The notes under the pieces: generated by a model
The model's input: the letters and a program-made list of their open reading frames with translations, nothing else
Told to the model about the DNA's origin: nothing
The model's database searches: none
Shown: in pieces, positions 1-64,000 of the stretch
Numbering within the stretch: the first letter of the stretch is position 1
How the letters are laid out: each line of letters opens with the position of its first letter
Made by a program: the position numbers and the translations under genes
NCBI RefSeq assembly: GCF_964213995.1
Contig: NC_135819.1
Location: 54,932,001-54,996,000, forward strand
Direction: 5' to 3'
Source of the DNA: Mustelus asterias
Lineage: Eukaryota
DNA length: 64,000 nucleotides

Positions 1-328
1 CTACTTACTGAACATTAAAAGTATGGGAGAACAGAACACCGAATATGGGAGTAAGCACACATGCACAGAGCTCTTTCCTTATTGGGTAATTCCTAGATCC
101 AAGGGGCACAGCCAGCGGTATTACTCAGGTTTTGCCAGTTGCCATTCACCCTCTATAACTACCAGTCTCAGACCAGTGGTGCAATGTAACTGTTTTCAAG
201 TTTCAGTAACAACAATAGGCCTCCATGCTGGTTGGCATAAATGTACTGAAAATAATGCAACATTTCCTGCATCACTGACATTTTTAAATTGCTGGTGTAG
301 CATTATTCTAATTATAAGTATACAAAGG

Positions 329-615
329 GGAGGCAATGGCCTAGTGGTATTGTCGCCAGACTATTAATCCAGAAACTCAGCTAACGTTCTGGTGATCCAC
401 ATTCGAATCCTGCCACATCAGATGGCCGATTGTCGGAAAAACCTATCTGATTCACCAATGTCCTTTGGGGAAGGAAATCTGCCATCCTAACCCGGTATGG
501 CCTACATGTGACTCCAGAACCACAGCAATGTGGTTGACTCTCAGCTGTCCTCGGGCAGCTAGGGATGGGCAATAAATGCTGGCCAGCCAGCGACGCCTAT
601 GTCCCATGAATGAAT
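329..615 (+). mobile_element. tRNA-derived SINE (family B)
   Basis: A-box-like TGGCCTAGTGG and B-box-like TTCGAATCC; 3' tail GGGATGGGCAATAAATGCTGGCC; homologous copies at 22665-23050 and 38855-39210. Confidence 0.75.
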
Positions 616-828
616 TTTTAAAAAAACATAATTTGCATTGTCTGCTGTGAAATACAAACATGAGCAAAAATAACAGAAGACCAGCTGCACCGCTTGAAAT
701 TTCTGCATCACATTTAAAGTTTGTCCGGAAGGAAATAATCAATGAAAGAAAACAGGAGAGCAGCTCAGAACTTCCCGTGACAATGTAAAAATAAACAGTA
801 ATTAACAACTTGATGAAAATAGCTGCAC

Positions 829-969
829 CTGCTTTATTAACTGCGGTACTTCATGGAAGTCAAACGCCCTGGCTCCATTTAGCAATGCCTGTTTGTCTAA
901 TGTTAAAAGTGATTCTCGACTCTGGCAAAGTTCTAACACCACAGCATCTGGTTGCACTTTCTGGATTAT
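829..969 (-). CDS. TRABD: TRABD-like (TraB-domain protein) internal exon, 141 nt, phase 0/0
   Basis: Acceptor ttttctcctag, GT donor; translates IIQKVQPDAVVLELCQSRESLLTLDKQALLNGARAFDFHEVPQLIKQ, aligning to recalled human TRABD TIREVQPDVVVVELCQYRVSMLKMDESTLLREAQELSLEKLQQAVRQ. Confidence 0.85.
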
Positions 970-1085
970 CTAGGAGAAAAAAAATATTCATACGTATCAG
1001 TTCAACAAGTAATGGCATATTGTGTTAAACAGACCACTCAAAATGAAGATTCGCATTCGTAATTGAATCCCGGCTATATTATTTA

Positions 1086-1410
1086 TAGAATCATAGGATT
1101 CCTACAGTGCTGAAGGAGGCCATTCAGCCTATTGAGTCTGCACCGACTCTTCAACAGAGCAACCAGGCCCAACCCAGATCCTACCCCCATAACCCCACGC
1201 AGTTACCCCACTAATCCTCCTAAACTACACATCTTGGGACACTAAGAGGCAATTTGGCATGGTCAATCCACGTAATCTGCACACCTTTGGACTGTGGGAG
1301 GAAACCAGAGCACGCGGAGCAAACCCATGCAGAGACGCAAGGCCGGAATTGAACGCGGGTCCCTGGTGCTGAGAGGCAGTAGTGCTAATCATTGTGCCAC
1401 TGTGCCGCCC
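1086..1410 (-). mobile_element. HE1-type (V-domain) tRNA SINE
   Basis: Reverse of GGCGGCACAGTGGCACAATG head, CTCTGGTTTCCTCCCACAGTCCAAAG core and CTATGA-repeat tail. Confidence 0.85.
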
Positions 1411-4059
1411 TATTCAGCTAAATTATTCTTTTTCTTGAAGTTTACAAAGAAATGTTGGGTTGAGTACATACAGAACATTTCAGCAGCATTTCATAAAGAC
1501 TTATTAATGAGTTTGTCAGAAGTTTAGGTTTTTGTCTAACAGATTCTCTCAGATACAGCAGTGTTGGTTCTTTCTATAAGAGGGCCTAAGACAGTTATAT
1601 CCAAATCTTTGCCCATACTGCCCAATATCTAACCATACAAACCACTAATCTAGTGGTGTAATCTATAAATCCCTATGGTCTGAACTAGTGTGTGTCCCTT
1701 TTTGCACATTGGCTCCTCCAATATTTTTGAAGGCAGTCTTGAGAAATCAGTTGATAAGAAAAGGTCAGGTGCAAATTGTTCAGCTGTTTTCTTTCAAAGC
1801 AAATCAATGTGTCAGATCCATTTTGTTGAATCAGTACAATTCGTCCTCACTTAACAATATAAAATAATTAATATGCCACACTGCTCTCCATCAGCGAGCC
1901 ATCTGATTTGAAGTGAATAGAGTAACTATTAATAATCTTCTTGAATTCTCATTCTGAGCCTGGTCAAAACTTGACCTCATCACTGTCTTTCTACAACCCG
2001 ACCAAATTTGCTGGATCCGATTAATTGCCTTTGTCTCTACTATTTATCTCATTCAGTACACAGCCAGCAATGTTATGTTGTGCTATTTATTATTTGCTTC
2101 CCTGAAATGGGAATGTATACTATCTTACACAACTCATGGTTAAAATCCATCTGCCACTCCAAACTCCATCTGCTTAACAGTTCTCATGGAATGCTAGTAA
2201 AGCTATTCTTGCTCATCATCGGAAGATGCAGATATATGTTGACAGGAAGTTTTATGTTAGGTCAACATAACCCCATAAAAAGAAATCCAAAACTTTATCC
2301 TTCTGTCATTTAAAAAAAAGACTTTCTGCTAAACCAGAAAGATGGCTGCTACAAGTCACATGATAACAGGCTTGGCCCTTTGTTGTGGAAGCTTCTGACA
2401 GCAATTAAAAGAACACTAGAATTCCTCTCCAGCCTGCGAAATCTTACACTTCATTGTACACACCCCTTGTAAACAGCAAAAGCAGAGGAAGTGAAGACAA
2501 ACCGGTTCCCCAACTTGAACTTGAGAGAGATCGGAACACGCTATACGAGAAGAAATGCTAATAGCCACCTCATCTTTCACCTAAGGTGGGATTTGCAATT
2601 CTGGCCAGAAGAACAGAAACTGATTGTTAATTAACCAATAATGGGCCATGTCACATGACTGAAGCCTCTGGACTTTTGGACAGTTTTAACATTACTTATT
2701 TAGCCTCACACGCAGTCTGCTGTTTGACATTCAACTGGTAAACACCATCTTTGGCCTCACGGTCTGCTGTTTAACATCTGAACACCAAGAAGCAGAACTC
2801 TGGGCTGAACAATAGCTTGCTCCTCGAAGCCAATCTCTGCTGGAAGATTTCTTACCATCGCCTGCTGAACTGACCCAGTCTGTGTGCACCAATTTCAGCT
2901 TGCAGTATCAACACCAACTATAAAGCGAACTTTACAGCTTGGGTCCTCAGCCAGCTGAACTCCTTTGTGAAAGAACATCTCATTGGAATCTGAGTCTGGA
3001 CCCTGGAAATCATGTGAACTAACATTCATTTCTGTGGATCTTGTCCTGTTACTATCAATGGTTGTTCTATCCTCCTCTTACTCTGGGCGGGATCCTGAGA
3101 ACACATTCACATCCACGGGAATGATGGCATACGCTCAAAATGCAGAGGGTTCGGAAAGGCGTGATTCTCGCCACCGAGATCGGGTTTTCCAATTTTGAGC
3201 TACCTCGCCAGTGGAGTGACATGGAGTAGGGCGGGGAAGGGCACAAACCTAATTTAAATGCATCAACATATCATTAGCGAGCACCCACTCTGGATATTGA
3301 GGCCGCATCAAACATTCAGCTGGTGCCAGCGTGATGTCATGTCGGTGCCATTTACAACAGCTCTACATAGACGTGAACCGAACACCGTCACGTCCGAGGG
3401 GAATGTCGAGGTGAGCGCACAGGAGGCCATTATTTCTCAGGTAAGTCCAACATGCAAGAGGCACCAGGGAGAATGCTGTGGATGCACACAAGTGCAGCTC
3501 AAGGCCAGGGGTAAGGGTCACTGTCACCATCGGGGGGGGGGGGGCGTTGGCGGAGAGGGTTTGTGTGGGTTACTGTTCAAACAGTAGCTGAGTGGGTGCC
3601 ACAACAGAGGGGCAGTACTGCATCTATGAGGTTCTGGGGTCCTTCTTTGGGAGAGGCTAGGCAGCTTGGGCAGGGTGGGAGTCGCAGTGCTGGGGAGCTA
3701 CCCTCCTTCATGAGACATAAAGACCCTGTCCTCCATTGGGTGGGGGGGGGGGGCAGAGGGGTAGCGCCTTCCATGAATGGGGTCTCGGGAAGGGTGGGTA
3801 GGGTTGGCAGGGGGTTGGGCAGGAGGCAGAGGGGTGTAGTTGCCTGCAGCAAGGCTTCGTTATCCTGTTCTCAGTGCAGGAGAGGCATAGCACAACCATT
3901 AGTGACAGAAAAAGTTTTAACCAGGTCATCTCAGCCTTAATAAATCCATTAAGTTAACTTTTTGGTAGCAACAGGCTAAATGGATTTGATCTGCATCAGA
4001 AGTTGATAGTACTGACACAACATGAAGGCATTATTTTACAACTTTTAGAGATGCACCAT

Positions 4060-4535
4060 AGAAAGCATTCTTTCTGGTTGTGTCACAGCTTGATATGGCT
4101 TCTGCTCTGTCCAAGACCGCAAGGGACTACAAAAGGTTATGAATGGAGCCCAATCCATCACGCAAACCAGCCTCCCATCCATTGACTCTGTCTACACTTC
4201 CCGCTGCCTCGGCAAAGCAGCCAGCATAATTAAGGACCCCACGCACCCCGGACATTCTCTCTTCTACCTTCTTCCTTCGGGGAAAAGATGCAAAAGTCTG
4301 AGGTCACGTACCAACCGACTCAAGAACAGCTTCTTCCCTGCTGCTGTCAGACTTTTGAATGGACTTACCTTGCATTAAGTTGATCTTTCTCTACACCCTA
4401 GCTATGACTAATACTATATTCTGCACTCTCTCGTTTCCTTCTCTATGAACGGTATGTTTTGTCTGTTTAGCGCGCAAGAAACAATACTTTTCACTGTTTG
4501 TTCATACATGTAACAATAATAAATCAAATCAAATA
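4060..4535 (+). mobile_element. Rex/Babar-type LINE 3' fragment
   Basis: ORF remnant RCLGKAASIIKDPTHPGHSLFYLLPSGKR..RTNRLKNSFFPAAVRLLN; AAATC-repeat tail; second copy at 12955. Confidence 0.8.
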
Positions 4536-4685
4536 TTTTAGAAAAAACACAGTAAATAAATGTATTTCTTTTATAATTAATTCATTCAGGAACTATTGGC
4601 ATTAGCCAATTAGCCATAGTTTGTTCTCTAATAGTGACAATGTTGTGATTAGCAAGATAATTTGCAGTTAAAAATGTTTTTACAT

Positions 4686-5016
4686 TGATGCGCGATATAA
4701 CTCACGAGGCTAGAGGTACTCGGGGAAATAAAGGCTTTTATTGACTACAACAATAGAGCTACCATATATAATACACGATCCCAGACTAAAGGGTCCCAGA
4801 CAGAGCAGTGACCTTTATACCTCTCCCAGGAGGCGGAGCCCGACTGGGATGTACCATAAGAACTATATTACAGGTAGAACAGCCCAACCCTAACTCCAAC
4901 AGTAACATGTAGAACAGCCCAACCCTAACCCCAACAGTAACATATATACAGACTCATAGTACTGGCCAGACCCTGGCTCAGCACTACCTGGTGGGAACCA
5001 ACAATGGTTCACCACA
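4686..5016. mobile_element. Solo LTR with internal 2x ~35-bp tandem repeat
   Basis: TG...CA termini with perfect 5-bp TSD TACAT (4681-4685 / 5017-5021); tandem TAGAACAGCCCAACCCTAAC at ~4875-4943. Confidence 0.75.
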
Positions 5017-5089
5017 TACATGTAATACTTTTCATGATTGTGAAAGCTGATAGTAGGAAACACTTAACAAAGTGCTATGTATAAGATGC

Positions 5090-5430
5090 ATTTCAGGGAC
5101 TCAGCAAAGGTCCTTCAACAGCACCTTCCAAACCCACCCCCTCTACAACCTAGAAGGACAAGGGCAGAAAATGCATGGGGCATCATCATCTCGAAGTTCC
5201 TCTCCAAGTCACACGCCATTCTGACTTGGAAATATATCACCATTCCTTTACTGTCCTTGAGTCAAAATTCTGAAAATCCCTCCCTAACAGCACTGTGGAT
5301 GTATCTATGACACATAGACTGCAGCGGTTCAAGAAGGCAGCTCACCACCACCTTCTTGTGGGTAATTAGGGATGGCCAATAAATGCTGGCCTAGCCAGGA
5401 TTGCCCACATCCCATGAATGAATTAATAAA
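5090..5430 (+). mobile_element. Non-LTR retroelement 3' fragment sharing its tail with SINE family B
   Basis: GGTTCAAGAAGGCAGCTCACCACCACC...CAATAAATGCTGGCC tail; similar copy at ~60350-60660. Confidence 0.6.
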
Positions 5431-5757
5431 AGAAATAGTAGTTCATCACATGAAAAGAATTTTGTTTGTTGCAGTTCATGACAAGTACTTATCTTTATAT
5501 CATAACTAATGCAGAAAAACTGCAGGGCAACAATATACCTGGAAACTCCCCCTCACGTATCAAAGCATAAAAACAGTGATGTTGAACAAAAGTCAATAAT
5601 GACTCAACAATAGGAGCTCATTTGTCCACAATGCTGCACTATCATCGAAACATGAATTGTAAGTGAACATGAATATGATTTCTTTCACTTTTGATTAATG
5701 TTTCTTTTAAATTTGCTGCAGATCTTGTCTGCAAGTCTTATGTCATGTTTATTTTAC

Positions 5758-5921
5758 CTCTCGTACATCTTGTATGCTTTGCTTACTGAAGTGAATGGTG
5801 CCAACCAGGTAGACTTTGCAACCATCTTCAGTGACGAGTTCCTTTACAATGCTTTTTAGGTTCGGCATCTTCTGTCGCTTTGCAATCTTTCCACCCATAG
5901 TTCTATAAACTTCTTCATAAG
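5758..5921 (-). CDS. TRABD: TRABD-like internal exon, 164 nt, phase 1/0
   Basis: Acceptor taccttcag, donor GAG|GTAAAA; translates YEEVYRTMGGKIAKRQKMPNLKSIVKELVTEDGCKVYLVGTIHFSKQSIQDVRE vs recalled human RRQRPNLPRTVTQLVAEDGSRVYVVGTAHFSDDSKRDVVK; splices in frame to 829-969. Confidence 0.88.
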
Positions 5922-6464
5922 CTGAAGGTAAATATATGTAAATAACTTACAATTTCCAAAATAAGGGGGTGCTGTATAATGTCTGCTCTTTAACATGGGT
6001 GAAGTCAAAAGATTAACTAGATTATTCGTAAATATCCAATTATTGCTAATCATTCATAACTTGTGAACAAGTTAATAATGCTAAACAGTTGACATTTTCA
6101 CCAATGTTCTGATCCTCCGTAGCACTAGTACCACACTGTAATGTCTGCAGTGTGAATATATTATCCGTGATTCTGTTGTGAAATGCAAAATTTAGGACTG
6201 AGAAAGCTCTTAGATTAGTTAGGACTTCACCTGTGCACTAGTGATCACAAAATGGGATCATCTTTAAAGAGAGCAGTAAGAGAGAGCTTACGAGGCATTA
6301 TAAAATAAGGATTATAAAAGTGGAATCCTCGTGATGAAAAATATGTCAGACAAATGTTTTATTAGTTATTTATGAACATGGAGCATAACAACTTGAATCA
6401 CTGCACAAGCACATCAGATCACTTGCACGTGCCATAGTCAGGGTGGAAATAGATGTATTAGACA

Positions 6465-7240
6465 GAACAGTACAGCACAGGAACAGGCCCTTTGGCCCAC
6501 AATGTTGTGCTGAACATGATGCCAAATTAAACTAATTCTGTTTTGCCTGCCCTTGGTCCATATCTCTCTATTGCTTGCATAACATGGCATCCCATGAGTT
6601 CAGAAGGAGGCCATTCGGCCATCGAGTCTGCAGCAACCACAATCCGACCCAGGCCCTATCCCCTTAGCCCCACATATTTACCCTGCTAATCCCCCTGATA
6701 CCAGGGTCAATTTAGCACGGCCAATCAACCTAACCTGCACATCTTTGGATTGTGGGAGGAAACTGGAGTACCCGGAGGAAACCCACGCAGTCACTGGGAG
6801 AGTGTGCAAACTCCACACAGACAGTGACCTGAGGCTAGAAGTGAACACGGGTCCCTGGCGCTGTGAAGCAGCAGTGCTAACTACTGTGCCACCATGCTGC
6901 CCCGCTTTTCAAAAAGCCCCTTAAACACTCCTATCCTATTTGCCTGCACCACCACCCCTGGCAGCATGTTCCAGACACCAACCACTCTCTGTAAAAACTT
7001 GCCCCTCACATCTCCTTTGAACTTTCCCCCTCCCATCTTAAGTGCATGCCCCCTAGCATTAGACTAGGAAAAAGTTTCTGACTATCAATCCTATCTATGC
7101 CTCTCATAATTTTATAGAGTTCTAGCAGGTCTCCCTTCAGCATCTGCTGCTCCAGAGAAAACAACTCTAGTTTGTCCAGCCTCTCCATATAGCTCACACC
7201 CTCCAATCTAGGCACCATCCTGGTAAACCTCTCCTGCACC
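6465..7240 (-). mobile_element. CR1/HER1 LINE 3' fragment interrupted by an HE1 SINE (~6595-6905)
   Basis: ORF remnant VQERFTRMVPRLEGVSYMERLDKLELFSLE; SINE core inside. Confidence 0.8.
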
Positions 7241-7548
7241 ATATGCTTCCTGTAATACTGTCTCAATGATCTGGCTCTGCTTTTCACTTTTATGTTGTTT
7301 GCTTTTCCAAGGTCTATCCTTCCCTACAATAAAAACAGAAAATGCTGGAAAATCTCAGCAGGTCTGACAATATCTGTGGAGAGAGAACAGAGCCAACATT
7401 TCGAGTCAGTATTTTGCTTTTATTATCCTTCCCTGACTCCCTCTCTCATTCACTCTGAAAGAATGGCTTGCCAAACATTTTTCAGTGAAATGATCTCTCC
7501 TTTAATTTGCCATCCACGTTTGTGATGATTTAAATTAATGCTAACAAA

Positions 7549-8822
<1,274 letters not shown>

Positions 8823-9319
8823 AAAGAATTAAACTAAAAAGCAAAGTGCCGAGGATGGTGGAAATCTGAAATAAAAACAGAAAATGCTGGAAAGGTTCAG
8901 CAGATTTGGCAACATCTATGGAGAGAGAAATAGAGTTAATGCTTTGAGTTGAATATGACTGGAAATCTGGAAATGGAATTAAAGAATTAAAGTGATAATT
9001 TTGTTTTTAAGTGATCACAGCAATGTTGCATAAAGGGATAGGTAGCAGCAAATAGTGGAATTCACAGTCATTCTCTCACAATATGAACTTTCAAAACTGA
9101 CAAAAGTGACAAAATTAGCTGTGAATTAATAGGACTTTCCAATGAGTGATTTTAATGAGTTCCGCCATTCATCCAAAGAGCTTACCACAGTTGCACACAC
9201 ATGATATAGCTACTGTCTTGTGCTGTTTATGACAGAGAAAACGTAATTAAATTTAATCCCACCTTTGGAATTTGTTGAGAGTTTATATTAAGGCATAGAA
9301 ATAATTAAGTCTATCTTTC

Positions 9320-9640
9320 ATAGATCATAGAATCCTACAGTGCAGAAGGAGGCCAGTCGGTCCATCGAGTCTGCACCAACCACAATCCCACCCAGTCCCT
9401 ATCCCCATAACCCCATGCATTTACCCTAGCTAGTCCCCCAGATACTAAGGGGCAATTTAGCATGGCCAATCCACCTAACCCACACATTTTTCGGCTGTGG
9501 GAAGAAACTGGAGCACCCGGAGGAAAGCCATGCAGACACGGGAAGAAAGTGCAAACACAGACAGTGATCAGAGTGGGGAATCGAACACAGGTCCCTGGCA
9601 TTGTGAAGCAGCAGTGCTAACCACTGTGCCACCGTGCCGC
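9320..9640 (-). mobile_element. HE1-type SINE
   Basis: Same head, core and tail as other copies. Confidence 0.85.
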
Positions 9641-9729
9641 TTTCTTTCCTTCTAATATATAGTATCAGCTAGACCCATGTTCCCTCCCAATTCCTTATAG
9701 TCCTTCAAATTATTTTCTCTTCAGATATA

Positions 9730-10700
9730 CAATTTCCTTATTAAAACCATGGTTGAATCTGCCTCCACCAGACACTCCTGCAGTGCATTCCAGACCCTAA
9801 CCACTCGCTGTGTGAAAAAAGCTTTTCTTCATATTGATTTTTGCCATTTACCTCAAATCTGTATCCTCTGGTTCTCAAACCTTCTGCCAATGTAAGTAAT
9901 TTCTCCCGATGTACTCTGTATCGGCCCCTCATGATTTTGAGAACTGCCACCAAATTTCCTCTCAACTTTCTCATCTTTAAGGAGGACAACCCCAGCCTCT
10001 CCAGTCCATCCACGTGACTGATCTGATGTTGTTCATCCCTGCAACCAATCTCATGAATCATTTCTGCACTCACTCTCTCAAGCCTTCACATCCTTCCTGA
10101 CCCCTTGTACCCAGGACTGAACACAACGGGCAGGATTCTCAGATCTCATCCATACCCGCCCCGTTGCCAGCGAGAATGGAGAATCTGGTGCTCAGCCAAA
10201 ACTCCATTCTCTGCAGCAGCACTGGAGAATCCTAGCTGTGGATTAAGTCAGAGGTTTTTGGCAAATATTTCCAATTGAGACCAAACCTGTGTTTTGGAAA
10301 GGTTCCCCACGACTTCCTTGATTTCCTACATTAAGCACAGGATTGAATATGTCTTTTAAATTGCATTCCCAACCTGCCTTTTCCACCTTCAACAATTTGT
10401 GCACACATATCCACAAGTCTCCCATTGTTCCATTCCCTTTGGGATTGTATCTTTTATTTTACATTGCTACTCTTCATTCTTCCATTCAAAGTGTATCACT
10501 TAACATTGCTCTGCATTCATTTTCATCTGCCTGGTGTCCTCCCATTCCACCAGCCTGGTTATGTCTTACTGAAGTCCATTATGATGTTCCTCACTGTTCA
10601 GGATACTTCCAAGTTTTGTGTCACCTGAAAGTTTTGAAATTGTACCCAGAATGCAGGTCATGAACATATATCAAGAAAAGCAGTGATCCTAGTACTAGCC
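9730..10700 (-). mobile_element. Degraded CR1 LINE fragments
   Basis: RLGLSSLKMRKLRGNLVAVLKIMRG...LRTRGYRFEV remnant. Confidence 0.65.
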
Positions 10701-10944
10701 CCTGTCGATTTAGTTTGTGGAGGCATAGCTTATACAAAACTTACATAAGTTCCTCCAATCATAATTCAGCGCCTGTCCAGCATTCGCCTGTAAAAACAAA
10801 TACATGTGTATTTATATTAATATTAAACAACTATGCTTACATGTTCATCATCAATGGCCCAAAGATTCATGTAATTTTCTCATCCCAATGCTTAGAGAAC
10901 ACACATCGGGAGGCCCAAAGTAGAGGCATGCAGGCCCACAATTT

Positions 10945-11222
10945 AAAGTTTATTTATTAGTCACAAGTAAGGCTTACATTAACACTGCAATGAAGTTACT
11001 GTGAGATTCCCCTAGTCGCCACAGTCCGGCGCCTGTTCAGGTCAATGCACCTAACCAGCAGTCTTTCAGAATGTGGGAGGAAACCGGAGCACCCGAAGGA
11101 AACACACGCAGACGCGGGGAGAATGTACAAACTCCACACAGACAGTGACCCAAGCCGGGAATCGAACCTGGGTCCCTGGCGCTATGAAGCAGCAGTGCTA
11201 ACCACTGTGCTACTGTGCCGCC
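10945..11222 (-). mobile_element. HE1-headed SINE with alternative 3' tail
   Basis: HE1 head and core, but tail ends ...GTGACTAATAAATAAAC instead of CTATGA repeats. Confidence 0.8.
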
Positions 11223-12954
11223 AATTTTTAAACTTACCTTTCAATTCCTAATAGATACCATTTTCCCCAGGGTGCAAAATGTGGCTGCTCACAGCCTGGG
11301 GCCCACATAAAGTAATGCCAGAGTCTCAATTTAAATGTTTGCTGCAAATTCAATTTTTCCTGACACTGGTGGAAGTGGATTCCTGAATGATGTGGGAACC
11401 ATACTAGGTAAGTTGGGGGAAGCCTGCCATAGCATTGTGAACCCCTTGACAGATAAGTTTAAAAGGTTTTGCCAACTTCATATGTGATAATGGTGTGTTG
11501 ATGTTTTAGGAATGTTTTCGATGGAATGATTGACCAGAGGTCTCTATCCATAAAAGAAAAATGTCAATTAAATTGATGAGTATTGTGCAACTGTTTGCAT
11601 GCATTATGGTCCTTCATCCAGTGGATACGGTCCTCTTCTGCATTCAACTACATTAAAAATGTGATGTAAATGGGTCATCTGGTAAATTCAGCACAATTGC
11701 TTAATCTCCAAAATTCCATTCAAACTTGGTAGAACTGAACAGTTGCAAGACTTCTCTGATTGAAACTCCATTGCCCTTTAAAAATAATGGAGCAGATGAG
11801 TGAAAGTCTGGTCAGGCAACTTCAAGGAGTCTGTTGTACTGAACTCTGCATAAAGTAATCTCATTATTATTGCTTGGCAGAGTTCCAACTTCCACTAATG
11901 GATCTGTCTCAATGGGAGTTGTTTACACGGCTATGAGAGGATTGTGTGCCTTGTTTGAGTGACAATTTTATGAGGAGGAAATAGTATAAATGTTTTCTTA
12001 TGCCTTTTATAACAGCCTTCTCCACTAGTTCTGACATCTTCAAGGGCTGCCTTTGGTGTCCTTCTTACACCCTTTGTGGAAATGTTTCTACTCTGTACTT
12101 GAACTATCACCCCATTCAAGAGCCATTTTGCTTAGTTACTATCAATCTTTTTATTCCAACGCTCCTTGAATCTGAACCCCTCCCTCCTACACCATTGGTC
12201 GAGCCACATGGTAAACTATTTTATCACACATCTTCTACATTCACAGACAAACAGTACTCAAATTATTACAGGGATTACTATCTTTGAAGTCTTTCTCTTT
12301 TACTCCATCTGAAGGGCTTCAACCCTTTACAGGCTTTACCCCAGCTCCAGGGAGGCAACACACAAAGCAAGATAGATGTCAGCAGTTGCAGAAACAGCCG
12401 GCTATCCCGTAACTATTGCATCCCCAATGAATGCTGCATTTCTGCTCTTTGTTGTGCTCCTGTGTGGTCATTTACCCCAAAGTTGTGCTCTAAACTACAC
12501 TCATCGCCCTGACTGGATATTCAGCACTGAAAACTGGTTCAAGGATGTCACATTCCCAAAAGATTCTTGCGTGCCATGTTTCCACATTCCTTGCTAAATG
12601 GTCACCCACCCACTATCCTCCTGAAATCTCCGTTGCTGCAGTATACCAATCTCCGACATTCCGGGAACTTACACCCAAAGAAATTCTCGGTCTTCCTTAT
12701 GCAGTGCAGCAGCGCTTTTTAATTCATTCTCAGGGTGCAGGCATCGCTGGCTGGGCCAGCATTTATCGTCTATCTGAAATTGCCCTTGAGAAGTGGTGGT
12801 GAGCTGCCTTCTTGAACCGCTGCAGTCTATTCTGCTGCTCAAGCGCAGAATCCCTGAATTTGAGTTTGAGCAACTGGAGGGATGAAGCATCCTGCAGTTC
12901 CCACTAAGGCATTGGCATTGAAAGCAATAGCTCTCAGCTCTCCCTACAGTATGC

Positions 12955-13452
12955 CTACATAGAAAGCATTCTTTCCAGATACATCACAGCTTGATATGAC
13001 TCCTGCTCCGACCAAAACCACAAGAAACTACAAAGGGTTGTGAACATAGCCCAGTCCATCATGCAAACCAGTCTCCCATCCACTGACTCCATATACACTT
13101 CCCGCTGCCTCGGAAAAGCAGCCAACGTAATCAAGGATCCCACGCACCATGGACATACTCTCTTCCACCTTCTTCCATTGGGAAAAAGATATAAAAGTCT
13201 GAGATCACATACTAACTGCCTCAAGAACAGCTTCCCTGCTGCCATCAGACTTTTGAATGCCTTTTGAATCCCTTATATTAAGCTGATCTTTCTCTACACC
13301 CTAACTAAGGCTGTAACATTATATTCTGCACCCTCTCCTTTCCTTCTCCCCTATATACTCTATCAAAAGTATGTCTTGTCTGTATAGCGCACAAGAAACA
13401 ATACTTTTTACAGTATCTCAATATATGTGGCAATAATAAATCAAATCAAATA
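12955..13452 (+). mobile_element. Rex/Babar-type LINE 3' fragment
   Basis: Homologous to 4060-4535. Confidence 0.8.
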
Positions 13453-13964
13453 TTTATGTCTTTAGTTTATTATTGCTTTATTCCTATTTCTTATTTATTT
13501 ATTATTTATGTCTGCCAGATTTTATATGATTTAATTCAGATCCCTTCAATGTTGGTAACTTCTATTTTGTGAATTTAATTTTATCCGATTGAATCTGATT
13601 AATTATTTGGGTTCGTTTTTATATTTACTCTGTTGTCCTTTGCTTTAATTATTTAGCATCCCCTTTCCCCCTTGGCACCAAATTCCCATCTTCACTTAGT
13701 TCAGCGAGCTGGCTTGTTCAGCAGATTCACCCAACTCTCACCAAGTCCTGTGCTTAAACCTCCTGTTCTCGGAATTTTGTTTTTAGTCACTTTTATTTAG
13801 AAGGAAGTTTTTAGTATTGTCTGTCTTTCATTGCAATGCAATCACATGATAAACAATAACTCACAATATCCACAGAGATGTTGGTTTCACATTCAGATCC
13901 AGTTAAAATTCTGGGTAATTTAAGGTACTTCCCTGAACAAACCTATTCTGGATTCATAGATCCC

Positions 13965-14110
13965 AGTAAGAGTTTTAACAACACCAGGTTAAAGTCCAAC
14001 AGGTTTATTCGGTAGCAAATACCATTAGCTTTCAGAGCGCTGCTCCTTCATCAGATGGTGTTGTTAAAACTCTTACTGTGTTCACCCCAGTCCAACGCCG
14101 GCATCTCCAC
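13965..14110. mobile_element. Mini Penelope pseudo-LTR insertion with inverted end
   Basis: Matches the pLTR of 33146-34020; TSD TTCATAGATCCC; inverted repeat AGTAAGAGTTTTAACAACACCA. Confidence 0.75.
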
Positions 14111-14112
14111 TT

Positions 14113-14425
14113 CATAGATCCCTACAGTGCAGAAGGAGGCCATTCGGCCCATTGAGCCTGCACTGACAACAATCCCACCCAGGCCCTATACCCTTAACCC
14201 CATGTATTTACCCTGCTAGTCCTCTGATGCTAAGGGGCAATTTATCATGACCAATCAATCTAACCTGCACATCTTTGGACTGTGGGAGGAAATCAGAACA
14301 CCCGAAGGAAACCCACGCAGACACAGGGAGAATGTTCAAATTCCACCCAGAAAGTCACCCAAGGCTGGAATTGAACCCGGGTCCCTGGCGCTGTGAGGCA
14401 GCAGTACTAACCACTGTGCCGCCCC
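14113..14425 (-). mobile_element. HE1-type SINE
   Basis: Family consensus match. Confidence 0.85.
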
Positions 14426-15431
14426 CCTCCAAGAGCTTCATCAGTTCCAAGAAGTAGAAGAACTTTAAACATTTATCTGTGGGAAAGTATAGGCTTAATT
14501 CTCAGGAGTAACCACTGTTTGACACCACATGAGCACATCAACCACAACACTTTTGTTTCAGTTTGCTGCTGTCCTCTTCAGAAAGCACTGATCCATATGG
14601 GCTGGCAGCTCTTTCATACGTCAATCAGCTTCATCTGAGCCTAGGCTATTACCAGTTATTCTACTGTGGATTCATCACCGAATATACTCTGATTCAATGT
14701 CTGCACATGCACTTCAGCAGATCTCACTGCCTTAAGAAGAAAGAATCCTGAGTCATTTCCCAGGCCATACCCAAGCTAATTGTTGCCTTGTAAATATTGC
14801 TTCAATTTCGACTTCGGGGTAGCTAACAAGACACAAATTCAGGATTTTTAGGCTAAATATTGAACCTACTGATTGAGCTAATATGTTACTGATTCCTTAA
14901 TGATCTTGAGAAACTGAGTCTGAGAGAACTATTATTTTAAAACATGCTTCAACATGTTATTAAGAGTCTATCTGAGAACAGATTTCTGGGTCTTGGAAGC
15001 CTCAAGGAACATTGATATCCAAAACCAGGATAGTCGCAGTCTAACCGCCCACTGCAGCAACCAGATGTTGGGTGGCTACTGTTTGTGCTATCATGGGAGC
15101 TCAGCTATGTCATGGTTAGTTCAACAACTGTGTTGATGGTTGACCACTTGCTCTATTTATTGTAAAGGGTGGACTCCGAGACCTGTGGAAAACACAATCC
15201 TAAATTGGTCCATGATTTTTGACATTGAATGTCGGTTTTTCCGGCACATTTTCCAAAGCACCAACATTTGGTGTGTATGCACATCATCCTTTTCCTGTAG
15301 CCTGACCCGCTAGTCCTCCTTTGATTCCTCTACAGTGGAAACAGTGTGCGATCTCGCCCTCTGGCTAGCTGGCACCCAGCACCCTGCCTTTGCTCTTGTT
15401 CTTATATATTTGTGCCTAGTGTCTCATTAAT

Positions 15432-16250
15432 TAACTAGAAAGAATGCAGAAAAGATTTACTAGGATGCTACCGGGACTTGATAGTTTGAGTTATAAGGAG
15501 AGGCTGGATAGACTGGGACTTTTTTCTCTGGAGCATAGGAGACTTAGGAGTGATCTTATAGGGGTCTATAAAACAATGAAGGGTTCAGATCAGTTAGATC
15601 AGTGGTTCCCAAAGGGTGTCGCGCGCCACACTGGTGCGGCGAAGGAGGATGGCAAATGTGGCGGGAAGATTCAAGGACAATCAAAGAAACATTTAAACAT
15701 GGTTTGAACAAGCATTGTTTTATACTTTCTGGATGTTCCATGATCATATTATAAAGTAGTTGTGTTCTATGTTATGAATCAAGCACTGCTCGGAGTTGTT
15801 TTTTTTTGTTTTTGAATGTATTTCTTATCAATAAAAAATTTGGTGTGGCACAAGCAAATTTTTATTCCGAAAGTGCAGCCCAGTGAAAAAAGTTTGGGAA
15901 CCACTGAGTTAGATAGTTAATATCTTTCCCCAAAGGTAGAGGAGTCTAAAACTAGAGGGCATAGGTTTAAGGTGAGAGGGGAGAGATACAAAAGGGTCCA
16001 GAGGGGCAATTTTTTCACACCGAGGGTGGTGAGTGTCTGGAATAGGTTGCCAGAGGTAGTAGTAGAGGCAGGTACAATTTTGTCTTTTAAAAAGCGTTTA
16101 GATAGTTACATGGGTAAGATGGGTATTGAGGGATATGGGCCAAACGCGGACAATTGGGATTAGCTTAGTGGTTAAAAAAAAGGGGGGCGTGGACAAGTTG
16201 GGTTGAAGGGCCTGTTTCCATGCTGTAAACCTCTATGATTCGATGACTCT
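15432..16250 (+). mobile_element. CR1/HER1 LINE 3' end
   Basis: QKRFTRMLPGLDSLSYKERLDRLGLFSLE...; CTATGA-like tail. Confidence 0.85.
15600..15906. mobile_element. hAT (Charlie-like) MITE nested in CR1
   Basis: 14-bp TIR CAGTGGTTCCCAAA / TTTGGGAACCACTG; 8-bp TSD AGTTAGAT. Confidence 0.9.
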
Positions 16251-16904
16251 AAGCGTGAATTCTGCCTCTAAACTAACCACTCAGTAACACACGGTGTCAG
16301 TATCTGAGATGGTGTACAAAGTAAGCTGCATAGAAAAAGTCTTATTTTAATTTAATACATTGAAGTAGGGCAAGAGGACACCAGTTCAAATTAGTAACAG
16401 ATAACAAGTGATCTTAAGAAATACATCAGATAGATTGATCAATGCTTGGAATGGACTACCAAATACAGTGGTGATGGTGAAAAACATTTAAGAAACAACA
16501 GCAGCAGTGAGAGAATTGTAGAGTTTACTGGGATGTACTGTCGGGACATATTTTGTGATCTTGTAAACTAGTTCAATAAATCTGTTAAGTGCAGACTGGC
16601 TATATCTGCATTGATATATTGCCGGCGTAACAGCATTGCTCACAATTTTCATACTAATTTAAAAGTCCTCTGTTTTCTCTGCACAGCTGTTTCCAGGTCA
16701 CAGCCTTCCTGCAGTCAAGAGACTGAGTTGAGTTGTTCAAGGCTCCATCAACATGAATTTTCTGTTTTCTGCCAGAGGAACATTGGCCCACCAACAACCT
16801 TTGGTTACTCTACCCCCAGTTTACTTTCCCTTCACTTGTGGAGAAGCCTATCTTCTGATTAAGAATGCAGATGAGAAAGCCATAAGGACTCCACTCACTT
16901 TATC

Positions 16905-17235
16905 ATAGAATCATTGAATCAACAATGCAGAAGGACGCCATTTGGCCCATCAAGTCCACACCAACTCTTCGACAGGACATCTTACCCAGGCTCTATCCCC
17001 ATAACCGCTAATCCCCAACAAACACATCCTGGGACATTCCGGGGCAATTTAGCATGGCCAATCCACCTTAGCTGCACATCTTTGGAGTATGGGGAGAAAC
17101 CGGAGCACCCGGAGGAAACCCACACTGCCACGGGGAGAACGTGTGCAGACTCCGCACAGACAGTCACCCAAGGCGGGAATTGAACCCGGGTCTCTGGCGC
17201 TGTGAGACAGCAGTGCTAACCACCTTGCCACCATG
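16905..17235 (-). mobile_element. HE1-type SINE
   Basis: Family consensus match. Confidence 0.85.
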
Positions 17236-17892
17236 GCAACAAATGTCAATACTCCATTTTGTTTCACCACTTGCATTGTTTACAGCATTAATTTTAGAAT
17301 AAAAATCTATAAATAAGTAAACACGAAAAAACTGCTTTGTGACAATAAATAGCTTCAATGATTTAATGGTGAAAGGTTAAGTTGTAGGCCGCATCCACAG
17401 ACAGCCTGTAAAACAGAAAGAGGCATATACAAAATATCCTGATACCAAGACAGAAGAATTCAAAAAAATACAGTCAGTAAAACACTCAGAAAAATGCAGG
17501 TAATGATATGTAATAATGCAGAGATACACCCGAGATGGGTGCCTGTCACAGCACATAAATTACAGGGTTTCAAATTTAAGCTCTTACACTTCTATAATTA
17601 GCTGATTCAATTTATAAAAAGAGTCATTCCGATAAAAATGTAATGAAAGCTCATGTTACTCACCATTGTATCCGTTTTTGCCCTGAAAAATAACACCCCA
17701 ACAAAGAGCAGCAAGCGTTCCCTGTGTCCCTGGACAAAGTGAAACTAAGAAAAGCCCCTTCCAAATGTATTGCTCTCACAGTTCTCATTGTTATATCTCT
17801 TTCACTTTCAGTAGTTTCTCCAGTCTTTCAGTTTCTTTACATCTAATCAGTTAATGGCTGGTTTGTTAGCAAGTTTTACAGCATGCCGTGTC

Positions 17893-18425
17893 ATAGAATA
17901 CCTACAGCGCAGAAGAGGCCATTCGGCCCATTCTCTCTGACAGAGTAAATTACCCAGGCTCTCTCCCCTGCCCTATCTCTGTAACCCACACATTTACTAT
18001 CTAACCTACAGGGTCAATTTACCAAGGCCAATCCACCTAACCTGCGCATCCTTGGTAAAAGCAAAATACTGTAGATGCTGGAATCTGAAACAAAAACAGA
18101 AAATGCTGGAAAGTCTCACCAGGCCTGACAGCATCTGTGGGGAGAGAATAGAGCCAACGTTTCGAGTCTAGATCACCCTTCGTGACTCGAAACGTTGGCT
18201 ATATTCTCTCCCCACAGATGCTGTCAGGCCTGCTGAGATTTTCCAGCACTTTCTGTTTTTGCTGCACATCTTTGGACTGTGGAAGGAAACCGGAGCATCC
18301 GGAGGAAGCCCAGGAAACCCACTCAGACACAGGGAGAATGTGCAGACTCCACAGACGGTTACCCAAGGCCGGAATCAAACCCAGGTCCCTGGAACTGTGA
18401 GGCAGCTGTGCCACTGTGCCGCCAT
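17893..18425 (-). mobile_element. HE1-type SINE interrupted by a fold-back Penelope-type tail (~18056-18261)
   Basis: SINE halves flank a ~78-bp inverted repeat. Confidence 0.75.
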
Positions 18426-18532
18426 CATCAAATTCCGAATGTGAAATTATTTTCTGTAAATTGCTGTTTAGTGGATCATATCTAACAAATTATGAGGTTT
18501 TTCTTTCTCTGAGAACAGCATGGACACATTAA

Positions 18533-18697
<165 letters not shown>

Positions 18698-19413
18698 TGT
18701 TAATTGTAATTGAGTTTAAGTATATACAGATGGAGGGCGTTGATTGGATAATTATATAGGTGTGTATGAAGAAAGTGTATGTAAACAGTTAGGAGGTACA
18801 TACTTGTCATGTTTCACTCTGCAAATAAATGTATTCCAAGCAAATAAACATTAAGAGCATGCGGTTTTTTTTTCCCCCTGGGACCCAACCCATTAAAATG
18901 TACGGTGCTATAAAAAGGCCTACCTGAAGACTTGTCATTCACATTAGCTTTCCACAGCATTGTTATGATGAACTCAGTGTCTCATAATCACCATTGAAAG
19001 GTTCCAACAATTACACTCATTTTCCATTTTCTGTATGGTTTTGTTTTCTATTTCAGTGGCAATAAATTGGAATTCTGCTGAATGGGATTGTTCCATAGGA
19101 TTTAATGCAACTTCCAATGTTGGTGGGGGATGTGGGAGGAGATCTCCCTGTTCAGCAGGAGATCGGGGCGCCCTACGTGATTGCGCTGAAGCATTCGGAA
19201 GCCAGCTTCCCCTGCGTACTTGGTCTGCGCCCCATTATCATGAAATTCACCTTTTTGTTTGCAGTATAATTTGGATTTTTACTCATATTTAAATTATGTT
19301 GGTTTGGATTTGTGTTAAAGTAGAAATTTTTTTTAAATGAAACATTTTTGGTCCTTCCTTCATTGGCCCGATGGGGAAATCCTAATACAATACAGATTCA
19401 ATGTATTGAATGA

Positions 19414-19745
19414 GGGCGGCACGGTAGCACAGTGGTTAGCACTGCTGCTTCACAGCTCCAGGGACCTGGGTTCGATTCCCGGCTTGGGTCACTGTCTGTG
19501 TGGAGTTTGCACATTCTCCTCGTGTCTGCGTGGGTTTCCTTCGGGTGCTCCGGTTTCCTCCCACAGTCCTAAGATGTGCGGGTTAGGTTGATTGGCCATG
19601 CTAAAAATTGCCCTTAGTGTCCTGAGATGCGCAGGTTAGAGGGATTAGTGGGTGGATATGGGGATAGGGCCTGGGTGGGATAGTGGTCGGTGAAGACTTG
19701 ATGGGCCGAATGGCCTCTTTCTGTACCGTAGAGTTTCTATGATTT
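19414..19745 (+). mobile_element. HE1-type SINE, full length
   Basis: GGGCGGCACGGTAGCACAGTGG A box, GGTTCGATTCC B box, CTATGA tail. Confidence 0.88.
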
Positions 19746-20329
19746 CAATAGGACTGTTGCCAAGCAAGTATTTGATTCTTTTTAGTATAAAAACAATGTG
19801 CAACGGCAAACAGGAGCAGCTAAAATTGATTGAGCTGAATATCCCAATGGAAGTGATGACCTGATGTATTTGTACATGGTTTCAATTGAAATATTGCATA
19901 TCTGGCTATTTGCTAAATGGAAACTGCAGCAATGGCTCTGTGAAGAGTGATATGAGTAGGTTTATCTTTGAATTGCAACTCATAAAAATCACACCACTGA
20001 CATCAGGGAGAAATATTGCGTGAGCAAAAATTCTAATCATAGTACATCCCAACCTTAGATTGCACAGCTTGGAAGGAATTGAACACAAAAGTTTCCTGCA
20101 CCACCTATTGTTATGGCTCTCTGAGTGAATCTGTCAATATGTTGACAGTTTTGTACTGTGGGCGCATGTCAAATAGTAACTAGGTTTGTACTCAAACATA
20201 TTTTATAATGCAACTTTCCCATCAGTCTGATCTGAACTCAAGCTATAGGCCTGTGCAAACTCACTGCATTACCTAGAACTCCATTTTTTGTCTTCTACCC
20301 ATGCAACTATTACAGATTGTATTATATCA

Positions 20330-20642
20330 TAAAATCCCTACATTTCAGGAGGAGGCCATTTGGCCCCTTGAGCCTGCACCAACAACAATCCATCCTGGCC
20401 CTATCCCCATAACCTCATATATTTACCCTGCCAATCCCCCTGACACACACTAAGGGCAATTTGTTATGGCCAATCAACCTAACTTGCACATCTTTGGACT
20501 GTGGGAGGAAATGGAGCACCCGAAGGAAACCCACGCAGACACAGGGAGAATGTGCAAACTCCACACAGACAGTGACCCAAGGCTGGAATTGAACCGGGGT
20601 CCCTGACGCTGTGAGGCAGCAGTGCTAACCACTGTACCGCCC
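20330..20642 (-). mobile_element. HE1-type SINE
   Basis: Family consensus match. Confidence 0.85.
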
Positions 20643-21889
20643 ATTACAGATCTGAACTAGTTCAGTTTATCAAGGTAGTGTAAATATTTTATACCATTTG
20701 CTGTAAATAACTTCATTATGCTAAATGTATGCAATCCCAAAGTTTGCAGACTTTAGGTCTACATTAGTCTAGTTTTTTCCATGTAAATGGTAAGCGAATT
20801 GATTAAATATGCAAATATTTATCCCATAAACTTTAGATATTATGTTACTTTTTATAATGGCCTTCAGAGCAAGGTAAACAAGTCACACCAAATATGCGGC
20901 TGAATTTCATGAACATACTGCAGAGAGCCAGTGACAACCCTGCTTTGGCCACTTTCTGGAGCCCTGACATGATTAAATCCTATTCAGACATTTACCTGCC
21001 TGCTGTTGGGGTTCCCAACCTTTGGAAGTAAAGATTCAGCCTCCAATCAGAAAGGCAGCAGCTCTTTAGACCCAGCAGCAGCAGCACCCCTCCCCCCCCC
21101 CCCATCCCCCACCCCCGCAACAGCGGGAAAGAGGCCTTTAAGTGGACTGTGAAGAGCTTCAACTGGTCGAAGGATGCGAACGGACATCTTAACTTTTCCC
21201 ACTCTAATTTTATCTGGGGTGGAGAGGGTGAGTCAGGAAGGCTGTCCACCCCACACCTTCCCCACATTTAACCCCACAGTCAATTCCACCCATGAACTGC
21301 ACATTTAGGTTTTAATATTTGGATAGAACAAAAGCAAAAACACCTTACACATTATCCTATTGACATTTCAAAATCACAAATAATTTATTCCTTCAATTAG
21401 TTTCTGCACTTCTGTCATTTGCAACCAATCCATAGTTCCACCTATTATCAGGTCAGTGTTAACCCCACACTATTTTGAACCCTGGAGGTAGACCTCTGTT
21501 ACAACTGTGAATATGTCACTTGCGTGTGAAAATCTAACATGTTGCACTGACAGTAATATATTAATTAACAAATCAAACACTTTGAAAATGAATTGTATAC
21601 AATGGCTTGCAAATTTCCAAAGGTTTAGGATTTCTCAGTTGAACCGAAGAGAACATAAGGATTAGGAACAGGATAGACAATTCAGCCCTTCAAGCCTGCT
21701 CCACCATTCAATATGATCGTGGCTGACCTCATCTTGGCCTCAACTCCACTTTCCTGCCCTTTCTCCATAACCCTTCAACCCACTACTAATTAAAAATCTG
21801 TCTATCTCCTCCTTAAATTTACTCAATGTCCCAGCATCCACCACAGTCCGGGGTAGTGAATTCCACAGATTCACCACCCTTTGAGAGAC

Positions 21890-22039
21890 AGTATGAAGTC
21901 TCACAACACCGGATTACTCACCTGATGAACGAACAGCGCTCTGAAAGCTTGTGATACCAAATAACTTGGACTTTAACCTGGTGTTGTGAGACTTCTTACT
22001 GTGCCCACCCCAGTCCAACGCCGGCATCTCCGCATCATG
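21890..22039 (+). mobile_element. Mini Penelope pseudo-LTR inserted in a CR1 tail (~21650-22080)
   Basis: TSD ACCCTTTGAGAGA; CTGATGA...GAAA core; inverted AAGTCTCACAACACC end. Confidence 0.72.
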
Positions 22040-22664
22040 ACCCTTTGAGAGAAGTAGTTTCTCCTCATCTTTGTTTTAAAGGATAAGATAGTAAATGGTT
22101 CAAGTTAAATCCAAACTATTACATTAAATTAAATAGTGGGAATAATGAGATTGAAAGCCCTGAAATTATTTAAGAATTAATCAGATGCTGCAATGAGAGG
22201 CTTCTGAATAAATGAACTACTGCGGATCAAAGTTCTTCTTTGCTTGTAATGAGATGTTCAAAGAAGTAATGCCACGTATCGGGCTGGAATCTAATTTTTC
22301 TTCATGGTGTCATGGTTACAAGAATGATGAGCAATTAATTTTTTATTAGATCTAAAATGGACTTGCATCAAAATCCAGTTCTTAATTCTTTTTATTGGCC
22401 ATTTTCCTTGATAATTAATATCTTGATTAAACGCTACTCAATATAAAATAGGCTCGCAAGTGTCTAGAGAACTCATTAATATTTACAATGGCTAAAATGG
22501 AAACCTTTTACTGAGTTTCAGAGCTTCGAGACAAAAATCAATGTTTCCAAGATTTAAATTGAGAGACCAATGGTCATTAGTTTATCACGCCTGTGGAGTT
22601 GACTCACATATCACTGAAGCTGACCTATCATATGTGAGATTTTTCCTATGGGATCTTCTGATGT

Positions 22665-23050
22665 TTTTTTCATTCATTTGTGGGATATGGGCATCACTGG
22701 CTGGCTGGCATTTATTGCCCATCCCTAGTTTGCCCTTCTTCAGAGGGCAGTTGAGAGTCAACAATATTGCTGTGGCTCTGGAGTCACATGTAGGTGAGAC
22801 CAAGTAAAGACGGCAGATTTCCTTCCCTAAAGGACATCAGTGAACCAGCTGGATTTTTCTGACAATCGACAATGGTTCCATGGTCATTGTTAGATTCTTA
22901 ATTCCAGATTTTTTTAAATGGAATTCAAATTCCACCATCTCTCCATACCACCACCACCACCCCGCACCCCCCACCCCCCACCCCCCCCCCCCCCCCCCCC
23001 CCCCCCCCACATCCCCAGAATATTACCTGAGTTTTTGGATTAAGAGTCCA
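22665..23050 (-). mobile_element. SINE family B with poly-C tract
   Basis: Homologous to 329-615. Confidence 0.7.
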
Positions 23051-23596
23051 ATGATAACATTGAACACCTGACTGCTGGATGTAAGTAGTTATAGCATTTG
23101 ATAGTGTGTTACTTGTCCCATCTTGAGAATTCTGGGTGATGCTAAAGTGTCAGTATAAAGTAATAATAGAAACAGTGATGCACACTTTGACATTTTCTCA
23201 ATGGCGCACCGAATATCTGATTGTACTATTTAAACATTAGCTGTCAACAGCTAATAGAAAGGGTGTCATAATATTTGCTGAATCTCAGCCTATCTTATCA
23301 CATTCAGAAAATAAACCACTTTCAAAATCAATACTTATCATTTTTAGCTAGAATTATATGTCACTGTGGCTTTTATTTACATTGCTGTAGAATACAGTTT
23401 TACCAGAAAGCTGAAAGATAAAAAGGATAGCATACAAGGCAATTCAGGATTTGTGCAATCTAATATAGTTAATACAGGATCATTTTAATATTGTATAGAT
23501 TTTGAAAACAAGCTACTTTTGTTTGAATTGGCAATATTTTGTTTCTTTATATGAACAAGACTCCTGATTTTTAGGTGTTCATCTTTTCCTGAATTC

Positions 23597-24290
23597 ATAG
23601 AATCATAGAATCCTACAGTGCAGAAGGAAGCCATTCGGCCCATCGAGCCTGCACCAACCACAATCCCTCCCAGGCCCTATCCCCACAACCCCATGAATTT
23701 ATCCTGCTAGTCCCCCTGACACTAAAGGGCAATTTAGCATGGCCAATCCACCTAACCAGCACATCTTTGCGTTTTATCTGAAAATATTCAGGTAAAATAG
23801 TCAAATTAGTTTCATGCAATGAATTGTTACTGCAGGAGTAGGCCCCTCGAGCCTGCTCTGTCATTCAATAAGATCCTGGCTGTTCTGAATGTAAACTCAA
23901 CCCCACATTCCTACCTATCCTGACAACCTTTCACCATCTTGTGAATCAAAAATCCATCTAGCTATGCCTTAAAAGCTTCTGCATCCACTGCCTTTTGAGG
24001 AAGAGAGTTCTAGAGACTCATGACCCTCTGAGAGGAAACATTTCCCTTCATCTCCATCTTAAATGAGCAGCCCCTTATTTTTAAACAGTGGCCCCAGTTC
24101 TAAACCCTTCAACAAGAGGAAACATACTCTCCACATCCATCCTGTCAATACCTCTCAAGATCTTAAAGGTTTTGATCAAGTCACCTCTTATTCTTCTAAA
24201 CTCTAGTGGATACAACCCTAACCTCACTGACCTTTCCTCATAAGACAACCCATCCATTCCAAGTATTAGTCCAGTAAATCATCTCTGAAC
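23597..24290 (-). mobile_element. Partial HE1 SINE followed by CR1 3' fragment
   Basis: Homology to other copies in the window. Confidence 0.65.
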
Positions 24291-25831
24291 ACAGTTTAAG
24301 TATGAATCTAACAAAATGAAGCAGGTTAACTTTTGACAGTTGCGCAATAATTTAAAAATGAAATGAATTAACTCTAATTACTAACTTATCACTATTTCAG
24401 TTCCAAGTTAGCAACATTCCTTTAGACTTAAATGCCACTTTAAATACAGTTAGCAATCCCAGGCATACTTGCTACAAATTATATTAACAGCCTTGAAGCT
24501 TTCAGAGAGATTTTGATTTTCAGAGCAGCTTGCAGACTTCTGTCTTTGAGCAACCCTAGCAAGAAACTGAAAACTGTTTCTCTGCCACAAACTTGGCTCC
24601 TGCAATTTACCATATTGGGCCTTCTTGTGTGCAAAGCCAATTTCGCTGGCGAAACAGGGCCAGTACGATCAGGGGAAGTGAGAAAACGGGCAAGTTTCTG
24701 ATTTTTCACCTCTTACCTGATCGTACCACTTCGCCCAATAACAAGTGGGACGAGGTCGTAAGATCATGACCATATAAGCAAATCTAGCTGAGACATAAAG
24801 TAACCACTTGCTGGAATTCTTATTTGTATTAGACTGGACCAATATGTCCAGAAAGAATGGAATGTCGCACCATCGAAGGAATATTTGCAATGCAAAAACT
24901 GAACTGTAATCTCCTGTAGAGATGATGGAGGCTGATTAGGTTAGCGGGTTTCTGCAATGGGTATTCATGTGACCAATTCTTGAACCACAGACCTTTGTGT
25001 ACATGGACCAGGGCATCCCATGAGGGAGAGACATCTGGAGTGTAGGGTTTGTTTCCTTTCCTTCCTTTCACTGCTGCTGCTCTGCCTCACCATTAAGACA
25101 TTGGGACTCAAAACACGATCCAGCTTGATGGACTAAGTGCCACCATTCTGAATGATTGCTAGCAAGCTTCTCCCAATCATTTATGTCAGGGCTACCCACA
25201 AGTTCCCACAATGGGGTCCAGAAAGCAATGTGGAAGAGACAAACAATTAAAGATCACCTCCGGAAGTCCTAAGAAATTAAAGATAGCTGGCAGGAGAGCT
25301 GTAGAATGTATTTTAAGCATTTTTCTTTGTCTTCCCCTGGAATGCTGGTCATTGGAGAGATGAGAAAACAGGGCTTTGAAGACAAACAGTGTGTCTAATC
25401 CATCAGAGTTGATTTTGCAGGAGGTTTACTTTAATGCTTGTGGAGCTGACTTTGAGGAGGATACTCAGCATTTGTTTGATGGTTCTGCCATTGAGTCCAG
25501 AGCATGTGGCAGAGACATTGATAATGGAATTTCACTGGTGCTCTAATGTGCCACTGAGACATGGTCTAAGTCTCACTGCAGGAGAGGGATTGAGGTGAGA
25601 ATAACTGCTCTGTAAACTGGGACATTCGCTGACCGGCAGAATGTTGTCAAACAGACGCTACCATAGTTGGAAGAAGTGCTGTACTTGTGCAGCTGAGTCG
25701 ATGTACAATCGTTTGGTTTGAAATGATTTTGTTTTGGCAGTATTCAAGGACAGACCATGTTTCTTGTATGCAGACTTGAAGAGATCGAGAATGGCTTGCA
25801 AGTCTGGTGCAGATTGGACAATAACACTGCA

Positions 25832-27285
25832 GTTTCTTTTGGAAGAAAATGGACTAGTTAATGACAGGCAGCATAGTTTTGTACAGGGAAGGTCATGTCT
25901 CACCAACTTGCTTGAGTTTTTTGAAGAGGTGACAAAAATAATTGATGAGGGAAGGGCTGTGGATGTAGTTTGTATGGATTTTAGTAAGGCATCCACCAGG
26001 ACCCACCTGACAGACTGGTATAAAAACTAAAATCACATGAGATTTGGGGTGGACTGGCTAGATGGATACAGAACTGGCTTGGTTATAGAATAAGTCAGTG
26101 GCTTTTGCTACCAAATAAACCTGTTGGACTTTAACCTGGTGTTGTTAGACTTCTTACTGTGTTTACCCCAGTCCAATGCCGGCATCTCCACATCTTGGTT
26201 ATAGAAGACAGAGAGTAGCGGTGGAAGGGTGTTTTTCAGAATGGAGATCTGTACCTAGAGGTGTTCCACAGGAATCAGTGCTGGGACCTCTGTTGTTTGT
26301 AGTATATATAAGTGATCTGGAGGAAAATGTGGGAGGTCTGATTAGTAAGTTTGCAGATGACATAAAGATTGGCAGAGTGGCTGATAGTGCCCAGGATTGT
26401 CAGAGGATACAACAGAATATAGACAAATTGGAGACTTGGGCGCAGAAATGACAGATGGAGTTTAATCCAGACAAATGTGAGGTGATGCATTTTGGAGGAT
26501 CAAATTTAGGTTTGAATGATACTGTTAATGGCAGAACTCTTAGGAACATTAACATACAGAGGGATCTGAGAGTGCAGATCCACAGTTCCCTAAAATTGAC
26601 AACACAGGTGGCCAAGGTGATTAAGGAGGCATGTGGCATGCTTGCCTTCATCAGCCGGGGCATTGAGTACAGGAGTTGGGAAATCATGTTGCAGCTATAT
26701 AAAACCTGGGTTAGGCCGCATTTGGAGTATTGCATGCAGTCCTGGTTACCACACTACCAGAAGAATGTGGAAGCTTTGGAGAGAGTTCAAAAAAGGTTCA
26801 CAAGAATGTTGCCTGGTCTCGAGGGTGTTGGCTATGAGGAGAGGCCGAATAAACTAGGATTGTTTTCACAGGAAAGACAGAGACAGACGGGAGACTTAAT
26901 AGAGGTCTACAAAATTATGAGAGGCATAGACAGGGTGGATAGTCAGAGGCTTTTTCCCATGGATGGAAGTGTCAATTACAAGGGGGCACATAGGTTCAAG
27001 GTGAGAGGGGGAAAGTTTAAGGGAGATGTGCAGGGGATGTTTTTCACGCAGAGAGTGGTGCGTGCTTGGAATGCGCTGCTAAATGAGGTGGTGGAAGCAG
27101 ATACATTAGCAACATTTAAGGGGCATCTGGATGGGTACATAAATAGGGAGGGAATAGAGGGATACAGACCGAGTAAGGGCATAAGTTTCTTTTAGTTTAG
27201 TTAGGGCATCATGATCGGCACAGGCTTGGAGGGCCGAAGGGCCTGTTCCTGTGCTGTACTTCTCTTCTTTGTTCGTTGTTCTATC
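25832..27285 (+). mobile_element. CR1/HER1 LINE ORF2 3' half
   Basis: RQHSFVQGRSCLTNLLEFFEEV, GVPQESVLGPLLF, KFADDIK, MEFNPDKCEVMHFG; carries a Penelope tail at 26091-26193 with TSD CTTGGTTATAGAA. Confidence 0.92.
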
Positions 27286-27449
27286 TTTAAACTGTAGATC
27301 GTGTATGTGGTGGTCAGTTTAGTTTTGATATGGAGGCAATGGAGGTTAGAGTTTTCCAACGAGACTGACAAAAGAGGCCTGTTGATCTTTGAGATGAATG
27401 GACACTGTCAGGTAGTTTGTAAATAGTATGAGGCCTTGCTTGAAACAAA

Positions 27450-28230
27450 GAAACATAGATAATAGAACCAGGAGGTGGTCATTCAGCCCTTCGGCCTGCC
27501 CTGCCATTCATTATGATCATGGCTGATCACCAAATTCAATATCCTGATCCCACCTCCCCCCACATCCCTCGATTCCTTTAGCGCCAAGAGCTGTGTTTAA
27601 TTTCTTCTTGAAATCACGCAATGTTTTGCTTTCAACTACTTTCTGTGGTAGTGAATTCCACAGATTCACCACTCTCTGGGTGAAGAAATTTCTCCTCACC
27701 TGAGTCCTAATCTTCAAACTATGACCCCTAGTTCTGGACTACCCCACCATCGGAATATTCTTTCTAAATCTATCCTGTCTAACCCTGTTGAATTTTATAA
27801 TATTCCATGAGATTCCTTCTCACTCTTCTAAACTCCAATTAATGCAATCCTACCCAATTTTTCCTCTCATATGACAGACCTGCCATCCCAGGAATCAGCC
27901 TGGTAAATCTTTGCTGCATTCCCTCTATAGCAAGGACATCCTTCCTCAGAGAAGGACAACAAAACTGCCCACAATACTCCAGGTATGGCCTTACCATTGC
28001 CCTGTACAACTGAGGTAAAACATCCCTATTCCTGTACTCAAATCCTCTGGCTACAAAGGCCAACATACCATTTGCCTTCTTTACTGTCTGCTGTCCTGCG
28101 TGCTTGCTTTCAGCGACTGATGCACAAGGATACCAAGATCTCACTGAGTATCCACCTCTCTCAATTTACACCCATTCAAATAATAATCTGCCTTCCTATT
28201 TTAGCTACTGAAGTGGATAACCTCACAGCT
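27450..28230 (-). mobile_element. CR1 LINE 3' fragment
   Basis: KKANGMLAFVARGFEYRNRDV...QQRFTRLIPGM. Confidence 0.85.
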
Positions 28231-30099
28231 TGATGCCAGTCAGATTTTGAAGGCGTCTGTTTCAGATCTCCCACTCAAGACAGTTACAGTCACATCATCA
28301 TGAAGCAGTGCTCTGGTGGGGAGGAGGCTGTCCAATCAGCAGCTCCACCACCAGAGGTTGCTGCTCCTGAGGTATGTAGGGTGGCTTGAGAGTGCCCATC
28401 GTTCCTGCCTGCCAGTCCCGATAAGAGGGCCGGAATGGTCAGGGCTGTCAGACACGAGAAGGAATGCCCTCTGCAAGCTACGGTTGCAGCTAATCTTTGG
28501 AGCAGTGCCTTCCACATTGAATGGAATTGCTGGCTTTGGTGTCTATCCAGCCTGCTAGCAGGAGGCTGCCATCATTCCATAGCTGGCCTCCTGGTGCGAA
28601 AGGTTTCCCTTGCAATGGCTGCTGTAAGGTCAAAGGGCTTAATCAGTTACCCATCACAGCCATATGGATAATCATTCACACTGTCACCCTACTCCTGCAT
28701 TGTGCAGGTGGGAAGATGTCATGGGATCAGCCTGACAGGATTTCCCTCTCGTTATGGGCACCCACCCACCCCCCCCCCAGACTCACCTCCATAGACTATT
28801 GAGAAATCAGTCCATGGTTTTCATTGAGTGTGGAGGATTGTGATGAGAGTGAGCCAAGCAGTCAAATAATGTAAACTTTTATTCTTTCATTTTGCTTTTG
28901 ATTATTACCCAGAGTGGGGATTTCCAGACAGAATTTCTTATAAGGGTTTGTTTATTCAGGAAATCCCCGACTGAACAATGACATCCTTTTCCCTGCAAGA
29001 TACTCACAATTTGAGGGGAATTTTATAAACTTAATATTAATTACTCAATGAGTGTCATTCGCCAAGTGATAATCTTGATGATTGAAGTAATAAATAGTTC
29101 AGTTACAAAAAAAAGATACCTTTCAGAAGTGCTACTCTTTAAAAGTTTATTAACTCACTCATGGCAGCTGAATTTTGCTCTTTTAAGAAGTAATCTTAAA
29201 ATAGCAAAGGAGTCGAGTCAGAAAATCTCTTCAAATTCAACCAGGATAGATGTCACATATTTGTGAGCCATGAGTTTCTGATCAGCTTCATATAGAGAAA
29301 GCAATGCTTTCAATTCTTGCACAACTTGAAACACCTTCAATAAAACAATTGTGCAGAAACCTAGATCAAGGGCAAAAATCCATATTTCATGGACCGCATA
29401 AGATCGAAGAGAATAAACAGAATGTGAGGTAACAAGAGAATAAGCCCAGCGGTGACTTTGAAAGCAGGAAGGTCATTGTTGAAAAGAAAGGCTGAGGGGG
29501 GTGCACAGCTTGATCATTTCAAGGTCTTGAGATGAACGAGTTGAAGCATGATGAATCTTCCTGCAGCACAAGCAGAAGGAAGGGCATTATATGATCTACA
29601 GTAAAATTCCTGTTATCCAGCATTCAACCGACAAAAATGCTCCATTGAGGGGAATTTCTTAAATGTTACCCCCAAAGCAAATCCTCACTTTACCAATTGG
29701 AAACCGTTCACAAGTTATTCAGAACCCAAAGAGTTCCCAGTGCTGTCCGGTCATCTCAGCCAAGCTTCCAGCAGAGGCACCTTCTTGTTGGTAACCACCA
29801 CTCTCATCAATTACGGCATCCAACAAACAAGAGAAAGGCCGGACTGAGAAGTGCAAAAGAGCTGCATTGACAGAAAATGCAGAAAGGCAAATAGACAAGA
29901 AGGCAAATAAGCAAGCTGACATCAGTAATTCATTCAAGAAAGCATCGAGAGCTTGTACCAGGGTACAATCTCTTGCATCTTTTACGTCGATAAGGACAAT
30001 TGTAAAAGATGTTAAGGGTCCTGACACACATACACTTCAACCTGGAGCCGTTGCTTTATATTTAAATATGCACCTGCTGAGGTTTAACTAATGATTTTC

Positions 30100-30437
30100 A
30101 TAGAAACCCTACAGTGCAGAAAGAGGCCATTTGGCCCATCGAGTCTGCACCGACCACAATCCCAACCAGGCTGTACCCCCATATCCCTACATATTTACCC
30201 ACTAATCCCTAATTTCCTACCTATCTCAGGACACTAAGGGGCAATTTTAGCATGGCCAATCAACCTAACCCGCACATCTTTGGACTGTGGGAGGAAACCG
30301 GAGCACCCAGAGGAAACCCACGCAGACACGAGGAGAATGTGCAAACTCCACACAGACAGTGACCCAAGCCGGGAATTGAACCCAGGTCCCTGGAGCTGTG
30401 AAGCAGCAGTGCTAACCACTGTGCTACCGTGCCGCCC
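30100..30437 (-). mobile_element. HE1-type SINE, full length
   Basis: Very similar to 19414-19745. Confidence 0.88.
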
Positions 30438-31588
30438 ATTAATGATAAAACTCAACCCGGGCATGCTTAAAAACAAACCAGCTCCAGACAGGCGCATATA
30501 CATGGAACACTGTACAAAGCTCAATGGCAATTTACTGTCCTCCTGAGGATTTCCCCAACACTCTTAGGTCATTGGGGTCTGTCTACTTCACTCAGGTGAT
30601 TGATAACAGGACTTTGCAGCTGAGATCTGCAGCTGTTTTATACAATACCACGTTTTAAACACAGGTTTGGACACTTCTATTTAAACACTACTTCTTCAAC
30701 ATTATATTTTAAACAGGCTTTTCTATGCACACACTCACCCCCAGTCACCAGTGACGTATAACTTTAACTTTGATCTCTCAATGCTTTCAATACACTATTC
30801 CCCTCATTTTAGAATCATAGAATCCCTGCAGTGCAGAAAAAGGCCATTCGGCCCATTATGCCTGCACCAACAATAATCCCATCCAGGCCCTATCCCCGTA
30901 ACCCTATACATCTACCCTACTAATCTCCCTGACACGAAGGGACAATTTACCGTAGCCAATCAACCTAACCTCTATTGATTATCCGCATATAATTCCACTG
31001 TCCCAGCAGTTTTCCCTCCAGTGCTTAGGGAGTAGCCTGTGTTTTGTCATTGTCTTTGATTCTTGTTTCACTCCTGATTCTCATCAAAATATTGTTTGTA
31101 GGAGGCATTATTCTTTAGTATAGGATTCATTTTCATACATATGGTGGCTTTCAGCAACTTTACCTTTTCATCACCACTATCCTTGACCATGAAGCTGTTC
31201 GACAAACTCTATGTCATGGATGATCCGAAACCTCTTGCAGCTCAAGGTCTGAACCATTCTATTTAAGCTCCAACAGACACTCTAGACATTATCCCCTGAT
31301 CCAAACCCACTTTTCCGGATGTGTAATCAAGAACAACCTTAGTGACTCACACAACTCTGAGCAGAGCTGCAAGCCTCACATCCTATTCCCCACCAGGACT
31401 GCCTGCATTTACCTCCAAGACATTACCTACCTCCATTCCTTTAGCACAGTTGAAACTATCACGCACATAATTGATCTCGTGGGAGTGTTTTTTGAATGGC
31501 TCCCTCTAAAGTGCCACCTCCCATATTTTACAAATAATTTTTCATCTTGCCATCCTTTCTGAAGTACAATCCCCAGAATTGGACACAA

Positions 31589-31926
31589 TTTTTTTTTTAT
31601 ACTTTTCCAATTCAATCAAATCAAATCCAATTCAGAGTCTCAACAAGTTGAGACATTTCCGATCCAGGCTGACAGGACAGGGCGAGCGACCAAATCACCC
31701 TGTCCTGGGCCTGATCTACATGAGCCAAGCTGATTGGAGAAGGGGGAGGTTCCTCCTCCAAGACTTGAACTCATTTGCATCTTAGCCAAAAGGCCGAGAT
31801 GCCGCCCCAAAAAATTGCTTCATATGAAACATATGAAGCTTCAGTGTAACCTAATGACCTCAACCAAGCGCAGCCGACCATGGGCAGCCGACCATACTAC
31901 ACTTGATCCTAGCCAAAAGACCGAGA
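31589..31926 (-). mobile_element. U2 snRNA-headed retroposon (SINEU-like), copy A
   Basis: Reverse of TCTCGGTCTTTTGGCTAGGATCAAGTGTAGTAT (U2 5' end), polyA tail, TSD GACACAAT, inserted in a CR1 remnant. Confidence 0.85.
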
Positions 31927-32254
31927 CACAATACTCTAGTTGAGGCCTATAACCAGTGTTTTATAAAGATTTGGAATAATTGTCTTGTTTTTATATACTA
32001 CGTCCCTATTAATAAAGCTAAGGATGCCATTTGTTTTCTTAATTGCTTTTTCGACTTGTCCTGCTACCGTTAGGTTTTTGTACATCTATCTCCATGTAGC
32101 TCTATTCCTGTCATACCCTTTAAAATTATTATGTTTATATTGTCTCTCCTCATTCGTCTTACCAAGATGTATCACTTTACACTTTGCTGCACTAAATATC
32201 AGCTTATCATGTGATGCCCATTTTACTAGCCAATCCTCCTGAAGTATCTGTGAC

Positions 32255-32494
32255 AATCTCCTAATCGGCACGCTCTGGCACCTGTTTGGGTACACTGAGG
32301 GAGAATTTAGCATGGCCAATGCACCTAACCAGCATGTTTTTAGGACTGTGGGAGGAAACCTGAGCACCCGGAGGAAACCCACACAGACACGGGGAGAATG
32401 TGCAGACTCCACACAGACAGTGACCCAAGCGGGAATAGAACCCGGGTCCCTGGCGCTGTGGGGCAGCAGTGCTAACCACTGTGCCACCATGCCA
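32255..32494 (-). mobile_element. HE1-headed SINE (alternative-tail subfamily)
   Basis: Similar to 10945 and 54465 copies. Confidence 0.8.
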
Positions 32495-33145
32495 CCTGCT
32501 GTATACTTAATTCAAACCTGAAGAGCAACTGTTCACCACTATTCTTTGCTTTCAGTTGCTTAGTCAATTTTGTATCAAAACTGCCACTGCTCCTTTAATC
32601 CCATGGGTTTCAATTTTGGAAACAAGTCTATTATGTGACACATTGTCCACCACTTTTTAAAAAATCTATATACTCAACATTGACCCTAATACCCTGAACA
32701 TTCTGTTACATCGTGAAAGAATTGGATGTTCCCAAATTCAGTTACCTCCTCTGCTTGTTTTCAGGTTAACTGTCCTTGAAGGTCTGGTTAATGCGAGTAT
32801 GAAAACTGGGGTTACCAATACATGTCCTACTATTCACTGATGTGGTATATCAGTGCTACAACACATAAGAACCAAAGCACCTCCCTTCTTACCATTTCTT
32901 AATTACAATTTATATGAGTAACTCAATATAAAGGCTCAATCAAACTAAGCTCTCACTTATTTAAATTCACCATGTTCCATTTTCCCTAAACAGGAATTGG
33001 ACTGAGTTGAATTTGACTTAATAACAAGAAGAGCAACAGCTGAGACAAGGGAAAACATTTCCTCTCCATGCTGTTATGAAAACATCTTTACAACTTTGCT
33101 CCTCTTGATCCACAGATGAAATCTTCCCCTGGCTCACTTCCTTTT

Positions 33146-34020
33146 TGCCTTCTTGCCTTCAAAGGCACTTCTTGCCTTCAAACAACCACGCAACCTCAAA
33201 CAGACAATTGTCCGCAGCAAACTACCCAGCCTTCAGGAGAACAGTGACCATGACACCACACAACCCTGCCACAGCAACCTCTGCAAGACATGCCGGATCA
33301 TCGACACGGATGCCATCATCTCACGTGAGAACACCATCTACCAGGTACACGGTACATACTCTTGCAACTCGGCCAACGTTGTCTACCTGATACGCTGCAG
33401 GAAAGGATGTCCCGAGGCATGGTACATTGGGGAAACCATGCAGACGCTACGACAATGGATGAATGAACACCGCTCGACAATCACCAGGCAAGACTGTTCT
33501 CTTCCTGTGGGGGAGCACTTCAGCAGTCACGGGCATTCAGCCTTGGATCTTCAGGTAAGCGTTCTCCAAGGTGGCCTTCACGACACACGACAGCGCAGAG
33601 TCGCTGAGCAGAAACTGATAGCCAAGTTCCGCACACATGAGGACGGCCTAAACCGGGATGTTGGATTTATGTCACATTATCAGTAACCCCCACAGCTTGC
33701 CTCCTGATCTTGCAGAATCTTACTAGCTGTTCTGTCTGGAGACAATACACATCTCTTTAACCTGTGTTTAATGTTCCCTCCACCCACTTTATCTTTAAGA
33801 CCTGGCTGGCTGTAGAGATTTGCATTCTAATTAGTATTCTGTAACTTGATGTTGTGTCTCTGTGCACTGTTGAAGAACAGATTTTCACTCCATCTGACGA
33901 AGGGGCAGCGCTCCAAAAGCTTATGGTATTTGCTACCAAATAAACCTGTTGGACTTTAACCTGGTGTTGTGAGACTTCTTACTGTGCTTACCCCAGTCCA
34001 ACGCCGGCATCTCCACATCA
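33146..34020 (+). mobile_element. 5'-truncated Penelope-like element (GIY-YIG endonuclease + pLTR)
   Basis: NVVYLIRC..WYIGET.QTLRQ.MNEHR...GLNRD ORF; TSD TCACTTCCTTTT. Confidence 0.92.
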
Positions 34021-34814
34021 TCACTTCCTTTTACCACATTATCCACTAAAGACTAATAAAGTGTTACACATGTATTTTCTGAGCCTTCCTCCAAGAGTTC
34101 CTTGTTAACACAGCAGGTTTAGGAAGCGAGGAAATTTAATTTACATAAAGACAAAAATATCGCAGTTTCAATCTCCAGAATTAGTTGATCTAAGCGGAGG
34201 TAGAGTAGGAGTGTTTCAATTGACCTCAAGCTCTTCAAGTAGGGAAATAAAATTCAGTTACGATTCGTGTGACTGATCGTTAAGTGACCTGTGCTGAAAG
34301 GGCATGTGAGGAGAGGATTCCACTTGAATGTGATTTCTCTTTGGTTGGGCAATTTGCAAATATCAATCTGAAAACTCGCACATAAATAACAACTACTTGA
34401 GTTAGGTGCTAAAGGCTGTCCTGGCAATGAACAGCAGGAGGTCGACACCTTCAGGAGAGGTGTAAAACAACTGGGTAAATGCAACCTCCTCCTATAAAAT
34501 TGGCAATATCTACAATCGTTTAGCTGAATTTTGATTCAGTTGCTGATCAAATATTAGATATCCTTTATTGATAGTTAACATTTGTGGGCTAATTTATTTT
34601 CTACTGAAAATGAACTATGCAAGATGTCTGCAGAGTTTGAAAAGAAAACAGTATAGTGAAATTTGTAGGGAGTGAGAACATAATGGGGGTGATTTCCCCA
34701 GCCCACTGCGCTGCTCTAGCAGCATAATAGGCTGGGAGACATCAGTGGAGGCCATTTAGTGGGCTCCCAGCTGGGTGCCCGGGCTTCTGCAGCAAAGTTG
34801 TTTGGAGTCAAATC

Positions 34815-34925
34815 CCCATTTGCAGCCCATTAGCGGGCCCGGGACTGAAGTCTCTGCCCCCGCACCCCCCCTCCCCCCCATTTGCAGCCCGTTAGCGGGC
34901 CCAGGACTGAAGTCTCTGCCCCTGC
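34815..34925. repeat. 2x ~61-bp tandem repeat in a GC-rich DNA-transposon-like remnant
   Basis: CCCCATTTGCAGCCC(A/G)TTAGCGGGCCC(G/A)GGACTGAAGTCTCTGCCCC repeated. Confidence 0.7.
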
Positions 34926-35529
34926 ACAGCCCCCCCCCACCCCACCCCCCGCCATGCCCCCAATAGTTTAAAGATGGCATGCATCAGGTGAGGTTGTTCA
35001 ACGTTTGGGTCTGAGGTGAGGTTTTGTCTTTTTCTAACTCAGCAACACAGGATTACTCGCCAAGGAAGGTAATGGATGGAAGGAGGCGAGAGTGGAGAAG
35101 GTATTGCTTGGGTCCTCAAATATCACAGCGGCTAAAAAAGATGGTGGACCTTGTGCTCAGGTCCTGGAGTGGCAGCACAGCAAGGCACGGGCAGGTTTGG
35201 GGGCAGGTTGAGAAGGGAAGAGCTGTCTGAAGAGAAGCAGGCCTAGAGGGCAGGTCTGTCATTGCAATGGCCTCATCCTATGTGCCCAAGTGAGACAGCA
35301 GCATATGAACTGTCAGGGAAGGGAGTTTGAGTTTGAAGCAGGAAAGATCCAGCTGCAAGTTCACAGTGTTAGCATCTATCAACTTGGCTGCTAAGAAAGT
35401 TGTACCTTGCTGGAGGTTCAGGTGTTCAGGTACTGTGAGGAAATTCTTACCTCGTCGGAGATTAGATTGTTCTGGGTTGTTCTGGGGCTGGGGGGATGGG
35501 GGTGGGGCAGTTCTGGATGTCTCTGGAAA

Positions 35530-36203
35530 CGGGATCTTGGGTTCATGTCACACTATCTGTAACCCCCACAACTTGCCTGGGCTTGCAAAATCTTACTAAC
35601 TGTCATGACTTGAGACAATTCACAGGTCTTTAACCTGTGCCTAACCCTCTCTCCACTCACATTGTCTGCACTTGTAAAGACTTGATTACCTGTTAAGACA
35701 CGCATTCTAACCATTATCTTGTAAATTGAGTCTGTCTCTATATATGCCCTGTTTGTGAACCCAATTCTTCATTCACCTGATGAAAGGGCAGCACTCCGAA
35801 AGCTCGTGCTTCTCGGCCTTTTGGCTAAGATCAAGTGTAGTATGGTCGGCAGCCCATGGTCGGCCACACTTGGTTGAGGTCATTAGGTTACACTGAAGCT
35901 TCATATGTTTCATATGAAGCAATTTTTTGGGGCGGCATCTCGGCCTTTTGGCTAAGATGCAAATGAGCTTAAGTCTTGGAGGAGGAACCTCCCCCTTCTC
36001 CAATCAGCTTGGCTCATGTAGATCAGGCCCAGGACAGGGTGGTTTGGTCGCTCGCCCTGTCTTGTCAGCCTGGATCGGAAATGTCTCAACTTGTTGAGAC
36101 TCTGAATTGGATTTGATTGAATTGGAAAAGTATAAAAAAATAAACCTGTTGTGAGACTTCTTACTGTGCCCACCCCAGTCCAACGCCGGCATCCCCACAT
36201 CAT
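35530..36203 (+). mobile_element. Penelope pLTR fragment hosting the U2-headed element
   Basis: Matches 59720-60059 on both sides of the insert. Confidence 0.8.
35808..36140 (+). mobile_element. U2 snRNA-headed retroposon (SINEU-like), copy B
   Basis: GCTTCTCGGCCTTTTGGCTAAGATCAAGTGTAGTAT = U2 nt 4-39; body nearly identical to copy A; A-rich tail. Confidence 0.87.
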
Positions 36204-38854
36204 TCAAGGCATCGGGAGGGCATTATGAGCATTCCTGTCATGTGCTCTACAACTGTGCTTTTGATCAGTGTGCAGTGTTGTAATGCTCCACCACAGGGCT
36301 TTTGGGGATGATGTGTCTCGAGCCCCATTCTGAGACCCAGATCCAACTCTGCACTTGAGCAGGGGCCTCCAATAGCTGTGGCAGCTCGGAGTTCCTTAAG
36401 AGCATGCATCATGGGAACATCCTGGGAAACGAGCGCACACTGCATAATTCTTTGCTGGAGGTCACAGATAACCTAAACGTTAAGGGAGTGAAGCCTCTTC
36501 CGATTTACAAATGCAGCTGACTGTTCCCAGGGAGCTTTAATGGCCACTTGTGTGAGGTTGATTGTACACTGTACCTGTGGACACCATGTGATAGCCTCTG
36601 ATGCCAACTGCTCTAGTGTCCTGGCTGTCATCATCTGCTCAGAATCTGATGTATTTGTTGGCCTTTCTATACAGGGAATTTTTCACCTCTCAAATGCACC
36701 TATATATTGCAGCCTGGGAAAAACTACACACGAGTGGTGAGTTTGTGGAATTCATTACTACAGGAAGTAGTTAATGCCAAAACGTTGAATGTACCCAAGA
36801 GGCAGCTAGATATAGCACTTGGGGCGAATGGGATCAAAGGTTATGGGGAGAAAGCAGGATTAGGCTATTGAGTTGGACGATCAGCCATGATCGTGATGAA
36901 TGGCGGAGCAGGCTCGAAAAGCCAAATGGCCTCCTCCTGCTCCAATCTTCTATGTTTCTATGAACCCTTGTGAAGGCCTGAAATTGGGTTCCCTGCAAAC
37001 CCAGCGGGCTGCTGGTCTTGTTGTAGGAGCACTGACAGGTCAGTAAACCTCTCTTAAGAAAACTTTACCCACCTCCAACTTTGCCTGTCAGACAACTGGA
37101 GGTAATTGGTTCATGCTCTGAACACCCACTGATGAGCCACCACTACTTAGCAAGATGAGAATGTACCAACACAATGGCCAACCGAATAACTATATTATAA
37201 TATCTATATACGTGCTGAGAACAATCCCCCACTATGTGATTGCATGGGGAACACATTCCCATTGCACACATTTAAAATTTGCATTTTGATTGTGTGTGTT
37301 GTAACTCCCGATGCTTAGGTGGAAGTGGCATCCATTTCCTGTCCCACTGTCAGGAGCCAGGCTCTTCTTGTTAAATCCCATCCTTCGAGTGAGAATTTTG
37401 CCACATGCCATGTCGTTGGGGTAGGTTTTGGGTGGCTAACATGTTCCAATGTGAGGCAAGACCTCCCTGCTATATTGTCAGGACACAGCAATTAAGAGTC
37501 GGTGGGAATGAGAGCTGGTCAATTAAAGTTGGCAGTCGGACCTTCAGTGCCATCGTCCCAATCAGAGGTTCGGCAGCTCTGGAGCCTTAGCAGGACCACT
37601 GACAGAGATGGATTCTACTGAGGCTATAGGGGAGTCGCACTGTCGGGGAGCTGTGAATTAAATTAACTTTTATTTGGGCCACACAGGCAGGGTCTGAAGG
37701 AGGAGGGGAAACTCCTACAGCAGCAGCACTGGGGCCACTGGAGGGTCACTTGCTGCTGGTGGCCATCCCCTCCCTGTGCTCTGGAGCCTCCAGCTACCCC
37801 CCCCCCCCCCCCCCCCCCCCCACGCAAACACCCCAGAAACAGCGGGAGGCTGCCTCTGAGCAGCTGGTGGCCTCCCCTTTGCAGCAAGGGGTACGCTCCA
37901 TCACTGGCAAAATGCTAGCTGTCTGGAAAACCGCCATTCATTGGGCCATTAATTTTTTCAATTGGCTGCCTTCATCTGTTTGGCAGGGAGCCAAGTTGTT
38001 GCTGTTCCCGCTACTGGGAACCCTCCCAGATGGTGGGACTGAATCAGGAGGATGTCCTGGTGTTGCTCCCTGGCATTTTATTAATTCCCCCGTCTACCCA
38101 CCACTTACATAGGGGTGAGTACTTCCCATCACATAGGGATGAGTAAAATTATCCCATGATCACACATAGATATGTATTCAATACAACAGCCACAAAACAC
38201 GTCCACATTCACTGAAAGTACTCTAAGGCTTTTAGCTCTAATTTCTTAATAATGCAGGTATTATTTCATAACCATGGTTTAAGCATTTTGATGAAAACAA
38301 TAAATAAATACATAGGTTAAATTGCAAGGTGAATAACAGCCTGTATTTTCTGAATCTCCAACAGTCACTAATCCTATAATAACTTCTTCCTAACTTTAGT
38401 ATATTTGGCACGGTTCATTGATTCCTCACACCCATCTATCATTACTGCCTGTTTCAAAAAATAAGAGATGTTTAAATTTTACTTTGTTGTTTAGATATCA
38501 TATGATACATAAGACTTAAAAAATGCCAACTTAGGAACCACATTCTCATTACAGTTAAAATAAAATCGCCATGTTTTCAAACTAGCTGATGGCGCTGGGA
38601 CTAATAACTTCAACGAGGTTGAATCATAACTGAGAAGTTGGAAGTAATATTTCAAAAGCCAGCACTTTAGTTACGCGTTCAATGAAGTGAACTGGGGCAT
38701 TATTGTTGCCCCACCAGCATGAGGCTAGTAACCTTCTGCTGCCTCCTCCAGCTCTGGACTCACTTGAGAAACCACCGTTCACCACAGACTGCCATTCCCT
38801 CAGCAGAATGGAGCAGCACTCCAGCTGCCTGGAACCAACCCTCCTCTTCATCTT

Positions 38855-39210
38855 TTTTAAAATTCATTTGTGGAACAGAGGCATCACTGGCTGGCCAGCA
38901 TTTATTGCCCATCCCTAATTGCCTTGGCCTTGAGAATTAACCACATTGCTGTGACTCTGGAGCCACATGTAGACCAGACCAGGTAAGGACGGCAGATTTC
39001 CTTCCCTTAAGGAGGGAACCAGATAGGTTTTTTTCTGACAATTGGCAATGGTTTCATGGTCATCAGTAGATTCTTAATTCCAGATTTTTTTCTTTTACTG
39101 AATTAAATTCCACCATCTGCCACGGCGGGAATCAAACTCAGGTCTCCAGAACATTAGCAGAGTTTCTGGATTAATAGTCTAGCGATAATACCACTAGGCC
39201 ATCGCCTTCC
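38855..39210 (-). mobile_element. SINE family B, near full length
   Basis: Reverse of the 329-615 pattern. Confidence 0.75.
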
Positions 39211-40653
39211 CTTTCTGCTAGTTATGAGCTGATGTTCACTCTGGCCTTTGAAGTGATCAGTGGGACATGTTAATATTGCCAATAAAGGTTCCAACCCTAC
39301 TCTAAGTCAGAATTGAATGTATCAACCCTTGGTGCATTCTATAGCTTAAATGTTACAATCTACAGGCAACCATAGGTCATGACCTCCACAGGTGCTAACT
39401 TACACAACACACAGACAACAATTCAAATATATAGATTCCTGCACAACATTAACAAAATAAATTAAATCTATCCAAAAGTATGGAGATATGACTAATAGGT
39501 ACAATAAATGTCAATTTTATAAATACCAGCATATCACCCATATCATTGTTTCATATTCCTGGAATCTGTCACAATTTCCCTATTTGTCTGCCCCAGAACC
39601 TGGGAATCACGCCTCTTCCCCAACAGCAGTCTCACTGTTCAAATGTTCCAGGATCTCCCTCAGACAACCCAAAACTCGCAATAACTCACACTCCAGCAGT
39701 TCTCTCAGATCAAGTAATCTCCTTTCCCAATGTCTCCAGGGCTTGCATCCCTCCGTAAACAATCCTAGATCATGGGACCTCATTCCCCAGTGTTTCCTCA
39801 CTCAGCGATCCTTTCAGATGCTTCCGCAGCCTAGGACCCCTCTCTTGTTCTCCATGAATCCCATTGGTCCATTCTCCCAAGACTTCTTCCCACTCCTCGC
39901 AATCCTGTTCTCAGTTGTCACAAACACAAGGATCTGTTTTTTCCAGGACTCCCGTATCCTGTAACCATTCTCCTGCTTCTGCCAGATTCATGTTGGCTCC
40001 AACATCCATAGTCCCATTTCCCAGTATTACACACCACCACATTCTCTAATATTACCACATAAGAACATAAGAACTAGGAGCAGGAGTAGGTCATCTGGCC
40101 CCTCGAGCCTGCTCCACCATTCAATAGGATCATGGCTGATCTTTTCATGGACTCAGCTCCACTCACCCACCAGTTCACCACAACCCTTAATTCCTTTACT
40201 GTTCAAACATTTATCTATCCTTGCCTTAAAAACATTCAATGAGGTAGCCTCAACTGCTTCACTTAGCAGGGAATTCCACAGATTCACAACCCTTTGGGTG
40301 AAGAAGTTCCTCCTCAACACAATTCTAATCACATCACAGACATTGGGTGTGGTTTCACCGGTTCGCCATATCGAGTGACTGGCGTGGAGAGTCAGTAAGA
40401 TAGTCTGAGAGGTGTAAAAATCGGGTTTGCATCCAGCTTCTCGCCTCTCATGATCTTACTGGCCCCATTTTGCCGGCAAAATCAGTCTCGTACCTAGTAA
40501 CAGTGCGAGGTTGATTTCAACATTAATGACATGTTTAACATGGCCAGTACCATGGCATAACAACTGTTAATTATCTTCAAGATATAATGCAGTGTTCTGT
40601 CATGAAGCACAACATATTTTTACAGCCATTTTATAATATTTTTCTATCACTTG

Positions 40654-43600
40654 TGTTACGAACCACACTAATATTAAATGCAAAAACATCCAAAACCCAG
40701 AAGATCACTTGAAACACCGGTTCATAGTGGTGTATGTGTTTTATTTGGTATCATGTGAGGAATGATGTACAATCCAAGTGAGGAAACAGTCCAGTCATTG
40801 TGTGAACAATTCATAAACAATATTTATTAACTTAAAAGTAAAACAAAAGCACACACAGCAAGGAAGACTATAATACTCTACGACGTTTAAGAATACTAAT
40901 GGCTATACACACATAATGTTACATGACATTATCGCTTGGTTCCCAAAACTACCTACATTTTACTTGAACTCTAAGACATCCCTTTTCCAAAACAACATCC
41001 AATATTAAGTAACCCTATGAGCTAAATCCAGCAAATAATTACCACAACCATGTTAATGTAGCCACAAGTAAAGTAGTCTTCCGATTCAGTGAAGGTGGGA
41101 TATGGCTACTTCTCTCAGGAGACTATCGCTGCAACTTGTTGCAGTTCTGATGATGGCTGACTCTTTCATTTTTTCTTGTTAGTGTTCTACAGTTATACCA
41201 TTTCTCTCCCTTTGATTTTATCCCCCTACAGAGTCAGGTGTTGGCAGGTACCTGTCAATTTCCTTATCTCTCCACTTTGAAGTTCCCACTTTTATAGCCC
41301 CATTGTTTTCTCTAGTCACAAATGAAAAATATTTACTTTCCACCAATGGCTGGAGAATTGCATCTCATCATTTCTCCAGCCATCTGCCTCTAGCCAACTC
41401 CTAATTTTTCTTGGTTTTTTTCATCTTAATTTTCCCCAACTCTTAACATGTCCCTCTTTTTAAAAATTAAACGTCTTTATTTAAAAAGACTATTTCATTT
41501 CTCAACCATTTATTGGTTCTACCTTATTAACCATTACAAAGATTTAAGAGCACATATTAACATAAAATATACCCCAGGGTATTTACACCCAATGTTCCCA
41601 ATTGTCTCTTTTACACTTGTGATAAAGCATCTTCAATGATGTTCTCGCTCCTGGCCACATGAATGACTTCTAAATTAATTGGCTGTTGTAACAAACTCCA
41701 TTGAAATAACTAAGTTTTCCTGTCACAAAATTTCTCCAGAAACTTTAGGTAATTATAGTCTGCATATACAATTGTCTCTGAAGGAATGCCGGCAACATAA
41801 ATCTCAAAATGTAGCAATTACCAAACTTAAAGTCTCTTTTTCAAGGTTAGAATACTTTTGTTGGTGACAATTTCGTTTCCTTGAGAAATACGCCACAGGC
41901 TTCTCAAGTCCAAGTTCACCTTCTTGTAACAACACAGTTCCCACACGAATGACAGTAGCATGCACAGCCAGTTTCAACTGTTTGTCATGATTTGGTGTGG
42001 CTAACACTGGCTTTGTTGTCAACATGGTTTTGAAATGTCAGAATGCAGTTTGGCAGTTCTCCATCCAGTTGTTCTTCCTCAAGCGTTCTGCTAGCAGTGC
42101 TGCCACACTGCTCAAGGTCAGCAGTAACTTACAATGAAATCCGCTCATTCCCAGAAACCTTAAAATCTCTTTTTTTGTTGTAGGTTCTGGAAAATACCAA
42201 ATGGCCCGTATTTTCACATCCCGTGGGGGCTATTTGGCCATGTCCCACACACAATATGTCCTAAATATGAAATTTGAGCTTTAGCAAACTCACTTTTTAC
42301 CATAATGAGATTAGACTATTTTAAACATTCAAACAGTTCTTTCAAGTGCTGCAGATGTGCATCCCACCTTGAACTAAACACTACTAAGTCGTCAATGTAT
42401 GCTGCACAGTCCTTAAATAACTTTGGTGATTAGTCTCTGAAATATCGTGGGTGCGTTCTTCTTCCCGAACGGAATAATTTTAAACTGATAAAGTCCATTG
42501 GTGTCAAGCATGCAGGGATTGCCTTTGCCCTCCCAGGCAAAGGTGCTTGCCAATAGCCCTTTAGCAAGTCTATTTTTGTGATGAATTTAGACTGCCCAAC
42601 TTTTTCAATGCTATCCTACAATTGTGGTATAGGAAGCAAATCCCTCCTGGTGTCCGCATTCACTTTCTGTAGTCTACACAAAGTATTTGTCTTCCATTCG
42701 GCTTTGACACCATTACGATAGGGATGCTCCAATCACTGCCTCAATTTAATAATGTCACATTGGAGCATATATTCAATTTCCTTCTATACTTGTGATAACT
42801 TTGCTGGATTTAACCTATACAGATATGGCTTTACTAGAACTGTGTCCCCACATCTACATCATGCATCGCTATCTCCGTTCTACCTAGTTTATTCCTATAA
42901 ATACATTTATAAGACTGCAGTAACTCTTCCAATTCGCCTCGGCTCTTATCTGGAAGATAACTTAACCAGTTGTTTAAATTTTTCAGTGCTTCCTCTTTAC
43001 CCAAATGAATTAGAGGGAAGTCACTATCACAATTTAACCCATCTTCTTCCTGTTTTATTATTATCAAGACCTCATGTTTGACCTCATCTCCTCTTTCCCA
43101 ATACCTCTTAAGCATGTTAACATAGCACACTCTGTGGGATTTATGTCTCTCTGGTGTATGTACCAGGTAATTAACTTCACTCAGTTTTCTTTTGAATTGA
43201 TATGGCCCAATAAATCTAGCTTTTAGTGGTCAGCCCAACACAGGTAACACTTTCTTCCCTGCTTCAAAACTACGAGGCTGTGCTTTCCTATCAGCTGTTG
43301 CTTTCATTCCCTGCTGTGCTATCTTTAAATGCTTCCTGACCACCTCACAAGTCCCGTTCAGTTTTTCTCTGAAAGTGTAGTCTCTGACTTCTTACTTGAT
43401 AACTGTTCAGTGGTACTCGAAGTTCATGTCCATTGACCAATTGAAAAGGACTAATTCTGGTAGAATCATTTGCTGCATCCCTAATAAAAATGGAATCCCT
43501 TTGTCCCAATCATGAGGGGAATCTTGACTTTATGCACTCTTTTATGCACTTTATGCATTCTTTTCAGAGTTTGATGCCACCTCTCTAAGGCTCCCTGTGA

Positions 43601-46600
43601 CTGGGTGATACACCAGTGATTTATACTGTTTTATTTCCAGGCTATTCATGACCTCTTTAACTAATCCTGACATGAAATTTGACCCATGATCTGATTGTAC
43701 CTCTTTCGGTAAACCATATCTAGTAAAGAACTTGGTTCATTCCTCTATTCCTCACCAGCTCAATGGGCCGAATGGCCTCCTTCTGCACTGTAGGGATTCT
43801 ATGATTCTATCATTATCTTGCCTGTAATGGTTCTTAATGGTATGGCTTCAGGAAATCTAGTGGATATTTCCATAAAAGTTAACAAGCATTGATTTCCACA
43901 TCACCCTTTCGACAATGGTTCTACACAGTGGACTCCTGTAAAAAGTTATTTGAAAGCTGGAGTAGTGATCAAAGGTGCTGGTTTTATTGCAGCTTGTGGT
44001 TTTCCTATTACTTGACATGTGTGACAGGTTTGACAAAATTTAGCTACATCTTTATGTAGTCCTGGCCAATAAAACTGTTTCTGTAACTTCGCTCATGTTT
44101 TTTTTATTCCTAGATGTCCCCCTACTAGATTTTCATAAGTTATCCTTAGAATTTCTTTCCTATACTCAGAAGGTAATACAATTTGATGTATTTCTGCTGA
44201 CTTGTCATCTGCACTAACGTGTGTGGGCATTTTCTCATTAAGTTGTGACCCTTTACATAATAACATTTAGGAAAACACAGAACTTCTGAGTAAGAATTCT
44301 GAGTAAGCCGTTTGATAGATTTGCTTTAATTTGGAATCACTCTGCTGTAATTCTATCAGTCTCTTTGAACTAAACACATGTGTTTATTTCGCTTTGTCTG
44401 GTCAATCTTCATTCAGCTTACTAAAGATCATGTCAGATAACCTTATCTCAGTCAGCTCATCCTGTGCTCTTAACTCCTCCCTCACTTGTCTTACCCTATG
44501 TGCCTGTGACCTTATTACTACACAATTGGGAAACACACCAGGATGGTCCAAAGCTGGATTTTCTACCAGCTGTTAGACCACAATAGGCATCACTACTATC
44601 TGTGATCCAGCTATATAATTTCCTAGAATGAATTGAATCTCTACAATGGGCAGCGTTTTTACTACTCCTACATCTACTTCTCCTGTCTTCAAGCTACTCT
44701 TTAAGATTATTTTCACCAAAGTATTTTTTCTTGTTTTGCCATGGATTGTTTTGCTATTCCTTCTGGACAACAAATATCCTTTTCCCACAATGTTAGGGAT
44801 TGACTGGCTTCTGTATCTCTTAAAATTTTAATAGCTTTCCGCATGTCATTTCTCCCACATGGAGAGACTTTTCCTTCATGTCCAAAATTCCTCAATGCAT
44901 CAGCCACCTGCTGGTCACTTTGCCCCTGTACAATTGGTGCACACATTTTCACCCCTATAGTTTGGTCTTCTCTGTGTACAAACCCTATTGGTTTCTCTTG
45001 TTCTCCAGATTTAATATTTCCTTTTTAAAGATTTATAACTCCAAACAGCTTTCCATGTAACCCGCAGCATAATGATTTTATGTGGCCAGTTTATTACAAT
45101 GAAAGTATCTGCTTTCCTCGTTTCTCTCATTCCTTCAGTGCCATCTTTTTTAATTTGAGGTGAAGTCTCCATGGAATTTTCAACCACTCCCTCTCTTGTT
45201 TGACTGTCGTTTCTCTCACCTTCCCACTTTCTATCTTTCTCAGATTCAAAAGTGTGTCAAAAAAAGGCCCTGACCTTTGAACCAATTCAAAGTTATCAGC
45301 AAGCCCTGTGGCTTGTTTAGCAGTTTTAAATCTTTGTTCCTCCACACAAGTTCTTCCAACAGAATTACTTCTCTAAGGGCCTCATAGGTTTCTTCTATCT
45401 TAATGCTGTCACCCAGCTTTCAAAATTGCTTTCACTATGTAAAATTCAATATAAGTCTGTCTATTGTCTTACATTTCAAACCTTTTGCCTGTCAGCCTCT
45501 GGTACTAACTCATAAACACTGAATATAGAGTTCTTTACTGTGCTGTACTCCCCAGACCTTTCCTCTGACAAAGATGCATAGACTTCACTAGCCCCATCTA
45601 CAAGTTTACTCTGTAAGAGCAATGTCCAAATATCTTGTGAACATTTCATTTGTCTGGCTATCTTCTCATAGGAGTTCAAAAAATCTCAATGTCCTTTGTG
45701 TCAAATTTAGGAAGTGCCTGCACAAATCTAAGCATCTTTTCATTAGGTTAACGGCGAGAACAACTTCCTTCCTCCAACTGTTCTGGTCTCTCTTTTCCCA
45801 CTGCCCGCATTTGAAGTTGAAATTCTCTCTTTCTCTCCTTTTCTCTCTCCGCCATTGCTAACTTTTGCATTTCAAGTTCTTACATCTCTATTTCTTTCTC
45901 CTTTTCTATTTTTCCTGCATTTCTATTTTTTATTTTCATTTCTAATTGTATTTTAATTTTAGCTAATTCAATTTCCTCACTTGTCAAAATACTTGGTCTG
46001 TCTGGCCACTTTTTTACATTTACATGCTTCACTATTTCTGCAATTACCTCAGCTTTCTTAAACTCTGTAGATAATCCTAATTGTAATATATTCACCAATT
46101 CCATCTGTTTAGTTTTAGATTCACTTTTCAACCTTTCCAAGATTATATTGTCTACTCCCAAACAAGTCTTGGCCAGAGCAAGAGCCATTCTTGCAGTCAC
46201 CTTAATGTAAATCACACACTTCCTCACTTGGTTCCACCCATTCCTCACTCTTGTTATGTTTACATCCAAGGAATTATGCTTCTTAAAATCCCAGCCAGGA
46301 GCCCCCAATTTATGTTTTGAACCATGCTGTTATTAAATGCAAGGGGATCCCAAAACCCAGAAGGGTAACTTGGAATACCGATTCTTGGTAGTGTATGTGT
46401 TTTTTTGAGGTATTATGTGAGGAACGATGTACAACCCAGTGAGGAAACAGTCCAGTAGTTGTGGACAATTAATAAAGAATGTTTATTAATTTAAAACAAA
46501 AACACACACAACAAAAAAGACTTTAATACTCTACAATACTTAAGGATATTGATGACTATATACACATAATGTTACATGAAACTATCCCTTAGTCCCCAAA

Positions 46601-47098
46601 ACTACCTACATTTTATGTGAACTCTGAGACTCCCCTTTTCCAAAATAACATCCAATATTAAGTAACCCAATGAGCCAAATCCAGCAAATAACCACCACAA
46701 CCAGGTTAAGGTGGTCACACCAGTGAAATAGTCCTCTGGTTCAGCAAAGGTGGGAAATGCTGCTTCTCTTGGGAGATATTAGCTGCAACTTGCTGCAGTT
46801 CTGATGTTAACTGTTTCTCATTCTTTTCTTGTTAGTCTTCTACGGTTATACCATTTCTTTCCCTTTGATTTTATCCCTCTGTGGAGTTGGCTTTGGGCAG
46901 GTATTTGTCAATTTCCTTATCTCTCCACTTTGAAGTTACCACTTCAATAACCCCACTGATTTCTGCAGTCACATATATAAAAATACTTGTTTTCCACTGA
47001 TAGGCTAATTCACATTTCATCATTTATCCAGCCATCTGCTTCTAATCAACTCCCTGTTTTCCTTTGTTTTTTTACATTATTTTCCCCAATTCTTAACA
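40654..47098 (-). mobile_element. Full-length decayed Gmr1-type Ty3/Gypsy LTR retrotransposon
   Basis: LTRs 40654-41448 and 46313-47098 (TGT...ACA); tRNA-Pro-like PBS TGGGGGCTCC at ~46290-46307; PPT AAAAGAGGG; gag ~45000-46200, protease region ~44550-44800, integrase (CQTCHTCQ, QSDHGSNF) ~43200-44250, RT (YIDD) ~42390, RNase H (KPVAYFSRK..YSNLEKE) ~41800-42000; near-TSD CTTG/CTTA. Confidence 0.9.
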
Positions 47099-48439
47099 CT
47101 TAGGTAAATGGAACACCTTGTAAATATTAAGCCTATGAAAGATTTGAAAACTGAAAACTTTTAGGTCTAAATAAATTAATGCAGCTTCAAATTTTGGCTC
47201 AAGTCCATTTCTGAAGAGTGATCTAACTAAACTAGGAACATGATCAAGTAGAATTTTATATTCAGCTCCAATATTTCTCATGGAGATCTAATAAATAAAA
47301 AATAAATCTTTATCACAAAATAAAACTTTCTAACACAAAATTCATAGTGAATAGAAATATAAAACCATTATATTGATAAATAAACAACTGCTATTTCATG
47401 TTCAGTTGCACTGAAACATTCTATTCAAACCAAATGGTCTATACTGGTGTTTATGCTCCAGATGAGATGCCTCCTACCATATTGCATTTCATCTTACCAA
47501 CATACCTTTCTATCCCTTTCTTTCTCATGTACTTACCAAGTTTCCTCTTAAATGACTCTACATTATTCACCATAACCACTCCATGTTGTGGCAATTTCCA
47601 CTTATTCTTACCACTTTTGAGTAAAGATATTTCATCTGATTTTGCTGTAGGATTTATTGTGACCCTTAGTTTTGGACTCCTGCACAAGCAGATTCATCAT
47701 CTCCATGCATGCCCTCTCAAAATTAGTTAGGATTTCCTCGTCTGATAACTATTGCACCCAGGAAACTGCACATTTGAACATTAGGCGAGGATAAGATTAT
47801 ATGAATTGCATCGCTTCATACCTACAACACAAGAAAATGGTTAACAAACACACGCTCTATATACTCACTTGTTGTGGCACTGGAGGGTGTCCAGCGCCTG
47901 TGGAATTGGTCCATCTAATTGTGTCCCCACACCCACTACCCATGAGTGCAAATCTTCAGGAAATGAGAGAACAGCAGTGGGAAAGGGGCAGATAAAACTC
48001 TATTGTATACTTCTGCTATTTTGTTTCTTAGGTCAGTGTTATGAATTGATACACTAACTATACTAACAGAAAGGGGCACACCTTCAGGTGCTCAATCATA
48101 ACCTTGCCAATAGCTTGGTTAGAGTTCAATGTACTTGCTAAGGAAACCTGTGCACTATGTTCTCATCATTTTCAAATATATACAATTAAATTCATTCACT
48201 TATTTTTACATCATATTGTCTGTGGAACATTTAAGTTTTCTCTGATATTTGTACTTACAATTTATCCCATTAATTTCATTAAAAATTATAAAATAATTAT
48301 TTTCCAGCATTCATCAGGTGTAATGTTTTGTACTATGGTATGTTAGAAAAGGTGAAATTTGGAACGTTTTCGTTCTCAAGTGGCTTCCAGTTGAATGTTT
48401 GAGCAATTGAGAACTTAAACAAAATAAAATCACTAATAG

Positions 48440-49925
48440 GAACATAGGAACATCTCAACTACATTCACCCTGTCATGCCCTGCAAGAATTTTGTAAGTTT
48501 CAATGAGATCACCCCTCATTCTTCATAATTCGAGGAAATACAGGATCAGTCTCATCAATCTCTCCTCATAAAACAATCCCACCATCCCAGGAATTAATTT
48601 GGTGAACACCCATGGCACCCCCTCTACGGCAAGTATTGCCTTCCTTCCATAAGGTGGCCAAACTGTGCACAATACTCCAGGTGAGGTCTCACAAAGGCTC
48701 TATATAACTGCAGCAAGGCATCCTTACTCCTGTACTCAAATTCCCTCTTGATGAACAAAGAACAAAGAAAATTACAGCACAGAAACAGGCCCTTCAGCCC
48801 TCCAAGACTGCACCGACCATACCGCCCGACTGAACTAAAACCCCGTACCCTTCTGGGGACCATATCCCTCTATTCCCATCCTATTCATGTATTTGTCAAG
48901 ACGCCCCTTAAAACTCACTACCGTATCCACTTCCACTACCTCCCCCGGCAACGAGTTCCAGGCACCCACTATTCTCTGTGTAAAAAATCTGCCTCGTACA
49001 TCTCCTTTAAACCTTGCCCCTCGCACCTTAAACCTGTGCCCCCTAGTAATTGACTCTTCCACCCTGGGAAAAAGCTTCTGACTACCCACTCTGTCCATGC
49101 CTCTCATAATCTTGTAGGCTTCTATCAGGTCGCCCCTCAACCTCCGTCGTTCCAGTGAGAACAAACCAAGTTTCTCCAACCTCACCTCATAGCTAATGCC
49201 CTCCATACCAGGTAACATCCTGGTAAATCTTTTCTGTACCCTCTCCAAAGCCTCCACATCCTTCTGGTAGTGTGGCGACCAGAATTGAACACAAGATCAA
49301 CATACCATTTGCCTTCCTAATTGCTCGCTGCACTCGCAGACAAGCTTTGTGACTCATGAACAAGGACACCAAGAGCTCTTTGGGCACCCGCTTCTTCCAA
49401 CCTCTCACCATTTAAGAAATATTCCACCTGTTTTTTTCTACCAAAGTGAATAACTTCACACTTATTCACATTATATTCCATCTGCCATGTTCTAATCCAT
49501 TCACAGCCTGTCTAAGTTCTCTTAAAGCCTCCTTGCATCTTCCTCACAACTCGCATTCCCACTCAGTTTGTGTCATCAGCAAATTTAGAAATATGGTCCC
49601 CACATCAAAATCATTTATATAGATTGTGATCACTTGTGGGCCTTGCACTGTTCCTTGTGGTACTCCACTAGTAACAAACTGCAATGTTACTCTCCGCTTT
49701 CTATCTGTTAACCAATTCTCAATTCCATCCCAGTATATTTCCCTTATCCCATGTGTTCTAATTACATTCACTAACCACATGTGTGGGACCTTATTAAAAG
49801 CCTTCTGAAAATCCAAATACACCACATCCAATAATTCTCCTTTATCTATGCTACAGGGAACACCCTCAACAAAAACTCCAACAAGTCTGTCAAAATGATT
49901 TCCCTTTCATAAATCCATGTTGATT
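48440..49925 (-). mobile_element. CR1 LINE with a nested younger CR1/HER1 (~48753-49290)
   Basis: DVVYLDFQKAF, GVPQGTV.GP, ALERVQKRFTRMLPGM motifs. Confidence 0.85.
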
Positions 49926-49939
49926 GTGCCAAAGGTGGG

Positions 49940-50215
49940 CTGCCAGGAACCTGAGTTCAATTCTGGCCTCGGGTAACTGTGTGGTTTTTGCACATTCTCC
50001 TCATGTCTGTGGGTTTCCTCTGGGTGCTCCGGTTTCCTCCCACAATCCAAAGATATGCGGGTTAGGTGGATTGGCCATGCTAAATTGACCCTTAGTGTCA
50101 GGAAGATTAGCAGGGTAAATATATGGGGTTACAGGGATAGGGACTGGGTGGGATCATTGTTAGTGCAGGCGCAATGGGCCCAATTGCCTCTTTCTGAACT
50201 GTAGGGTTTCCATGA
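49940..50215 (+). mobile_element. HE1-type SINE, 5' truncated
   Basis: Core GGGTGCTCCGGTTTCCTCCCACA. Confidence 0.8.
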
Positions 50216-51808
50216 ATTGACCATTCTTTTCTAAAAATCCAGTTATCACATCCTTTATAATCGATTCTAACACTTTCCCTATTATTGACAAACAGCTATG
50301 CAGTTCTCCATTCTCCTCTTCCTCTCCTTAAATAATGGGGTCACATATTCTACTTTCCAGTCTGCAGGAACCTTTCTCACAGAATTGTGAAAGATAACCA
50401 CCTATGTAGCCATTATCTCTTTATCCACTTGTGAAAAACCTGGGATGAAGCTCATCTGGTCCAGGCAATTTATCAACCTTCAACCCAGCTAACTTTTCAA
50501 GTACTTCTGTACTCATACTAATTTATTTTAATTTCTTGGTTTCACAAGTCCCTTTGTCACCTAGTCTTTCTGGGAGATTTTCTATATCTTCCCTGAAGAC
50601 AGGCACTAAGTAACTGCAAAGAAAAGTAGAACTTTCTTTCTGCAATAACTGATTTCACAATAGTTCATCGTTACACTATTTAACTTCTGCAATTAGTCGC
50701 TTAAAGGACTAACAAATAAAAAAAACTCTTGGCGTTCACGCAGCCTGCACTGACGACATGATATCCATGATACAATGTCGCATATTTGATTTTGCTTAAT
50801 CTGTGAAAAAATGTGGCAAAACTAAGAATGATCATTTACTGCAAATACGTTGTCTACATTCAATATTTAATAGGATCCAATGAACTCTTAGCAATGTTAC
50901 TTGCCGCACTCGGGGAACTTGCAATCATTTATCTTTTGATAGGGGGGAAAGGTACTGAAGAGAGAGTATTGAAGTCTTTGCTCTGAAAATCTCGGGAAGA
51001 GCAACCAGATTGAATCGAAGCAGCAACCAAAAACAACTTGTATCGAAAAGTGTAAAATGCGCGAAAATATAACCGTGTTATTATTGTTAAGATGGTTGGT
51101 GACATAGACTTGACTGAACTTGCGGTTATCTAGGTAATTAACAGCTTCACAGTTCTGTTATACCTTTGTTGCGCCTTTGGGAGTTTTATTAAATTAAAGG
51201 CGCTAGACAAACGCACGTTGTAGTTAATGATGATGCTGTTTCGGCAGCCCTGCTTTAAACTGCGGTGTTAACAGCTTACTTTAAATGATCCTTCCTGAAA
51301 AGAGATCCGGTTATAATTTTTTTATAAAAAAAAGAAAATGTTGACTTCTTAACTCCCATCTATAGTCATTCCGTTAGTGGTGGTGTACCACTTACTTATC
51401 TGAAAGACGCGCTGTTGAACTATTGGGATAGTTTGCGTGCCTGGATTAACCTAATCATTGCTCGTTATGCACACCCTCCCGAAGATAGATACTTGTAAAA
51501 CATTCCTATTTTCCCCGCAGGAGCCAGAAAGAACCTTTCGTGGCCATGCAGCAAATCTGGCAGGTCACTTATGCCAAACATTATTTTTAAATATGCTTCT
51601 TGGATTTTAAAAAAGTGTCCGGTTTTAAACTCTCCTATTTCAATCAGAGTGCACACGTTCAAGTTGTAAATCTCCCCCAAAAAAGGATTTAGTCGTCCTC
51701 AAATTTTAGATTAGAAACATGTCCTTAGCAATAAAGGGATCTTGGAGCATATTATCGTGGCTTGTTGGGAGATGGTCACAGCCCAGACCCCAGGGGGGGG
51801 TGTCTGTA

Positions 51809-52546
51809 TCAGAGAGGGACACTTCTCGTGTTCTCCTGCACTTCAGGGTTGGGAATCCTCGAAGCCAGTAGACACGCCAACACGATGCCAATCACTTGGA
51901 TCACCGCCAGTCCCAGCGCCCCGGTGGCGATGTGGAACAAGTTGTCGTTGACGAAATCGTAAATCTTCTTGAAGCAGCCGTCCTGGTAGATGCCCTGGGC
52001 GCCCAGGGCCAGGGGGTTGTTCTGGCAGCCCCTCCGCACGGTGCAGCAGCTCAGGGGCACCGAGCCGTTCCGCAGCTGCTCCTGGGACCAGGGCGAGGAC
52101 ACCCAGTCCTTGTAGCTCTCCACCCCGCAGCAGTCCAGGGTGCGCTGGATGTCGTCCATGGCGTTGGCTTTCTCCTCGTCCTCCGCGTACACCTGGATGG
52201 CGGCGGCCAGCCCGTTGCGGAATCCCTCGGCGATGTCCTTGCGGTAGAACAAGCCGGAGAGGCCGGCGGACAAGCCGCCGATCAGCACCACCATCTGGAA
52301 CACCCCGTACGTCTTGAGGAGGCACTTGTGCTCCGTGGCGGCGCTGAAGCAGCCCAGGAAGCCCCAGACGATGACCGCGGCGCCGGTGGCCAGCAGGATG
52401 GCCGGGGTGTTGGGGTAGTCGTTGGTGGACAGCTCCAGGTAGCTGCCCAGGGAGATCTTGGCCCAGATGCCAACCGTGAACATGGTGAGCCCAGCTGCCC
52501 AGAAGATGAAGCTGAACCCCATCAAGGAGAGTTTGAGCAAAGCCAT
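51809..52546 (-). CDS. Intronless tetraspanin (TSPAN7-like), 245 aa
   Basis: First ATG gives MALLKLSLMGFSFIFWAAG; four hydrophobic segments; GFLGC, CCG, PLSCC and GC motifs of the large loop; uninterrupted ORF with very high GC3. Confidence 0.93.
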   Translation of the reverse strand: MALLKLSLMGFSFIFWAAGLTMFTVGIWAKISLGSYLELSTNDYPNTPAILLATGAAVIVWGFLGCFSAATEHKCLLKTYGVFQMVVLIGGLSAGLSGLFYRKDIAEGFRNGLAAAIQVYAEDEEKANAMDDIQRTLDCCGVESYKDWVSSPWSQEQLRNGSVPLSCCTVRRGCQNNPLALGAQGIYQDGCFKKIYDFVNDNLFHIATGALGLAVIQVIGIVLACLLASRIPNPEVQENTRSVPL

Positions 52547-52800
52547 TTGCCCCCCTCTTCCCCAGCGGCTGACGAGAGAGAGAGAAGTCAAGACTTTTGT
52601 GGTGGCAATTTGCAATGGAAAGCTGGAGGGACACCTCTGGGACACCTCTAGGCAAGTGTGGCCACGGTAACCATCCCGTTGTGCAGCCTCGCAGGCGCTG
52701 ATAGCATCACTCGCACATCAATCGGATCCGGAGCTCCTGTGCACACACACTGAGCCGGGATAATACTGCCACACCGGGTTCCCCCGCCCTGCAGACCATC
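51880..52800. promoter_or_regulatory. CpG island over the tetraspanin CDS and 5' region
   Basis: Dense CpG in an otherwise CpG-depleted window; flanks 50700-53650 are also repeat-poor with retained CpGs. Confidence 0.6.
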
Positions 52801-53689
52801 AGTTTCCTGGCCAGCCTGTCTCTTACAACCAACTCCCAGCGAATCCTGCCTTCTTGGACAATCAGCTCATGCTCGGAAGAGCTGGGCAATTCGTTCAACG
52901 TCGTTTCATTTATGCATTTTTCATTGCGATCGGATGATGTTTAACATTCGAGGACTTGGTGACATTAAAAAGATGCCGGTGAAATTACCTGGGGAGATGG
53001 TGGACCAGTGAACGCTGTTCATGTCGACCACTGACTGTCTTATCGAGGTTTCACCAACATCGTAACGAAACTAAAGTTCTGGGGTAATTAAACTGACCCT
53101 TCACTATATATTTTTTTTAAAAATACAAACAAAAACCATTACTTAAAGCAGCAAAAAAAAAGCATCTGGTACCGCGGATTTTCGGTACAGACACACGCAA
53201 GATTTCCTAGCATAGGCTCCCCCCATGGTACAAATGACAACTGGAAATTTAAATCAAGCAACGCAATGGAAGAGCTAACACTTCTATTTTTAGCGCAGTT
53301 ATTGGTGTTTGCTAGCTCATAAGAAATGGCTGTGCCAGCTCAACAGTGAAGAGAGGCCGCTTTTTTATTTGTTTCTGAATTGATTGGACAGCACAGAACA
53401 TTGAGTAATACTTTCTTCCCGAGAGTTCCGCATTCCAGAAAGAAAGATGCGTCTGGAGCAACAAGATAAACAAATCACAGTGCCAATTCGCGGGGAGCGA
53501 CCTTTAATTTTTTTTTAAATCCTCCCAGCACCACATTGCCTTCTCATACACTGATTTTTTTACTGTGTGCAACACCTTGTTGCTGTTCCTTTTCATTTGC
53601 AAATACAACTCGTGAACTGACTTATTCTTGCGATGCCTTTTCCTCTTCACTCCTTCTGAGCAAATCGGACAGATGTCTTTTCACACCAA

Positions 53690-54400
53690 CCAAATAAACT
53701 AACTCAAATTAAACTTAGGGACAAATTAAAAGGGGCAGCTCCCCAAAAGGAAGGGGGAACAGCCCGAACCAAAAAATAAAATCGAAAGGAAACTTAAAAC
53801 ATCAAACCAAAAAGGTGATTATCAGGGTCGATAATACACCCCAGCCCCTGCGGTGCCCAGCGGTCACGGAAGGCGTCAACTGCGCCCTTGGACACTGCAT
53901 GCTCCCTCTCCAGAGACACCTGGCCACGAATGTAGCCGCGGCAGAGGGGCAGACAGTCAGGATGGACGGCCCCGTCGATCGCCTGCTGCCTGGACCTATT
54001 GATGGCGCCAGGCCCAAGAGCAGGTTCACGAGGAGGTCGGCATCCCGACCCGCCCCTCTCCGCACCAGGTGCCCGTAGATTAGGAGCGTGAGACTGAAAT
54101 GCAAACAAAACATCAGTAAAAAGGTGTTTGAGGAAACCAAAAAAGGGTGTGCAATCTAAAACACAGAACGTAGACATGGTCCACGGACTCCACAAGACCA
54201 CAGAAAGGGCAGTCTTGGGAGCCCGTGAACCGGAAAAACCTACGGTTGTACGGCACTGCTGCGTGCAACACCCTCCACCCCAGGTCCCCAAGATAATTGG
54301 GGGAGATCCCTCAGTAGAGGGACCTCCACCGCCCGGCGGCAACAAGGCCCACCAAGGTGTATCCGGGCGACAGGCGAGGAACGCCACCATTGGCAAAATG
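53690..54400 (-). mobile_element. Tx1/L1-clade LINE 3' end
   Basis: DLLVNLLLGLA, GYIRGQVSLEREHA, AFRDRWAPQG C-terminal motifs across frameshifts. Confidence 0.75.
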
Positions 54401-54464
54401 TACTAATACGCTGATATTGGAAATAAAGTTTATATATTTACTTTTGAAGGCTACTGATTTTTTT

Positions 54465-54763
54465 AAAGTTTATTTATTAGTGTCACAAGTAGGCTTATAT
54501 TAACACTGCAATAAAATTACTGTGAAAATCCCCTAGTCACCACACTCCGGCGCCTGATTGGGTACACTGAGGGAGACTTTAGCATGGCCAATGCACCTAA
54601 CCAGCGCGTCTTTCGGACTGTGGGAGGAAACCGGAGCACCCAGAGGAAACCCATGCAGACACGGGGAGAACGTGCAGACTCCGCACAGACAATGACCCAA
54701 GCCAGGAATAGAACCCAGATCCCTGGCGCTGTGAGACAGGAGTGCTAACCACTGTGGCACCAT
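54465..54763 (-). mobile_element. HE1-headed SINE (alternative-tail subfamily)
   Basis: Similar to 10945-11222. Confidence 0.82.
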
Positions 54764-54844
54764 GTCATTTGTTCCATTCTCAGACAAACCTAGAGACACT
54801 AATACCAGTGAGGTTTCTAGTATAAAGTTCAGTTGGGTGGAACA

Positions 54845-56235
54845 TTGGAAATATGAGCAAGAGATCATTCAGCTCCTGCTGCATCATTTAACTACATCAT
54901 GGTTGATCCTCTACCTCAAGCTCATTTCTCCCACACTAGCCCCATGCCCATTGATATCTTTAATAGCTGGAAATATATTTATCTCTGTCTTGAATATAGT
55001 CCTCTGAGATAGAGAATTCTAAAGATTCATCCCCTCGAAGAAATTCCTCCTCATCTCATTCCTAAATGGCTTCCGCTTATTCTGAGATTGTAAACCCCAG
55101 TTCTAACCATCCGCCACACTCCACCCCAAGCCTGGGGAAACATCCTTCCTACATCCTGTCAAGCCCTGTGAAAAATGTTGTATGCTTCAATGAAATCGCC
55201 TCTCATTCTTCTAAACTCTCAAGAATAGTGGCTCAGTCTCCTCAATCTCTCCTCATTAGAACAATCCCACCTTCCCGGGGATCAGTCTGGTGAACCTTTA
55301 CTGCACTCCCTCTATGGCAAATATATCCTTCCTGAGGTAAGGAGATGAAAACTGTGCACAATACTCCAGATGTGATCTCAGCAAGGTTCAATTGCAGCAA
55401 AACTTCTTTACCCCTTTATTCAAATCGTCTTGCAGCAAAGGCTGACATATTGCTTGCTGTACCTACATGTTAGCTTTCAGTGACTTATGAACAAGGACAC
55501 CCAGATTCCTTTCAACATCAAACTTCCCAATCTCTCACCAGTTAAGAAAGACTCTGCATTTCTGTTTTTACCAAAGTGGATAACTTCAAGATTTTCAGTG
55601 TTATATTCCACCTGCCATATTCTTGCACTCACTCAGTCTGTCTAAATTCCCTTGAAGCCTCTTTGCATCCTCCTCACAACTGACATTCGCACCTAATTTT
55701 ATGGCATCACTAAATTTGGATCCTTGTGGTACCCAACTAGTCAGACTGCCAACCTGAGAATGATCCATTTACTCCGACTTTCTGTACAAAGCCCGACATC
55801 AGCAGTAGACAACATTCTAGAATCAATGATAAAGAATGTGCTGACTGGACACATGAAATAATGGTAGGATTGGGCTGAGCCAACTTGGATTGATAGGAAA
55901 GGGAAATCATGTTTGACAAACCTGTTAGAGTTTTTCAGGGTGTAACTAGCAGAATAGATAAGGGAGACCTGGTGAATTTTCAAAAGGCTTTTGATAAGGT
56001 ATTAAGGTCCCACATATGAGCTTAGTAAGCAAAATTAGAGCACGTGGGATTGGGGGTAATATACTGGCATCGGATGAGAACTGGTTAGTGGGCAGAAAAC
56101 AGAGAGTAGGAGTAAATGGATCATTCTCAGGTTGACAGTCTATGATGAGTGAGATACTGCACATATCAGTGCTTGGACCCCAGCTGTTCACATTTGGTAT
56201 CAATGATTTGAATGTGGGGAGTGTATGTAATATTC
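54845..56235. mobile_element. CR1 LINE with inverted 5' part
   Basis: Minus-strand CR1 to ~55790, then plus-strand upstream CR1 segment; overlapping inverted ~50 bp. Confidence 0.7.
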
Positions 56236-56526
56236 AATTTGTCCTCCACAGCATTAATGCTAATCAGGTTTATCCAGCCTTTAAAAAAAATTTTTTTACT
56301 CCATTCTTAAAATTATAAAGCCAATACTCAGAATGGACCGAGCAAACCCAAATCCCAATTGAATCAAATTCAAGGTCCACACAAGGGAGACAAACAAGAT
56401 CCAAGCTGACAAGATGAGGCATTGCACCCCATCTTGGGCTTGATCTTAGCCTTTCTGCAGATTTAAGTCCCCCATGATTACTGTATTACCCTTGTTACAT
56501 GCACCTCTGATCTCCTAATTTATTAC

Positions 56527-56675
56527 AGTAAGACGTCTCACAACACCAGGTTACAGTCCAACAGGTTTATTTGGTAGCAAAAGCCACTGGCTTTCGGAGC
56601 GCTGCTCCTTCGTCAAGTAAATGGGAGTTCTGTTCACAAACAGGGCATATGAAGACACAAACTCAAGACACAAAC
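56527..56675 (-). mobile_element. Penelope pLTR fragment
   Basis: Reverse of the 59920-60059 pattern. Confidence 0.75.
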
Positions 56676-57619
56676 CTAATTTATACCATGCCCCCCATTA
56701 CCATTCTGTTTGATGGTCTATAAACAACTCCTACCAATGTTTGCTGCCCTTGCTGTTTCTTAGCTCCACCTAAGCTGATTCCACACTTGATCTTCCAATT
56801 TAAGATCCTCGCTCTCTAATGTATTGACCTCACCCTTTATTAACAATACAACTCACCTCCTTTCCCTTTTTGCCTATACTTCCAAAGTGTTGAGCACACT
56901 TGGTCGCCCTGCAGTCACAACTCCATAATGGCAATTAGATCATTCTTATTTACTTCTACTTGTGCCGTCAATGCATCTACCTTGCTGTGTGCATTTCCAA
57001 GGATTGAGGCTCCTCCACTTCTGACTTCTGGGTCTCCATACCTGTCTTACTTGCAGTCACACCCTTCTGTCCCTGACCATGGATCAAATCAAGGTGTGAC
57101 GGCCTCTTGGAACTAAATGTTCAGGTAACTTTTCCCCTCCCTGATGTGTTGCAGTGTCTGCAGCTCCGCCTCCAGATTAATGACTCTGAGCCAAAGTTCC
57201 TCCAGCTGTAGACACTGCAGATGTTTCTGCTTTGGATCATACAGGTATCCATGAACTCCCACATTCTGAAGCCATTACACATGACCTGCCTTGCCTTCTT
57301 TAGAGCATGTCATTAATTCATTAATTTACTGTTTAAATTTTAATTAATGTTCGTTATGCCTGTGCTTATATTACTATTTCAATAAGCGTTCTACTTATCC
57401 CAATTAAATTTCTAAGTCAAGATAAATAGGAAATACTCACCAGCCATTCTAATAAGCTTCAGTACAATTAGTGAACCTTATTATTACTAATAAACCTTTA
57501 CAATTACTAAAATGACCGGAGTTCTGGAGAAAAATATTCACCAACCAATCAACTATTTCCTGTGACATGCTATGTCTATGAATATGGTCAGTCCCTCCTG
57601 CAGCCACGGACTGGATACT

Positions 57620-57970
57620 TTTTTTTAGATGCTCCTGTCTGTCTCCAGATCCTCCTCTCTTCCACTCTTTTAGTTGCTGCTGTCTGTCTCTGGGTCTCTC
57701 TCTTGCCCTTTTAGATGCTACTGTCCATCTTCGGATCCTCCTCTATTCCACTATTTTAGTTGCTGCTGCCTGTGTCTGGATCCTCCTCCTCTCTTTCTTT
57801 TGCTCTTGTAGACACTGCTGTCTGTGTCCGCATCTTCCTTTCTCCTGCTCATTTAGGTGTTGCTATTTCTGAATCCTCTTCTCTCCTGCTCCTTTTGGTG
57901 CTGCTCTCTGACACTAGGTTCTGCTCTCTACCGCTCTATTAGGTGCTGTTATCTGTCTCGATCCTCCCCT
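57620..57970. repeat. Degenerate ~42-46-bp minisatellite
   Basis: Repeated TTTTAG(A/T)TGCTGCTGTCTGTCTC..GATCCTCCTCTCT units. Confidence 0.65.
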
Positions 57971-58142
57971 CCTGCTTGTTCCTGCATTTTCTTGGTTTTA
58001 TTATTGTCTATCCAGTCCTAGCCAGAGAATTATGTTCCTGTTCTTGCACCATTACCTCTGGAGTCCTCCAAGAATCTTTCATTGCCCCCCTCTTATTTCT
58101 CATCGACATGCTGCTGTTCAGCATGGTTATCAGAAAATATGT

Positions 58143-60059
58143 TTCCAGATGCAATTTTACAACTCATCCGCTTCATCCTGGACCACAATGTCTTCACCTT
58201 CAACAACCAGTTCTTCATCCAGACACACGGAACAGCCATGGGGACCAAATCCGCACCTCAATATGCGAACACCTTCATGCACAGGTTCGAACAAGGCCTC
58301 TTCACCGCACAAGACCTTCAACCGATGCTATACACTAGATACATCAATGACATTTTCTTCCTTTGGACTCATGGTGAACAATCACTGAAACAACTATGTG
58401 ATAGTCAATATCTTTTCCCAAAGGTAGGGGCGTCTAAAACTAGAGGGTACAGGTTTAAGGTGAGAGGGGAGAGATACAAAAGTGTCTAGAGGGGCAATTT
58501 TTTCACACAGAGGCTGGTGAGCGTCTGGAACAAGCTGCCAGAGGTAGTAGTAGAGGCGGGTACAATTTGTCTTTTAAAAAGCATTTCGAGAGTAACATGG
58601 GTACGATGGGTATAGAGGGACATGGGCCAAATGCGGGCAATTGGGATTTGCTTAGGGGTTTTTTAAAAAAATGGCGGCATGGACAAGTTGGGCCGAAGGG
58701 CCTGTTTCCATGCTGTAAACCTCTATGACTCTATGATGACATCAACAAGTTCCATCCCACCATCAGACTCACCATGGACTACTCTCCGGAATCGGTTGCA
58801 TTTTTGGACACACGCATCTCCATTAAGGACGGTCACCTCAGCACTTCACTGTACCGCAAGCCCACGGATAACCTCACGATGCTCCACTTCTCCAGCTTCC
58901 ATCCTAAACACGTTAAAGAAGCCATCCCCTATGGACATCCCGTCCGTATACACAGGATCTGCTCAGATGAGGAGGATCGCAACAGGCACCTCCCGACACT
59001 GAAAGATGCCCTCATAAGAACAGGATATGGCGCTCGACTCATCGATTGAAAGTTCCAACACGCCATAGCAAGAAACCGCACCGACCTCCTCAGAAGACAA
59101 ACACGGGACACGGTGGACAGCGTACCCTTCGTCGTCCAGTACTTCCCGGCGCGGAGAAGCTACGACATCTCCTCCAGAGTCTTCAACATGTCATTGATGA
59201 AGACGAACATCTCGTCAAGGCCATCCCCACACCCCCACTTCTTGCCTTCAAACAACCGCACAACCTCAGACAATTGCCCGCAGCAAACTACCCAGCCTTC
59301 AGGAGAACAGTGACCACGACACCACACAATCCTGCCACAGCAACCTCTGCAAGACGTGCCGGATCATCGACACGGATGCCATCATCTCACGTGAGAACAT
59401 CATCCACCAGGTACACGGTACATACTCCTGCAACTCGGTCAACGTTGTCTACCTGATACGCTGCAGGAAAAGATGCCCCGAGGCATGGTACATTGGGGAG
59501 ACCATGCAGATGCTACGACAACGGATGAATGAACACCGCTCGACAATCACCAGGCAAGAGTGTTCTCTTCCTGTTGGGGAACACTTCAGCGGTCACGGGC
59601 ATTCGGCCTCTGATCTTCGGGTAAGCGTTCTCCAAGGCGGCCTTCACGACACACGACAGCGCAGAGTCACTGAGCAGAGACTGATAGCCAAGTTCTGCAC
59701 ACATGAGGACAGCCTCAACCGGGATCTTGGGTTCATGTCACACTATCTGTAACCCCCACGACTTGCCTGGACTTGCAAAATCTCACTAACTGTCCTGTCT
59801 GGAGACAATACACATCTCTTTAACTTGTGCTTAACGCTCTCTCCATTCACATTGTCTGTACCTTTAAGACTTGATTACCTGTAAAGACTCGCATTCCAAT
59901 CATTATTTTGTAAATTGAGTTTGTGTCTTTATACGCCCTGTTTATGAATAGAACTCCCACTCACCTGATGAAGGGGCAGCAAGCACTCCGAAAGCTAGTG
60001 GCTTTTGCTACCAAATAAACCTGTTGGACTTTAACCTGGTGTTGTGAGACTTCTTACTG
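58143..60059 (+). mobile_element. Penelope-like element (RT + GIY-YIG + pLTR), 5' truncated, in an L2-like remnant
   Basis: GTAMGTKSAPQYAN, RYINDIF, FLDTRI..LYRKPT motifs; TSD TATCAGAAAATATGT; interrupted by a CR1 tail at ~58399-58733. Confidence 0.92.
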
Positions 60060-61339
60060 TATCAGAAAATATGTCAGGCTGCACGAACACACTGAGGATA
60101 CCATCCATCTCAACATTTCCACTGTCTCTGATTTGTCACACTGCCTGTTCAAAATTCAACACCAGATGAGCAGAAATTTCTTCCAACTAAACTTGGACAA
60201 GAACAAAACTATTGGCTTCAGTCCCTGCCATATATCATTTCCTTCTAACTGTCCGAGGCTTAACCAGACCATTCGCAAACTTGGCTCATCTAAAACTCGG
60301 CTGCCTGCATTCTAAATTATATTAAGTCCCACTCAACTCACCAAAATTCCTTTGACAGCATCCTCCAAACCCATGATCTCTACCACTGAGAAGGACAAGG
60401 GCAGCAGATGCATGTGAACACCACCACCTTCAAGTTACCTTCCAAGCCATACACCACACAAACCTGGAACTATATCGCTGTTCCTTCACTGTCACTCAGT
60501 CAAAATCCTGGAACTCTCTTTCTAAAAGCACCATGTGTGTTCCGACAACACATGGGCTGCAGCAGTTCAAGAAGGCAGCACACCACCATCTTTTCAAGGG
60601 CAATTAGGGATTGACAAGAAATGCTAGTACAGCCAGCGATGTCCACATCCCATGAACGGCTCCATTTAAAACAATTCATCCATCACCCAGTGTGCCCTGA
60701 CCTACATTGACACCCAGTCCAACAGCACTTCCATTTAAAATTCTCATCCTTATTTCCAATTCCCTCCATGGCCTTTCCTCTTCCTTATCACCTGTCAGTT
60801 TTCAGCCCAAGCCTCAACGTTGTCCAGATCTTGCTGCATATGAGCATGGGCATAGAGTCCCAATTAGTACCCACCATCTGAATACAAATAACAACCAATT
60901 GATAAACAATTAACATTACAAATGTTGATCCGTGCATTGCTGCTAGTTACCCAAGAGACTAACCAGATTCCTGAATTCTTGCATTGCACACAGAACCATA
61001 AGATCATAAGACATAGGAGCAGAAATAGGCCGCTTGGCCCATCACGTCTGCTCCGCCATTCAATCATGGCTGATATTTTTCTCATCCCAGAAGACGCATT
61101 ACTACCAAATCAGACGTTGGAAGTGAATCAGCATCTCTGTAAAGGAGAGTCACTAGAAAACAGCTTCTTTTCTGAATTTTCAGACACTATTGTTCCTTTT
61201 ACTCAATACTACCAGGATGTTCACCTATGATTTCTTCACAAACTTCAGCAAAATCTGCAAGAGTTGAAGGGTTAGCAAAAATGTAATAAGGCACTTTAGA
61301 TATTCTATTCAAGCTCATTGCTACATCTAGGCTGACAAT

Positions 61340-61835
61340 TTTAACACAATCCTGGTCAGCCTCCATCCTCCATTAACAAGCTCATCTAAAATTCTGATGC
61401 AGGTATCCTCATTCATGCCATGTCCTATTTAGCTATTAGCCCTGTACCTGTTGATCTATATTATTCCTGGTTCCGCAATGCCACAATTTAAAAATTCTCA
61501 TCCTTGTTTATAAATCTCTCCGTGGCTTTGTCCCTCCATATTTCTGTGACCAACTCCCTGTCCAGGCCTACAACCCTATCAGATCAATAAATTAATCTAC
61601 ATCATTGGCAACCATGCTTTCAACTGCCTCGACCATAAGATCTGGAATTCCTCCCTTAGACCTCGCCAACTCTCTAGTTCTCTCTTTTCCTTTAATATGC
61701 TTCTTAAAACCTACATTTTTGACCAAGCTTTTAATCATCTGTCCTAATGTGCCTTATGTGGATCAGTCAAATTTTGTTTGATAATGCTGCTGGGAAGCAT
61801 GTATTTAAGGCCCTAAATAAATGCAAGTTGTTATT
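61340..61835 (+). mobile_element. L2-like LINE 3' remnant
   Basis: TTTAAAATTCTCATCCTT, TGGAATTCC and AAATGCAAGTTGTT tail pattern. Confidence 0.55.
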
Positions 61836-63664
61836 ACCAGTCAGGTGCGCAGTTCAAGCTACAATAACATGGGCTTAATGAAAAAATAGTGCTTAGGAGG
61901 ATGCTTGCTGCGTCAGCTCCTACAGAAAAGCCTCAGACAAGATCAGAAATTTAGACAGCCCTGCCAGTAACATCAAAATGATCACAGCCCTCAAGTTAAT
62001 GTTTTACACTCCTATCAGACTTGTACTGGGAAAATCTACGGTGTTGCCTATTGATGAATCGTGAATGTGGCTAAACTATAATATAGGAATGTCATTATCA
62101 TCAGAACATTCACTATCGAACAGTATTAATGGGGGAGAATTGCACAATTACAAAACACTACCAGATTTCCACAAGTACAGAGGTGATTGATTGCATTTAT
62201 GTTATCCATCTGAGCACTGGCCCATAAAGCCGTGATTTAAATGAGCAATAAAGGGTTCCATTTTCTAAATGTCCAGCTGATCTGCGACATAATATCTTCG
62301 AACAAGGTACAGAGCACTGGCACAAACTAAACCATACAATTCAAATAATGACTATTTTTAAAAATATATTTTCTGTATTCAATTATTTGTGTTCTCATGA
62401 ACAACATAATGGGGGGATAGCAGATAAGTGCCTCACACACAATTTCTGTCCACCACACTGCAAATTTCTGGGTCACACTTTTAAAAAAATTTTACAAAGG
62501 CAGTCGTCTGAAACGTACAAATTCCCTTTGCAACTGAACAGTCAAAATAGATCAATCAATATAAAATCCAGAATGTAACCCTGAATGAGCTCACTGCAAG
62601 CTTTACAACAAATAAACAAAATGAAAGCCAGTATTGTGGCTTGCACAACAAATAAACACCAATTTCATAGAATGTTTATTTAATAGCATTTAGACATTGT
62701 GGCTGTGAATACATGTTCATCATTGGGGCAGAATAAAATATTTTACATTATGGGATATAATTTTTCTGCGCTCATAAAACAAGAGTATCATCTGACTTTC
62801 ATTAACAGTGCTACATATCATTCACCTATGTGTAGAAGTGCTCTGCTGTTATGCTTCATAAAACATTTTCTGATCTTGCTAATCTGGCTGTGTTTAAAAG
62901 ATAACGACTGAGGACTTACCAAAAGCTGCCAACTCTATAGAGACTTTCTCTCAGCAAATACCATCTAACTGACTACAGGATGCGCCGAATATGAATTAGC
63001 CATAATTGACTTCAAGATTTTCTTATTAACAGAAACCAAATCTTGGGGCCCAAACAGGACAGGCAAAGTTACACACAACACAAAAATATTGAATAATAGT
63101 CCAGATGTTGCTATGGATAGCGAAGGACCAGCTTTCATCCTCGTAAAACAGTATATTGTCCAACTTACCATAAGTAATGCTGTAGCAAGCGTTTAGTTTC
63201 TTATACAAAAATGATTGGATATTATCAGATACTTTAAAACATTACTTTTTGTATCTATATATTATTTGCATATGTGTCAACCCACATCATTACTTCAAAG
63301 TATGTCAGGAAAATAGGCCTTCAGAACATAAATGGAAATTAATCAAAAATAAGTGTGAAATATTCATCCAGGGTAATGTATTTTACTCAAACTATTTCTC
63401 ATGCTTGGAATAATAACCAAATAGTTTAAAAGAAGCAAAAACCGAGGACTGTTCAAAATTCATAAACCTTTTATAACGGGAGCATTAGGATCTAACAGGC
63501 AGGTGGTAAAAGCATTGATTACATCCTTGGCCCTTAGACTGTTGTAACATAGACTGGAGTCACATGTAGGCCAGACCAGGTAAGGATGGAAGATTTCCTT
63601 CCCTAAAGGACATTAGATTTCAGATCACTAACATGTTTGGACCAAGTTATATTAAATCTTAATA

Positions 63665-63940
63665 TCTACGAGCAGAAAATCCTGGAAATATTCAGCAGGT
63701 TGGGCAGGACCTATGAAAAGAGAGATAATTATTATTTCAGGTCAATAAACTTGAATCAAAATGAGAAAAAGTTAGAGATATAACAGGTAAAGAACAAAAG
63801 TGAACCTTCAGTTCTGATGAAAGATCATCAACCTGAAACATTCATTCTGCTTCTTTCCCCATAGATGTCGCCCGACCTACTGAGTGTTTTCATCAAGTTC
63901 TGTTTTATTTTTAATGCCCAGCATTCGCAGTATTTTCCTT
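63665..63940. mobile_element. Degraded fold-back Penelope-type tail
   Basis: CTGATGAAAG..GAAAC core; inverted GCAGAAAATCCTGGAAATATTCAGCAGG arm; related to 18056-18261. Confidence 0.5.
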
Positions 63941-64000
63941 TTATTTTATCACTATGTAATTGTTGAGGTAGTATACATGCCAATAGTCACCCTTTCACAG

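Follow-up and report, generated by a model that had tools for sequence, protein, structure and literature searches.

The sequence at 35808-36140 of the window (by which we mean the whole 64-kb stretch of shark DNA analysed here) begins with the 5′ end of U2 snRNA and ends in an A tail. It raises two questions: whether it is a single chimera or a member of a propagating family, and how an element of this kind is transcribed and copied. We show that it belongs to a propagating, non-coding SINEU-like family, and consider it fairly probable that this family is copied by a Keno-type LINE, with source copies in U2 arrays transcribed from U2 promoters.

U2-headed copies in the window and in the genome

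The element at 35808-36140 (copy A) is a near full-length, plus-strand member of a young subfamily. Its head (35808-35843) ends at the Keno insertion site and had been identified as U2 nt 4-39 in the preliminary description; it proved to be 100% identical to the U2 gene of the same genome. The head is followed, on the same strand, by a subfamily-specific loop (35844-35865) that changes stepwise along the family tree, an arm predicted by folding to pair back onto the U2 head and to cover most of its branch-point-pairing stretch (35864-35900), and a 10-bp hairpin with a subsequent T run resembling both an Sm site and a Pol III stop signal (35898-35930), just 3′ of which lies an A>G hot spot. An inner U2 piece (35935-35960) comes next, then a 3′ body of hairpins (35961-36133) and the A tail (36134-36140). 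The inner piece matches U2 nt 4-27 with one mismatch (35935-35958), is predicted to retain stem-loop I as a 10-bp stem and is likely an older head. Thus, the part behind the head, previously regarded as about 290 nt of non-U2 sequence, is mostly so, but contains a second U2 piece. The last ~100 nt of the body are homologous to an older U2-headed family, named here family B. A perfect octamer lies across the end of the inner U2 piece (35957-35964); in U1 genes the octamer is found at about -200.

Copy B (31590-31926, minus strand) belongs to the same subfamily, starts from U2 nt 7 and has an A tail. It is 95.5% identical to copy A across 335 nt (E 5e-155), and its 8-bp target-site duplication (TSD; 31582-31589 on the tail side, 31925-31932 on the head side) fits the relaxed U2 site described below, so a near-identical, TSD-flanked copy on the opposite strand does exist as first described. 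The Rfam U2 model gives the two heads 41.8 and 33.5 bits, under the gathering score of 46. Copy A lacks a TSD. It splits a repeat, of which four further copies occur in the window, and at the junction about 12 nt of this repeat have been lost. The two copies had been taken as independent sites, but both carry a 3-base A>G variant present in just 12 copies genome-wide, and they are therefore less mutually independent than first assumed. The triple change is located at 35926-35933 and at about 31800-31810; among its 12 carriers, two are separated by 4 kb and inverted relative to each other. Our guess for this shared variant is gene conversion between neighbouring copies.

The window also contains a family B copy (56286-56451, minus strand), an older and simpler U2-headed element that has the 3′ module in common with the SINE and a 7-bp TSD-like repeat. 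Repeats that we take to be Penelope-like are located at 33120-33985, 59201-60060 and 35527-35808; the last of these borders copy A, which is inserted in its end, and another copy (L316) is similarly placed. Elsewhere in the window, there is a single-ORF tetraspanin-7-like gene (51812-52546, minus strand). Its product has 91% and 90% identity with proteins of two sharks and 84% and 82% with batoid ones, which places the host among the sharks; an exact look-up of the protein gave no match. The window also has a long inverted repeat (18083-18269) with a weak mir-5681 match below the gathering score.

We found that the U2-headed retroposon is about 335 nt long, with an A tail, TSDs of 8-26 bp and about eight subfamilies. 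Searching the 3.68-Gb genome at the DNA level yielded 1,750 candidates, and the 40 that were scored are near full-length matches at 96-100%. A 23-mer at the inner U2 piece has 5,097 exact matches and a 28-mer near the tail has 4,598, both on both strands and with 0 control matches; the loop motif of the window subfamily has 649, again with 0 control matches. The overlap of the two markers on C1 (lists of 100 and 92, with 61 in common) indicates about 7,700 copies, likely an underestimate. With thousands of copies bearing individual TSDs, the family is clearly not limited to the two copies in the window, and the earlier proposal of a propagating family instead of a one-off chimera holds.

The anatomy of the copies was read from the first positional matches on C1, which are unranked and conditioned on the exact 23-mer. 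The head is retained in 83 of these 95 copies, starting at U2 nt 1-13 in 79 of the 83 and at +1 in 19, and the U2 match stops at nt 37 or 39 in 74. Beyond +1, headed copies have no common 5′ flank apart from variant-U2 DNA. Among the 11 copies that start at +1 and have a TSD, five start clear of it and six overlap it by 1-9 nt, so the +1 count is inflated by microhomology. When these copies were pooled with the best-scoring genome-search matches and the window pair, 109 copies had both head and tail, and 58 of these are flanked by a TSD of at least 8 nt. Thirty tail-anchored copies were also read: the head is reached in 21 and a later start is seen in nine, and none continues into a LINE. Tandem copies are common: for 18 of 100 matches, another copy lies on the same strand within 420 nt.

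A ladder-like series of about eight subfamilies emerged from a tree of 119 copies, with the loop that follows nt 37 as their marker. Copies of the window subfamily diverge from the column majority by 1.9%, those of the other subfamilies by 2-7%. When old subfamilies are compared with young ones, the head and the inner U2 piece differ by 4-5% and the body by 15-18%. Each subfamily has a constant head-body junction which, together with the TSDs and the tails free of any LINE, indicates that the SINE propagates as one unit. We rejected the idea that the junction is remade at every U2 insertion, since the loop changes stepwise along the tree.

For family B, the search returned 3,293 candidates, of which 40 were scored (74-96%, self match aside) and 15 loci were read. 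Here, the U2 head is joined directly to the 3′ module homologous to the last ~100 nt of the SINE. Both families would fit a stepwise addition of heads, as in SINEU-1. One family-B-like copy (L269, about 1680-1740, minus strand) opens with the 5′ end of U1, directly followed by U2 nt 11-28; exact patterns for a U1-headed form of family B gave 0 matches. In a word-sharing comparison, 20 of 23 sequence runs contain part of the stretch, and five further organisms hold 0.21-0.42 of its words (runs under 0.2 were left out). This is more than the head alone could give and suggests that relatives exist elsewhere.

A Keno-type LINE and the target site

We then investigated the U2 arrays on C24 (42.98-43.07 and 44.81-44.94 Mb), which have units of 1,833 bp and 8,035 bp. 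In the longer unit, U2 is interrupted at nt 37/38 by a LINE that has two ORFs, a 21-bp TSD and a U2 head of its own. Its Pfam domains are ZCCHC3-type RNA-binding domains, a zinc knuckle, an APE-type endonuclease, a reverse transcriptase (RT) and zf-RVT; LINE copies in this genome carry U2 nt 1-33/35 as the head, and some have an open ORF2 of 1,135 aa. In the excerpts of PMC6136364 and PMC4640811 consulted, nt 37/38 is the Keno site, with a matching 3′ flank. By its insertion site and domains, the LINE is probably a Keno-type Tx1 element; none of its 48 homologues is named Keno. The LINE tail has 602 exact matches, mostly dispersed, and U2 nt 38 onward follows the tail at only one of 30 positional tail loci, indicating that the LINE is not strictly specific for U2.

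The SINE uses a similar target. Empty sites were reconstructed for 44 insertions (48 non-tandem TSD copies minus four whose TSD did not start with A). They have GY|A in 24 of 44 cases, compared with 15% in the flanks (p 1e-9), and AGY|A in 16 (p 3e-11). An L1-type target was rejected, since TT|AAA occurs at just one of the 44. Five SINE tails continue into U2 nt 38-52. Furthermore, the SINE adjoins the LINE in six of 29 distinct LINE-tail loci, with a chance expectation below 0.1% per side, and in three of eight loci with a long LINE ORF. Neither alignment nor the 30 tail-anchored SINE copies revealed a tail common to SINE and LINE, and recognition would therefore go through the A tail. It is likely that the SINE is copied by the shark's Keno-type Tx1 LINE, which among Tx1/L1 families was the one covered by our partner survey.

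Several loci show further traces of the LINE in U2 genes. At C24 44.81-44.94 Mb (L070 and L071), the 8,035-bp unit, which consists of one intact U2 gene and one broken Keno in a U2 fragment, is repeated about 16 times. In the main array (C24 43.02-43.04 Mb; L317-L319), there are U2 genes with nt 18-37 repeated and nt 38-47 lost, which we read as Keno-site damage spread to several units. Two dispersed Keno copies (L220 and L230) begin with U2 nt 10-59 or with 92 nt of variant-U2 spacer. These 5′ ends suggest that transcription of the LINE, like that proposed for the SINE, takes place at U2 loci.

Source copies, predicted RNA fold and probable editing footprint

A variant U2 gene on C21 is 85-90% identical to U2 and has a 447-bp unit. 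It contains what we take to be a PSE-like 3′ half, at the position known from U1 genes, and a presumed 3′-box-like motif. At C21 28.05-28.08 Mb (L224-L227), a variant U2 array with an inversion is mostly filled by Keno and SINE copies. A search with the variant-U2 spacer gave 30 matches, and the 18 that extend to -1 were classed: nine enter a SINE, five a Keno and four an intact U2 (the 12 shorter matches were left unclassed). The SINE-linked spacers range from the oldest subfamily, at 75% spacer identity, through young ones at 97-99%. On C24, the canonical U2 promoter at the array end leads directly into a SINE with an internal deletion, which is followed by a Keno, a second SINE (15-bp TSD) directly behind the Keno tail, and U2 from nt 38 on.

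Array DNA has also moved to other sites. One dispersed array piece of about 1.7 kb contains three SINEs, ends in a SINE tail and has an 18-bp TSD, and a second dispersed array unit contains a SINE with a Keno tip and a 10-bp TSD. At L170 and L174/L175, a U2 piece, 93 or 13 nt of spacer and a SINE are enclosed together by TSDs. The presence of array DNA inside TSD-flanked dispersed inserts indicates that array-resident copies were transcribed and retroposed, and so acted as sources. However, copies with upstream DNA number only about a dozen among thousands, and they stem from read-through RNA begun upstream of +1. They are thus proof of copying from arrays and not of +1 starts for the bulk. 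We infer that +1 starts at U2 promoters made most SINE copies.

The promoter-bearing locus envisaged in the preliminary description has counterparts in these SINE copies joined to U2 upstream regions, but in none of the window's own subfamily: among its 649 matches, no promoter-linked or U2-inserted copy was found. Exact-pattern searches can miss copies, as the deleted promoter-fused SINE escaped one, and array turnover or collapsed assembly could lie behind the missing source.

This missing array copy is in line with a different arrangement of the same family and LINE, in which the sources are dispersed copies with internal or chance upstream promoters and the array copies are merely targets. 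The octamer at 35957-35964 and a PSE-like 10-mer that the body has in common with the U2 PSE region also fit it and count against a borrowed promoter, and the frequent tandem copies would place one body upstream of the next. We nevertheless regard dispersed sources as unlikely. The PSE-like stretch is about 90-100 nt ahead of the next copy start, as opposed to about 62 in U1/U2 genes, and is predicted to be a paired stem. Headed copies have no common foreign 5′ flank, while spacer-linked copies recur across old and young subfamilies.

Alternatively, a headless RNA might have gained or renewed its head when the reverse transcriptase switched templates to U2 snRNA, which has been proposed for the SINEU-2 extensions in crocodiles (Kojima 2015, PMC4494074). 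Additional U2 pieces before some copies (L136, L170, L174 and L321) and the nested heads of the SINE and of family B could be explained in this way. A non-transcribed spacer between two U2 pieces, however, cannot derive from the mature snRNA, the junction is constant in each subfamily and follows the branching of the tree by inheritance, and the body contains an arm complementary to the head. Template switching therefore seems quite improbable to us as the source of the head.

Even less credible is an internally deleted Keno, that is, a SIDE-like non-autonomous LINE instead of a SINE. Keno copies have a U2 head of their own (nt 1-33/35) and share the insertion site, but no significant similarity was seen between the SINE body and either Keno UTR (5′ or 3′; shuffle p 0.36-0.71), and the body gave no significant alignment with U2 40-191, U1 or either U2 upstream region. 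The origin from a U2-targeted LINE that had been suggested is thus supported as mobilisation, by the common target and the adjacency with Keno, but not as descent, and the comparison with LINE UTRs proposed in the preliminary description showed no detectable likeness of the SINE body to those of Keno. Finally, local duplication or a single U2 chimera would agree with the rare variant common to both window copies and is refuted by the 5,097 and 4,598 exact matches on both strands, with 0 control matches, and the TSDs in 58 of 109 copies.

Returning to source copies in U2 arrays, the following life cycle can be proposed. A SINE landing at U2 nt 37/38 would join its head to the 5′ end of the host gene and thereby fall under the host PSE, and Pol II would start the SINE transcript at U2 +1. 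The Keno ORF2 protein would then prime on the SINE A tail. Most new copies would reach look-alike sites without a promoter and be dead ends, whereas rare re-entries into a U2 array would replenish the sources and prevent the head from drifting away from U2. Before being copied, the folded RNA would likely undergo A-to-I editing. Our confidence is evenly divided over the fullest form of this proposal, in which a promoter-less homing SINE would owe its whole history to a few array re-entries, with seamless joining of the head, a branch-point stretch hidden by the foldback, and ADAR edits written into the genome.

The predicted RNA is a chain of hairpins (fold z -6.4). The duplex between arm and head has -33 kcal/mol, compared with -18 for shuffled arms, and is better than the shuffles in 107 of 109 copies. 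Two-sided covariation among 18 representative copies was limited to one pair with two or more double changes, with none in the 5′ foldback; the structure thus rests on folding energy and one-sided changes. An Rfam search of the body gave no other family above chance, including no ribozyme, 5S or 7SL match, and a tRNA search of the SINE found none. The Pol III internal-promoter head of classical SINEs (tRNA, 5S or 7SL) is therefore absent, and the internal T4-T6 runs argue against transcription by Pol III.

Sense-strand changes in the positional sample are skewed, with 78 A>G against 44 T>C changes (p 2e-6 when base counts are taken into account), but G>A and C>T show no such imbalance (76 and 64; p 0.6). 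Among ten non-window copies picked by one A-run variant, eight have 7-26 A>G changes, and a double A>G motif has eight matches where the double T>C control has 0. In 19 copies chosen for such changes, and hence biased, A>G outnumbers T>C by 176 to 16; the A>G rate is highest after T (0.28) and A (0.25) and lowest after G (0.05), and only six of the 176 fall in the last 130 nt. ADAR favours As after T or A and disfavours those after G. Judging from this pattern, ADAR editing is the likely cause of the A>G excess, and RT error or repair bias may contribute to its mild general part. A thin literature search found no paper on A-to-I footprints in genomic SINE copies.

Comparison with SINEU and other site-specific systems

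In the main text of Kojima 2015 (PMC4494074), SINEU is reported from crocodilians only, with its transcription left open and Mariner flanks suggested, and in the excerpts of a 2018 follow-up consulted, transcription is still undemonstrated. We found no report of a shark U2-headed SINE in the part of the open-access literature and shark genome supplements that was searched, although an unspecific entry for it may well exist in automated shark repeat libraries. The shark loci with a SINE under a U2 promoter, and the retroposed array fragments tracing RNA back to such loci, make the question of SINEU transcription testable. A borrowed U2 promoter would help explain how snRNA-headed SINEs are transcribed, and if the proposed homing through U2 arrays is true, the shark would provide a second origin of such SINEs together with a worked answer on their transcription. 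The family is also a probable case of a site-specific LINE whose loosened specificity brings a passenger to thousands of sites. The young TSD-flanked copies are markers for shark phylogeny, and the copies offer a genomic record of germline A-to-I editing, with ADAR likely involved.

The shark SINE has the general features of SINEU: an snRNA head (from U1 or U2 in SINEU, U2 nt 1-39 here), a short non-coding sequence of about 335 nt, an A tail, propagation as one unit and a target preference in common with a Tx1 LINE of the Keno group. According to the same text of PMC4494074, SINEU-1, -2 and -3 likewise have a U2 head, an A tail, a length under 500 nt and internal T runs, and SINEU-1 gained nested heads over time, as the shark SINE probably did. 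Tandem insertion, the lack of a LINE with the same 3′ end and a probable mobilisation by Keno-related Tx1 elements are also common to both. On the other hand, SINEU prefers Mariner-N4_AMi, while the shark SINE is inserted at U2 nt 37/38 and at short look-alikes in unrelated flanks. SINEU-2 and SINEU-3 have a U2 3′ part, and since the shark SINE has no likeness to U2 40-191 or U1, these layouts are excluded for it. Fusions to U2-upstream DNA and array-derived transductions are seen in the shark SINE, in contrast to the transcription left open for SINEU, and the foldback arm and A>G footprint go without mention for SINEU in the main text of PMC4494074.

The partner LINE agrees with Keno, as portrayed in excerpts of PMC4494074, PMC4640811 and PMC6136364, in its two ORFs, APE-type endonuclease, RT, zf-RVT and insertion at U2 nt 37/38, and differs in its relaxed specificity (602 exact tail matches, mostly dispersed) and its own U2 head. 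Utopia uses the same U2 site (PMC4640811, excerpts) but has a restriction-like endonuclease, unlike the APE-type shark LINE. The pairing of LINE and SINE resembles that of R2 and SIDEs in 28S rDNA (PMC3414825 and PMC6765202, excerpts), in that a non-autonomous passenger of a site-specific retrotransposon is transcribed, presumably so for the SINE, with the multicopy target gene. SIDEs, however, are deleted R2/R1 elements that are ribozyme-excised, rare and bound to rDNA, whereas the shark SINE retains the 5′ end of its host gene as a head, gives no ribozyme match in Rfam and occupies thousands of sites. We conclude that the shark SINE is a variant of SINEU that, going by the published descriptions, may be distinct from the named crocodilian families.
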